Source: Zygnema circumcarinatum SAG 698-1b
Lineage: Eukaryota > Plantae > Zygnematophyceae
Length of the DNA: 64,000 nucleotides
Reading direction: 5' to 3'
Assembly: GCA_037447605.1 (NCBI GenBank)
Contig: CM074820.1
Coordinates: 2,046,001-2,110,000, forward strand
Position numbers and translations under genes: made by a program. Below, piece by piece: positions 1-64,000 of this stretch. The first letter of the stretch is position 1, and every line of letters starts with the position of its first letter. The notes below the pieces were generated by a model. It ran no database searches. It saw only the letters and a list, made by a program, of their open reading frames with translations, and was not told the origin of the DNA.

Positions 1-947
1 TCAAACCTGAGAAATTTTGACGTGCCTGCCCGGCGGCGCGGTCAAGCATCAAAAGCATTATCGTACGGTTTGAAAGGACTACCGTACGGTAAGGCATTGC
101 ACGGATGGTAGGTCTTGTAGTTCCGTGGTTCCCAGTTACAGTTGAAGTTTATGGCCGTTGGCGGAATCATGTAGCAGGCCGTCCCGTGCTTTGTTTCGAG
201 CTAGCTCCGTTGAAGCCAACGCGTAACGGTGTCAGGCACACAGGACATTGACTTCGGGCAAGCAAGCAGACCGACCTCGGTGGGGAATTTCGGGCCCAGA
301 TTGCTATTGTGGCCATGAAAGCGTCCCAAAAAAGTCGCTGAAAAAGTGGTGTTCAACACCCTATACCAGTGCGCCATCCGAGGCGTCAGGAAGCCTCAAA
401 AACTTTAGCTCGGCATCATCAGTGTGTGCGACGGCAAACCTCAAAAAACATGAGGACCAATGCATGCGCTTTCTGTAGAAGAACAGATGAGGGCGGCGCC
501 ATAACTGCGCTACAATCCCTCAATATAGCAAAATTGGTCCAATGACCAGCTGGCGAGGTAATACCTACCGACGAACGATTACCCAATTGCCTGGTCAGTT
601 TCGAGTTTCATGATACAAGTCGCTTTCTCGCCTTTGTTAAAGTGGGTTTCAAACAGGAGTTATTGTTGCTGCAGTTTTTCTCTTTAAACGCATAAATTTG
701 GCCGCAAATCACCGTTTAGATTATGTTGCAGACGGTGCCCATGCACCACCTTCGTAACCAGCAAGAATTTCATCTTTCAAAAAACGCCAACAGCAACAGC
801 AAGCTTCAGAGCGACAGAAAACTTCAAGACTCGCAGCACTAGACAATGGGCACATTTGAGGGCCGTGCGGGCATACATACACTAGAAGTTTCAAAAAGGA
901 GGCTTTACATTGTAAAGTTTTTTTTTTCTTTCCCTTTTCCCTTAATG

Positions 948-3900
948 CTACACTTGCAGAGCTGCAAGAATTGGGTGAGCGAGACTTAGTACCTCGAAGG
1001 GCCGACGACCCTGCACTGCCTTCACTGTTAAGGGGCACGAATCAGAAATCCAAAAATAAGCAAACCCCGAGTGGGGCCCGTCTGCACAAACACGAGCAGA
1101 GTGCCCAAAAACTAATGAGCAAAATCACTTTAACTTTACTCATTAAAAAGGAACATATATGAATAGAACTCAAAACAAAAAAAGATAATGAAAGTGAAAA
1201 TGACAACCGATAGATTGGTTGAATGCGGATTAGAGAGAGGGCGAGGGAGAGGGCGAGGCCGAGGGAGAGGGAGAGGGCGAGGGAGAGAAGAGAGAGAAAG
1301 AGACGAGCGAGAGAGGAGAAAGAGCGAGGGGAGAAAGAGAGCAAGCCTTAAGCACTTATATGTGCCCTAATGTTGGTTGAATGGGCTTGACTGTATCGAG
1401 GGCTTACCTCCATTGTCGAAGTTGAATCGCTCCCACGAACGCTGTGGGAACACGCCGTGCGTCACGTAAGCACTCACTTTTGAGGCTCCCATGGCTGCCA
1501 ACAGCTTCTGCATATTAAAATCCAGAGGCCAAAAAATAAAATGAAAAAGTTACGAGTGGAACGCACATCGGCACGTGTTAAATTCTTTCAACTTTTCTGT
1601 CGTGGACCTATGACTCATTCACAAAGCATATTCAAAGAGATTTTAATCGATTCTCCAATAAGGAAGGATCACCCTGAAAACCTGAGTAAAAATACTAAAC
1701 GTAAGCTCCAAAAGGAGGCCATAAAATCCCGCAATTTCTGGAAGCTCCCCCAAAACTTGAAAGCCTCCGCTAACAAACCTAAGTAGCCAAAAATCCCTCA
1801 GTTCCTGACAGGGCTCTATAATTTCAATGAGAAAGGTTCAGTAAGAAAGGTTTAAGATAGGCTGACTTAAACAAAAAGGCCATCCCAAGGGGATAGGCTT
1901 CACAATGGCACAAAACCTGTCTTCACAGAGAAGTGGAATTATGAGTTATCACTCACTTGACATTCTATGAGAGTGGATCCTGATTGGACAAGATCATCCA
2001 CAATGATGACGTGGCGACCAGCGGGATCACCCTCCTTTAGTCGCACAATTCTCTTGTTTCCATTCCTTACCTTTGTACAAATAATCTGCAAATATACCTC
2101 TTAGAGCAGCATTAGCTCAGAAACTTTCGCTGTCCTTGAAGGACCCAAAAAGAGGGGACAAAGAGGCTAACATTACATCCTACATGTACCCCTTGTTACA
2201 TTCATGTTTTTTACGACCTGACGTTCTATCCTGCCGCCGTACCGTTGGATAGTGCTGCAACTGTCGATGGAATCGTTTCCATGCTCCCTCGTCAGGGAAC
2301 GCAATGGCTACCTGTTCACGCCAAAATGTTCAAAAGCAAAAAAAAAGAAGTAGAGAAAGAAAGAAGTAGAAAGTAAGTAAGTGGGAAGTAGAGTTTAGGG
2401 TGCTAAGTTCGTCAAGTAAAGAAGTCTTGGAAGGGAAGCATACTCGGGATAAGACAAGGAAGAAATAATGTAAAGGAACGCAAAAAGTTCTGACATTGAT
2501 TGACGCTCACATTATCTGCATCCGGCAGCTGGTGCAGGCGATGCTTCAAGAGTGGGATCCCACTCTCGAAACATGGCAGGACATTATCTCCAAAATAGAA
2601 CCGCTCTTGCAGGGCATGAATGTCAAAAATCACGACACTGGTCGGCCCGCCCCGCGAGATCGGAATGTTTGATATTATTCTCGACAGCGTGAATGCAGTT
2701 GCTATGTCTCCCTCATCCTCCATTCTCTCATATGTTCCAGTTGGAAAGAAGGGAAGAACCAAAGTGAAGCTGCTGACAAACATTCGGGGAAGAGCGTAAA
2801 TAATTGAAAGCTGTTCAAAAATGACTGCCGGGGAACTGAACGACGCTAAGAACGCCACGTGGCGCCCTCTGATTCCCTGTGCATTTGGGACGAAAAGGTT
2901 TGGAAATCCGTCGGCGAATTGCCTGCACACATAGAACAGGTTGAACGAATGACAAACTGACAAGCTATACTCATACTCTAGTCCCATACTAAGCACATGA
3001 AGACACGGTTGACCAGACTGTCTAGCCCTGTAACTGAACAGAAATTTCTGATATAGATAAACAGCCAGGGCATTGACAATCTCATGATAAGCTTGGTCAT
3101 TGATTTAAAGGAAGGAATCGAACTCAAAGTGACCTTCCGTCACGGCCATGAAACATCGAAAGGCAACCTAAGAACCCTAAAGTTTATCCCTAATCGTCTA
3201 TCCCTGAGAGGTTATCGATACGCATATGCATATGATTTCCCACATTTTCATCATAATCATCATTTTCAATTGCCACACGAGAAATAGCGTCTCCGCCCTT
3301 GGCCTTCACCTGACCGTAATGCTTAAGCTGCTCAACATTCAATGCGCAATACAATGTTGAGCTCAATATTTACCCCCAGGAGATGGGTCTGAGCTCAATG
3401 TTGTCCCCATCTTCCGCAATTTTCTGCGCCAACTCCTCAAATTCATCGCAGTAGAAAAGGCACACTTGCTTCTTGCTCGGTCGATCGAGAATTTGGCAAA
3501 CGAGAGGCTCCTCCTCAACACTAGGGCTCGGAAAGGTGTAAATTGAAGGCTGCGACATCGCAATCGATGCTTCCCTTTCCATGACATTTCCATTTACAGT
3601 TGTCAGTCCCGCTATGTTCATCCGTGCTTGAATCTCCATCTCCGGTGAAGAGATTGTCTCCGCCTCTTGCACTCCTATTGCCAGAGAGGCGCGTGCCGAT
3701 GCAACCCTAGAGGTTCCAGAAACCCCAAAACTGGAGAATTTCGGGATTGGCACTTGCGTGGTTGATATGGAGTATCCATGCGTGATCAGTTCAGTTGCTC
3801 GAAGCAGAAAAATATCCTTTTTTGATACTGAACGCCCTGTTTTGGCACGGCATTGTAATGGAAAATCTTTAACTACAGCTCCACGAGACCTTTTATAAGC

Positions 3901-3978
3901 CTTTCCTGGGGATGCATGGCTTCCAGCAGCACCCAGAAGCGCGGGGTTTGGAGAGAAATGCTTGGTATGCAGCGCCAT
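948..3978 (-). CDS. PRS3: Class II (phosphate-independent, PRS3/PRS4-type) ribose-phosphate pyrophosphokinase with long N-terminal extension (probable plastid targeting); 6 exons
   Basis: Spliced exons read [34 protein letters not shown] / [28 protein letters not shown]...[20 protein letters not shown]...[13 protein letters not shown] / [15 protein letters not shown] / [43 protein letters not shown] / [21 protein letters not shown] / [15 protein letters not shown]...FEVLSLA...LQV*. All introns are GT-AG with consistent phases. Confidence 0.93.
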
Positions 3979-5708
3979 TGCAGGGAGGCTTAGGATTAGG
4001 TTTGGGGTGTGAGTTAAGGTTAGGCGTGAGCGAAGTGACCGCCCATTACTAACATGAAAAAGGCCTGAGTAATTAAGAGAAATGAGAAGTTGCGACTTAA
4101 AAGGAGGGAAGAATAATGATCGTCTGAAATATTATCCTGCGCTATATAGTTAATAACTATTGAAGCGAGCTCTGAAACGGAGTTACAGATGTAGAGCAAC
4201 TGATGAACTGAACTGATGATTAGACTGATGGTTAGGGTGTAAGAACGCAGCTGGCGCTGTCAGGAGGCCTGCAAGTCAGCAGAGAAGGCAAAAAGCTTCA
4301 GAAAATAACCAGAAAGGGAGGGCCAAGGAAGATAAGGACATACACACACACAGGGAAACAAAACAACAGTCGGCATTGTCCATAAACAAACCCTAAAAAT
4401 TGAAAAAGAGAATGCACCTGCACAGGTGACCTCCACATGCTCTGAAGGAACGAACGACCTCCAAATCGGAATTATGTGAAGTTTTCAATAGCTCAAATAG
4501 AGCCACGGCTTCCAACGCATGTGCATAAAACTAACCCCCCCCTCCCTCACTCCCCCCTTTCTTTCTTTTTTAATATCACTGCACCCTCTTAGTAAAACGC
4601 TCTCAAGATGTTTCCTTTGCAGCTCAACTGCAACGAATGGATTGGATTTTGCATTGGTCTCACAATGGCAAGGCCATCAAATATACCTTATTGGACCAAA
4701 AACAGTATGCCGAACGAAGGGAAATTAGTTACAAATGATTAAAAAAAAAAAAAAAAAAGGTAAAAGCTGTAGTGGAACTCTGCTTGGTTCTGAAAGCAGC
4801 CGCCAAAAGCTTTCAGGCTGCAGAGGCTCAGGCAAAGACACCTCAACTGTTCAATCGTATTCGAAGACAGTACAGTTTGCATCACGCGTACAGAACTAAC
4901 TCCGAACCGAATACGTCTGCAAAATACCAATTTCTGGTTTGTCTGGCTTCATCGTTCCTCCTTAGGGCGGCTCTCAGTCCCCTGCCTGCAAACATAGCCA
5001 CGATCAGAAGTTGAACCGAGCAATTGAATCCAACCTCGAATCGGTACATTTTAAATGATTTATCCGGCCAGCTCGTTGTTTTCATGATACGGATTCATAT
5101 TTACTAAAGAGTGCGTATTTTTCAATTGTTCTTGTTCAGTATGAGTACTCTGCAAATCCAAGGAAGGCTCGATTGAAAGGGTTGAGATAATTTTGACTTA
5201 TACGATTTCTGTATAAACAGTTCTTTCTTTATCGAAGGACACAAAAGTTCGAATAAAAAGGTCTCGAAGCTATCCACCTTTTTTCAAATTCGGTACTTTG
5301 CAGATGAAAATTTATTTCTCGAACTAGCACTTGCGAGTTACTGGATCCGATTCAAGATTTCTCCATTTTTAGATCTTCCAAATCCATTTTGCGGCGCGGT
5401 GGCATTATTCAGAATACGTACCGAGCAATTTAGCAACCACTAGTGAAACTTGAACAAAAAAAATTCCATGATGTATTGTTTCTTATTTCTGAAGTAGTAG
5501 AAAAGCTCGCAGGAAGTACATGGCTTGAACCTTGGTCTTCGTGTGGCACTTTCCGATTCGCTAAAACGAAAGGAAATTCTCTGTGCGATTTCTTGCTGGC
5601 CGGATCAAATCAACACTGACCTGATTTGCATTCGTGCCTAAGATCAACTATTCCGATCCACCAGTGTCAATTCAGATGGAGCGATTACCTTTAGAGCTAC
5701 AGTAGACA

Positions 5709-5918
5709 TGAAAATCAACCGGAAGTAGATCTTGCATCCGATCCATTCCACAGCGCTGTTGCTGATCAACTTTAGTTCTTAAAACTGAAAATCAATCCGA
5801 GGGGGATCTTGCATTGTATCCAATCCACAGTCCTGTTGTTGATCAACTTCAGAGCTGAACCTGAAGATCAATCCGAGGTAGATCTTGCATTTTATCCATA
5901 CCACAGTGCTGTTAACAA
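5709..5918. repeat. Degenerate tandem repeat, ~76-77 bp unit x ~2.7
   Basis: Units start at 5709, 5786 and 5862 with TGAA(A/G)ATCAA..CG..G..GATCTTGCAT...ATCCA..CCACAG..CTGTT. Confidence 0.8.
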
Positions 5919-5949
5919 TGGATGACCCTTCCCCTTGAAGAGGTACAGT

Positions 5950-6440
5950 ATGGCAGCCATGGCTGCTCACTCACCCCTCCCTCTCCCCCACTTTCTTCCC
6001 CCCTCTCCCCCTTCACTGTCCAATTATGAGCAGAGACTAAACGAAGGATCAAAACGCAAAAATAATCTAAGGAATTTAGACTATTCTTGTTACGCCAGCA
6101 AATTTCCACTTTTTAGATGTACAAATAATAAAGCCGCATCCAGAAGAGCTGCAGTTAGAGCAGCATTGCCCTCTGAAGGCAGTCCGGAGGATTCAGAATC
6201 CCTGAATCCTAGTTCTAGCAGTAACCCTAATTTCGTCATTAACCCTAACTTCATCGGCTCTGCACGGAGGGACGCTGCTGGGAGCGGCGGAGTGAAGCTC
6301 AACTTCGTGAGTGAGCCACGGAAGGAGAAGGGAGGAGGAGGGGGAAGGATTCATGGCAGCAGCAGTAACATTCAGCGGCCTCGGGTGTGTGTTCGTCTCT
6401 CCCTCCTCATCCCCGCGCTCTCTCCCTCTCTGTCTCTCTC

Positions 6441-6476
<36 letters not shown>

Positions 6477-7328
6477 TCTCTCTCCCTTTCTCTCACACAC
6501 ACAGCGGCGCACACAGAGGCACACTTTCTTTCCTTTTTTACTCTATTCCCCCTCCCTAATCCTCTCTCTCTATCCTCGCTCTCTCCCGCCCCCCTTCTCT
6601 TTCTAGCCCCTTCTCCATTTCATTTTCGCCCTTTCACCCTTTCCGTATGTATGTCCCTCTCTCTCTTGACTACTCTACATATCAATGTGATGCTTGCATT
6701 GTTTTATTTAACTTTTATTTCAGATTTATATTGAATCATGAAAACTTTCCCTGATGGGATCATTCTGGTGAAGGTGGATGCGCCAGCTCCCGACGGATCA
6801 GTAATTGTACAAGCCACGCGGAGAGGGCGTGGTGGTAAAACGGTAACTGTCGTTAGTGGTCTGCAACTGAATGAGAGTTCCATGCAGGCGCTCACAAAGA
6901 AACTGAAAAATTTGTTGGGAACAGGAGGAGCGGTGAAGGATGGCAACATTGAGATTCAGGCAAACTTCCTCTAGCGCTCCTCATTGTCCGTTGTTTTTAT
7001 TTTCGATTGATTTCTTCTGTTTGAGTGCCATGGAATCGTGAAATTGCTTTCCTTCTTTTTCTACGCTTCTATGTTTATGTGGATATTGGAGGGAAGAACG
7101 ACATGAAGGATTAAGGTTATGGGGGTTTCTTCAATTTCATGGCAGTAGAGAGAAGCTTTTCAAGGAAGATACTCTTGAAGCACTGCCAACATCGTGTAAA
7201 CTTCTCTTTTTTTTTTTGAAATTTTGTCTAATATTTTGAGTGTTGGATTGTAGCAGGGCGATCAAGCGACGAAGCTTGTAGAGGAGCTCAGTAAGTTGGG
7301 ATATAAGGCTAAAAAGTCAGGCAAGTGA
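5950..7328 (+). CDS. Bacterial-type SUI1/YciH translation initiation factor, probably organelle-targeted; 5' exon junction unresolved
   Basis: Exon 6738-6959 reads VIVQATRRGRGGKTVTVVSGLQLNESSMQALTKKLKNLLGTGGAVKDGNIEIQ. Exon 7257-7328 reads GDQATKLVEELSKLGYKAKKSGK*. Together these match the cyanobacterial YciH pattern (QATRSGRKGKTVT...GTGGTVKD..IEIQGD). The Ser/Ala/Arg-rich ORF from ATG 5950 resembles a transit peptide, but how it joins the domain exon is unclear. Confidence 0.75.
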
Positions 7329-9353
7329 TGGTGGGAGAGAGGCGACGAACGCCCTTGAGTGGATAGGTCTGAGCCAAGGAGGAGGAGAGGAAAGTGGGAG
7401 AGGGAGGAGGCGAAGGAGAGTTGGGAAGGAGGGAGAAAAGGGGAGAACAGGAAGGACAAGGATGCAGGAGGAGTTTCTACCTCATGCCTTGTTGAACGTG
7501 GTTCAAATATGTATCAGACCTCAAATATGTCTTCGGATTTCTGTAATTTATCTTTTGTACATGTTCCGCTTCAAATTGATGCTCATTGTTACACAGCTAT
7601 CATGTTTGATTTTCGTTCCGTGTTCTGTGTTCTGTGTTTATGCTCCACTTTCAATGCCATGTGGAGTTTAGGGTTTTTAGGTTTTTTAGGGTTTTTTAAC
7701 GTTTTTTTAACGTTCGCAAACAGGCTCACTTCCGATGGCACGAACCATTTAAAACATTTTGTTGGACGCGGGGAGCTCTGATTGGACTATGCGTTGCAGG
7801 GCACCCTCAGTGGGGGGCGGTCAGACTCGCAAGCTGCTGTGCAAAACTTGTTCTGAAAGCAATACTTTTGCTTCTGCTTGAGCTACCACTTTGCTCGAAA
7901 TCTATATTGGTTTCGATTCTTAGTCCGACCCCCACCCCCCCCCCCCTGTTGTGTGCTGAACGCCGATTGATCCACAACGCAATCCAAACCACCAATCGAG
8001 CAGTGCGCGTGTGAGCTGCGAACATGCCCAACGCGGCCCCGCGACAAGAAAGCAACCTTGCACTGATCTCACGATGGCCATGCCATCACATGGATGCCAT
8101 TGAACGGCCTTCCTCCGTTAAGCATGAACCATTCAATCTCTATGAACATGGACCAACTTGTCACCCAAACATTTGTGCGCGCGCCCATTGGCGGATTGCA
8201 CTGGAAGTTTGTCGCTCTCTAGCGCCGCATGGCCATGGCTCGCACTTGGCGAACATGCCCAACAACTCAGAGCGGGGCTCCTATTTAAGGCAACCGGTTC
8301 ACCGCAGCCAATCATGGTTCGCCACGTGTGAAGGAAAAAAGTGTGACGGGGGCAATCTGTGATTGGATGGAGTCTCGCCCCAGGCTCGGAAGTCGACCGG
8401 CGAGCTCCAGTGTGAACAATCCCTTTCCCAAACAAGATCTACTTTTGTCCTATATAGAACCGACAAAAATGCACACGTCGGATGCGACACGTGGCATGTT
8501 CAAATTGCGGCTTGGTCGATGGAAGCGGGAGCGAGTGCCACGTGGATACAACTGTCCAAAAAATTGCCACATCATAGAAAATGACACGTGCAAGGCTCCT
8601 AGAGCAGGAGCGGCGCACAGGCGACAGTTGAGGGCCCTTTCTCGTCTGCGGGCTAGGGGAGGAACAAGAGTAAGATTAGGGCTAAGGGCCAGGGCAGACG
8701 CTGAGAGTGGGAGGGAGAGAGTGGGGAAAGGAGGAGAGGACAGGGAGGAGAGGTTGGAAGAGGGAGGGAGAGAGAAGGAGAGAGAGTGGGGGGAAAGGAG
8801 GGGCGGACAGGGAAGAGAGGGAGGAAGAGGGAGGGAGTGGGAGGGAGAGAGAGGGAGTGAAGGGGCGGACAGGGAAGAGAGGGAGGAAGAGGGAGGGAGA
8901 GAGGGAGAGAGAGAGATAGAGGGGGGAAAGGAGGAGAGGACAGGGAGGAGAGGGAGGAAGAGGGAGAGAGAAGGACAGGGCGTAGGGTTAAAGGGAGAGA
9001 AGGAAAGATAAAGAGAGAAGGGAGGAAGTGGAGAGGAGGGAGAGGAGAAAGTGGGGAGAGGGAGGGAGAGTTTGGAGGGCCGGGAGGTAGGCATCAAGGC
9101 AGAGTGTTTTCCAAAATGATGCGCCTGTTCTGGTCTTTATAAGCAGAGCCGTCTCGCCAAACTGGTGAAGGTTTCTCGCGTCACAGCGAACATACTCACT
9201 TCCGAAACAGTCCAACTCACACCCACAACTTTTTCCATCAGAGAAATTTCTCGCTTCGACCTGCTCCTCCTCTCTCCCTCCCTCCTCTCTTCCGGTTGTC
9301 CTTCCCTCTCCTTCCTCTCTTCCACGCTGTTTCGTTAAGCTAAAGCCGTCAGT

Positions 9354-10680
9354 ATGTCAGGCATAACAGTCGCTACCGGGCAAAGAATGGCTCCGGAAAC
9401 TCATACTAGTACTGATGAGAGCGGGGTAACTCCGGGATCAAGCTCTTCCGGAGCCTTCTTTAAACTATCTTTTGTACAAATTCAGCTTCTTGCCGCGGTG
9501 CTTGTTTTCTCGATGAGTGGACTAGTACCCATTGAGGAGATAGGAACAGCGATCTTTGTGTCGCTGTATACCGTGGCACTCTCTCTCTATGTGTTTCCGA
9601 ACAAGACGAGGCAGAGGCCTCCTCCTTTGTTCAACCTCCACAAATGGTTCCCTCTCTACGCAAGCGCTGGAACTGTGATCGGATTGATCTTGCCGGTGGC
9701 GTATGTCTTTGGAGGTGAGGACATCCATTTTTTTTGACACACTCTCACTCTCTTACCCGCCCCCACTCTCACTCTCTCTATCTTCTCGCTCTTCCCCCCC
9801 TCCTCTCCCCCCTCGCCCCTCCCCCTTACCTTTCCCCCCTCCCCCCCTCCCTCCTCCTCTCCTCTTAACTCTTCCTCTTATCTCTTGCCCTCTTTTTCTC
9901 CCGTTCTCCCCACTTTTCTTTCTCTTACACTTGCTTCCTTTTTCTCTCTGCATTCGTCCCTTCTATCTTTATGTGAAAAAGTAAGAGATAGTGTTGTACA
10001 TAGGTACAGTTTAGGGTTAAGAAATGCACCACTTGGTTGTTTACATTTTTGGCTAACTTCAACGTGACGCTTGATCACCTTCCTTATTTAAACCCTCTTG
10101 TGTCCCTCGTTTCCCGTTCAATGTTGTTGTGAGTGGTGCAGGATTCACAAGGGGCGACCAAAAGGCCGTGGCAGCCGCAACTCCGCACCTCTTCCTACTC
10201 GCCTGTCAACTGTTAACTGAAAACGTTGTGGTTGACTTAAACTGGGTTTCGCTTCCTGTTCGGGCCCTCATTCCTTTGCTCTACACGGCTCGCCGTCTAG
10301 TAGCGATCAATGCGTGGGTTCGTCTAATATTCGAAAAGGACCCTTTCTCGCTCGACGTCCCGGTATGGCAGCTGTTTGGGAGAGCCCTTGCTCTTGCAAA
10401 CGGAGGATTTTGGTCCATGAATCTCGCACTATTCATCATACCTATGTTCCTTCCTAGAGCTTTTGAGAAACACTTTGAGATGGAGCGAGGCTTGCGAGAG
10501 AGGGAGAGGGAGAAGGCTGAGTTGAAGGGAGAGTCAAAGGGGTCGAAGGAGAGTGATGGGAGTGAGAGGGGGAGAGGGGAAGGGGAAGAGGATGAGGGGG
10601 CGGAGGGGAGCAAGGACAAAGATGGGAGGAAGAAGGGTGGGGGATTCCTCCGGTTTTTTGATAAGAGTAAGCTCGTGTAG
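9354..10680 (+). CDS. Plant-specific uncharacterised multi-pass membrane protein (resembles the Arabidopsis At1g27990/At5g52420-type family, recalled from memory)
   Basis: Exons 9354-9714 and 10142-10680 join through a GT-AG intron to give GLILPVAYVFGGFTRGDQKAVAAATPHLFLLACQLLTEN...PVRALIPLLYTARR...FGRALALAN...FIIPMFLPRAFEKHF, with several hydrophobic helices. Confidence 0.8.
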
Positions 10681-10987
10681 GCGAGTGATGCTGGAGGGGT
10701 ATAATGCAGAACAAGACTTTTTTGTCGCTTTTATGGGAATTTTGTAAGAACACGAAGTCCCGATTTAACTTGAATTGTGCATGTTTCTGTTTCTGTTTAA
10801 CTTTGTATATATGGCGAGGACAAATTTGTGGCTTATACGAAATCGTTGCTTGGACTACACAAGGTTTTATGCTTGCTGCTATGCACAAGGGGAACTCAGG
10901 CCTGAAAAAACAGTCGTGGATGGTGTCTCGAAAGCAGTCAAGTCTGAAACATTCTTATGTTGCGGGTAAGCAGAGACCAGATGATGC

Positions 10988-11235
10988 TTGAGAGTGAGAG
11001 AGGGAAGGGGGCGAGAGAGAGTGAGGCGAGAGAGAAGAAGGGAAATAGAGAGAGTGTGTGAGAGAGGGGCTTGAGAGAGAGAGAGAAAGTGAGAGAGAGA
11101 GGGAAGGGGGCGAGAGAGAGTGAGGCGAGAGAGAAGAAGGGAAATAGAAAGAGTGTGTGAGAGAGGGGCTTGAGAGAGAGAGAGAAAGTGAGAGTGAGAG
11201 AGGGAAGGGGGCGAGAGAGAGTGAGGCGAGAGAGA
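10988..11235. repeat. ~100-bp GA-rich tandem duplication (~2.4 copies)
   Basis: AGGGAAGGGGGCGAGAGAGAGTGAGGCGAGAGAGA recurs at 11001, 11100 and 11201. Confidence 0.85.
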
Positions 11236-11794
11236 CAGATAGTGGGAGAGAGAGAAAGGAGGTTTGCAGCATCTTCATTCATCGTTAGCACGACTCTCTT
11301 TTCTCTTAGCCAACCAAAAGCGTTATCACTTCAACTTTTGCGAGAAAACATTCCACAAACAAGCTTCAAGTTTTTCAAAAGTCTTTGATCATACTATTTC
11401 ATCAAGAACTTGAAGCAGGCCTTCTTGATCTCCTGCAATGTGGCTGTAGGCGGGACTCTGCTTAACATCACACCAGAAATGGTGGTTCGTTTTTATGAGA
11501 AAGAAATTTGCGTTGGACTCACGACGGCGATGCCCATGACATGTACAGGCAGGGACAAAAGCAGCACGGGGAACCACGAGGAACAAGCGCTCACAACGGA
11601 CTTCAAGGCAAAATGAAAAACTAACGACCACATGTGAACAGGTTCCACTTTAATGAGAACGTAACGCCTCTAAGTAACGAATGAACGCTTCGCTTTACAC
11701 GTGTGTAAAAAACGGAAAAAGAAGTGGCATTGGTCTCACGATGGTGATGATGCCATCAAATAATGTCCATGGCCAAAACTATCATGTGGAACTA

Positions 11795-12278
11795 CAGTCT
11801 AATCACGTTATAGTGACACTGTTTATAAGAACAGCATGGATATACTGACTTTTTTTCCGGGAACGGAATTGCACCACGGAAGATCCTGCGCCAGTAGTGA
11901 CGCCATTACGGATATAACGACGCTGAAAAGCCCTAATTGTTACTATATGTTCAAAATGTCGATATTATCCACCCACGTATTGGAATATGCGTTACAAATA
12001 TATTACGACCGTACACACTATCGACTAAAACCGTCAGATATCGGCTTGACCGTACATATCAACTTGTCCGTACACATACTCACTAGGGTTCGTACACACC
12101 TACCCACGTGACGACTGCCCAAAAAGTACAATGTACGGTATAAAATGCGTACGGATATACCGCAAAAACATATCTAATAACATTGTTACTATAAATGTGA
12201 AATGACAAACGGGTCATTACCGATATAGTGACACAAACATGTGGGGACCGACACGGTCACTATAACGTGATTAGACTG
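11795..12278. mobile_element. Non-autonomous Tc1/mariner-type MITE, 484 bp
   Basis: Perfect 23-bp TIRs: CAGTCTAATCACGTTATAGTGAC (11795-11817) and GTCACTATAACGTGATTAGACTG (12256-12278). Both ends are flanked by TA (11793-94, 12279-80). No transposase ORF. Confidence 0.88.
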
Positions 12279-12398
12279 TACGAGGAACTGGTCCCAAAGA
12301 TCTCAGGACAAGAGGAAAAAGCTCGGAGTGAAAAACTAAAAAAACTATTATCATACGGTAGGTGTGTACAGGTCCAGTATCCGCGTGGTCGTAAAATC

Positions 12399-12446
12399 CA
12401 GATCAACAAATCTGCAGATCAACAAAGCTGCAGATCAACAAATCTG
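12399..12446. repeat. Three tandem 16-bp units CAGATCAACAAA(T/G)CTG
   Basis: Units at 12399, 12415 and 12431. Units 1 and 3 are perfect dyads CAGAT-N6-ATCTG. Confidence 0.9.
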
Positions 12447-14495
12447 TCCCCAAGATTTTACCAGATTTGAAGCTACGAGAATTTCCGAGGCCGGGAATCC
12501 TGCAGTCCGTGTCGGCTCCCCCACGTGCCACCAGAAGGGCCACGTCTGCTCGCCAGCTGGCACAATACGGTAAATTTGCAAAGCGCGCCGAAATCAGGAC
12601 ACGTGGTGGAACAGGGACCGTCCCAAAGGGACCGGCTCCGAGCTGGGTGAAAGCCCGGGTTTTGTGGGATCGGGGGCGGAGATCTGGACGGCTGAGATTA
12701 CAGGATGCGGTCAAGAACGGTCAGGATCCAAGGACTGTCAGGGTCCGGATCCGGCCTGGGATACCTTTGGGTGGCCGAGACGAATGGGAGGGCGCCACGT
12801 CATCCCTAGTTTGAAGCTCGTTCGGCCGATTATCCGTGGTGGATTTCTAGCCTCAGACTGGGGAGCCACTGGGGAGCTTTGTCGTTTTTGGTTCGTGGTG
12901 GATCGAGACGTACGGTGTGATTCGGCTGTGCTGTACGAATCAAGAAAGACAAAGATGGAATAAATTCGGGGTCATAAGAGAATCTGATCCGGAAGGTCGA
13001 TTTCTGGTATCAGAACGAATCAGCAGGTGCCACGTGGATTCGACACATGGTTCCGTTCAGATCTCTGTGGAAATTTGTAGAACTGTAACTTTGGCGTTCG
13101 TTGCCTTTAAAAAGCCACGGCTGCGATTGGTCGTGCCGTACGCCCCAATGTTTAACCGCCAGCAAGCTGGCAAACTGCTGTTCGTACAACAATTTCATGA
13201 CGTCACTCTTCCCCTTCCAGCCCAGATTCGACCCCCCGATCCAAAATTTCCGAATCCACCCTCCACAGTTCCCAGATCCACCCAAATCCCTTTCCGGTCG
13301 CGGTCCACGATTTGCAATCACCCGCAACTTCCAACAATCGTGTACACGTGGCATTCTCCCATTGGTTTTGGCCCCGGAATTTCTGGCCGTTGATACGCGG
13401 CGACCTGCTGGCCGCCGAACGTGCGCTGTACGGAATATTTGAGGCTGCGTATACCCCATTTGGTGCGATTGTATTTGGTTTTTTCTTGCGAATTACGGAC
13501 CTGATCTTGGGGGCGCGGATTGCGGGCAGATTTTGACGGGCGGCAATTTTGGCGGATCGGACCCGCTGGGATTCGCAAATCTGGCGCAGAGCTGGACACG
13601 TGTCAGCATCTGTACGGCTGCTGGTACTTCCAATGACCGCCCAGTGGACTTTTCTGCGTGGAATCAAGGTTTCAAGCTGCCCGGAGTTTGGAAACGGACT
13701 ATACATGGTATTAGTTTTGGACATAGAAGAGGGTTACAAAAACATGTCCTGTGGATTGAGAAAGTTTTTACCGTTTTCGGGGGAAACTTTGATTGGCTGG
13801 AAATTGCCCTTAAACCGACGTTGGCTCAAAGGCGAATACCTTTTCTGCCCGTGAATGTTTTTTCCCACAGCAATGTAATTTTTTACGTTTTATTTTGAAT
13901 TTTTGGGAGTTTAAAGAATTTTTTGCGTGGTCTTGAAAGGAAAGCCCTGAGACACAGCGTAGCCGATGGAGGAGGCAGACGACATTGCCATTTTTTAGTT
14001 TTCAGTTTCCAGTTTCTGGTTTTTGATCTCTTGCAGGCCGTGTAGAAGTTAACCTGGAAGCAGCGTCTGCAGAAAGGCAAGCCGAAAAGCAGCAGGAAAC
14101 GGAAAAGGAAACCCGCAAAGCTGCAACACCTTGACTGATCTCTACCATTCAAAAGACAAAGATTAAAAGAAAACAAAAATCTTGAAGTCTTTGACAGCCG
14201 CGGAAGAGCCCCTCCTGAACGGAAGCTTGCAGCTTCTCTCCTTGTTTCCCCTTCCCTATGCTCTGGTTTTCAGTACCTTTAGCCTCCTTTCAAGTATTTT
14301 TTCGCCCTTTTGATTCCGGAGCCGTTTAGGGCTTCCAGAGTCCGATTACTGCCGGGCGTGCGGCGCACATGTGAGTGCTTTTTTTCTTCTTCTCTCCCTG
14401 CCCCTTTTTTTGACTTTTTGAGGTGCATGTGGGCGGCCTGTTCTCCATTGATCCACAGGGTGGCACTGCAATGAGGGTGCCTTGGCTAGATTGGA

Positions 14496-14549
14496 CCAAT
14501 CACAATGTGCCACGTCAGGAACCATGCGAACGTGGCACGCCCGGATTGG
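14496..14549. promoter_or_regulatory. Dyad of two inverted CCAAT-N9-CCACG (ERSE-I-like) elements upstream of the large + strand gene
   Basis: CCAAT 14496-14500 + N9 + CCACG 14510-14514 on +. CGTGG 14531-14535 + N9 + ATTGG 14545-14549 is the same motif on -. Confidence 0.6.
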
Positions 14550-16382
14550 CTTTTGCTAAACAACGTACCTTCATTGGCATTTTCAGAATATTGTGATTAG
14601 GAGGTGCAACAAGCTTTAAAGAATCGAGAAGCTTGACTGGTGCTTGCTTGCTTGCGGATGCTTTTGAAAATGCCAAAAAGAACAATGAAATCTTTTTCTT
14701 TCTTGACAAAACAAGATTGTACACAGCTGGCTGGTCCCTTAAAGCTGTACGAAATTCTGTAAAGAGCAATTATGTCTCAGTACGAGAGAAGGAGCTGTAG
14801 GGGGAGAGGGAAAGGGAGGTTCGTCTGATGGGAGGATCGAGTGTTCTTTATTCCTCGACTTTTATCTCTCCAAGGCCTGCGCTACTTCTCACCATCACTT
14901 TTCTCCTTCCCTGTAATGCGGCCATTACCACGATTAAGCATTTTTATGGTGTAGACAGCTGGAAACTGCGACTCCAATCTTCAGAGATTCTTGTTTCTCA
15001 CTCTCTCTCACACACACTTTCTCTTTGTTTTTCGCCACGCGCTCTTCTGTCTCTCGCCCCTATCTCTTCTGTCGTTCTACCCTCACTTTCTCATTGGTCG
15101 TACTCTCTCCCTCTCGTCTGTCGCTCTCTTTCTCTTTCTCTCGCAACCACACACACACACGCACGATTCTGCTGCTCACAGTTTCAAGGGGGTAGGTCTG
15201 AACTGCAGATATTAGGGTTGAAAAGGCATAAGTGTAGAGCAGCTTGATGATGAGATCAGGATGCTTTTCCTTTCCTGCTATTCACAATTTTATTTCTCTT
15301 TGAATTCTGTATTTAGGGTCGTACTGGAGTATTTTTTTTTAAGGTGCCATATAAGAGTGTGTATATGAGAAATGACATATGAGTATAAAATTATATACGT
15401 CCATATACGTATGTATGGTCATATGATTTTTTTCTCATATTTTAATATATGAGTATATCTATCGATCGATCGATGTTCATCTTTCACTATTTCTATTGAA
15501 TCCCCTAGTTCATACATCATGGTATATCAAATATGTACAAATTACACATGTATGTATATTCATATACAAGTATGAAATATACAAACATCAATACAAATAC
15601 ATGTATATCCAAATCATGTCCTTGTTTCAACCTTCAGTAACAACTTGTATGGTATGAATATAGTCCAGTATGACTGTGCTGCTTGACATGAGAAGGTCAC
15701 CGTTGAATCGCGACGAGTGGCACGGGAAAGTCTGTGAAAATGATGTTCTAAACTTGCGTAGAGCAATCCATCTCAGCGATGAGCGTTAGCACGCGCATGT
15801 ATTTGCTTCATTTTCTGGTTCGAAATGTCGAGAGGAGAGAGGAAGGGAGGGACGGAGGGAGGGCTGGAGGGGAGAGGGAGGGGTGGAGGAGTGAGGGAGG
15901 GAGGGCGAGGGAGGGAGGGAAAGAGGGAAGGACGGACGAGGAAGGCAGGGGGNNNNNNNNNNAGGGAGGGAGGGAGGGAGGAGGTGGAAGGGAGAGAGGG
16001 AGGGTGGGTGGGAGGAAGGGAAATTAGAGTTGGGGAAGGAGGGATGTGGAGGGAGGGGAAGGGGTGGGGAGGGAGAAAGGGAGGGTCGGAGGAAGTGAAA
16101 TTAGAGTTGGGGAAGGAGGGAGGGGGGGGAGGGGAAGGGGTGGGAAGGGAGGGAGGGTGGGAGGGAGGGAGTGAGGAGGGAATGTAATTTGGGTTCGCGA
16201 TGCCAGTATGCAGTAAACTTGAATTTGTGCAAGCTTTTCGAATCAAACCCTTAATGCTATTGGAAGGTCATCTTTTGGAATCATGGATTCCAGCTGTACT
16301 GCCTTTGTGCCTGATTCGATTATTTTGTCAATGCGCATGCATGTCCTTGCAGGAATCGCTAAAGTTGTTGCAGCAGAATCTT

Positions 16383-19300
16383 ATGAAGCATTCCGATCAT
16401 CAAAAAGTGAATAAAGCAGGAGCTTCTTTTGAGCGAAGGTGAGGTCCAGTTCCAACCGTGGAAAAGGACGGCAGACTACTTCTCGGCTCAACCAACCAAC
16501 CAGAATAGGGGCCAAGTCACCTTCTCCTTCACCTCCGGGAGGAGGCGGACATGGGCTGCTTGGCTTGGAAGAGAAGGCCTTGCGGGTGACTCACAGAAGG
16601 CAGGGAATTGCGCAGCTGGAGAGGTTTAGGCTGCAGGAATTGCGCGACTTTGAGCAAAGAGTTGCGGAGACAGGTGCAAAAAACTCTAAAAATTCTCCAT
16701 TTCTGTCAGATCCCATCTCAATTCCAGCTCAGGAGACTCCTGCATACCTTCCCTCGTCCTTTAACAGCGGGCATTACCTTCCTTCAGCATCTGCGGATGT
16801 AGGTTTCACTTCGGCAGCCTATTCGTCGAGGTATGTTGTTTCAGTTTGTGCAGACAACTATCCATTAATTCAGTACTTGATCCATTCATTCGTTCTTTGC
16901 ACAAGCGCAGTCACTGGTGGTGGGATTCATTTAAAAATACGATTAGTAGTACTGATTCGTTCGACGTGCTATAGTGGTTAATCATAATGTTCGGTGCTTT
17001 TCTTGCACCTTGCAGAGAGGGTTTGCAGACTCAGGAGGCCCCTGGAGGGCAAGGGCTCGAAAGCAGGCTGGCGGTGGTACGCCCCTCGTCCGATACTGTG
17101 AGCTCTCTAATATGGCTTTTATTGGTCCTTAATCCTCATTGATCTTGTGTATGCCAGTCACTTTCTTCTTATTCCTTATCCCTCTCATTCTTTACAGTTG
17201 GATAGTCTTGAATTTGAAAGGTCTATCCACCTCTTAAGTTCTTCACAACAGATGCGTGAGTGAAAAGGTGGCAGATTCGCCTTATATCTTTTCTGAGCTG
17301 AACTTCCCATGAAGATAATGTCCAATACTTGCTGAAAAAAACAACTTCTCTCATTCGTGTGTGGCGATTTGCAGAGGAATGGAGTGACAGGATTGTCCCC
17401 TTTGTTGAGAGAAGGCTGGGGGGTCCCCTCTAGTCGGAGCCAAGGTGCTCAGCAACTTTCTATCCTACAGTCTGCCCCGGGACATTCAGCAGGAGGAGAG
17501 GGGTATCGGAACAATTCCGCAATTGGACAGTCTCTTCTTCAGCAGGCAGATCAGCCCCCCCTTGGAAGGTGAGGACAATTTCAACGTGACCTTTTGTTGG
17601 TTTAATGTATGAAATCCATCTCAAATGTGCGGATGCGGATAGATTTTTTTTTCGCGTGCTTTCTGTAAACGAGTATCCTGAGCCGTCATTCCAACACGAG
17701 GAAGCATTCCTCTGTTGTGTAGATTACTACCAGCTTCAAGGGTTTTTTAGGTGTGATCGAAGGCGAGTTCTTTCTGTTTGGGCCCACAGGGTTACGCTTT
17801 AAGCGATTGTGCTTTAAGCATGTCAATGTTGTTATGTTATATCCTTGTGTCGAACAGATGGGTACATCAATTACAGTCCTAATGGCACTGAGTTTTGAGT
17901 CATTATGTGGGGGCTGCTGTGCAGAGAAATTTACTCACGCTCAGAGGATGTACGATACCATCCATCTTCTTCACACGACTTAATTGACAGGAGGAGAGAA
18001 CAATCTTTTCTCGATGGTTCATTGGCTGGGAGAACGCCTTCAGAGGCAGGATACTTGGATTCCCTCACTCGACGGTCGGATGAGCGACAAATGGCAGGAT
18101 ATCGAGCCCTTGATGTGCCAAGAAACGACCGGGGATTGGACCGAGGGGGTAGCTCAGAAAGGAGAATACTTGGATTTGGTGACACATCACAGAATGGGTC
18201 CCACAGATTGATAGATGATCTCTTAGCTAGAGATAGGGAAGGCGGTGGTGCCTCTAGCCTGCCTTTCAAATCGTCGTTTGATGGAGGGTGGAGGGGGCCT
18301 GCAAGTCTCTCCGATCCGGGTCTCAGGGGGTTGTCTCAAACTGGGCTTGGGGGGATATATGGGTCTCCTTTAAGTGTAGAAGCGGAAAGGATGCTCGCTT
18401 TAGGGCATGAAAGAAGGGGAGATTTTGGACGGCTTGAAAGCTTCTCTGGAGGATCCGGATTGGGGCAATCTGTGGGAAGGGGAGCAGACATTTTGGCAGA
18501 ACTTGGCGTTCCTCCAATGGGAAGACCGTTGGGTCAAAGGACTGATACGTGGCAGGAAGATTGGGATCGAAGAGGAGGATCAGATTCAAATTTGTTGAGA
18601 GCTCAGAAGGCAGTGCAAGACATGCAGGCCAACATGCTGCGATACTTTGGGCCTGTAGTTATGGGCAAACTCCAAAGGCTCATCATGGAGCAGGTGCATT
18701 TCTAGATGCTATGGCAAGTTAACTATGTGAAGTTCTCTCTATTCATTTCCAGTCCTCTGTTCACAGAAAGGATACGGCGGGAACCCAGGGTCTTAATCCT
18801 AGTCGTTGGTTATGCAAAGGGAAAGGACTGAAATGCTCGTGTAATGTATAGCGGTCTTCCCATTTATCACTTAGAAACTTGAAGCGAAGTTCTCTTTCTG
18901 GGGACGGGGGGATGTCTATGTTGATGCATGATAATATGGCTATTTGTCTCATTTTCATTTTTAATCTATTATCAGGACATGGTACATGCGGAGCAAGTAC
19001 GGGCATTGCATATAGCATACAAGGTGAGAAGCTTTGGCTATACTCAAATTCGAAGACCCTAATGTTCCTTTAGGTGACTCAGCTAGAGAAACTTGTCTCC
19101 TCAAAATGGTTCAAGTACAAGGCTTCGATATAACGTTGAACTGATGCGTAGCCCTAACTTGGTGTATAGGTTTGTCTAAGGCCTAGACTGTGTCTCGTTT
19201 CTTATCTCTGTTTTCCACATTTTGGCATTCCTTTAATTGCCTCTTTCTTCTCTGCCCATTGTTCAGCGCCAACGGCAAATTGTTGCCGAATTACAATCGC

Positions 19301-22300
19301 TTGAAGCGGCTACGCAAGATCCAAGAGGGGCTGTTGGAAGAGATCTTTGGGGAGATCACCGACGAGGAAATTTGGGCCTTCATTCGAGCCTCAGTTACGG
19401 GGAGGTGTGTAATCAGTTGAATCAATTGAACTGACATGCATTTGATGAAATCACAGGTTTGCCAAACCTGCAAGGTTGACAGTGATTATTTTCAGTCCCA
19501 TCCACAACGTGTTACCCTTCTTTTGCTGTGCTTAAAAGACATTCTCTTCTATTATATAGCTGAACATGCTGTACCTTCTTCGGCAATGTTCTAAATCTTC
19601 CATTACCTCGCTGACTTACATGATAGGTTGCCATGATTATTGCACTTATTTCAGAATGCTGTGGATCGAAATACAGTAGCTTCTTCGATAGTCTCGTGTG
19701 TTGCATGTGGCGTATGTCAACTTGAAATTTGAGGAATGTACGCTTCTGCCGTGAAATACTTCAGGTGGCTATAGGGCGGACTGAAGCAGACAATTCCTTA
19801 AGCAAGGTGGAGGCTGTAGAACGGACGGAGGATAGCAAACCGGTGAGTTATGGGATTTTTTATTTCATAGTTATATCATTTCATGGCAAGCGAGACCTCG
19901 TCATCAGCAGGGATGGTTTGATACTTCATCATCAGTATATTGCTCTCGGCCTTTTTTGTGGCTTGAAACGCTGTAGTAGTATTAGTGAAGTTTACAAGTG
20001 TAATAGCTTAAATTTACGTAGAATAAGCTTCACTTAGAAATGAAATGAAATGTAAAAATGTAAGAAATGAAATGTAAGCCTTGGTTAACCCTAGCTAACC
20101 TTTGCTTGTTAACACTTTGTTGGCCATTTACAGAAAGGGAAAGTCGACCGGGAGGTCCGACCGAGGCTTGATCTGGCAGATCTGCAAATGTTCATACGCC
20201 CGGGAGATGAAGGCAGTCAGGTGCATTTCTTAGTTATTATTTGAAGCGTAATTGGAACGCCAAAGAATTACCTGCATTCATCCTTGTAGGCTCACATGCA
20301 CAGAGAAAGTTAGGACACAGTATATGGGGTACACTGCAATTCTGAAACCACAGAGTTTTGTCTAATTTCTCCTACTCTTTCTCTCCTCTACTTGTGATGG
20401 AGGGATTGCAGAAAGTAAGTGGGAAGTCAGAAAGACGAGTTCGTCCGAAGCTTGATCCTGAAGAGGTAAGAGGCGAGCTTCGTTCACCCTTAAGGAGAAA
20501 AGGGACATGTGCAGGTCTGGTCTGTTGCAGGCCATTCATGCTGAAGGAAAGGTAGAGGAAATCGGGCTTCATTCATTAGCTCATTGCTTATTCCAGAAAC
20601 TTCTTATCCTTCAAATTTTGCTTTCAGTTGAAAAGCTTGAGCTGAAAGTGACGATGGTATCAGTCGCCAACGCTGTGGGGTAGCCATCAAATTTGCCCTT
20701 TTTGGTTGGAAGTTGTACTTTTGACTTGTTGTCTCAATTGAACGAATAGCTGTTTGCATTTTCAGCATAAGTCTTACCAATGCTAAAGCTTGATGTTGTT
20801 CTGTTTGTTGATGTTTGACTCACACAGAAAGCAGCCATAAAAGCTGAAAAGGAAATTCGGCCAAGGCTAGATCTGGCGGAGCTGCAGATCTTCATACGAC
20901 CAGGAGAAGAGGGCAGCCTGGTAATTTCTGGCCAATCAATAATGGTTACTTTTGAGAGGAACAAGAGGGGGGAAGAGAGCGAGAGAAAGAGAGGGGGAGG
21001 GAATGGAAGAAGGAGAGGACGAGTGAAGGAAGAAGGTGAGGGAGGGGACGAGGGAGGGAGAGGGAGAGGGAGAGGGAGAGGGAGAGGGAGAGAGAGGGAG
21101 NNNNNNNNNNGGTTGTGCGATTGTGTTCAGTTCTTCGAGTAAGCCTCTTAAAATAAGCATTGTAATCACTCCTATTAACCCAAGTACTTTAGGACGTGGA
21201 TGTGCCATTTGTCAGCTCATGAATCATTCATGTGATTTTGAATTACGCGACCGAAAAGGATTTTCTATGCACCAATAACGCTGTCACTCTTTCTGTGATT
21301 TGAAAAAAAAACATGGCAGTTTATATTCTCCCATCAGCCCTAGCTGACTAGTTAGCCATGACTTGGGTGGGCATTTGCAGAAGGGCACAGGAAAGGAGCG
21401 GAGAGTGCTGCCTAAAGTGAACCTTGAAGAGGTGAGAATTTCAATACATGCAGAGGTTGAGATCCCCCCTCAATGCTAATTCTGCTGTCCGAAGAAAAAA
21501 ATTAAGTTGAATACGGGCTGTTGGAGACCATGTCACATCCATTCAGATAGTTAGCGGTCCTAGTTGCCAGTCTGACTAGTAGTATAGCTATCCTTGTGGC
21601 TTACAGAAAGCTCAAGGAAGGCCAGGCACCTGGACGAAATTGGATCTTTCTGAGCTGCAAATGTGTATATACCCAGGAGAAGAGGTATATAGCTGGCTAT
21701 GCTGCTAATTTCAAGTTAAATTACAAGCACTCACATGCAATCGTTGAGTTATACAAACACAAGACTGCTGGTCAATTAACATGACTCCTCAACCCCTCTC
21801 ACAGGCAAATGGTTCCCGTCACAATGTGTGGAAGTTGTGTCATTATTAATTAGATCTGTTCATTCCATGGTTGAGAAGAGGGGTTTGCAGAAAGCAGGAG
21901 TGAGGGCAGTCAGGGAAGTGAAGCAAAAGATAGAGGCTTTGACTCGCTCGGGAGATCAAAGTAGCCAGGTGGGGTTCTGGGCACATGGAAAAACTCGCTT
22001 TGAAGAAATATGAGAGTGGATAATTCATTCAATGTTGAGTCCTTGAGAGTTTAAAAAACATTAAACCGGAGTCATGGGCTAAACTAAGGTGTGGTATCTT
22101 GAAGGACGAGCTGATTGGAGAGTCAATGCTTGTCCTTACCGATTTTAGGTAAATTTCTAGGATAAAGTGGCTTGGACTAGTTTCTGCAAGTCCAAATTTT
22201 GGTGCATTTTTAGACGGTTGTCTTGCATATGAATTTCAATGGCACAGAGATTGTGCACCGCTTGTTGCGTTTGTTAGTCAATTTACCTTTTGTCCGGACA

Positions 22301-25300
22301 AAGTTAAGCCCTGTTACTTGAGTTCTTTTACGGTCTTATCCGTGACTTTGAAGAGCTCCCACCAAATGGCCATTTAGAGTTTCTACTCACTACTACTCAC
22401 TGTGTAGTTATTGGTCAAAGTGCTGCATTTTTATTTCTGAAAAAGGTGTTTGCCGCATGCATCATAGTACAAAACCAAACCCTGAAATTATTTAGCCTAA
22501 GAGATTTTGTATTTAAAAAAGTGTTGGGGTTATGCAGAAAGGGCCGCAAAAGGTGGACGGAGAGGAGCGGCGAAATCTGGACCTTGAAGAGCTGCCAATT
22601 GCATTGCGCTCAGAGAAGGAGAGCAGCCAGGTGCAGCTCTGCTTCTTTGTTCATTGCTTTTCTGTAAGACATAAAAGCAGAAGAGAGAGAGAGAGCGCGA
22701 GAGAGGGAGAGGGAGAGGGAGAGGGAGAGGGAGAGGGAGAGGGAGAGGGAGGAGGGAGAGGGAGAGGGAGAGGGAGAGGAGAGGGAGAGGGAGAGGGTGA
22801 GGGAGAGGGAGGAGAGGAGAGGGAGAGGGAGAGGGAGAGGGAGAGGGAGGGAGGGAGAGGGGGAGGGGAGGGAGAGGGGGAGGGGAGGGAGAGGGAGGGA
22901 GGGAGAGGGGAGAGGGCGAGGGGGATGGGGAGGGACTGGAAGAGGGGGAAAGAGGGGGGGGGGGGGGGGTGACGAGATTCTTGCCAGTTTTTCTGATAGG
23001 AAAGCCTCGGTTCTATAGAGGTATCCGCTTCAGAAAAGAGGGAGTGGAATGGATTTTATGTTTGATTGAAATGAAATGAAGTGTTTGCATTCTCATTGCA
23101 TAGTCATTACTCAGTCTCACTAACAGCATAGCTAAAGCTGAGGGGGGGAAAACTGCAGAAAGTGGCAGTCGAGGCTAGCAAGGAAGTGAGGCCAAAACTG
23201 GACCTTGAAGAGATTCCAAATTCGGCACGTGCAGAAGAAGAGAGCCGTCAGGTGCAGCTCTTGCATGCTTTTACATGCTTTATAGAGATGATCCAAATGT
23301 GAATATTGCTACGTTGTAGTTTCTGGTTAGAAAGTTGTATTTGGGGCTAAGTCTTCTGTAACCTTTGTTAAGGGATTCTGCTTGTATCGCTCGAAGGAAA
23401 AAAGGTTGGCCTTACTGCTACTGTTTTTTGTGGTTGAAATAGAGTGCGAGAGAATGCAAGCCTCCCTCTCCCTCTCTCTCTCTCTCTGATCACATTATTT
23501 TGGCTAAGTTGTACGACCATTGTGGCGGCCTTTACAGAAGGTAAAGTCGGACAACGAAGACAACAAAGACAACGAAGTCCGCCCAATTCTGGACCTTGAA
23601 GAGCTTCCAATCGCCACACGTGTGGAAGGAGGGAGCAGTCAGGTGCATATTTCATCCACTTTAAATCACTCATGCTTCATTAAATATGAGCCACAGTGCT
23701 ATTCCCATATATGCTATTCCGGAAACTGTAAACTGTGAGTTTTTCCTCAGATTGGAAAGCATTGGTTTTTTGGCTTTTAAGTCTGTGGAGTTTACGGTCT
23801 TGTGTATTGCAAGCATTTTCAGCTATGCGCAGAAGCAATATCAATGCATCACCGATTTTCATGAAGAGTACCCTCTTCCTTGAACTCATCGCTCGTGATC
23901 CTTGAGCGAACTTTTCAGGGTATAGAGAAGGATGCTGCGAAGGTGGAGACACGTGTGAGTGTGGAGGGGAGCGAGTCTGGGCAGCCCATTGAAAATGTGG
24001 GGAAGAAGGTGAGATATTAATTGCTTCTTGTCATGTCGAGAATAAGAGGCTATCCCGTACTTATTGCACATTAGTATAGACTTTCCTTCGCTCCCACTCC
24101 CATTGCCATTGCCATTGCCATTACCATTACCATTCCCATTCCCATTCCCATTCCCATTCCCATTCCCACTCCCACTCCCACTCCCACTCCCACTCCCACT
24201 CCCACTCCCACTCCCACTCCCACTCCCACTCCCACTCCCACTCCCACTCCCACTCCCTCCCTCCCTCCCACTCCCTCCCTCCCACTCCCACTCCCTCCCT
24301 CCCTCCCTCCCTCCCTCCCTCCCTCCCACTCCCACTCCCACTCCCACTCCCTCCCTCCCTCCCACTCCCTCCCACTCCCTCCCTCCCTCCCTCCCTCCCA
24401 CTCCCTCCCACTCCCTCCCTCCCTCCCTCCCTCCCACTCCCACTCCCACTCCCACTCCGTTTCCATTATGTCTGCTTAATATAGAAGCACCCCAACTTGC
24501 ATCTACAGGAGTTAGGTGAAGCAAGTATCGCTGATTCTGGAGAAGCTGAGGAGTTAAATAAGGCCGAGCCAAGTCTTGAAGGAGAAAGGGGAGAAAAGAG
24601 CGCAAGTCAGATCTCTCTATTGACTTCACCTATGGAGGTTGAAACTGAGAAGCTGACACGGAAAAGGAAGGCGATGGAAGAAAGCACTCGGAATGAAGAG
24701 TTGGATGCTGGAAATGGAAAAGGAAGCGAAGATGTGGGGAATGTAGAAGTTGAAAAGTCAGTGGAGGATAAACAAGGGAATATCAGAGTAAATCCAATTC
24801 TGAATTCTGAACAGCAGCAAGTCACCACACATGAAGGGAGCAACCAGGTGAAGCTCTCGCATGTTGTGAATGTCGTTTTCTTGGTCGAGTAAGAAAATTA
24901 CATGACCAATTCCTGCATGTTAATTTCTGAGACTCATTATTGCATCATGGTTTGTGTGGGGGCTGAACTTGCAGGGGTTAAATGCAGAAACTATTAACAG
25001 GGAGGCAGTCGAGCAGTTCACTAGCAGTGAAACTTTTGGTGCTGAAGGGCCCCTTACTGGAGGTGTTGAGAAGCAGGTGCAATATACCCTTTGAATATTC
25101 ATATTAGCCATATTCATTAACTCTTATTCAATTCCAATTTTACACCGAAATCGAGGCTTCTAGTAAGATGTTTGCTGCTCACATGAGGCTTATGAGCCGT
25201 CCATTTGCATATAGTCATATAGTCATATCTGAAGGCACATTTCTGACTGATTTCCGTCCTTCTACTGCTCTTGCATATTTTTGGATTGCAGGAAGGAACT

Positions 25301-27370
25301 GAACCTTTTAGAGAAGCTTCTATTGACGTTTCTCGAGCAGCTGAGGGCAATCTGTATACTGAAGAAGCTGCAGCAAAGTTAAGGGCTTGTGAGAATTCTG
25401 TGCTGCCTTCACCTATGGAGGTTGACTCACCTACAGTGAGAGCTATGATAAGTAATAAGGAAAGAGCATCAGGTCCTGAGATTGATATGCGAGCACAGCC
25501 GAAGGGAGATGACGAAATGGAGACTGACGAAGAAGAAGAAGGAGAAGAAGAAGAGTTGAGGGATACAAAGGAGGCGAAGGTTGAGCAGGGGAGCAAAGGC
25601 ATGGATGATAAGGAAGGGACTGTTGGAGAAGAGAGTAAGGCTTTAGCACCTATGGAAGTTGATGTTTGTGTGGTGGCAGTAGGAGGCAGTGATGCTGTTA
25701 GTAATTCTATGACAACCAGCTTGGATGCAGTTTCTGGAAGAGAGGAAGGGTTGAGGGTGGAGGAGGAGAGAGTGATTCTCGAGGAAAAACAGGTGGGAGT
25801 GGGGAGCACGAAGCTGGAGGAGTTGAAGCTTGATAGAAGGGAAATGGATGGTGAAAATCAGGAAATTATGACAGAGACGGGCGATAGGGCGGTGGACGGG
25901 AGAGAGGAGCGGGAGGAGCAGGAGTCGAAGATTGCCATTTCTGTAAGGGATGGAAGTGATGAACCTGTTTTGGCTTCAGCTGTGGAGATCGACGCGTCCA
26001 AGGTGGAAAAGAAGGTCAGTAAAGGTGTGGGCTTAGCTGCGGATGCTTCTCAAAAGAGGGAGAATTGGGAGAGCAAAACGGAGGAAACTGAATAGGTAGA
26101 GCAGGTACAGAATATGAAGGTTGTTGAAGATTGGGAGGCTCTTAACAAGTGCGATGTTCTACCATTGCTGCATCTTGAATGTCTGGGAATCTCAGCTCGT
26201 GTAGAGGTAGAAAATGGCGAGGTATAGCTCGGGGAAGTTGTGCAATACAGAATTTCAGTTTCGTCGTTTGGGCCTCATTTTTGTGCACTGCGTTAATTCT
26301 TGTGGTGTTTGCAGGAATTAATGATGGTAGCTCTTATGACAGAGCAAATGGGGCAAGGGCTGAATGCTGGGGAGAATGAAGCTTTAAAGCAGGTAAGCTT
26401 CTCTTGGCTTTCTACAAATGGTCTGAGTAAGAATTCATCAAAACTGAAAATGAAAATACGCACTTAATTGTCTAGTCTCTTTGGTTGGTGCATTATCCTG
26501 CGAACCCCGAAACTACTGAAGTTTCTCTTCTAATTTTTTCATTTTGATTATAAATGTGAGGTTGAAGTGCTACCTTGGTAATTGAGCTGTCCTTTTGCTT
26601 ATTTCCTGTTTTTTTTTTCCCGGCTTGTTTGTCTCTGTTTCTGAATCTCCTTGGAGTTATATAAACAGGAAGGAGTTGGTCCAACTGTAGTGGATACCCC
26701 AGGCAGTCCTCGAGAAGCTGACGCATTAAGTCGAGAAAACATTAGCAGTGAAGTGGGTGCGATTCAAGGACCTACTTTAGTTTCAGCCATAGTGGTTGAT
26801 ACTTTTGTGGAGCAAACATTATTAGAAACGGAGGGAAGGGAGGATGAGATAGAAAGGAAGGTGAAGCAGGTGGAACCGATAGAGCAAGAAACGGAGAATA
26901 TCGGAGAAGGGAGGGAGGCAGAGGGTGACAAGGAGGTAGAAGGGGTGACGGTGGGGGGTGGGATGGAGAGGAAGGAGGAGAAGGCCGAGCAGGAGGTAAA
27001 GCAAGTGGGAGTGGGAGATGTGGAACAGGGAGGTAAGGAGATCAGAGGAGAGAAGATGGAGGGTAAGGAGTTGGACGAGGGAGAGGTGGAGCAGAAAGGA
27101 AAGGATGTGGGAGAGAATTTGAAAGCGGCAAACGAGGAGGAGGTGAGGGTGCAGACGATGGAAGAAGAGGGAAAGGTAGAGGAGAAGGGCAAGGAAATGG
27201 ATGTTATCGTCGCTCAAAAAGGTGAGGGAAAGTCAGAGGGAAAAGTAGAGGGGGAGGAGGCGACAGTGCAGGAGGGAGGGACAACGGAGGAGGGAAAGAT
27301 GAACACCGCTGACGTAGGGCTGAAACCATCACCTATGGATGGTGGGGACATCAGAGAAGAGGAAAAGTAG
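16383..27370 (+). CDS. Large multi-exon protein of unknown function: N-terminal SPOROCYTELESS/TIE-like motif, Gly/Arg-rich region, helical segment, nine repeated mini-exons, long acidic tail
   Basis: A chain of open GT-AG exons, mostly phase 0 in the repeat and tail regions, includes 16504-~16830 ([16 protein letters not shown]), the large ~17900-18696 exon, 19765-19842, nine repeat exons 20134-23642, ~24508-24847, ~25293-26014/26221, 26315-26392 and 26669-27370. Start ATG 16383 is inferred through a 65-nt intron (16439-16503) that is phase-compatible. Exact start and exon usage are uncertain. Confidence 0.65.
20134..23642 (+). repeat. Array of nine paralogous phase-0 mini-exons (51-105 nt), most encoding (R/K)xxPxLDLx(D/E)L
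   Basis: Exons 20134-20220, 20412-20465, 20828-20920, 21381-21431, 21607-21684, 21891-21968, 22538-22630, 23159-23251 and 23538-23642. Each follows CAG, starts with a Lys codon, is a multiple of 3 and ends at GT. Confidence 0.85.
24096..24458. repeat. Compound intronic microsatellite (TTGCCA>TTACCA>TTCCCA>CTCCCA, then mixed with CCCT)
   Basis: Directly visible hexamer series. Confidence 0.9.
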
Positions 27371-28897
27371 CGTGGAATAACGAGGCATATGGCTGAAAGG
27401 GGAAGGGAGAGCAAGGGAATCATCACATCACTCTCGCTCGCTCACTCTCATCACTCTCTCTCCCTCTCGCTCTCCCTCTCCCTATCCCTTCAAGGGATTG
27501 AGGCCCACGTTGTATCCAAGCTTCGTTCTTCCTACTTGTTTCCAAGTAACGTGCTTACCCCATGGCTGGACAGGAGGAAGTTTGCGGTTATGGGTAGGTT
27601 ACATAATCCCTTTTTTTTGTCTCCTTCAGTTTTCAAAAGGGTACTAGCTCTTTGTGTGGGATTGGAAGGCTTAGGGTTAAGGGACTCCAGAAATTGGGAA
27701 CACATAGAAAGGTCGGGTAGTTTGAAGTTGACTGAGCTCTGGTTGCATTTTCATCAGTTTTTATCGATCGACAACGTTACCTAGTCACAATAGCTGCAGG
27801 ATGTAGGGAAGACTCACTACCATATGGCCAACAAGGAGTGGAAAACCCTAGGTTTGTTGTAACCTAAGGTTGTGCTACTCTCCTGTTCGGCCCAAGTTGC
27901 TATATATGTCTATAGTGAAGGCGTTGGTGTCCCCATGTGAGATGTGGTCCTCAGTGCTTTCGCACGATTCCTATATTGTTACAGTTTGTTTTTTTTTTTT
28001 TTTTTTTATATTCTATGATCGAAAATTTGTTGATTGTGTACCCTTTCTGATTTTTAGGGGGTCCCAGATTTGGAATTGAAATTCGAAATCCGTATCTTGT
28101 GAAAGTAGTAGCGGTAAAAAGTAAAAAGTATTCCGTTTTAAAAAGTATTCCGTTTTATATGTTACGTGTCCATCACTCCAAGCCAAGTAATCAATAGCGT
28201 TTTTTTCCCAGAATCTGACGAATTTAAAAAATGAAAATAGGACTGGTTCCGGACCCTTGAGAACGGCAAATCCGTTTCGTTTTGTGCTGGATCGCGGGCA
28301 TTTCACGTTAGTGCAAAACAACATAAAACATTGGTCTCAGAAGTGTTGTTGTGCCATTGTGAACTGCTCGCCATGAGGGTTTCACAACTGGCATTTGGTA
28401 TTCCATTTTGAATGCAAGATGTAAACAATGCACTCTACATATTGCATTTTCCCTTTTGCATTCAATCCTGCATATTTTTTATGAGTGCAAAATGTAGAAA
28501 GCACACTTAGCATTTTATGTACAAAATGCAAAAAGCAGAATACACAATATGCAGAGTAATTGCTCTCCACAATAGACAATGTGCAAGTTATTTTCTGCAA
28601 ATTCATTCTTTGAAAATTAATCTTGCACATAAGACTCTATGGTAACAATGGTTTACAAATGCCTATGCAAAGGCAGTACCTTTACATTTGCAACTCAAAG
28701 TCCTGTGACTCTTTGACAGTCTAGAAGCCAATTGTTTGAATGCACTATGCAATATTTTTCTAATCTTCAATTGATAAAATTAGAAATTAGAACAAAATAT
28801 TTGCATAAAAATGGTCCCAAAATGATAAAAATGATAAAAAAAAACAATAATGATAGCAATGATGAAAAATCTTTGAAAGCTTGACACCATTGGATGC

Positions 28898-31800
28898 CTA
28901 AAACGCAGTAAACGGAAATTTCTTAGGCAGTTCAATTATTGGGTTGTCGGAGCTTTTGGAGAAACCAAGAGCCGCCCTTCCAAGAGTGAAGCCAAGGGCC
29001 TGCGCAGTCGGGCCTGAAACCGCGTTTCCAACTTGGACATACCTGAACGGCAATGCAGCATTTATTTAATATCATAATTTCAGAGTATTTATTTTGTAAC
29101 ATTTTGATTTATTAAAACAGATAACAAAAATGTACTATTAGATTTTAAAAACGGTTTTTTTCAGTTTTGAGATTTTCTGATGATGAGGTTTCACCACCTG
29201 GCTTTAACATCTCCGTAAAATTTAAAATCGTCTGGGAAACCTTGAAGGCGGGCATACTCGCGAACGGATAAAACTCGATTTTGGACTGGGTGGAGAGTTT
29301 GCTGCAAAAAATACATTCATAAAAAAAATTACATCTATTATTTTAACCAAATTGAAATCTACTTTCAAATAAAGGATATCAAGGTTGATATGAGAAGGAT
29401 TTGATAGATAGATAGATAGATAGATAGATAAATAGATAGATTTGCAAAGGTTTTGAGTTTTTTTAAATAGAAAAAACATATATTTGAATTTATAATCTCA
29501 CCAGGTTATGAGGCTCCGCCCGCGTCATGACAGTCGGGACGATTTCATCCCACCAAAGGCGAGCGAAAGGCCTGAAAAAAAAAAAAAACAATGGAAAAAA
29601 AAATGACACTATAAATACCTTAAATTTGTGAAACTTTTCATAAAAGCTAGAATCAGAACATTGGTGAAATTAGTGAGCTTTTGGTGCCCTAAGGATGGAG
29701 ATTAGCAGACATTATTAGTCCCTCTACATTGTTAATCTCTCTACCTCTCCCTCTCTCTTCCACTATTCTACTCGCTCCATCGCTTTTTCTTCGCCTCTCC
29801 TTCCCTTACTTTCCTCTCTATCTCTTTTTCGACAATACTTTTCCAATTGAAGTTTTTTTAAGCAGGTGCTATTGATTGATTTAGACAAGTTTTCCTTATT
29901 TTGTGCAAAAAATCATTCATTCATTCATTCATTGGAAAGGTTCGCAGGCTTTGCAAGCTTGTCTCCGCATGATTTTGCAGCTTTGCATCGAAGCAATTAA
30001 TTAATTGCTCAATTAATTAAGGCTTGTGAAGCTCACTTTGCCGATCTCCCCTGGCGGAACTTAATAGCGTAGTCAGGGCACTGCAGGCACAAACCAATTT
30101 CCATATTATAAACCAGCAACTTCCTTACGACTAAAAAAGAAAGGAGTCACACCAAACCTATCCACACGACGTAAAACAAAAGCCAAACAGCAATAAAATT
30201 ATAAAAGTAAGCGTATTTCTTTTTTGATTTTACCGAGAGCTTTCTAAACGTTTCAAACGTGTCACACTCCATATCTCTAACCAAAAACTACAAAATGCAG
30301 TATTCAAAATTTTCGATTATAAGAAAGGAGCCTTTAAATGTCACTTTAAATGTAGTGGCATTTCTTAGGTTGTTTTCAGGGTTTTTTTTTGTTAGAAGGT
30401 GTTATGGGTTTGGGGCTCACCAATGGCTTCCCACTTGTTGTCAGAGGGCGAGGAATGCTTTCATCTAGGGAGCAAACGTTATTATTGGTTATCACTCCTT
30501 CAAGGTCTCGGAAGTTGGCGGCCTTCTCACCCAGAGCAAAAAATAAGAATTGATAAAAAAAAAAATAGAAATATGACAATTGATGAACAAGTACATTTAA
30601 GTACATACAAAAAATATATTTGAACTGGGAACAGTAGGTTAGAGAAAGAATGTAATATTGTTTAGCACCAAGGGGAACATCACCGAATTATGTGGCAGTG
30701 ATCTTTGTAATCCGTCCTTATTACATATAGGGATAGAAGAGGGAAAGGAGATAAGGATGAAGAAAGAATGACACGGGGAGAGGGGAAAGTATTAAAGAAA
30801 GAATAAGACACGGAAAAAAGATCAAATTAAGCGATTGCCCCCCTGCTCGAACTAGCAAGTAAAACGAGAGGTGACAAATGTGGGAGATGTCGGGAAAAAA
30901 AAAGGAATAGAAGAAGAAGAAAGAGAAGGAGAACTTTTGTGCAAAAACAGGGAAAAAAGGAAAGAAGGGGAGGAGAAAGCCCCACCTTTCGGCTGGGAAT
31001 GAGACACGTGCGCTCATAATCATCTCTATTCAAACGCAGTGGTCGGTGATCATACAAATTTTTTGTTGGTTGAAAAGTTTTCTTTTTCCCACCGTTTTCT
31101 CCTCCAAAGGCTGGATAAAAGAGCACACATGTTTCATCATGTGTCAGAAAAATCTGGACTCTTTATACAAGTAGACACCAAAAAAAAAAAAACTACTAAG
31201 ATATACACAAGATGAAGGGTCCATGACTGGGACCCCCGAAAAAAAAAAAAAAAAAAGGGTTTCTCCTTCCGGGAGGCCAGAAAGGGGAAGGACATAAGTG
31301 AGCCTGTCAAATAAGGACACGTCACTTGGTTTCCACGTGGCACAAGACGGTTGGTTGTCGCGCTATAGCAAGTGATATCTCTTGTTCCAATGCTTGCCAC
31401 GTGGAAGCAATCATATCTCTACATTTTCTATGTACATGATAAGAAACGGATGAGTTTCCAGACCCACCTTTCCTGGGTAAGCGAACTCGGTGTTCGAATT
31501 CTTTTGTCGGCGGCCTTAAATAAGACATGCTGTCCCTCGCTTCATCGTTCTCAACCTTGCCACAATGAATTGGGCAGTCAAATATTTCAATCAAAAATAC
31601 ACTCGGTGCATGTTCCATTCATTAACCAATGTTATATTTTCAACTGGTCTCTCCATCTCCCCCTTCCTGTCTACCCCCACTTCCACCCTCCCCTCTTCCT
31701 CTCCCCTTCACATTTCGTCCGTTCCACGTCTACAACTGCAGATGCAGGACAATCGCTAACTATCGTACATTTTCCCTTTGGGGGGTTTTGAAGCCGCTCA

Positions 31801-32788
31801 GAAAGGCTATCCCTCCCCCCTCCCCCCTCCCCCCTCCCACTCCTCTCCGAGATCATGCCAAAAAAACTGAACGACAGAAACTGTACTAAAACTCACGAAT
31901 TAATCGAAACATTGCATTTCACATCAAAACCAACATTAAAAGAAACAGCCAGTCCTTCCAGAGCAGAGCAGCCCCCTCCCTCCCCCTCTTCCTTTTCTGA
32001 AGGAGAAGGAGTGCCTTACAGGCGGCAGGTCCTCCAAGACATCTCGCAGCATCAGACCTTTCTCCAGCCTCTTTGCCAAACCAGGCTCCTCCTTCCAAGC
32101 CACAAGGGTATCCTGCTTCCCACAACAGTCTGCTTTGGAAACTGATCCTTACCACTCTCTCTCCCCCACCATACATCCCTCCCTCCTCCCTCCCTGCCCT
32201 TCTCCCTTTCTACGTTCCTCCTCCCTCCTTTCCCGACTCTCCCACCGCCCTCTCTCTCTTCTCCTTCCTCTGTTTCTACCATGCTCTTTACCTTTGTTTC
32301 CTCGCTTCACGAACTTGGATCAAATCATGTAATAAACTCCCCCACGTTTTTTTTTTTTTTTTTTTCCAAACGAGGGGTGATGAGACGAAGCCTCTCAAAA
32401 GGCCGAAAGGAGCCTACCTTGAAAATTCTAGGGATGGAATTTTTCATTTCAGTGCAGAGGTGGGTAGGCAACGGAAACTGAGGCAGACTCTGGAACATAG
32501 AACCCCACATAGGAAAGACTAGTCAAATCGATTCTGAGCTCATCCGGGCGGGAGGGGAAGCTGATGGGGCTTCCAAAGTGTTTCGACTAATATAGAAGAA
32601 TTTCTGTTCATCTTTTTGAACAAAAGCCGTTTTATATCTTACTTTATTCAATTTTACTTTTATTTTTTGGTCGGATGCTATTGCACGGAAGCCTCACCTC
32701 GCCAGAACGAGCCCCAAAGAAAAATGCTCGAAGGCGGAATTGTGCGACTCCAAATGACCCAGCCACCAGAAGGCCGGTCCGACTCTGA

Positions 32789-32836
<48 letters not shown>

Positions 32837-34639
32837 GGAGAGAGAGAGAGAGAGAATCTCGATTAAAAACATAGAGAGATAGAAAATAGCTAGTAAGCTT
32901 AATTATACAAATGGATACTAGCTTTTGGAGACCCACCTGGTAATTCATATCAACGAGAAACTTAATTGCAATTTTTGCAAGTACTCCGCCTCCGACTTTC
33001 ATCAAATCAGAGACGTTTTCCATGAGCACATATCTTGGGCGAAGGAATTTCACAATATTCATAAATACGAGAAGTTGGCGATTTTTCTCGTCAGTAAACG
33101 GATTCACAGTATCTCGATATAGATTATGGCCACTCACTCCCTGACAAGGAGGGCCCCCACATATCACTCCAACTTCCCCCTGCAAAATGCTCAATTTCAC
33201 CATAAAGATTATCACTTTCCATACATATGAATGCTTTCTTCTCTCTTCTCTCTTCTCTCTTCTCTCTTCTCTCTTCTCTCTTCTCTCTTCTCTCTTCTCT
33301 CTTCTCTCTTCTCTCTTCTCTCTTCTCTCTTCTCTCTTCTCTCTTCTCTCTTCTCTCTTCTCTCTTCTCTCTTCTCTCTTCTCTCTTCTCTCTTCTCTCG
33401 CTTCTCTCTCTCACGCTCTTTTTAGAGTCTCTCACTCATCGTCATGCTCGCGATATGAATAAGCATTCGATGTATTGAAATTGAAATTTTAGCGACAGAA
33501 GTTTTACCATTTCGTTATGCATCTTACCGGAAGTGGAAGAAGTTTGTCTCTCCGTGATTTTTGTACGAAGGCCTTCAAAAGGTCTTGGCATTGCCTGGAG
33601 TCCCAGCACATCCTCAAAATTCATTCAGTGAATGAGGAAGGAAGCTGCCAAGAAAGATCATGAAAAGGTGAACTGGGTTTTCACCTTCTGTACGGTTTTT
33701 TTTCTCGCGATTTGCAATTCAATCTAAGCATACCACAAAGTCAGATTGATAAAATTATATCAAGCACATGTCCACATTTTGAGTGCCAGTTTTTACTTCA
33801 TTTTTAACGCAATTCTACACCTCACAATTAACAGCAAAGTAGGGCGGGCATAATTCAAGAAATGTGCATACTCAAGGTTGGATTCGGGCTCCCAAGTATC
33901 CTCGTCCTCCCCATAGCCTGCCCATCTCACCTGCACCCCAAAAAATGCCAAAAATGCATTCCTCAAAAAGGAGCATATTTCCACCCTAGAACAAGAAGAA
34001 AACTGCGACCCCATTCATCTTGTCTCCCTTTCTGAAGATGGTCTTCTACAAAAAAAAGAACCGGCAAAAAGTACTTCTCTCTTACTCGAAATTGAAGCCT
34101 TGATTTGCAGTAGTTGATGCCCACTATCTCCTCCACTTCGTAATCATTTTCCTCCTTTGGTTGACCCTTCGCATTCCTCGCACCACTTAGATTCTCCTGC
34201 TTCCTTTTTCTCCCGCTGTTCTTTCTCATTCCCTCTCCCTTTCCCTTTCCCTCTCCCTCTCCCTCTCCCTCTCCCTCTCCTCCCTTTTTCTGCATCCCTC
34301 TATCAGCATTACTCTCTTCCGGAAACCTGTCACAAAGCCGCTTCCATTCCTTACAGAGCTCTAAAAAGTCTTCAGCATTTCCATTCCGGACCTGTTCCAT
34401 TACACAGCTCTCACCATTTCATTAGGCCATTCAAGCTTTCAGAATTTTGGACCTTTTTAGAGTTACAGGTAGTTCAAGATTTCTATGGATTCAGATGTTT
34501 GAAGCTTTGTGTGTTTGAAAAAGAGTAAAGGGTCACCAATGAGTTATCCACTTCAACTGGGGGGAGGGGGGGAAGGGGAGGGAAGACGAGGGAGAAAGAG
34601 AGTTTCGGAGAGAAAGGGCGAGAGAGAGAGAGAGAAGGG

Positions 34640-34680
<41 letters not shown>

Positions 34681-37600
34681 AGAGAGAGAGAGATGAACGC
34701 AAATGCTCACCTCTGTGTGAGGATGATTCTGCATGAAACTTTTGCAAGCGGCTAGATTTGAATCCACCGCCCACCGCTGAGAAAAGACAAGTCGTATCAT
34801 AACGAAGTCAAAAGACTAAACATATGAATTTAACTAAGAGGAATAGGGGGTGACAGTGAAATGGAGCGGGAGAGGGCAAGGGGAACAAGGGAGAGTAAAG
34901 TGGAGAGAGAATACGAAAGACGAGCAAATGGGAAGAGAAGAAAAGCGGAAATGAAAAAAGACAAAAGTAGGAGGGAAGAGAAGGAGAAAAAAATCAGGAA
35001 ATACAAGAGAATGGAAAAGGGAATGAAGAGTTGGGGAGGAAGGGGGGGGAGAGAGAGATTAAAGCCACAGGAAGGCAGCAAACGGAGAAACCCCTATCGA
35101 AAAGTGGTTGCTGAACCCTACCGTTGTGAGAGTCAATCCTGCAAGAGAGGCTCCCATTTCAAGGCCGGTAGACATGCCTCCACAGCCGCTGTAGAGGTCG
35201 AGGAGGAGGGCCTCACCCTTTTGCTCCGGCAAGTTCACATCATATGTGCCATTCTCTTTCACCCTTACGACAACAATTTCTGTGAAAAAAATTCAAAAAA
35301 AGAATCATAACTAGGTAAGGGAAATTTTCTTTTTTGCATTCAGGGTTCTACTCAAGTGATGGCATCAGTTTTTCTACGCAGTTTCCCAATCATTAGGTAA
35401 GAAATTCAATCCGAATAAAGCGACTCTGTGACACTGTCATGATGAAGCCCGCAACCCCGGAACCTCGCTCCATGAAGGGGAAGGGGAAATTCTGCGGATG
35501 TAATACTTTGGAAAGAAGCTCAAGATGGCTCACCATTTGTTCCCTTCGTTGAGGCCCTCTCTAAGGAGACATTCTTTGGGAGCATGTGAGGGAGTTTCCC
35601 TATCCGGTTTTCCATCTCATTCGGGAAGGGAGCATCTGCGTCTGTTTGGCGAGCAAATGCATAAGCATGTGGTAAAAAGAGAGAGACACAAAGAGAGGGA
35701 GAGAGAGAGAGAGAAAAAGAGTGAGAGAGAGAGACAAGCTGGGGAGGCAGAAATGGGAGAAAGGTGCAAAGGGGCAGAAGGGGAGACGGGCAGAGAGAGG
35801 GAGGGAGAGAGGCAGAGAAAAGGAAAAATAAAAGAAACACATTGATGAAATGCATATACGCTTTGCTGAAAAAGGACGGAGCAGTGTTCACATATGAGTA
35901 GGCCCTGAGGGTTATGAAGCCTCACCTGCCGGTATGTCAAAGAATGAAGCATTTTCCTCAGAATATGCATGATGGTAATAAAAATCGCAATCTGGGATTT
36001 CCGTCTGCGACACATTATTAAGATAGATTCTCAATTCACAGGTGGGTCCTTGCAGACTATAATTTTGAGAGTATAATAATTCTAAGCGTCAACTGTACTT
36101 GTTTAGACTTTAAACGGTTGTAAATTTCCAATGTTTCTGCACCAGCCGTTTCCAGTTGTATAACAGAAACATTCACTTTGAGCTTCCACTTTAAAAAGTC
36201 GGTGCTTGTCTTCAGGCAACAGCATGCTAAACATCATGTTCATATCTAACATTTGTTGGTTTTTAGTATCTGGAAGGAAAGGCTTTCAGGCATTCAGGCT
36301 TTCAATATTTTATGATATTAAGGGTCAAAAATAAACGTACTGCTTCCAGTCCTGGAGGGACTGGCACTCGAATGACTTTGAGAACTCCAGTAATTGTTGA
36401 AATGGGTTGAGTGCCTTCCAGCTTAGACCACCAAATTTTTTTGGAATTCAAAGTTTCCGGTTCGCCTTCTTCGCCTTCTCCACCTTCTCCTTCTCCTCCT
36501 CCTTCTCCTGCAACTGCCGCTCCTTCGTCTTCTTCACCTTCTTCCTCTCCTTCTCTTTCCTTGGGAACACTCGAGGCTCCTTTGGGGACCATGCTTGCCC
36601 ACTTACTCGAATTAGCAATGACCTGTTAGTTAAACAAGTCAGAAAACATTGAGAATAAATATAACGCGCAATTCGTCACATTTCATAACTTACAAATTGG
36701 ACAGAGTTCACACATTTTATTAGGAAAAAACTGACGACTTGTTAAGGATATTGAATCAACTTTTATGAGACAATTAAAGAGACATCATGGAAAGAAAGCA
36801 TTTTCAGACATTACAACAAAGAGGGCACAAGAAAAAATTTCGACTTTCAGTACCGTGTCGTTTTCTTTGTAAAACCAACGAACTCGATAGAATCCTTGGC
36901 CGGCCACAGTCTCAAAAAGCTCCAAGACTGTTCCAACATAAATGCCCTCTTCTGCCTGCAACAGTCATCGAATTCAAAGTGATGGAAATCTCTGTCACGA
37001 TGCGCAATCTGATTCAGAAAATAGGGGGAGGAAGAGAAAGGAGATAGAGATGGGGAGATTATGGAAAGAAGAGAGGAGGACGATGAGGTGGAAAGGCCAG
37101 AGGAGAGAATAAGGAAGGAGTTGGGAGACATATAGAGAAGAAAAGAGAGTGGAAAAGGGAGAGAGGGAAGGGAGGGAAAAGTAGTCCATAAATTGCAAAG
37201 ATACAAACCTGAATAGAGACATTTTGCCCAATAGTCACAATGAAATCATCCACCGTGACCTTCATGAAGTGTCGAGAAAAGGGTTGGTCCAGTCCTTTTT
37301 CATCTTCCAACACGCTAGTTTCTGAATATCGGAAAGGCCAAGATTTCCTGGCCTCCTCTTCCGGAATAACGTCGTCGGGAATGAAAAAATAACCAGGCTC
37401 GTCTTCTGTCTCTCCATCTTTCACTTCCACCATTTTCGCCTATGCGGAAAGGAAAAAAATAGCAACAGATGTTAGGAAATGTCAAATACTGCACATCTGA
37501 GCTTGGACATAATGGGGGCAATCATAGAGAAGAGAATGAGCGGAGTATGAGTGTGATTATCTGTATGAAAGAGAGAGGGAAAGGTGGAAGAGAGGAAAAA

Positions 37601-38766
37601 GCGAGAGTTGCAAAGTGTAAGGGAGTTGCACGAGAGGGAGGGAGAGTGGGAGAGATATGGGAGAAAACGAGAGATGGAGAAAGAAACAAACGCTCATCAC
37701 AAAGAGCTGTGTGCAAAAGGAATGCGTAGTTGAGAAGTTTGGAGGATATTAAAAGGTTTTCTTTACCATTTTGTTGACACTTTTTGCTTCCTTGGCCCTG
37801 GCATCCTTAGTACGCTTTTCCTTCATTGTCTTGTGTCCCACGTCACTGCCATTCATGGAATTTGGAAACTGCAAATAGCAAGAGAAGCAATGACATTAAA
37901 AATTTGAACTTCTTGCATGCAGTTCAGAGCAATGAAATCATTTACATTTCCACTTGGACTACTTGCATGCATTGTTGACCGATATGAATTCATGCATAAA
38001 GCAATGCTTCACCCTAAAATCAGATGTGTATGACAATCGCAACAGCTTTCTTCCACCTCCATACAAGACTGCACGGCTACATTGGTGATAGAAGTGCTTT
38101 TCTCACCACTTCTTGTGCAGATTTTCCTTTTTGAAAGTTTGCTCCATTCGTACGTTTTGTCTTTCTTTGAGAGTTCCTACTGGATTTCCTTCCGCCATCA
38201 ACTTGTGTCAAAATTTCCTTCATGCAATCTGTTGATTCCTTAACAATTGGGAAAGTGAAAATTTTGGGGGAATCAGCAGGTTCGTCCTCTAAACTTTTGA
38301 TGATTCTAGGAGAAGACCAGGAGCTCCTTATGAATGTTTCAGCTACCAGACGAATTTCTTCTGCTTCTCCCTCTAACCTAGTAGATAGAGTAGCGAGAGA
38401 AGCATGTACTAAGCTTGATGTCTCTTCGCTCTCATGCCTCTCACTGCCTCGTTTCAAGCGCTTAGTGGCTGCTGAATGTGAAGGACGGTTCGCACGTTTT
38501 GGAGTTCTAGTGCTTGCAGGAGACTTAGGATTTCGGGGACTGCTGGAGCTTGCTCTCCTGTGAAGACTTGAGAAGTCTCGCTCTGACTTTGACTTGACTT
38601 GACTTGACCCTGCCCCTCCGTAGGATTTGGATCCTGAAGCTGCACCTCGGAAGAGGCGAAGCCGCGTCCTACGCCTTCTGTCATTACTGTTAAAGCTATC
38701 GATGTCGATTTCCTTCACATCTAAATCGCTTTCTGAAGTGGGAGGAGCTGCATCTATGGTAGCCAT
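28898..38766 (-). CDS. CMT: Chromomethylase (BAH + chromodomain DNA cytosine-5 methyltransferase), ~20 exons
   Basis: BAH: [30 protein letters not shown]. Motif I: [14 protein letters not shown]. Chromodomain: YEVEEIVG...[20 protein letters not shown]. Motif IV: GGPPCQG. Motif VI: VLMENV. Also [67 protein letters not shown], and motif X YVQVGNAV. Stop TAG at 28898-28900. All checked junction phases are consistent. Confidence 0.96.
29403..29440. repeat. (GATA)n microsatellite in a CMT intron
   Basis: About 9 GATA units. Confidence 0.9.
33236..33398. repeat. (CTCTCTT)n heptamer microsatellite in a CMT intron
   Basis: Over 20 near-perfect 7-nt units. These generate the spurious LSSLFSL and REKREER ORFs. 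Confidence 0.92.
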
Positions 38767-40031
38767 AGGAGGATGTTTGAGAGGTTCAAACGGTCATTAG
38801 AGTTTAGGATAGAGAGGAGGGAGCAGGGTATGGAGGTGTGGGAGGGCGGAAAAAGAAGGAAACAGACTGGGTGAGGGATGGGGGGAGGGAGGGAGGGGGG
38901 GAAAGGAGGGACTGAGACAAGAGGGATTCGGTATAGGAGAGAGAACAAGGAGAGGGCGCAGAAGAGAGAGAAAGAATCAGAGTAAAGGGGAAAGAAGAAG
39001 AGGAGGCGCAAAGAGGAGACACAGGACGAGAAGGCGCAGGAACGAGAGAGTGTCTGAGAGAGAGAGAGAGAGAGTGAGAGTGGGAAAGGGAGCCAAACGT
39101 TTCAGATTTGGGCGCCAAAGGCGGCCGTTCAAAGTGACCGTATGCCGTACCGTACGGACTGAATTGTACGACCTATGCGTACGGCTTCCTCGGACGCCAT
39201 CGCCAGCCGTGCACACAGTAAGGGTCTGTGGAGGAGGAAAATCGAACGGGAGATGCTCCTTCAGTATTATAGAAGGAGTACATATTCTACGGGAACCGCT
39301 CAGTATGCGAAGTACCTACTTTTTGTTCATCAGATGGAAAGTTTCGCCTCCAGTACTACTGATTTTTATAGGACGACTAACATGTTTATTGTGTACGAAT
39401 CCAAGATGGAACGGTAAGGGCCACAGCGAAGAAACCCTAAAAAATTACATCCATGACGTCATCAAAAAAACGTCAACCAATCAGGAGCCACCGAACACCA
39501 GTCGGGTGCGTCAGTGAGATGGCCAGGGCGGCAGGTTTTGTCCTTAGCTCGATCGTGGACACATCGCCATATCGCCGGCGTATCGGGTGTGACCGACAAA
39601 ACTTGCCGGCGCTAAAGCCGGCTAGAGTCCATGGCAGAAAAAAGAAACGGGCGACCACCTTTGGATATTGTTTTTATTTATTTATCTTACCTCTCAATAG
39701 AAACCATAAAATGCAAAAAAAAGTACACTACTGGGAAATAGGAATTGAATTACAAGGAAAAAAAAAAAAGAGGAAAGTTTTCCTAACCGGGACGAGTGAC
39801 AAACTACGTGGTTTCTACTTTGGGGTAGCACTGAACAATAACGATTCCTGACGAAGTTAATTAAAAATATGAATAAGGTGAACGACGAAGGTGAATGTCA
39901 GTAAGATGGTTTTGACACATGGGGGGCGACGAACATGCGCGACTGAGACTTCTCTCTTAAGTAATTCATAGTGAAATGACCTTTAATAATTAGTCTAAGG
40001 CTGATAAATTCAAGACGAGGGACAAAAGGGC

Positions 40032-41521
40032 CTATGCTTTGCTGAAACATGGCCAAAGGCAGTTCCCCTGCACAGCCGACCAAACAATGGTGTGAGAGAA
40101 GCCATTGCCAGAGAGAGAGAGAGAGAGAGAGAGAGATTGGTGTGCGAGAGATCACAAGCGAACGAGCAGCCACCAAAGCCCCTGACCTTGGCTCTCTGCT
40201 TGGGACGTGGTTTCGGAAAAGTTGGTATGCCCACGTTAAAGGCCTCTGTAAAGCCATCGTCAAGGACCGGCAAGGGACCCTTTTTGAACTGGCTTGCCGG
40301 CAGGGTGCTCACACGCTGCTGTTGAACAACGAAATGCACCACCCCCCCCCCCCCCCCCCCCCCCCCCNNNNNNNNNNCCCCCCCCCCCCCCCCCACACTC
40401 ACAGTGAGACAGACCAGCACGAAGGGAGGCAGGAGGAGGGGAGATAAACATGGGCTGGGTGGACTAACATGCATGAATGGAGGGCAGGAGGGATCGTGCT
40501 CACTACCAGGCAAGCCCAACGGACTCAACCAAACCTCCGAATTAACTACTAACCTTGCTGGGCATCTGCGAGTTTGCAGCTCCCGGAAACTGGGGCATGC
40601 TGCCTCCCCCCACCACCTTTTCAAACGACATAGTGAAGTTGCCGGGCTTGCTTCTATGCTCTGCCAAGCTGACCAGAGGGAAGGGCACAGCTTCAGCCCC
40701 CCCTCCCATTCCCACCGTTCTGCGTACAAACCTACCCTCCTCAGAGCCTTCCGTTCGTGGGCTAAAATGGGCTGTCGGCTGAAAGTGGTTTCCTTGTCCC
40801 CAGTCTGTGTGCATCTCCGCCTGCTCCCCCACTCGCAACCATTTGTCAAAGAGCAGCCAAACAGAGGGAGAGAAATGAGGGGAAAGACGGGGGATGGGGG
40901 GGAGAGGAGGGAGTGGCGAGGGAGGAGGAAGAGAGGAGGCGTAGGACGAAGGAGAGGAGAGGGTGAAGGTCGAGAAGAATTGGAGACGTGCAAGGGAGAC
41001 AAGGTGCAAGGAACTGGAGAGGAGTTGGAAGGAGAGAAGAGAAGGGAGATGAGGTGAAACTGATGCGGCGATGAGGCTGAGTTCACGATGGAAAGTACGA
41101 GAGAAGAGAGGGATTTACGCATGAAGGAGAGGGGGAGGCAGGATGAAATGAGAGGAGATGAAACAGAGGTCGGTTCCAATACTGAACATGAGCCCCCGAT
41201 GGTGACCTGCCTCAGTACTGACCTCCTGTCTCTCACATTCTAGGAAAAGAAATGTGGATCATATCAATACACACGACGAGATGGGAGGGTCTGACCACCA
41301 GGAGGCAACCGGCTTGGCAGATAGGCTACATGCGCGATGCGACATGAGACAATGCATAAACGTACTCTCTATTCTATCATCCTGAAACGGTATCTACCGG
41401 CATCCTCACTTTACCGGCCGCTTTCCATGCAGCAAAGCCAGCAACCGCAGAATCTCTCCCTCTTCCCCCCCCAAGCACCCCCACTCGTCCGCTTCTCCCA
41501 ACAACCTCCTCCCTCCAGAGA

Positions 41522-41565
<44 letters not shown>

Positions 41566-42972
41566 AACCTGCTCTGCCTGAGCGACCCGGAAGGACGGCA
41601 TTCCCCCACCCGCAGCCACCCTTTTGAATTCTTGCGTATAGTTCCCAGACCCAACGGTTGGCCAAGCCGGCTGCAGCTGCCCGCCTCTCTCTCCCGCACG
41701 AAGCTCTCCCTCCCCATCTCCCTCCAACCACACCCTCACAACCTGCTCGCTCTTCCCTTCATCTGCGGACCCTGACTCCGTCACCTGCTTCGCATGCCCC
41801 TGCACGGATTTCTCCTCTCCCGCTCCCCCCTGCACAGAAGTCGCATATTCCGGCCTACTTGTCGACGATTCCCGGCTTGCATCCCCGCCGTTCCCTCCTA
41901 CCTCAGCCACTTCAACAATTTCAAGTTCTACCTGAGACTTCTTCCGAATTCTCACGGCGGGCTGTGACTCTCCATTGTTCTCCGCCGCTCCCTTCTCAAG
42001 GCTTGCTAATAAAGGTCCCTCCATTTCTGCAGATTGAACGGCTCCCTGTTCTGCAGCAGTAGTAGCTCCTCCCATAGCCTCTCTTTGCCGCCCGCCAGAA
42101 AGCTCCCCCGAGGAGGAGGAGGAGGAGGAGGTGGAGGAGGAGTGTGCTGCATGGTCGCCCCTTCTCAGCCTTAGCTGATTTTTCTTCTCCTCAAATGCCT
42201 GTGTAAAATTAGACTTAGCATTCACTTTGCGAACTGCCTCCATCGGCGGAAACACAGGACCCGCCCCCTGCAGCCGCCAACCTGCACCGCTCTCATCAGC
42301 AAGACAGAGAAGGGAAGGTTCCCCCCCGTCTTTCCAATAGCCTTCCCTAAACAAAAGGGAGAGGAGGAGAGAGGAGATGAGAGGAGGAGAGGAGGAGAGG
42401 AGGAAAGGAGGAGAGGAGGAGAGAAGGGAAGGAGGAGAGGAAAGGAGGAGAGGAGGAGAGGAGGAGAGGAGGAGAGGAGGAGAGGAGAGGAGGAGAGGAG
42501 GAGAGGAAGAGGGGGAGAGGGGCGGAAGAGAGAGCTGAGAGGTGCGTACCGCGGGGCGGGGAGCGGGAGGTTCAGGATCGGGCCGAGCCCCGAACCATTT
42601 GCCCAGTAAAGTCGTTCGTTTCGGCTCCTCTGTCTCAATCCCTTGGGGGGGCTCTACAAGGAGGTGGTTAAAGACCTGCGTATACCCGTTCACAGTGCCT
42701 GTAGGGAAGAGCTCCTCTCCTGCCTCATCCTGCCCTTCCCTACATCAGGTTCAGGGCCACAATACAGGGGGACTTTTGCGGCTTTGGGGGCAGAAAGCAG
42801 GCAGGGAGGGGAGACCCTCACATGGGAGGCAGCCATGGCCGCCGGCCTTTGGCTTCTTGCTCAGTGAGGAGTTTGGTCGAGCAGTTGGTCCAACAGTTGG
42901 TATGGCCGGCGGGCTATTTGTCAGGAAGGGATCATCCCCCGCCGCACCCTGCTCCTGTACATTTTTAAAGCG
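40032..42972 (-). CDS. Putative RIN4/NOI-like protein with multiple [Y/F]TxxF repeats and a Cys-containing C-terminus; 5' end unresolved
   Basis: Phase-consistent spliced exons give HGCLPCTVNGYTQVFNHLL, GPVFPPMEAVRKVNAKSNFTQAFEEKK, PAWPTVGSGNYTQEFKRV, AVAGFAAWK, PFPLVSLAEHRSKPGNFTMSFEKV and LPVLDDGFTEAFN. The last exon (40067-40032) gives ...KPRPKQRAKGNCLWPCFSKA*. First coding exon not identified; a probable leader exon lies near 43710-43990. Confidence 0.6.
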
Positions 42973-44207
42973 CTGACCTTAGCATGTTTCAGACTGAAGC
43001 GCTAGTCTTAGGGCCCTGTAGACTCAAACTGTTTGAGCTTTAAGACGGAAGCGCGCATCTGAATAAAGCACTAATTTCAGAATGGATTCTGCAGAAGGCC
43101 AAATGCGAAACGATGGAAACAGAGCAGATATCATCTGACATGGAAAACATTGGCAAAAATAGATGAGATCATTGTTAATAATGTAGTCTGATATGTTTCC
43201 CAGCATCAACCCCATAATATCGAATACTAAGGTATCGCAGCCCTAAGCTCTCACCCTGAACAAGCGCGGATCCCTAACCTTATTACTAAAAGCTTAAGGT
43301 AACCTAACCTAGGTCAACGTAATGTACAGCAGCCCTAACTCGAAATCCTGAAACCTGGTCTGGCCTTCACACCCTACTTCTCCTAAACACTGACTTAAAA
43401 AAACATACTAGACCTCCAAGCATGCAACAACCATGCCATGCATTTCTGACCACAGCCATGCCACGCATTCATGCTAGCATTCCTAACTACGGAAAAGCCG
43501 ATATTGAAATGCACGCTAAGCAGTCTTCAGCAGGAGGAGGAACACATTCATGCTAATAATCCTTGATTAACCAAACCATCACTAAAAATTGCAAGTTCAG
43601 CATTCAGGGCCGCCAGACTTCAGCACACAATGCCATGTCATACCATGCCATGCCCTCAAAAACCTAATCCCTTAATCCTAATATTACACAGAACGCTAGC
43701 ACTGCATCTCACCCTACTTTCAGCCCAAACAGCAGCGGATTAACTTTTCTAACCTCCTCTTTAGCTAATGAATACGGATCGCAGCAGCAGCTGCGATCAG
43801 CTTCAGCAGCTGCGCGACGCCGCCATCGCATGCGCGAATTCACCGAGAAAGCGAAGAAAAGAACATTCCTGGGAAGGAGAGAGAGCGCGCCCGCGAGAGA
43901 GAAAGAGAGAGAGTGAGAGAGAGAGAGAGACCCCAGGTGGAGAGAACAGTCTAAGCCAACGGCCGGCACACGCCTGGGCAGTTGACCAGCCAACCGTTGG
44001 CACTTCCCACCGTCTGGAAAAGAACTTGAAATTCAAATACGTACTTTACAAAATCAGTTCTAGGGTATAATGTTCCTTATTTAAGTACTAATTCTGTTTG
44101 CTGGCAGTGTACGAAAGAGAAATCGTTCGTACAAAAATTTAAAGATTGGAATCCACTACGGTACTGACGTGTCAACTCGAAATTGATACTATTGTGTCAT
44201 TGAATAT

Positions 44208-45158
44208 GGGTAGTGATATTTCCACCCCTTTTTTGGATCCAAACACCCCTTCCCGGCCGGGCAGATTTCAAAAGGGGTTCAAAACGGAAAATGCTTTTTT
44301 CACACCTTTTTGGAATCGATACCCACCTTCTTCCGTCGGCTGATTCTATTTTTGCTAACCAAGGAAAATGATACCCCGTCACTGCATTTTGAATACTGTA
44401 TCCCGCCTCCCTGAATTTTTTTTTTGTGAGGGAAAGAAATATCTGCCAGCCCGAATCCGCTCGAAGTTGAAGATCCGTCCGCCACGAGATCATTCGCGGG
44501 TGTCCGTCCTTCACACGTGTGTGTCAATCGCAGCTGTCAATTTCCTCGAAGATCGCACCACTGCAGGTCACCGTTCGATCTGCAGCCGGGCTCGATCTTA
44601 GCGAATGGAAAGCGCCCACGAGTCCCGTCAAAGCCGGATCGCACGTGCGAGTGCGCGCGTTCTTCGGCCCAAGATCTCGTCATTGTTAGCTCCCAGCCAA
44701 TCAACAGCTGCCACGTGTTACATTTTTGACGTAGAAAATTTTGATTTGTCCAAGCTCTCAATGTACGAAATTTTGGGCTCCTCAAAGTTGCGACCGTACG
44801 ACATTTGTACGGACAAACTTTTGAGGTGACTTTGGCGGGATACGTGGGCACGTGCCATTCGCTGTGACCGAGCCCGGCTGCAGATCAAATGATGATCTGC
44901 CGTGTTGCGATCTGCGAGGGAATCGACGGCTGCGATTGACCGCACGCGTGAAAAAAAATTCAGGTAGGCGGGATATTCAAAATGGGGTGACGGGTTATCA
45001 TTTTCCTTGTTTCGCAAAAATAAAATCTGCCGATGGAGGGTGGGTATCGATTCCAAAAAGGTGTGAAAAAGGCATTTTCCGTTTTTAATCCTTTTTGAAA
45101 TCTGCCCGGCCGGGAAGGGGTGTTTGGATCCAAAAAAGGGGTGGAAATATCACTACCC
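44208..45158. mobile_element. Non-autonomous foldback / Mutator-like DNA transposon, 951 bp, very long TIRs, 8-bp TSD
   Basis: Ends GGGTAGTGATATTTCCACCCC... and ...GGGGTGGAAATATCACTACCC. The outer ~66 bp are identical in inverted orientation, and homology continues inward to ~44635 versus ~44830 (left arm has an ~85-bp extra segment). Direct repeat TTGAATAT at 44200-44207 and 45159-45166. Confidence 0.9.
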
Positions 45159-47197
45159 TTGAATATCTTTAATTTCAAAGTACTTGTTTTGGTACCAAGT
45201 GGAAGATTTTCCAAGATTGGCGTCCCTAACGGAGTACCGTCCGTACGGTAGTGAAAGATCTTAAACTGTATGACGTAGTGCTGACATACATCGTCAGTTC
45301 ATTCTAGTCCCCGGGTTTGAAACCGAGGGCCTTCGGCCGCGTTGACCACAATCTCTGGTCAAGATTTTACTTCACATCTGACCGTCAATGTCCTCACGTA
45401 AGAGTAATCGACGCTCAAAAGTGCGCCACGTAACAACAACGTGACAACAAAATCGACGAATCAAGATGGTACGTCACCATGGCTCCAGCGAGTTTGCAAA
45501 CTTGAGTGGGCGGTTTGCAACTTCGGATTCCGGAAAGCGACCGGAAAAGAAATTACGGACCATACGCGAAGGAAGTCAACAGGCCCTTTTGGGGGCCGCC
45601 CCTTTTGTCTGGCTGCCGTACGCTGCCGTACGGGTGCGTCACCAGAACTTCCTGGGGACCGTTCGATGTGACGCCGTACATGTATGGACGTCATCGGACG
45701 GCGTGGACAGGACCTTCCATGCGACTGAAAGGCATGGGCTGTGCCCCTGGCCAGGACTCTGACGAGGCGTGCCCCCCCAGCAGGTCCGTCGACCAATTTC
45801 TCGGAGTAGGATCACGCGGCAGACAGTTACAGTTACAGTTACAGAACTTTATTCCAAAATTTTGCAGTGGTTTAGCAATATAAAAGGTACAACATGGCAA
45901 GAGCTGACATTTAGGTTCCCCTATGAGCATGGCCTATCCATCCCTTGAAGCATCCTTTCGAGGCATTATGGACACGGATTTGGGCTGGCATGGTATGGCA
46001 TCATCCATGATATGTCATGGCATGGCATGCATCTGAGAGCACATGGCATGCATGTCTAGGACCACAATCCCACAAGGCTCGCAAACGGCAATTCAGCGCT
46101 CGCTCGCTCTGTGAAGCCATCGGCCATGCATGGACAGCCACGCCACATCTTTCCATCCGAACAAGCGCCTTCTCCTCTCCGCACAATTCGCAGTTCCTTC
46201 AGACATTCAGAAAACAAATTCCGCCAAGAATGTCAACAGCCACCGGTGCATTGCATTGCATTGCATCATTTACAGCGACCTCCCTCTGCCTCTCCCTCTC
46301 AGCCCCTCCGAGCCGCGTTTTGGCCCCTTGACAAAGGCACGCGCTGTGCTTCCAATCAGCCTGAGACAGAGAGTGCATCGCCTGAAAGGACCTTGGCAGG
46401 GCGGGGTATTCCGGACCTTCACATCTATCATGTGCAGAAAAACCTTCTAGACTTCAATCTCCTGTACTTTTTCTAAGCCGTGATGATGATGCCCAGCACC
46501 CTGAAGCGACTCTTGCATCTGCACCTGCAGCCTTCTGACCTGTGCTTGCTCGGGCTATGAGAAAGGCTTCAAACATCTGCTGCGTCCGGCTAATGCACAG
46601 CCCGCAGCGCCTTTCTGGGGTTTTAGGGTTTCTGGCGGTGTGGGAGGTGGGAGCCAATTCATAGGGCTGCGTGCAAACCCTAAAAACAAGGCTGAGGGAG
46701 CAGTGGCAGCCAAGAAGCACCTTGTAGACCTGACTCCGCCTCTCCAGTGGCTAGAGGAGAGAGAGTGAGGTGATGGAATATTCAAGCTTTCTACACAACC
46801 CCCTCCAAGACATCCTTCAATTCTTTGGTAGCATCCCTTCTCCATGATGAAGACTACAGGGGCAAGCAAAGTCGGAATCAAAATGATTCTGTGTCCCAGA
46901 CAAAAGTAATGTTGCAGTAGACTCGAGCTAAAATCTGCTGTGCAAGAGGCAGACGGCTTCTCAACGGTGGACCTGCGAATAGTGAATCCCCCCCAATCCC
47001 ACGACACGGGTTCAGGGCTATTATTTTTTTTCAAACAGTTAAATGACTCTGGTGTATAATCAATGAACGATGCGTGATGACTCTGTCAATACGACCTCAC
47101 CCCACAAAAGATGATTCAAAGTAAACCTTAAAGTAGCCGAAGGGCTGATCCCAACATTTGCCCGAGCAACCTCCCTTGAGCTTTCTCCAGCCCCCTC

Positions 47198-48520
47198 TCA
47201 TACCTGACTCCGTCCAAAGGAAAGGTTGTCGAATTCCGTAAGTTCTGTCCGGATGCTCCCCCCTTTTCCCGGGGCCAATCTGCTCCCAGAATGGGGACTC
47301 AGAGGCTCCGCCAGCTCCAATCTGGGAGAGGGCGAAAGCTCTTCTGAAGGTGCATGCGATCGGAATGCAACATCCATTGCATTGTCCGCTATGATGCGCA
47401 AGTCCGGCTGCAACCTCTCCTTCAAAGAGGGCCGCATTTGCGGTGCTCTCTCAACGCAGCGGAGAGCAAGGCTGAGGACCTCTCTCGCAGCTGTCACGTC
47501 CCATCCCCCTGCAGAGGGGTCGAGATGGGGGAGGAAAACCGCCACTGAGTGGTCCAAGTCGCGGTAGGGTTCGCGCACTCCACAGGATGCGAGCAGGTCG
47601 TGTACTATGCCAAGACGTTCCTCTCCAAGAAGGAGCTGCAGGATGGTGAGTCCAAGAGAGTATATGTCCGACTCCGGAGTAAGCACCTTGCTCTCCACAT
47701 AGTGTGGGTCAATGTACCTGCCGCGGGCGAAGGAAGCAGAGAGGAGGCACGTGTCAGGGCCTGTCTGAGCTTTTCGTCTGACAGACTCTCCCTCCAACTA
47801 ACTAGCTGCAGGGGCAGCTCCTCACCCATTGGTGCCATGGGGGGTGCAGCTGATGGCCGCCACGCCGGGAGGGATTTCCGTGGCGAGTTCGAAGCCGGAC
47901 AGTTTGCAGGTGTTCCAGGAGTCGAGGAGGATGTTGCCGGGATGAATGTTGCGATGGATGACACGCATTTCGTGGAGGAAGGCGACGGCAGCAGCCACCT
48001 CTGCGATGATGCGCATGCGGTCCCACCAGTCGAGAGGGAAAACTCTCTGCAGAACAAGCCCCGATGCGTACTTCGATTTGAGAGTTTTGAGCCGATCGTG
48101 GAGGCTTTCCACGGCGTATTCGCGCACAATGCAGAGGCGGGGGCTCTGCTGACAGCTTGCGCCATAGAGGGCCAGGATGTTGGGGTGCCGCAGACGGTGC
48201 AATAAGCGCACTTCGCGTTTGAAATCGTACAGGGAAGTGCCCTCCGCGCAGAGCTTCACTGCCAGAATGGCCCCCCACAGATGCGCAAGATACGTGCAGC
48301 CGAAGGTCGAGCGCGAGATGATGCCGCGATCGGAAAAAGCACTCGTGGCTGCAGAGAGCACGGCGTACGGCAGGTCGGCGTTGGGGACGGAGCTGATGTC
48401 GATGCTGGCAGCCAGCTCGTCCTCGGGAGACATGACCAGCTCCTGCAAACGCACCGATCCTGCAAGTTCACAGGCGGAAGAGGGAGGAAATTGTCTCTGG
48501 CAGGAGTCTCCTGCGCCCAT
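47198..48520 (-). CDS. Receptor-like cytoplasmic pseudokinase (RLCK-IX/PUB-kinase-like C-lobe), possible N-myristoylation (MGAGDSC)
   Basis: LWGAILAVK, FKREVRLLHRLRHPNILALYG, WWDRMRIIAEVA, IHRNIHPGNILLD (HRD>HRN), KLSGFELA (no DFG), YIDPHY, ESDIYSLGLTILQLL, LDPSAGGWD..LALRC...RPSLKERL. One intron near 47765-47830. ATG 48520 is chosen as the likely start; a short extra 3' exon near 46965-46980 is possible. Confidence 0.8.
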
Positions 48521-49853
48521 GGCGGACTCAGGCTGGCAGAGGAGGCGCGTCCTTGTCCCCGTCTGAGGGGCTGCCGTGGGGGTAGGGTCGGGCGGCAGCA
48601 CTGACCTTCCACATGTCTCAGCCCGAGCATGGCCGCCTGCCCGCCGCCCTCCCCCTCCAGAAGCAAGCAGGTCCCGCCCGGCGGGCTCCGCCCTCCCTGC
48701 CCTGCTCGCACGTGCGAACCGCCATGGCTGCCCGCCCTCCCGCCCTCGCCAGGCCGCCACCGCCTCTGACTTAAGGAGCCTACTTACTGTACTGTGTCCA
48801 GCCAATTACAGCCTGCCACGTCGTCACAAGAGACACGTGGTACGTTCGGATTGGTGGTTTTTGCCAGGGTGGCGCCAATCATTAAGGGTCGAGTTGGAGA
48901 GCGGCTATTGGCTGAAACTTTCCGCACTGGGCTTTTTGTAAGGAATGGCTGTACAAATTTCCGTACCGCGGTGAACAGAACGTACGGTGAAAAGTCAGAA
49001 GCAGAAAGTACTGTACGGAAATAGACAAAGTGACGATGGCGATCGGAGGACCGTTGGATGCGCCACGTGGCACCCCGTGGAGCTTTTTGGCGGTTCCGGC
49101 AAGTACATACCCCGCCCCCCGACCAGCTGCAGGGTAGGGCATGCCCGCGCAGGCCCTCTCCCCACCGGGGAGGGAGGGGCGGGAGGGGCGGGAGGGGCGG
49201 GAGGGGAGGAGGGAGGAGGGNNNNNNNNNNGGAGGGATGGAGGGAGAGGAGGAAGGGAGGGAGGGAAGAGAGGAGGAAGGGAGGGAGGGGAGGAATGGAG
49301 AGTTGGGAGGGAGAGGGGCGAGCTAAATTGACGAAGAAAACTACAAAGGGTTGCGTCGAACTGTGGGGATTAAAACTGCGAATCTATGGGAGCTCTCCTG
49401 AGCTTTTTTCAGGGATGGATGCTTGAACTCAGACGATGAACCGTGACCATGACTATATCATAACCACGAACATGACTATGAACTTCAACCATCACAAACG
49501 ACCTCACGTAAGATTAGTTTCAAATGTTTCCAGTAATATTCGAAGGTGATGGGAAGAGCACATCACTTTTTTGCTTATTTGTATATATGCGACCCGCAGA
49601 GAGACCGAATTCGATTGCACCCTAAAGACCATAAAACCAACGGTACCCCCTACTTGGGACCCCCCCCCCGGCTAAGAGGCAGGCCCTTCCCCTGCAGGAG
49701 TAAGTTCGCAACCTATTTCAAAACCGCGAGTACATCAGAGGACATACAGGAGGGTTTTAGGGTTTGTTCGTTTTCTCCGTAGCACCCGCCGGTAGAGAAA
49801 TCTCTCCATATCACGAGGAGAGGCCACCTTTCGAATTTGGTGCCCTGACGAAC

Positions 49854-52800
49854 CTATTTATGCAGAGCTGACATGACAACATCTGCTCCTTCAAATGCGC
49901 AGCCTATCTGAGAAAGCATTTGCAAAGCAGAGTCGTGTGCCGTACCCTAGGAATGTTCAAAATATAAATAAAGGAAATGACAAAAAACCTGCGTTTTGCA
50001 GGTTAGTAGCTACGCCTACTTCTGCAGTCGGCTATGTAGAAAGGGCCGCCGGCCTCGTCCTGAAAGTGCCTCCGCCTTTCCACTTCCAAGCACACCCTCG
50101 TGCAGTGCAGAGCAGTGCAGTGCAGGCCATGGCTACTGGCAGGAGAGGAAGAGTTGGCTAATTCCGGGTCCTCCCAGACGCCGGAGCAGCCCACTTATTC
50201 CCGCTTGTGCTAAGCATGTGGTGGCATGCATACCCATAATGTCAAACAAATGGCTCGCTCATTTCTTTATTTCCCTCCCTCAGCTGAGAGAGGCGCTGAG
50301 AGAGAGCTCGGAGGGAGAGAAGGAAGCCGTTTCCGCTACTTTAATGAACATGTACAAGCTCTGCAGGGACCCTGCAGGGCGGCTGTTGAGCCACTGGGGG
50401 GGCAGCGAGGGAGCATAGGAGAGGCACCTTGCTGCCCTCCTCAGAGTCTCCTCCTCCTCCCTCTCCCACTCCCCTCCAACAAGTCCTCTCCTCCCCTTCA
50501 GCGCGACTCCAACTGCCTGTGTCGGTGGACTGCCCCCATACATGGCCTCCAATGGCAGCATTGGCTGCTCACCCGCCCCGCCCACAGCAGCTGCCATCAG
50601 CTCTCCACTCCTCATGTCCTCTGCATACATTCATACATGCATACATGCATGCATGCATTCCCTAACACGAGTGGCTACCAGCAGAGGCGCAGCAAAGGCC
50701 TACCTGACCGCTATTGCCAGAGCAACAGGTGCTTCAAGAAGGAGTTTTTTCCTCGGCTGTGGGCCCTTGCAGGCGGTAGGCTCAGCGAACTGCTGCATTG
50801 CCAATGGACCCTTTGCGCTCCCTTCCCTGAAGCAACAACAGTCGGAATGAAAGGATGAGTGAGGAAGGAAGACACGCACAGGAGCCATGATTACACGTGC
50901 TTCTGAAACTGCGGAGTTTGTCATGTTGAAGAATATGCTTACCTCCACAAGACGCGAGACATTTGGGGAACTCCAAGCACCAGCTGCATCCCCATCGCAG
51001 AAAAATGAAAGTCAGTTGCGGTGTGTGCTAACTTAGTCTCCTCATATTCCTGTTTTTAAGAGAAGGTTTTTCTTTGAACTCGGTTTTGCAGGCTGAAGGG
51101 GCTGTCCAGCTTACCAAGTCGGCAGAGCGCATCCAGTCAGTCTCCTGCTCAACGTCCCACGAAACACCTGAAACCTCCTCCTGCAATGCACGCAGCCCAC
51201 ACTGATCATTACTTTGTGCATGCACTCTTACATTCTTAGTATTCTTACGCCCAACATTGAGAATACGGTATTTTCGATGCAGAAAAGGACCCCCCCTCTT
51301 GCCTACCTCTGCCAACTTCTTCCGAATGCGTCGATTGAGCTCGTGTACTTCAGACATAGCCGTTTCCTGCACCCCCTCCTCCGCTCACTTTCAGCACACA
51401 CGCCTCTGCAGACTTCTTATTGCAGAAACCGCAGGAGCAATACATATCATTAATAGCTAATACAATAATAATCCAATACCGAATATCCACCAAACAATCC
51501 AAATCCACCACCTGCTCTTATCTCCGACTTTTTCTTTCAGCCACAACTCTCCACCCACACAACCCTCACCAAGAAACTCTCATCAGAGCTGGGCCACAAC
51601 CTCATTAGACCCTTAAAAAACATCTTTTCTAACATTGCAAATTTCATATTGACATAACTTTGAAGCAAGAGCAGCCGCGCGCACCTGCACGAGCACCGCC
51701 ATGTCCTCCTGCGCGCGCTCGACCTCCTCCATGTCGAGCAGCGCCCTCGCCCTCAGAAGGCGCGCCCGCGAACAGTCCGGCTGTGCGCGTAGCGCCGCGG
51801 TGGCGTCGAGCACAGCTTTGTGCCGGTACCGCTCGGGCCACAACTGAAGCAGGCAGTCCGCTCGCATGCTGCCCCGCCCCTCCGTCCCCACTTCCCAACT
51901 GTCAGCGAAGAATTCTAACCCTTACCCTAACCCTAATCGGGGAGCTACGGCCTTTCTCCCACTCCCTCCGAGAGCAACAGAAGAGGACAACCCTAAAACA
52001 CGACCGCCCCCTTCTGGCAGGAGCAGGAATCAGAGGCTTTACGTGTAGAGCTCAGCAAGCGCAGGGTCCGAAGGCGAGGCGGAGAGGAGGCGGAGGGCCT
52101 CCTGACAGGGCGGCAGCGCCTCCTCGTAGCGTCGCTGGGAGTACAGAATCATGGCCTGCTTGCGGAGCCGCTGCAGACAAAACAGTGTGGTTGGTGGCTC
52201 AGAGACTGCTAGCAGAGAATTTTGACTGTAGAGAAGTTCAGTTTGAAAAGCAATTGGTTGCTTCTTTAAAACTCCAAAAGGTGCATTTTCTGACAGAGTC
52301 TCCTCACCATGGCTGCTGCAGCTGGATGGCCCTGAGCCTGAAGGGCGGAAACTGCTCCAGGAGTGCCCCTAACCGGGGTCCACACACCTTCCGTGTCTTC
52401 AGAACCCTGCACCCCCCTCCTCCCTTATCGCATTTAGAGCTCGGTCGTGTCTCCAATATCGTGCTTAATCAAACCGGTCCGTTTCCGAGGCATTCTCAAG
52501 CACCGCGTCTGCCAATTGCTGAAATTCTTCAACCTCCTCAGCTTCCGCAAGCCATCATTCCCACGAATGCTGGCAAACCTCCCATCACTGCTCCACATCA
52601 AAACAGGCAAAAAAACAGCATTCGTTCCAGAAGAATGCCGTAGCCAGAAGCCCACCTCATGGCTGGTCAAGAGCTCCATCCATGGCGCCTCTCCAGATGG
52701 ATAAAGACTGGACCCCTTCCGAGCAGTGGAAGTCCGCCCATCCCCATTCAGAGACCCGCAATCGGACACCTCCCTTGCTTCTTCTACAGCCACAGGAATG

Positions 52801-54477
52801 CCCAAAACGCTGCGAAGTCCCCACATTGGACTCGCGCTTCGCCGCATCTCCTCCGCCTCCGCCTCCTCCGCCATCCTCTGCAAAGCCGGCAGCAGCCTCT
52901 CCTTCAACCGCAACCTCTCCCCCAAACACTGGAAGCCCAATCCCACCAATTCCTCCGCCAGACTCTCGTCCCAATGTCCCGCCAAAGGGTCCAATCTTCG
53001 CAGTACAGATTCCAACTCTTCTGCTGAGACCTCCCCTCCCCCTCCTAAGGCTTCTCGAACCTTCGGTTCAATCTCCTCCCCCTCCACACAGCCTGTGGCG
53101 AGCTGCAGGAGGAGGGTCCCGAGGGAGCGAAGGTCCGCATCGTCTACAAGAATGGCGGTGGCCAGCGCGTCGAGGTCGAGGTCTGGAGGCCTGTCAGTTC
53201 GCAAAAAGAACTTTTCGCTTTAGGGCGAGGAAAGATTGGAATTAGAGCGAGGCACACAGTGTCCGGTGTGCAGTAAGGGGTGGGGGGAGAGGGGGGAGAG
53301 GGGGGGGAGGGNNNNNNNNNNGAGGAGAGGAGGGAGAGAAGGGAGAGGAGGGAGAGGGGGGAGAGCAGGGAGAGGGGGGAGAGGAGGGAGAGGGGGAAGA
53401 GGACGGAGAGGGGGGAGAGAAGGGAGAGGGGGGAGAGGGGGGAGGGGGGGAAGAGGAGGAAGAGGAGGGAGAGGAGGGAGAGAAGGGAGAGGGGGGAAAG
53501 GGGAGAGGGGGGGGGAGAAAAGATCACCCGCTGTCGGAAGATGCATTCCGGACCTTGGCGGCGGAGTCCTTTCGCAGGAGGTGGTCGAAAGGGGGCATCA
53601 CCTTAATTAGGAAAGTTGACGAACGAGAGAGAGAGAGGGAGAGGGGGATGATATGCGAGAGAGTCAGTGCGGAAAACAAACAAAGACCATGAGAGGGAGA
53701 GGAGAGAGGTACAGAGAACCCAGAAAGCAAAGCGAACAAAACAGCAAACTACTTCTTGTGTAACTCCAAATTCCATGGCGACGAGACTCTACACCCTCAT
53801 TCACCTTGCAGCCGCCGCCGTTCCGCTCGAGCAAGACGTTCCCCGCGTCCAGGCCGCCATGGCTCATCTTGAGCTCGCGCAGGTACACGAGAACTGCCGC
53901 AATGTCCGCCGCCATGCGGAAGCGCTCCGCCCATGGAATAGGGGGCATGGCCGGACTCCGCCCCGCCCCCAAACGGTCACGGAGACTCCCTCCCGCGGGT
54001 CTCTCCCATATTGTATAGGCCGCGCTCCCCCGCAGGCAGAAGCCCATAAGGATCATGACCCGCGGGTGCCGCAGCCGGGTCATCGCCTTGAGGGCGGACC
54101 GGGTTTTCTCCGCCTCTGCAGGAGGGTCCAAACACAGCACCTGGAAGAACGACCCAACGCCCCACCAAGAGTTTACTAAGACATGACCTAATTAGGGTGG
54201 TTATTATGTGATTTAGAGCGAATGAGGGAGACCCAACAAGCGTAAGACCTAATCGGGGTAGAACTGAATGAGTTACTGACTGACTGACTGACTGACTGAC
54301 CTTCACAGTGACCAAGTCTCCCCACAAGCGCCCTCGGTAGGCCTCTCCGTATCGGTCGCTGAACCCCATCCTGTTGCGCGCGGCGAAGCCGTCCGTCGCC
54401 TCCAAAATCTTCTCGAAGGGGAGCTCGGCGGGGTCCATGATTGTGCCCTCCTCCCTGTCGGAATCTATGGCTGCCAT
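49854..54477 (-). CDS. RLCK-type pseudokinase fused to C-terminal TPR repeats; 3' end uncertain (50280 or 49854)
   Basis: LPFEKILEATDGFAARNRMGFSDRYGEAYRGRLWGDLVTVK, LRHPRVMILMGFC, IPWAERFRMAADIA, SHGGLDAGNVLL (no HRD), DADLRSLGTLLLQLATG, LDPLAGHWDESLAEELVGLGFQC. TPR-like exons follow: RLRKQAMILYSQRRYEEALPPCQEALRLL and ADCLLQL..AVLDATAALRAQPDCSRARLLRARALLDMEEVERAQED. Confidence 0.68.
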
Positions 54478-56758
54478 GCCTCCTCCTCGACCCCTTCAAG
54501 CGGCACTTAAAGGGAAGCAGGGCAGGGGCAGAGAAGGGGAGGCGGGGGAAATACGACAAGGGCCGCCGCATAACGCGGGGAGTGGGGGCGGGCGGCAGTT
54601 GTACGAAAGGCCGGGCGGCGACACGCTGGGCGCCTTGACTCAAGACAGAAGGGACAAAATTTCTGCCGCCCGGACCGTACGACGGGAGAGTGGGTCAACT
54701 GATTTCGCGCACATGCGCCAGGTTTGGTTTGTCGATTTGGGGACCACCGGAAAAACGGCCAACCGCTAACCGCCCGACGCCCGGACTGTAGCGGACGCGG
54801 CGACAGCCGGAAAACTGACGGGCGGGGTTTTGGGCACAGCGAATCTATAGTTAGAAGCACACTGAATAAGCGGTATTTTCACGTGCCAAATTTTCGTTAT
54901 CCAATCAAGTTGAGCCAGCTGGCATTACAAACCTAAACAGATGGTAGATTCTGGTCATCCGTACATAATTTTAGCTTTTGATTATATACGACAAAATACA
55001 CCGGCCAGAATTGACTGTCGTTGGACAGATTCTGTGCAGAGATTTTGTAACCGTGTCAGCAAGGTATACCGGGCGGCGGCCCATTGGCGGATGTAGATTT
55101 AGCCACCTGCAACCTGATAACTGCAGGGTGCCGTTAGCGGCCATCGCGTCTTTCTGGAGTTTTGCCTCGTCCCCGCCCCCGCATATCGATCATATTTTTC
55201 ATATCGGATACGTCAACGATACTCAGTACGCGACTAGTGGACCGTATGGCGTGGAAAACGCCGCGGCGGCCGTGACCGGAGCGACCGCATTCATAACGAC
55301 AAGCGGCGACTGAGGCTGAGGCTGAGGCTGTCCCGTCCAAAAAACCGTCAAACTCGACGCGTGTCAGCCCAAAAATGTGCCACGTGAATCAAAACTCAAA
55401 GACAGACAGCGTGTCCGTACGATTTGGGCGGCACGACATTTGTCTCTTCTGACTTGAGTCAACGAGCCCAGCCAGTCACCTTTCCCCAGCCCCGCTGGAC
55501 CGTACACTTCTCGTTCGGCAGTTGTACGGTTTCACCGCCCGCCCGCGACCTGCGGCACACGTCCCCATGAAAAAGTCCCCCGCCTTCAAGGCGCGGGTCC
55601 CCCCCGAGGTCCCCCTCAGGTCCCTTCCCTTAAAGTGGAGCCGGCAAAACCGAGGGACGCCAGCGCGAGGTCCCTGCGACCGTACGGTCTCTTTGGCGGG
55701 ACGAGGCGCGCCCTCCTGGCGGCGAATATTCGGTGCGGGTGACGTGGCCATGGTCCAGATGCCGTCAGCAGTTGAGGTCATCAGAGTTGCGAACCGGGAC
55801 GGAAAGTTTGTAACCTCCGAACGAAGTTTGTGCCTTGTGCTGCTCGACTTTTCATATTTATATTTTTTGATAGACGGATCGCTCGTGCGGGGCAGGCGTC
55901 GACCAATCAAACGATGACAAGGTGGATACATGGTGAGTTTTAACTGGTGGAATCATTTGCTTACCCCCTTTTCTTGTTCGTGTACAAATACCCAATTTAA
56001 TTTCAAGAGGCTTCATTTTCACCACCCCAAAATGCACAAAAGCGTCAAAAGTTTGCAGACTTACGCTAGCAAAGTTTCATTCACGTCAGCAAACTTTCAA
56101 GTAGCAGAAATGTGGCTCATGTCGCGACGTGTCGCCACGTCGTTTTCATTGCCGTACGGTCAAGCCACGTATCGAAGATCGTTGACGTACTGGATATTCC
56201 CGATATGGAAGGGGCCGGGCAGAAAGGCTCCGCGGCTGCTAAGGGCACACCGCAGCTGACCAGTTTCAAGCTCAAAACTCTACCTGCCAATGGACGGCCG
56301 CCAGATGTCACCCATTGACGTGCGGAGAAAATCTCCTGCACAGAATCCACGCATAACGACGGTCAACTCAGGCGGTATAATTTGTCGTACGCTCAGAAAA
56401 GCCAAAATTCTGTACGTGTGACGTGTACCTACTGTCGCCATCCTGACGTCAATTCAGCCAGCTGGCTCGACGCGATTGGACCTTCACGATTTTGCATGTG
56501 AAGTTAAGGAATCTTGAGTGTGCCATTAGCTCAAATAAGCACGATATATCGATTCCTGTCAAATATTTCTCGGTATTTCCATGCCGCCCCTCTCCCGTAC
56601 GCGGCCTCCGGCTGTCTCCTCCCGATGAGAGGAGAGGAAGGCGCTATAGCCGGCAGGGCCAAGGCCATGGCGGGCCAAGGCCAGGCCGGAGCCATGGCGG
56701 CTGACCTGCTGCAAGGGCCCAAGGAGAAGCCCTCCTAGCGCAGAATGTAGAGGCCGCC

Positions 56759-59326
56759 ATGGGCTGCGCTGCGTCCTCCCTGCTCCCTCAGAAGCTCAGA
56801 AAGAAGGGGAAGGGCTCCTCCTTCATCCGGTCGCTCTCCCCCGCCGAGGAGGAGCAGGAGGAGGAGGAGAAGGAGGATGCTGGGGGGAGGCTTTCGGCGC
56901 TGCGCGTGTTCCCCTACAGCGAGCTCGCGGGGGCGACTCGCAACTTCCGCGCAAGCGAGAAGATTGGCAGCGGAGCCTTCGGGAACGTGTACCGTGGGAC
57001 GCTGGGAGGGGGGCAGGGGGGGGAGGGAGAGGGAGAGGGAGAGGGAGGGGGAGGGAGAGGAGGGGCGCCGCTGGAGATAGCGGTGAAGCGGTCCAAGCCG
57101 GGGGCGCTGCAGGGCAGCCGGGAATGGATTGTGAGTGGAGCTGGGCCTTAGCGCGGAGGGAAGGGGAGAGGAGCTGAAAAGGGGGAGGGAGGGTGCGGGT
57201 ATTCATTCATGGCGCATTGTCATCAGCTTCATCATCGTCAGTCGTCGTCGTCGTCGTCGTCTCCTCAGGCACTGTAATGAAATTTATTTTCTGAGCATTT
57301 ATAGCAAATTTCTCCTACGAGAAAGGGTGGCCATTCAACGCGCCAATCGGCGGCGGAGATATTTTTTTCCGGTTAAGAATAAGTAGTTGACATGAGTTTG
57401 AAATTCGTGGAACAAGTCTGAGCTGAAGTGCTTTCAAAGCTTCCTCCACACCCCTTTCTCCCAGTCTCTCCCCTCGCCGCCATGGCTGACACCCGTCCCT
57501 CGGAAGGCGTTATGCTATGCGTCGGGCGAAGTAGGGTTGTTTGGGATATGGACGTTTTTGACATGATGTGAAGGTGGTGGTGCCATAGAAATGCTAAGTC
57601 AACATTCTTCTTAACATACTGGGCTTATCTCCTGTTCCTTCAGCATCAGTTGGCACTTGAGTTGTCCTTTTGTGAAGCCTTCTCTCGAGGTTCACAGAGT
57701 CGGATATCTCCCTCCTCTAGTGAGCCCGTGATAGAGCTCGGTATGCAGCCCTTAATCTCTCACTCGGAAAGGTTAGGTTTGGCATACTCTGATCCCTCAG
57801 ACAAATGAATATGTTTGGGGTTTATGGATGATGTCAGATGGAGGTCCGTACATTGGAGAAGCTTCATCATCCAAATGTAAGTCAAGAATTCTGGTCTTGC
57901 ACAGGGATAGCCCTCATATATTAAATTATTTCTTTTTCGAACTATTGCCGGCAAATTAGCGAGCCAGATTGCAGCCTTCCAGGCCCTGCGAGATGGGGGA
58001 GAGTCCCTGCATGCATGCATGCATGCATGCTGATGTGGCGGATGACGATTGGCGGCAGGTGGTGCGTCTGCTGGGGTACGGGGCAGAGCGGGAGGAGCTG
58101 CTGCTCGCCTATGAGCTCATGCCACGTGGCAGCCTCTTCGATGCTCTCTTCTCGTCACGTGAGTCTCCAAAAGGTTCTGGGAAGACAAAACGTTGGCCCT
58201 TCAACAAGGCATTGTTGGCGCTTTAGCAGCGGAAGTATAATGAATGGCAGCGGAAGCGGTTATGGGGCCCTCCTCCCTCCCTCCCTCCCTCCCCCTCCCC
58301 TTCCCCCTCCCNNNNNNNNNNCTTGCATGAAGGGGACTGCGGATGGTGCAGGGCCCCTGTACCTGGACTGGCGGCAGCGCATGCTGATCGCCCTTGATGG
58401 AGCGAAAGGGCTCAAATATCTCCACAGCAACAATGTCATGCACCGCGACATGAAGGCGGGAAACCTGCTCCTGGATAAGGTGAGCTTTGCAGCTCACAGT
58501 CAATACAGGGTGTGCTCTCCGGACTGTGTTTGGTTGGAGACGAAGTGAGGCAGCAGGGTCTCATCATTGGCCTCTTATTATTCACCCTGCTTTCAACTTA
58601 TGATGGGTGTCTGCGTTTGTTTGCAGAACCTTAGAGCAAAGGTGACAGACTTTGGCTTGGCCAGAGCCGGACCTTTCGGCGGTGCCGATGCTGTCCCGAC
58701 CCTCATCAAGGGCACGCACGGATACATATGCCCCCACTATCTATTCACAGGTATGACCCAACTCAGCCTCTCCCACTCTCCCTCTCCCTCTCTCCCTCTC
58801 CCTTCACTCTGCTCTGTCTGTTGCAGACGGCTGGCTATGCATGGTCACCATCCCCCTCCATTCTGTGCCTTCCTCTGCATCCGTTTCCAGCATCCCCCTC
58901 TTCCTTCTTGGATCAAAAACCATCTAAATTGTACTCACGTTTCGGGTCGACCCAAATGCATGTGCAGGCACCGCGGGTCTGTCAGTGGACATTTTCGCCT
59001 TTGGGGTGGTCCTATTCGAGCTCGTGACAGGGCGTCGCAACACGCTGAGTGACGGGCAGCATTTGACGGACTGGGTGAGGGCGAGGGCACGCATAGCTCC
59101 CTCGTCGGGGGAGCTCAGTTCGGGCCTGCACGCGTCCTCGCACTACATTGGGCACATCATAGATCGGCAGTTTCAGCCGCTGAGCATGCAGCCGCATGCC
59201 ACCCGCCGATCCATGCAAGCGGCCGTTTGGCTCGCCAGTGAGTGCGTGGAGAGGCAGCCCGCAGCGAGGCCGTCAGCGGAGCAGGTGGTGGCGCGTCTGA
59301 AGGAGGTCGTCCAGATGTGCTCCTGA
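56759..59326 (+). CDS. Catalytically intact receptor-like cytoplasmic kinase, RLCK-VII (PBS1/PBL)-like, with MGC lipidation motif; 6 exons
   Basis: MGCAAS..., [48 protein letters not shown] / [13 protein letters not shown] / VVRLLGY...YELMPRGSL / [36 protein letters not shown] / [13 protein letters not shown]...[12 protein letters not shown] / [16 protein letters not shown]...[11 protein letters not shown]. Confidence 0.93.
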
Positions 59327-59526
59327 GAGGGGGGGGGGAGAGGAAGGGGAAGGGGAAGGGGAAGGGGAAGGGGGAGGGGGGCACATCCGCTGCACGTGAT
59401 ACGTGTGTCTCTACCTTATGGCATGGCTCAGAGAGGCTGCTAGATGGGATAACGTTGTACTACTAGGGGTAGATATTATTGAAGAGACGAAGAACAAACT
59501 GCTAATCTAAGCAATACGTAACTCGA

Positions 59527-59626
59527 NNNNNNNNNNNNNNNNNNNNNNNNNNNNNNNNNNNNNNNNNNNNNNNNNNNNNNNNNNNNNNNNNNNNNNNNNN
59601 NNNNNNNNNNNNNNNNNNNNNNNNNN
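59527..59626. other. Assembly gap (100 N)
   Basis: Run of 100 N. Additional 10-N gaps lie at ~15953, 21101, 40368, 49221, 53312 and 58312, all inside G- or C-rich purine/pyrimidine tracts. Confidence 0.98.
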
Positions 59627-59809
59627 GACAGTAGCTGTGATTTATGTATGATATTGACGGACAACAAATTGATCACAAATGAAGCTATTCGGAGACACAT
59701 GGCTGAACAAACAGTGTCAACTAGGGACACCAGCAAACACAACTTTAGATTCCTTACCGAGCTCGATAACTAAGTCAAGGTCAGAAGGCTTCCACTATGA
59801 CATAATGTA

Positions 59810-61539
59810 AGGAACGTGAAACCACCTGATGGTAGAGAAGGAGTAGCAGCAGGTGGTGCAGACACAGAATCCTCGATTGGAAAAAGTGGTTGTGTAGGAG
59901 GTCGAATGGGAAAGAGCATTTGGGGGGGTTTTTGCGGAGCAACTGCACTAGAGGAAGGGGTGGCGGCTATTGGAAAAAGCGGCGATGGGGAAACTCCAGG
60001 AGCAGGAGGTTGGGCCACTGACTGAGAGCTTTGGATTGGGAACAAAGGCTGCGAAGGAGGCCGAGGAGGGGCCAATAATGGAGGGCGAGAGTGAGGGTGA
60101 GAGTGAGAGATGGTAGGAGGTGGCGGCCATGATGGGGCCTGAACCCCTGAATGCTGTGGAGGCCATGAAGGCGGCAAGGTTGGCCTTGGGACTTGAGGAA
60201 TCTGAGGGGGCAAAAACCTGCAAGTGAAGCGGAAAGTAATCTTGAATCCATGTTGTCCGGCATGGAGGCCTCTGCTGCCATGGCCCTCCTGTGAAGTCTG
60301 ACATACCAGACTGAAATGGAACATTGACGGAGACAACGCAGCAACAAGATCACCCAGGAAAGTCATCCAGCGCACTCAATTCACAGAAGACGAGGCACCA
60401 AAGAAGACGATAGTATTCCTCCTTCCAGAAAGGTTTCTTACTTCTAGAAGACAACTCTGGCAGGTTTGCACTCACGCAAGAGAAGCGACCTACGCACCTT
60501 GCGAAGCCAGACATATCCAATTCATCCCTGGCACAACAAGCACAACACAATACAGATGGTAAGGAACAAGGAAACTTACACTGGCGGTGATCCGCTATAC
60601 GGTTGCGGGGCCATACCAAATATTGCTGGCGTTGGCATCTCCACCTTGGGAACCTTGGCAGGTCTTTCCTCATCTGAGAATGCTCCCAGTGACAATTGTT
60701 GTATTCCCAACAGCGGACCAACGTCAGCTCTATGCAGCAGTCCCAACCTCACAGCTCTTATCTAACCCTAAAACAGCGAGGCTTTCGAAACGTTGACGAC
60801 AAGCCCTAGACCTAACGTATAGATGAGAGGACTCAAATAAACAATGAATAAGAGTCGAAATTCTTCTCCAAACATGTCGTGATGTGGAGCTCTGAAGCCT
60901 TTTAGAAATACAGCATCAGTCACCATTCTCTGCTTCGTCGAGCTATGAAGGAAAAATAAGAGAACACCGACGCTCCAGCATCCACCACATGTCCAAAGCA
61001 GGAGAAGCAGCTAAAGATTCTAGCTGATCAGGCTCGCAGGCTTCCCTACCTGCCTCCCCGTTATGTTCAGCCAGAGCCTCTGGAGGTATCCCTTCCATTC
61101 CAAATATTTCAATGTCCACAGACTCGCGGCCAGGTCTCGCGTTCGGAACCCTGCAATTGCCAGGGATTCATCCTTTTACTGCATTAAAAAACCCTATATT
61201 CGATTCGAACAGAGGATGCCGAAGCACAGGATACAACGAAAGTGCTCACCTCCGACCCTGAACTTCGACCTTAGGCCTAAGAATGGCAGCGCAGCACAGT
61301 CCTATCCGCATAAAGAAAGGAGCGGAGAGCAGCGAAGCCGGCGCTTACTTAGTCATGTTCTCCTTGTGCACCTGCAGCACGTGCACGACCATGCCGCCCG
61401 CCGTGCTGAGCTTCTTGTGGCAGACGTGGCACTTGAAGTGCTTGGCCTTCTGGTGCTGGATCAGGATCTTCTCGTCCTCGAACTCGCGCTCGCAGTAGTA
61501 GCACCATGGCTTCGCGGCCTTCTTCTTCTTCTTCCCCAT
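59810..61539 (-). CDS. SUF4: SUF4 / ZNF207 (BuGZ)-family C2H2 zinc-finger protein, 3' part lost in the gap
   Basis: [60 protein letters not shown] / [24 protein letters not shown] / Pro-rich exons with repeated (P/M)LFPI. Confidence 0.93.
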
Positions 61540-61994
61540 AGCGCCCTCTCCCTTTCCCTCTCTCTCTCCCTCTCCCTCTCCCTCTCCCTCTCCCTCTTCC
61601 TCTCTCGCTCTCTCTCCCTCCCTCCCAAGGGCTGCAGGAGGAGAGCTTGCGCCGCGGAACGGAACCAACCGATGGGGAATGAATCCCCTCCCCTGGTTCC
61701 AAGCATGACTAACTTGACTAAATTAGACTGACAAGAAGCAGAAACTAACCATCAGGCATTGGCCACAGCCCGACCAGCGCTGAGGCCAACTGACTAAAGC
61801 ACAATTTTCAATTGGGCGCGCGATTGCAATTTTGAATGGCATTTCGTTTCCTGATCCTTTTGAAAGAATTATTTCCTTTTGGGGCCTTTAGACCTCCCTG
61901 GTACTGTAACAAAGAAATTTGGACTTCCGTCCTGCTGCTGCTGCTGCTGCTGCTGGCTTCCTCCCCCCCTCCCTCCCTCCCTCCCTCTGCCGCC
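61540..61994. promoter_or_regulatory. Short divergent (bidirectional) promoter between SUF4 and the glycosyltransferase gene
   Basis: Head-to-head ATGs at 61539 (-) and 61995 (+), 455 bp apart. Confidence 0.6.
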
Positions 61995-64000
61995 ATGGCC
62001 ATGGCGCCGCTGCGGCCGACGAGGCGGCTGCTGCTGCCGCTGCTGCTGCTCGCGCTGCAGCCCTGGTTTCTTCTGGCGGAAGAAGGTAGAGATGGCGGGG
62101 GCCTGCAGAACATGGAGACGGCCCGGGCGGACACGCTTCTGCATGTGCGCCTCTCTCGCTCCTGCTCGCGCCTCGCGCTTTTCCCACTTCTCTTTTTCAT
62201 TCTCGCGGGGCAGCTCTGTGAAGGGATCTTGCTCATTTGGGCAGGCAGCTTTGCTTTGCGAGCTCCTTCAGCTGCAATTTAGCTTCCTCCAGCCGTGTAG
62301 ATCCAAATTTGTACTGGTTATTCAAGTGGCATAGACTGAGGAACCTGGGCAATGTCCTGCCAGTGAGCTCTATTTTTGAGCTGGGCCAGCCTCTTCCAGA
62401 ACCGACTCTTCCCCCACGGCATTGTAATGCAGGCTTGGAGACAAATGTACGGCCTTGATGATGCGAGAACGCCGCCTGCAACAGTCCGGCAGCTGGATGA
62501 AGGCGATGTATTTGAAGGAACCCGCGTTCCTTTGGCCCCGCACCTGGAGGCCTGCGCCGCTCTGGCGGAGAAGCACGCGGCGCAGGAGAGGAGGGGGGAG
62601 GACGGGTCCCTGCCTGCATGGGCTCAGCCAACACAGTATTATGCAGCGCCACGCACACCCTGGGTACTTTTTTCACCTTCTAATTCAATGTGGAAGTGTC
62701 AAACTTTGACATTTCCCGAAAATGTAGTATCCGGAACTGCTAAAATCATGTCGCATATCCTTTGTGTGCTCCTCTGAGAGGAGTTCACAGCAAATTTTCA
62801 CCAGATTGTTCGAAGGGCTTCTGACTCGAAAAATGTTCGAGTTTTGGCAGATTCGGGGTGGTGAACAAGACAACCTGCCACTGACTCATGTTGCTCAGAG
62901 GGACATCTGGGCACACCAGTTTCCGGCCGATTGTAATTCGCCAAACGTCCGCTTCTTATATGCTGAGTGGATGACAATATACCGCTATGGAGTAGGCGCT
63001 CAGCTGCACCTCGTGACAAGAGCACTTGCGCTGGCCATGCAGCACAACCGGGTTTTGGTCACTACTAGATTCTTTGCCAGAGCGGACCACGATGGCTGTG
63101 AGGGTGCACTCCGTGGTTTTGCCTTTCCGGATGCTTGTTTCGTCATTGATGCCATGCATTTCGGGCAGTAGTGTCATAGGTGACTGGATTTTTCGATTGG
63201 CCCTCTAAGTGGTTGGATATCCTCTTCACTCCGGCTAACGGATTCTCAACGGAAGTTGCACTGACTTCTGCTTTCGCTTCCCACAGGAGAGCACAAGGGT
63301 TCTTTTGACTGCTACTTCTTCCCCATGGTAGCCCCGGAGTGCAGAAGGAGGGCGGATGCCATTCTTGAGGAGGAAAGGAGAAAGGAGTCGTTCTGCACAC
63401 GCCACTTGGGCTGGGAGGAGAGTGAATGGCCGACGTGGGAGCAAGTGGAGACATGTCTCCGGGATGATGCTGTGCCAGTGGTCTATATGGGTGACTGGCA
63501 GAGGGTTATGCAGCTCTCGACAGAGGGGCCGTTGAGACGGTAAATGCCCCCTACCATGCATTCTCTAGCCCTGGAGTAGGAATGGATCACGCCCTTCAGC
63601 TTACACAAACTTTAAAAATGTGAAAGTGCAGTGTGTTTCTCAAGGTTCCAGTATTCCAAGTTGATGTAGACTTGAAGAAGCCATTCCCACATCGCATTCC
63701 CACATCGCGCAGCTACTGCGGTATAGTAGATACAGGCAAACCCTGAGTTTTATCATCCACAAACGCTGCAGGGAATGGGGCACGCCATGGCTTGAGGGGC
63801 CGACATCTGTGGAGTATTTAGGAAAGCTGGAAGAAGCTTCAGAAGCCAGCTTAGAGGTGGGTTGCCCCCCCACATTTGCATCCTGAAGGAGAGAAACCTC
63901 ATTCAAGCAGAATTGACCAGAGAAATAACGATGTCACAAGTGGGAAAAATGCACTTAACTGGCCTCCTGCGGCCGGATACTATGTTGTGCTGTGAATGAG
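61995..64000 (+). CDS. Plant alpha-1,6-fucosyltransferase-like (FUT8/GT23-like) secretory protein, truncated by window end
   Basis: N-terminal hydrophobic signal MAMAPLRPTRRLLLPLLLLALQPWFLLA. Later exons read DGSLPAW, IRGGEQDNLPLTHVAQRDIWAHQFPADCNSPNVRFLYAEW...YGVGAQLH...LVTTRFFARADHDGCEG and CYFFPMVAPECRRRA, which match the uncharacterised plant family (At5g28910-like, recalled from memory). Confidence 0.78.

Follow-up and report, generated by a model that had tools for sequence, protein, structure and literature searches.

The window analysed here, 64,000 nucleotides of the Zygnema circumcarinatum genome, contains a run of nine very short exons, most of which encode variations on a single LDL-containing peptide. 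The locus raises the question of how such a run of exons arose, whether its members are joined in one transcript, and what a peptide repeated in this manner may do for the protein that carries it.

An exon array within a long gene

The nine mini-exons, numbered m1 to m9 from the 5' end, lie where the preliminary description had placed them, all on the plus strand, and each is flanked by AG on its 5' side and by GT on its 3' side. Their lengths are 87, 54, 93, 51, 78, 78, 93, 93, and 105 nt, every one divisible by three, and all nine start in phase 0; each is therefore symmetric and could be added or removed in frame. Joined to the predicted upstream exons, the array forms an open chain of 968 codons in the frame originally proposed, and stops occur in the other two frames of most mini-exons. 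The intron start GTGCAGCTCT, reported as shared by the introns after m7 and m8, is read in the sequence at both sites. The features of the region are as follows, with types A, B, and C denoting repeat subtypes and E values taken from leave-one-out profile searches.

16450..27367, plus strand: inferred gene, 21 exons chained across GT-AG introns; open frame of 1,468 codons, uninterrupted by stops
19765..19842, plus strand: exon f, constitutive, phase 0, 78 nt, directly 5' of the array; joint 19842->20134, GT..AG, in four runs
20134..20220, plus strand: m1, type A, 29 aa, core RPRLDLADL; AG/GT borders, joints on both sides in four runs; E 2e-16
20412..20465, plus strand: m2, type B, truncated, 18 aa, RPKLDPEE; AG/GT borders, RNA joints; E 7e-5
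20828..20920, plus strand: m3, type A, 31 aa, core RPRLDLAEL; AG/GT borders, RNA joints; E 4e-14
21101..21110, no strand: assembly gap (run of N) in intron 3, within a (GAGAGG)n microsatellite between m3 and m4; spanned by an RNA joint
21381..21431, plus strand: m4, type B, truncated, 17 aa, LPKVNLEE; AG/GT borders, RNA joints; E 0.03, borderline
21607..21684, plus strand: m5, type A, shortened, 26 aa, core KLDLSEL, cassette exon; E 0.003, moderate
21891..21968, plus strand: m6, 26 aa, without the LDL core, cassette exon skipped with m5; AG/GT borders, RNA joints
22538..22630, plus strand: m7, type C, 31 aa, LDL-type core; AG/GT borders, RNA joints; E 1e-6
23159..23251, plus strand: m8, type C, 31 aa, LDL-type core; AG/GT borders, RNA joints; E 4e-9
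23538..23642, plus strand: m9, type C, 35 aa, LDL-type core; AG/GT borders, RNA joints; E 4e-8
23919..24008, plus strand: exon g, constitutive, phase 0, 90 nt, directly 3' of the array; joint 23642->23919 in four runs
24509..24847, plus strand: exon h, phase-0 cassette, 339 nt; both splice forms in RNA contigs

Within the gene model, RNA contigs show the junctions of exons e through i, and the junctions of a to d and j to l are inferred from sequence alone. Positions 12000 to 16440, searched for an upstream start exon, yielded no persuasive candidate with an ATG and a matching phase. The 1,468-residue translation is charged and of low complexity, with 14% Glu, and a protein of roughly 1,470 residues that is probably disordered is predicted. 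Exon h contributes one SPMEV site and the RKRK basic patch, the only run of four basic residues in the gene model.

The assembly gap calls for separate comment. Position 20920 is joined directly to 21381 in contigs of all four RNA runs, and the coordinates recorded for the X1 contig leave zero extra letters between the two sides of this joint. Because the gap falls in intron 3, which is spliced out, the reading frame is continuous and independent of it. In X2, an unspliced contig covers 21409 back to 21111, beyond which it extends 32 nt into GA-rich letters that are absent from the assembly.

Joints in RNA and optional exons

RNA-derived contigs were available from four runs (X1 to X4) belonging to two studies; their depths give no isoform ratios. 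Every predicted junction occurs in them as a GT..AG joint at the exact exon borders, for a total of 12 joints at predicted positions across the four runs, which bears out the claim that the mini-exons are spliced in one transcript. Single contigs carry f-m1-m2-m3-m4 and m6-m7-m8-m9-g, and none spans all nine. Exon g follows m7-m8-m9 in one and the same contig, and the contig with exon f extends 5' into exon e at 19267-19404.

The donor of m4, at 21431, is a branch point for alternative splicing, with joints leading to 21607, 21891, or 22538. Exon m5 is included (joints m4 to m5 and m5 to m6) in X1 and X3 and is skipped (m4 to m6) in X1 and X4, while m5 and m6 are skipped together (m4 to m7) in X2, X3, and X4; the joint from m6 to m7 is present in all runs. 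The remaining seven mini-exons show inclusion only in the contigs of the four runs. It had been anticipated that any subset of the mini-exons could be skipped in frame; this holds for m5 alone and for m5 with m6, but the others were never seen skipped. Likewise, the expectation that splicing tunes the number of motifs is borne out in that the LDL count changes, but only from six to five. Since the optional exons are the most degenerate copies, splicing shifts valency by one motif only. Exon h, downstream of the array, is optional as well, with 24008->24509 in X1, 24008->24975 in X2, and both joints in X3 and X4.

The arrangement resembles clusters of mutually exclusive duplicated exons in that tandem exon duplication was followed by alternative use. 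Such clusters place one copy in each transcript, however, and the contigs instead join the algal copies consecutively; copies are included together and are subject to skipping, never to a choice of one.

Relatedness of the mini-exons

A single ancestral exon, in phase 0 and roughly 30 codons long, ran from K...EVRP-x-LDL-x-E-L to ...SSQ. Of the mini-exons, at least seven are clear copies of it, m4 is borderline, and m6 was not detected by the leave-one-out repeat profile; the searches are significant for m1, m2, m3, m7, m8, and m9. Three subtypes can be recognized, type A (m1, m3, and m5), the truncated type B (m2 and m4), and type C (m7, m8, and m9, the last with a 4-codon insertion near its start), together with m6, which has lost the core and keeps only a type-A-like tail, RSGDQSSQ. 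Scanned over the window, the repeat profile gives exactly nine matches, at 29 to 64 bits, and the next best scores 11 bits.

At the DNA level, similarity between copies reaches z of 9 to 16 in the exons and about 0 in the flanking introns, with m6 only weakly similar to other copies (z 1.2 to 2.8), and blastn pairs among the exons show 61-77% identity. Between copies pN is 0.14-0.35 and pS 0.6-1.0. The closest copies are m1 and m3, mutually (pN 0.14, pS 0.64), and m2 and m4, likewise mutually (pN 0.17), the latter two ending at one point after GAAGAG. For the conserved residues R, P, L, D, and L, the choice of synonymous codon varies from copy to copy, types A and C included. Synonymous sites are saturated and replacement differences far fewer, as expected of old duplicates maintained because selection has acted on the peptide; as judged by these comparisons, the copies are old, and the peptide is conserved where the DNA is not.

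Exon similarity, exon lengths, and RNA joints accordingly support three elements of the preliminary description, namely that the exons are duplicates, that they are symmetric in phase 0, and that one transcript uses them. Its more detailed history fares less evenly. Duplication of a two-exon unit, suggested by an A-B-A-B-A order in the first five exons, agrees with that order and with the pairing of m1 with m3 and m2 with m4, but the introns keep no similarity that would prove it. Truncation by a new donor is favored for m2, whose following intron resembles the lost tail (z 3.7), and weakly for m4 (z 2.7, with controls reaching 2.4), but no remnant of a lost tail was found in the intron after m5. 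GAAGAG occurs in m2, m4, and m7 to m9, and part of the exon conservation could serve exon definition instead of the peptide.

A search of 1.84 billion representative proteins with the repeat profile returned no relative. It did not return the alga's own protein either; with that protein missing from the library, and the lineage perhaps absent too, the blank result is weak evidence. Two matches, P0001 and P0002, are translated satellite-like repeats built of PDLSDLQIC or TRAGDQSSQ units and were rejected as relatives. Constraint on the repeat is therefore read from paralogous copies, not from comparison between species.

Possible roles of the repeated core

An LDL motif had been attributed to most of the mini-exons; an LDL core is present in six of the nine, although the strict form R-P-x-LDL is limited to four. 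The core is LDL-x-(D/E)-(L/I), that is, LxLxxL, and the six occurrences of LDL in the 1,468-residue model all fall within mini-exons. AlphaFold2, run on the repeat alignment, predicts one helical turn over the core at a mean pLDDT of 65, and a single predicted turn of this kind fits a linear motif, not a domain.

We consider it likely that the locus is a tandem exon-duplication array within one long plus-strand gene, encoding a lineage-specific, multivalent array of linear motifs in a disordered protein. The six cores would act together as a multivalent short linear motif, binding one partner in multiple copies or at multiple sites; the groove of this partner would be hydrophobic and flanked by basic residues. 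Symmetric phase-0 exons would allow the array to grow by unequal crossing-over, and splicing would alter both the number of motifs (six or five) and the spacing between the A/B and C blocks while leaving the frame intact. Cassette exons that carry binding motifs in disordered regions are an established route to the rewiring of interactions (PMC3437557). Like the exons described there, the optional exons here are in frame, and the segment to which they belong is charged, probably disordered, and bears a short linear motif; unlike them, the motif here is repeated through exon duplication, and the optional copies are the most degenerate.

The array might instead be a charged spacer without a specific partner, its conservation owed to signals for exon definition and to an overall pattern of charge. 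Exons as short as these depend on splicing enhancers and GAAGAG is rich in purines, the Glu-rich, low-complexity composition of the protein would suit a spacer, the profile search found no relatives, and m6 is still spliced in despite the loss of its core. However, the type A core lacks GAAGAG, the use of different codons for conserved residues in types A and C and a pN far below pS point to the peptide, and the L-x-L-xx-L spacing of hydrophobic residues persists in six copies; we give the spacer a small chance of being correct. Docking of a MAP kinase, in which basic-x-L-x-L sites (D-sites) in the mini-exons would bring the enzyme to downstream S-P sites, was one of two functions first proposed. 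An ELM-type D-site pattern does match m1, m3, m4, and m8, but composition-matched shuffles give 2.3 +/- 1.4 matches against these four (P = 0.19), and the pattern is thus no commoner than in shuffled sequence. Three of the six core exons (m5, m7, and m9) retain LDL without a basic cluster, and a D-site does not include the residues that are conserved best, namely the D and the tail made of an acidic residue plus L/I. The repeated S/A-P-M-E-V sites reported downstream are present, with four to five sites of the form S/A-P-M-E/D (three SPME, one APME, and one SPMD), but they prove nothing about kinases, and MAPK docking seems to us highly improbable. A third possibility takes the cores for leucine-rich nuclear export signals, read by exportin 1 as hydrophobic-x-hydrophobic-xx-hydrophobic-x-hydrophobic and counterbalanced by optional exon h with its RKRK. 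The class-2 spacing is found in five of six cores (0.5 in shuffles), although the copies lack independence and the pattern itself is permissive, and the sole run of four basic residues does sit in a cassette exon. Against this, proline falls inside the pattern in m7 to m9, and we know of no design with arrays of six export signals; the chance that export explains the array is slim.

The other function first proposed is an EAR-like array, with every LDL core recruiting co-repressors of the TOPLESS type; the protein would then be an algal forerunner of the TIE/SPEAR adaptors. The cores start with LDL and lie in acidic surroundings, as many EAR motifs do, and the N-terminal stretch encoded at 16592-16639 may resemble the helical SPL/TIE motif. 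TIE and SPEAR proteins are not known to exceed a few hundred residues, against about 1,470 in the algal model. The canonical EAR motif is absent: the 1,468-residue model contains zero LxLxL and zero DLNxxP, neither candidate C-terminus has LxLxL, and the third hydrophobic residue of the core is shifted by one, to LxLxxL. SPEAR homologs were identified in PMC9880897 by a NOZZLE domain, and Pfam searches with exon translations (six at E up to 1, three N-terminal at E up to 10) found no NOZZLE, giving only two chance-level matches at E about 0.06, below their cut-offs. Residues 1-133, from the N-terminal exon, served as query in a word search of library proteins of 100-318 residues; of 86 candidates none passed at E up to 0.01, a blank that carries little weight, and an ESM Atlas search with exons a and d gave no usable match (best score 0.76). 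TIE proteins combine an N-terminal helix with a C-terminal DLELRL; whether they originated before land plants is an open question, and no algal TIE has been found so far (PMC12349606). With TIE, SPEAR, and SPL proteins (PMC12349606, PMC4650584, PMC9880897) the algal protein shares an acidic, LDL-type hydrophobic peptide and possibly a similar basic helical N-terminal stretch, but its motif is internal and repeated where theirs is single and C-terminal, and it lacks LxLxL, DLNxxP, and a NOZZLE match. We regard an EAR-like array as unlikely, and as very unlikely the fuller scheme of a TIE/SPEAR forerunner or analogue in which the helical N-terminal motif binds a transcription factor, the duplicated LDL-x-E-L exons recruit TOPLESS as a non-canonical, multivalent array, and splicing sets the number of co-repressor sites.

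The favored reading, a multivalent motif array built by tandem exon duplication, has counterparts in animals. The PEVK exons of titin, the repeat exons of treacle (TCOF1), and tropoelastin are one-repeat-per-exon arrays, differentially spliced, in disordered animal proteins. The algal array is like them in having one short peptide module per exon, in symmetric, in-frame, tandem-duplicated exons of which some are optional. It differs in belonging to an alga of the plant lineage, in its unrelated LDL-x-E-L module, and in that only two of nine exons are observed to vary, and it implies no mechanical or nucleolar role.

Literature searches on the splicing of duplicated exons returned mostly animal studies. 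This locus provides a clean, RNA-backed case from the plant lineage in which tandem duplication has assembled part of a protein one exon at a time. It displays together old paralogous exons whose nine-residue core is under selection, copies truncated by shifted donors, and optional splicing of those that have decayed furthest. Should a partner be found, the array would offer natural sets of one up to six motifs in which to examine the effects of valency and spacing on binding; were that partner TOPLESS, the gene would bear on the origin of the TIE/SPEAR co-repressor adaptors.

Anatomy of the array and its host gene

Translation of 19600-25000 placed all nine peptides of the preliminary description on the forward strand, each in a short exon preceded by AG, followed by GT, and a multiple of three nucleotides long.

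Mini-exons of the array
m1: 20134-20220, + strand, 87 nt, type A
m2: 20412-20465, + strand, 54 nt, type B
m3: 20828-20920, + strand, 93 nt, type A
m4: 21381-21431, + strand, 51 nt, type B
m5: 21607-21684, + strand, 78 nt, type A
m6: 21891-21968, + strand, 78 nt, only a type-A-like tail kept
m7: 22538-22630, + strand, 93 nt, type C
m8: 23159-23251, + strand, 93 nt, type C
m9: 23538-23642, + strand, 105 nt, type C

Type A exons encode LDL-x-(D/E)-LQ-(M/I)-(F/C)-I-(R/Y)-PG and type C exons LDLEE-(L/I)-P, while both type B exons end after GAAGAG. The intron start GTGCAGCTCT follows m7 and m8 alike, as had been described. Searched against the 64-kb window translated in six frames, a profile of the nine peptides matches m1-m9 and nothing else at 29-64 bits; the runner-up scores 11 bits.

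The array lies in a GT-AG exon chain, 16450-25076, that runs without a stop through 968 codons in the frame originally proposed, and three further predicted exons extend it to 1,468 codons, encoding a protein rich in Glu, Gly, Ser, and Arg. Junctions from exon e (19267-19404) to exon i are supported by RNA; those of exons a-d and j-l are predicted from sequence. All 16 exons from e to k (19267-26392) have lengths divisible by three, and exon skipping or duplication could be tolerated across almost all of the C-terminal two thirds of the gene. Exon j, left unspliced, may provide an alternative 3' end with a stop at 26093. At the 5' end, exon a has no ATG, and an in-frame TGA at 16430 just precedes the long open frame. 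A 19-codon frame, one base out of register with it, begins with the ATG at 16383; this could be an upstream ORF or start exon, or else reflect an indel in the assembly. An RNA contig of run X1 extends about 558 letters further 5'; a search of 12000-16440 gave no convincing candidate for an upstream start exon.

Downstream of the array, exons h (24509-24847) and j (25292-26014) may form a second duplicated module: each contains A-x-x-x-S-(L/V)-L-x-SPMEV-(E/D) at residues 32-46, counted from where the exon begins, and the pair aligns with a BLASTP E of 0.011. More APMEV and SPMD sites occur after them. Exon h is an in-frame cassette exon containing RKRK, the model's only run of four basic residues; this is a possible nuclear localization patch, and skipping of the exon could alter localization. 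On the minus strand, a chromomethylase-like gene (32697-35300), recognized by eye in open frames only, shows a cytosine-methyltransferase motif and a chromodomain-like exon, and adjoins a long (EERREKR)n-coding microsatellite.

Transcription and splicing

Five runs from this alga, belonging to two studies, cover the region, and contigs from four (X1-X4) were compared over 19700-24050 (4,351 letters). The contigs are spliced and therefore derive from RNA. They contain twelve joints, all GT..AG and each falling exactly on a predicted border after the stated cut offset.

Joints found in RNA contigs, + strand (f, 19765-19842, and g, 23919-24008, are the flanking exons)
Constitutive: f to m1, m1 to m2, m2 to m3, m3 to m4
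Leaving the m4 donor: m4 to m5 (X1, X3), m4 to m6 (X1, X4), m4 to m7 (X2, X3, X4)
Onward: m5 to m6, m6 to m7, m7 to m8, m8 to m9, m9 to g

Consecutive joints run from f through g, and all nine mini-exons are spliced into the mRNA. One X1 contig of 2,490 nt joins exon e, f, and m1-m4, and another, of 3,044 nt, joins m6-m9, g, and onward sequence. In-frame skipping, proposed earlier for any subset of the exons, is seen for m5 alone or m5 with m6, but only inclusion joints are reported for the other seven; no m5 to m7 joint occurs among the contigs of the four runs over 19700-24050. The double skip predominates in the 2025 study and the 2019 run has inclusion forms only; contig depths are unusable as isoform ratios. 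The starts of m5, m6, and m7 have just AAAG in common, and in the junction contigs either side of the joint spans no fewer than 23-28 letters, so the three joints from m4 are not chimeras of similar exons.

Unspliced contigs over m4-m6, also present in the 2025 runs, suggest slow splicing in the alternative region. At 21402-21968 these contigs, retaining both introns, are deeper than those of other introns; intron 4 retention would lead to an early in-frame stop. Within 19763-24009, X1 depth is 176 for the contig with the gene's 5' half vs. 755 for the contig from m6 onward, which could reflect 3' bias or an internal start, between which depths cannot decide.

The stretch from m3 to m4 contains a (GAGAGG)n microsatellite in which a run of N (21101-21110) falls. 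In each of the four runs, contigs connect 20920 with 21381 across this gap, record coordinates of the long X1 contig continue over this joint without extra letters, and an unspliced X2 contig reads from 21409 back to 21111 and then into GA-rich letters absent from the assembly. The N run is therefore intronic and leaves the frame unaffected. Long, purine-rich (GAGAGG)n tracts on the sense strand start within about 50 nt downstream of the donors of m3 (20964-21100) and m7 (22683-22946), and a (CTCCCA)n tract (24091-24458) fills the intron after exon g; contig breaks coincide with both kinds of tract.

History of the copies

Exon pairs score z 9-16 over shuffles vs. about 0 for 120-nt intron flanks, with similarity ending at exon borders. 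Synonymous differences among copies are saturated (pS 0.6-1.0) vs. replacement differences of 0.14-0.35, and the codons for the conserved R, P, L, D, and L vary from copy to copy. It follows that the duplications are old, that gene conversion has not homogenized the copies, and that purifying selection has acted on the peptide. Within this one genome there is good support for reading the exons as old duplicates kept by selection at the peptide level.

In leave-one-out profile searches six exons are significant, m5 moderate, m4 borderline, and m6 undetected. Duplicate status is thus safe for seven of the nine and likely for m4; m6 is assigned by its position and end motifs. Duplication of a two-exon A-B unit agrees with m1/m3 and m2/m4 being mutual closest copies, but no intron homology is left as proof. 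Truncation through a new donor is modestly supported for m2, where an intron remnant scores z 3.7. For m4 the support is weak (z 2.7 against controls reaching 2.4), and for m5 it is absent.

Against 1.84 billion representative proteins, the repeat profile drew just two matches, both spurious; they are satellite-like proteins and were rejected as relatives. This blank hints weakly at confinement to the Zygnema circumcarinatum lineage, since the search missed the alga's own protein as well, and the species, perhaps with its kin, may be missing from the collection.

Identity of the motif

The repeat had been likened to an EAR motif or a MAPK D-site, and falls outside the definitions of both. By the canonical EAR definition (PMC4650584, PMC9880897), the 1,468-residue model contains zero LxLxL and zero DLNxxP; its six instances of LDL are confined to m1, m3, m5, m7, m8, and m9, and each reads LDL-x-(D/E)-(L/I). 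The 16-residue N-terminal stretch (16592-16639) earlier noted for a possible resemblance to the SPL/TIE motif is present in the translation. The NOZZLE domain is the selection criterion for SPEAR homologs (PMC9880897), no TIE is reported from algae (PMC12349606), and relaxing the Pfam search to E 10 still gives no match for the N-terminal exons. Four exons fit an ELM-type D-site pattern vs. 2.3 +/- 1.4 matches in shuffles (P = 0.19), and m5, m7, and m9 do not fit it. Class-2 NES spacing fits five of the LDL cores, the pattern being loose and the copies non-independent. AlphaFold2 on the repeat alignment predicts one helical turn over L-A-E-L-Q (mean pLDDT 65), which is consistent with a linear motif embedded in disordered polypeptide.

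The anatomy and expression of the array are solid. We infer that it may function as a multivalent docking array; there is a small chance that the protein is a non-canonical co-repressor adaptor. Similar architecture occurs in titin PEVK, treacle, and tropoelastin. Motif-carrying cassette exons are described in PMC3437557. Tandem duplicated exons and motif-bearing cassettes are thus already known in kind, and this gene is a further case.

Follow-up and report, generated by a model that had tools for sequence, protein, structure and literature searches.

A stretch of 64,000 nucleotides from the zygnematophycean alga Zygnema circumcarinatum SAG 698-1b (the window; all positions are counted from its first letter) carries on its minus strand a predicted gene of eight exons with GT–AG introns. 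From an ATG at 43831 to a TAG at 40032, the model yields one frame-consistent open reading frame of 530 codons. We consider it very probable that the locus is a real nuclear gene. The features of the model are as follows.

Exon 1 (tentative), 43754–43831, minus strand: begins at ATG 43831; 26 codons; donor GAG/GTTAGA, phase 0.
Exon 2, 42822–42954, minus strand: acceptor tgtacag/GAG; donor T/GTGAGG, phase 1.
Exon 3, 42550–42698, minus strand: module 1, GYTQVF at 42667–42684; frame favoured by the leave-one-out codon score.
Exon 4, 41569–42267, minus strand: 233 codons; modules 2 and 3.
Exon 5, 41410–41508, minus strand: codes for ..AVAGFAAWKAAGK; weak acceptor GAG/G.
Exon 6, 40554–40820, minus strand: module 4, with VPFPL.., NFTMSF at 40620–40637 and MPQF at 40587–40598.
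Exon 7, 40187–40318, minus strand: module 5, with GFTEAF at 40235–40252 and IPTF at 40217–40228, and basic KPRPKQRAK.
Exon 8 (mini-exon), 40032–40067, minus strand: GNCLWPCFSKA and TAG; acceptor gtgcag/GGG, phase 0.
Assembly gap, 40368–40377, no strand: ten N inside a poly-C/poly-G homopolymer.

The seven introns are canonical and join the motif-bearing frames without a stop, and six of the seven acceptors read CAG/G or CAG/C. The exons are purine-rich, with a GC content of 0.56–0.62 (0.50 in the 36-nt last exon), several introns are strongly pyrimidine-rich, and composition changes sharply at the proposed exon borders. All splice sites in the model are predicted; seven sequencing runs from three studies hold this stretch, none of them recorded as RNA. 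When a codon model built from the main exons of the gene itself is applied leave-one-out, the proposed frame is preferred in every main exon by 0.25–0.6 bit per codon. Exon 2 scores −0.08 in frame versus −0.5 in its other frames, and exon 5 scores +0.23 in the model frame versus −0.64 and −0.80 elsewhere. Cysteine-rich tails are expected to score low in such a model, and exon 8 itself does.

Exon 1 was the sole upstream ATG segment found to join exon 2 in phase, and it contains a (CTG)n microsatellite that codes for a CCC run. The codon score fails to discriminate its frame, ATG 43831 stands in a weak Kozak context, and a second ATG, 5 nt downstream, has a strong context and opens an ORF of 7 codons. 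The earlier note had placed the start at ATG 42972, which turned out to be out of frame, with a stop after 13 codons. This ATG adjoins the acceptor of an upstream exon, exon 2, and the gene therefore extends past the 5′ limit given in that note. Exon 2 codes for DDPF and an AIPTVGP..RP stretch, and its junction with exon 3 splits a TGC codon. Where exon 4 begins is uncertain, since the reading frame is also open through the CT-rich sequence that precedes it. Intron 4 is a 60-nt (CT)n tract whose in-frame retention is possible. Towards the 3′ end, exon 7 starts 17 residues ahead of module 5. The proposed ending, basic KPRPKQRAK followed by GNCLWPCFSKA and a stop codon, depends on splicing from the GT donor at 40186 to the AG acceptor at 40068, as the model has it.

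The assembly gap is flanked by runs of 26 C and 17 C on the plus strand. It affects no codon, because it lies inside predicted intron 6 (40319–40553), 49–58 nt upstream of the acceptor. Across this intron, exon 6 is predicted to be joined to exons 7 and 8; the prediction rests on the shared strand, the 0/0 phase and the presence of the same motif family on either side. Five of the six 10-N gaps in the window fall within low-complexity tracts, and the sixth borders such a tract on a single side.

The modelled protein carries a short motif, [G/N]-[Y/F]-T-x-x-F, of which the earlier note had reported at least five copies; all five are present on the minus strand, in open and splice-compatible frames. 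Read from the translation, the units are the following.

Module 1, NGYTQVF, minus strand: Y codon starts at 42684.
Module 2, SNFTQAF, minus strand: F codon starts at 42207.
Module 3, GNYTQEF, minus strand: Y codon starts at 41640.
Module 4, GNFTMSF, minus strand: F codon starts at 40637.
Module 5, DGFTEAF, minus strand: F codon starts at 40252.

Modules 2 and 3 share exon 4, where a long Ser/Gly/Glu-rich linker lies between them; module 2 (NFTQAF, 42190–42207) has PVFPP ahead of its core, and module 3 (NYTQEF, 41623–41640) is followed by MPSF at 41590–41601. A six-frame translation of the entire 64-kb window contains 29 matches to [YF]T..F, five of which fall within 2.45 kb on this one strand. 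Within the modelled protein, five [Y/F]TxxF cores were observed against an expectation of 0.044 from 200,000 shuffles of that protein (Poisson P ~1e-9). The five-motif observation is thus real and clearly non-random. The residue directly ahead of the core is G or N in all five units (P = 1e-4). The interleaved P-x-F and FxxW segments described earlier (PVFPP, MPSF, AVAGFAAW, MPQF and IPTF) likewise all occur, in the same frames as the five motifs. Among them, a P-x-F placed 5–9 residues downstream of the core recurs in three of the five units (units 3–5; P = 9e-5), in which V-x(1-5)-[M/I]-P-x-F comes after the core. Upstream of the core, within 20 residues, P.[FW] occurs in two of five units, 6–14 residues before it (P = 0.03).

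The five units are old, diverged copies, with no recent DNA duplications among them. Nucleotide identity between the cores of different units is 36–58%, and the DNA-level repeats in the region consist of GA/CT low complexity confined to the introns. The invariant threonine is coded by ACG, ACA, ACG, ACT and ACA in the five successive units, and the motif aromatics are coded by TAT, TTT or TTC, so that the invariant T, F and Y/F positions all use differing codons. Since the units have diverged in DNA while T, F and Y/F were kept through different codons, the retention of the motif points to selection at the level of the peptide. The same evidence bears on whether the locus does anything at all. 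It might consist of chance open reading frames of biased composition, or of a decaying pseudogene, as low-complexity sequence easily leaves frames open and as would fit the lack of a detected homologue or Pfam domain and of any RNA run among those holding the stretch. But five copies of one motif have been kept through synonymous change, the frames connect across seven canonical introns without a stop, and exon 4 is interrupted by many stops in its other frames. We regard a non-functional locus as very improbable.

Another question concerns the number of genes and of ends. Two alternative ends can be read after exon 4.

Alternative terminal exon, 41262–41381, minus strand: acceptor tttCAG at 41382–41384; gives a three-module protein ending in ..SSCVLI and a stop codon, a CaaX box.
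Alternative reading of exon 5, 41410–41512, minus strand: acceptor 4 nt upstream, with a frame shift; ends in ..RFCGCWLCCMESGR and a stop codon.

On this basis the locus could comprise a tandem pair of genes, or a single gene whose end varies. If there were two, the first, made of exons 1–4, would encode a three-module protein with a Cys-rich or CaaX tail, and the second, made of exons 6–8 and starting at ATG 40814, a two-module protein of 141 residues. Exon 6 indeed carries this ATG in frame, behind a long CT-rich tract resembling the tract upstream of exon 1. Moreover, both ends available after exon 4 have lipidation-type tails (..FCGCWLCCMESGR and ..SSCVLI, each before a stop), and the acceptor of exon 5 is the weakest in the model. 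On the other hand, the self-trained codon score is clearly higher for the frame running on into exon 6 (+0.23) than for the shifted frame (−0.64), and the CaaX exon, low in GC, scores −0.51 and looks non-coding in the codon model. The exon 5 donor and the exon 6 acceptor are both good and compatible in phase, and aligning the regions that flank the two putative genes revealed no homology between them. The codon score favours the long single-gene reading, though it would rate Cys-rich tails low in either case, and we consider the presence of two genes, or of alternative ends, unlikely.

The protein of the long, single-gene model has about 530 residues and is rich in Gly, Ala, Glu, Ser and Pro; 66% of its residues are of the disorder-promoting kinds A, G, R, Q, S, E, K and P. 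Hydrophobic segments are absent: over 19-residue windows the Kyte-Doolittle score peaks at 1.08. AlphaFold2, run in single-sequence mode on the 233 residues of exon 4, returned a mean pLDDT of 41, and the sole helix, over module 2, is modest. Judging by its composition, its lack of a hydrophobic segment and the low pLDDT, the protein is predicted to be an intrinsically disordered chain with short conserved modules. Its tail, GNCLWPCFSKA, depends on the predicted splice between exons 7 and 8 and has its Cys, at −9 and −5, next to W and F. The predicted last intron and the first tail Cys are 2 residues apart, with the intron ahead. The Cys codons occupy 40059–40061 and 40047–40049, and the TAG occupies 40032–40034. 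The ending CFSKA is no canonical CaaX box, because its Cys stands at −5 and not at −4. In having a C-terminal Cys near its end with basic KPRPKQRAK ahead, the protein resembles CaaX-prenylated proteins; it differs from them in that a canonical box, CVLI before the stop, is found here only in the alternative exon 41262–41381.

The combination of a repeated [Y/F]TxxF core, disorder and a cysteine tail recalls the NOI proteins of plants, and above all Arabidopsis RIN4. RIN4, a protein of 211 residues palmitoylated at Cys203–205, acts as a central hub in plant immunity and also partners with the exocyst, and PxFGxW is the site at which bacterial AvrRpt2 cleaves it. The NOI domain spans about 30 residues and holds PXFGXW together with Y/FTXXF (Afzal et al., 2013, PMC3661340). 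RIN4 homologues carry, among their final 12 residues, one to three Cys with aromatic neighbours; one intron is placed ahead of the C-terminal NOI, and the last intron falls 0–1 residue before the Cys (Afzal et al., 2013, PMC3661340). The family has been traced "as far back as moss" (PMC3661340), and NOI was reported absent from Chlorophyta, Rhodophyta and Marchantia (PMC9514647); streptophyte algae were unsampled in both studies. Our literature search found no paper on RIN4/NOI in streptophyte algae.

Several properties of the algal protein match this family (PF05627; RIN4 and NOI1-14 in Arabidopsis). The [Y/F]TxxF core is shared, with a Gly ahead and an invariant Thr that corresponds to the RIN4 phospho-site T21/T166. 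The chain is predicted to be disordered, the host belongs to the plant lineage, and the tail, with two Cys and adjacent W and F in the last 12 residues, agrees in layout both with the family description (PMC3661340) and with Cys203-205 of RIN4. The predicted short last exon starts just ahead of the tail Cys; the last intron precedes the Cys by 2 residues here versus 0–1 in the family, and an intron also lies ahead of module 5.

On the other hand, the differences are substantial. P.FG.W occurs neither in the model nor in any frame of its exons, and the sole F..W, GFAAW in exon 5, lacks the P and the G; the "degenerate AvrRpt2-type sites" of the earlier note are therefore unsupported, and the data speak for no AvrRpt2-type site of any kind, degenerate or not. 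Pfam PF05627, the NOI profile, lack of similarity to which the earlier note had named as refuting its reading, gave no match at E <= 10 by hmmscan with the exons taken one by one, a search in which the HMMER filters hide very weak matches. The protein has five modules, against one or two in RIN4 and other NOI proteins, and its roughly 530 residues include very long linkers. A conserved PxF follows the core here and precedes it in NOI. The host is an alga; reports of the family extend from moss upward only (PMC3661340). The reading of the gene as an NOI-family member thus holds as far as the [Y/F]TxxF repeats, the Cys/aromatic tail, the intron just before it and the disorder are concerned. It falters on the lack of PxFGxW, of a PF05627 match and of any homologue, and on the significant PxF lying downstream of the core. 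Because two defining features of the family were tested and were not found, the locus should not be filed as an NOI-family member.

Searches for relatives did not narrow this gap. Word-indexed protein searches with the exon 4 region, exon 6 and the exon 7 region, at limited query lengths, returned no homologue, and searches of the ESM Atlas gave no usable match. When 1.84 billion representatives were searched with a profile built from the five units, no plant protein matched; the sole match, a bacterial surface protein in which NFTNAF occurs seven times, was taken as chance. Searches of PDB sequences with the single units and with the profile returned no RIN4 chain at E <= 10, in a set that may hold none. 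The only PDB match of the unit profile was a plant EH domain (6yet), considered a chance match as it lies inside a folded domain at E = 0.4. A ciliary protein from the PDB sequence searches was likewise put down to chance, chance matches there appearing at E 0.4–1. A bacterial metagenome contig matching the word EAVPFPLV was also a chance match, out of frame. For two unspliced ORF readings of exon 6, no encoding contig was recorded. Pfam, searched with every exon and with the alternative ends, yielded nothing relevant: the "PT disordered repeat" on exon 2 was sub-threshold and an OS-D match was attributed to chance. No homologue was found in any database searched, so there is no cross-species conservation to draw on.

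One explanation of the resemblance is common descent. The gene would then be a true but diverged NOI/RIN4 homologue, the family would predate land plants, its [Y/F]TxxF core and lipid tail would be ancestral, and PxFGxW would have been lost here or gained later. Consistent with this, the five cores are followed by N, E or K, often with K/R-V, as around HIFN at 167-170 of RIN4; the Cys/aromatic tail and the intron just ahead of it fit the family, as do the disorder of the protein and the plant-lineage host; and two units carry P.[FW] 6–14 residues upstream of the core. However, this upstream P.[FW] hardly exceeds chance, and the significant PxF downstream reverses the NOI order. PxFGxW is missing, no exon matches PF05627, the five-unit profile found no plant protein and the PDB matches, from a set that may hold no RIN4 chain, included none. 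A motif of six residues and a Cys tail can, moreover, arise by convergence. Taken together, true homology of the gene to NOI/RIN4 seems to us doubtful.

A likeness in manner of working is a separate matter from descent. Disordered multivalent scaffolds, such as the endocytic adaptors with NPF/DPF repeats, also carry several short aromatic-centred motifs along a disordered chain, and one DDPF occurs here, in exon 2; the repeated motif of our protein is nevertheless a different one. In the mechanism that we propose, the mini-exon would supply a tail in which basic residues precede Cys and aromatics (..RAK/GNCLWPCFSKA). S-acylation of the tail cysteines would hold the chain on a membrane, the five modules would serve as multivalent docking sites, and the invariant motif Thr could act as a phospho-switch. 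Such an arrangement of anchor, docking and phospho-switch would be analogous to the manner in which RIN4/NOI proteins work. Expression, lipidation, docking and phosphorylation of the protein are what we infer from these features. That the gene encodes a disordered, lipid-anchored, multivalent short-motif scaffold, RIN4/NOI-like in its working, is the likeliest of the readings considered; we judge its chances to be evenly balanced, and put membrane anchoring through the tail Cys, taken on its own, a little short of even.

What the finding means depends on the origin of the resemblance. If it is convergent, the gene would offer a clean case of selection maintaining a repeated short-motif scaffold in a disordered orphan protein, though one of limited general interest. 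It is unlikely, in our view, that the gene belongs to a branch of the RIN4/NOI family older than land plants. If it does, a lipid-anchored [Y/F]TxxF phospho-switch scaffold would have arisen in streptophyte algae, before PxFGxW became fixed. An algal protein with the Thr-containing half of NOI and the lipid-tail layout would then provide a testable entry to the origin of the RIN4 hub and to its pre-immune function.

Introns 3, 4 and 7 of the predicted gene with NOI-like half-motifs, as well as the regions upstream of both its candidate start codons, are filled by long tracts rich in CT and by (CT)n microsatellites.

CT-rich tracts with (CT)n microsatellites
40860-41140, minus strand
41509-41568, minus strand
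42270-42545, minus strand
43860-43945, minus strand

These tracts are open in several frames and give rise to long spurious ORFs, one of them the 408-aa ORF at 40010-41236.

The tentative start, ATG 43831 on the minus strand, lies in a weak context. A second minus-strand ATG at 43826, which overlaps it (43824-43831), has a strong context and opens an ORF of 7 codons. This may be a short upstream ORF that overlaps the gene's own start; alternatively, exon 1 is not where translation truly begins. Two alternative endings could be read after exon 4, both with tails of lipidation type, and neither is favoured by the codon score.

Predicted alternative ends
41410-41512, minus strand, acceptor 4 nt upstream of that of exon 5, tail ..RFCGCWLCCMESGR*
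41262-41381, minus strand, tttCAG acceptor, tail ..SSCVLI* (CaaX box)

Assembly gaps in the window comprise six runs of 10 N (15953, 21101, 40368, 49221, 53312 and 58312), five of which sit within purine- or pyrimidine-only low-complexity tracts; the one at 21101 is bordered by a tract of this kind on a single side. These gaps probably represent unresolved repeat length and not missing unique sequence. The flanks of a 100-N gap at 59527 are ordinary.

Three further coding features lie in the surroundings, and the kinase gene at 47198-48805 has a long N-terminal non-kinase region.

Neighbouring genes
47198-48805, minus strand, protein kinase, next gene upstream (Pkinase / PK_Tyr_Ser-Thr, E about 1e-18)
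58015-58545, plus strand, further kinase fragment
32697-33215, minus strand, C-5 cytosine DNA methyltransferase exon

A large, near-palindromic inverted repeat was also observed at 44208-45158, which places it 0.4-1.3 kb upstream of the tentative exon 1. Complementarity is 96% between its outer arms, 44208-44330 and 45036-45158, and 83-88% in additional arm pairs, and the centre spans 196 nt. A fold-back element and a hairpin-RNA locus are both possible readings of this repeat.
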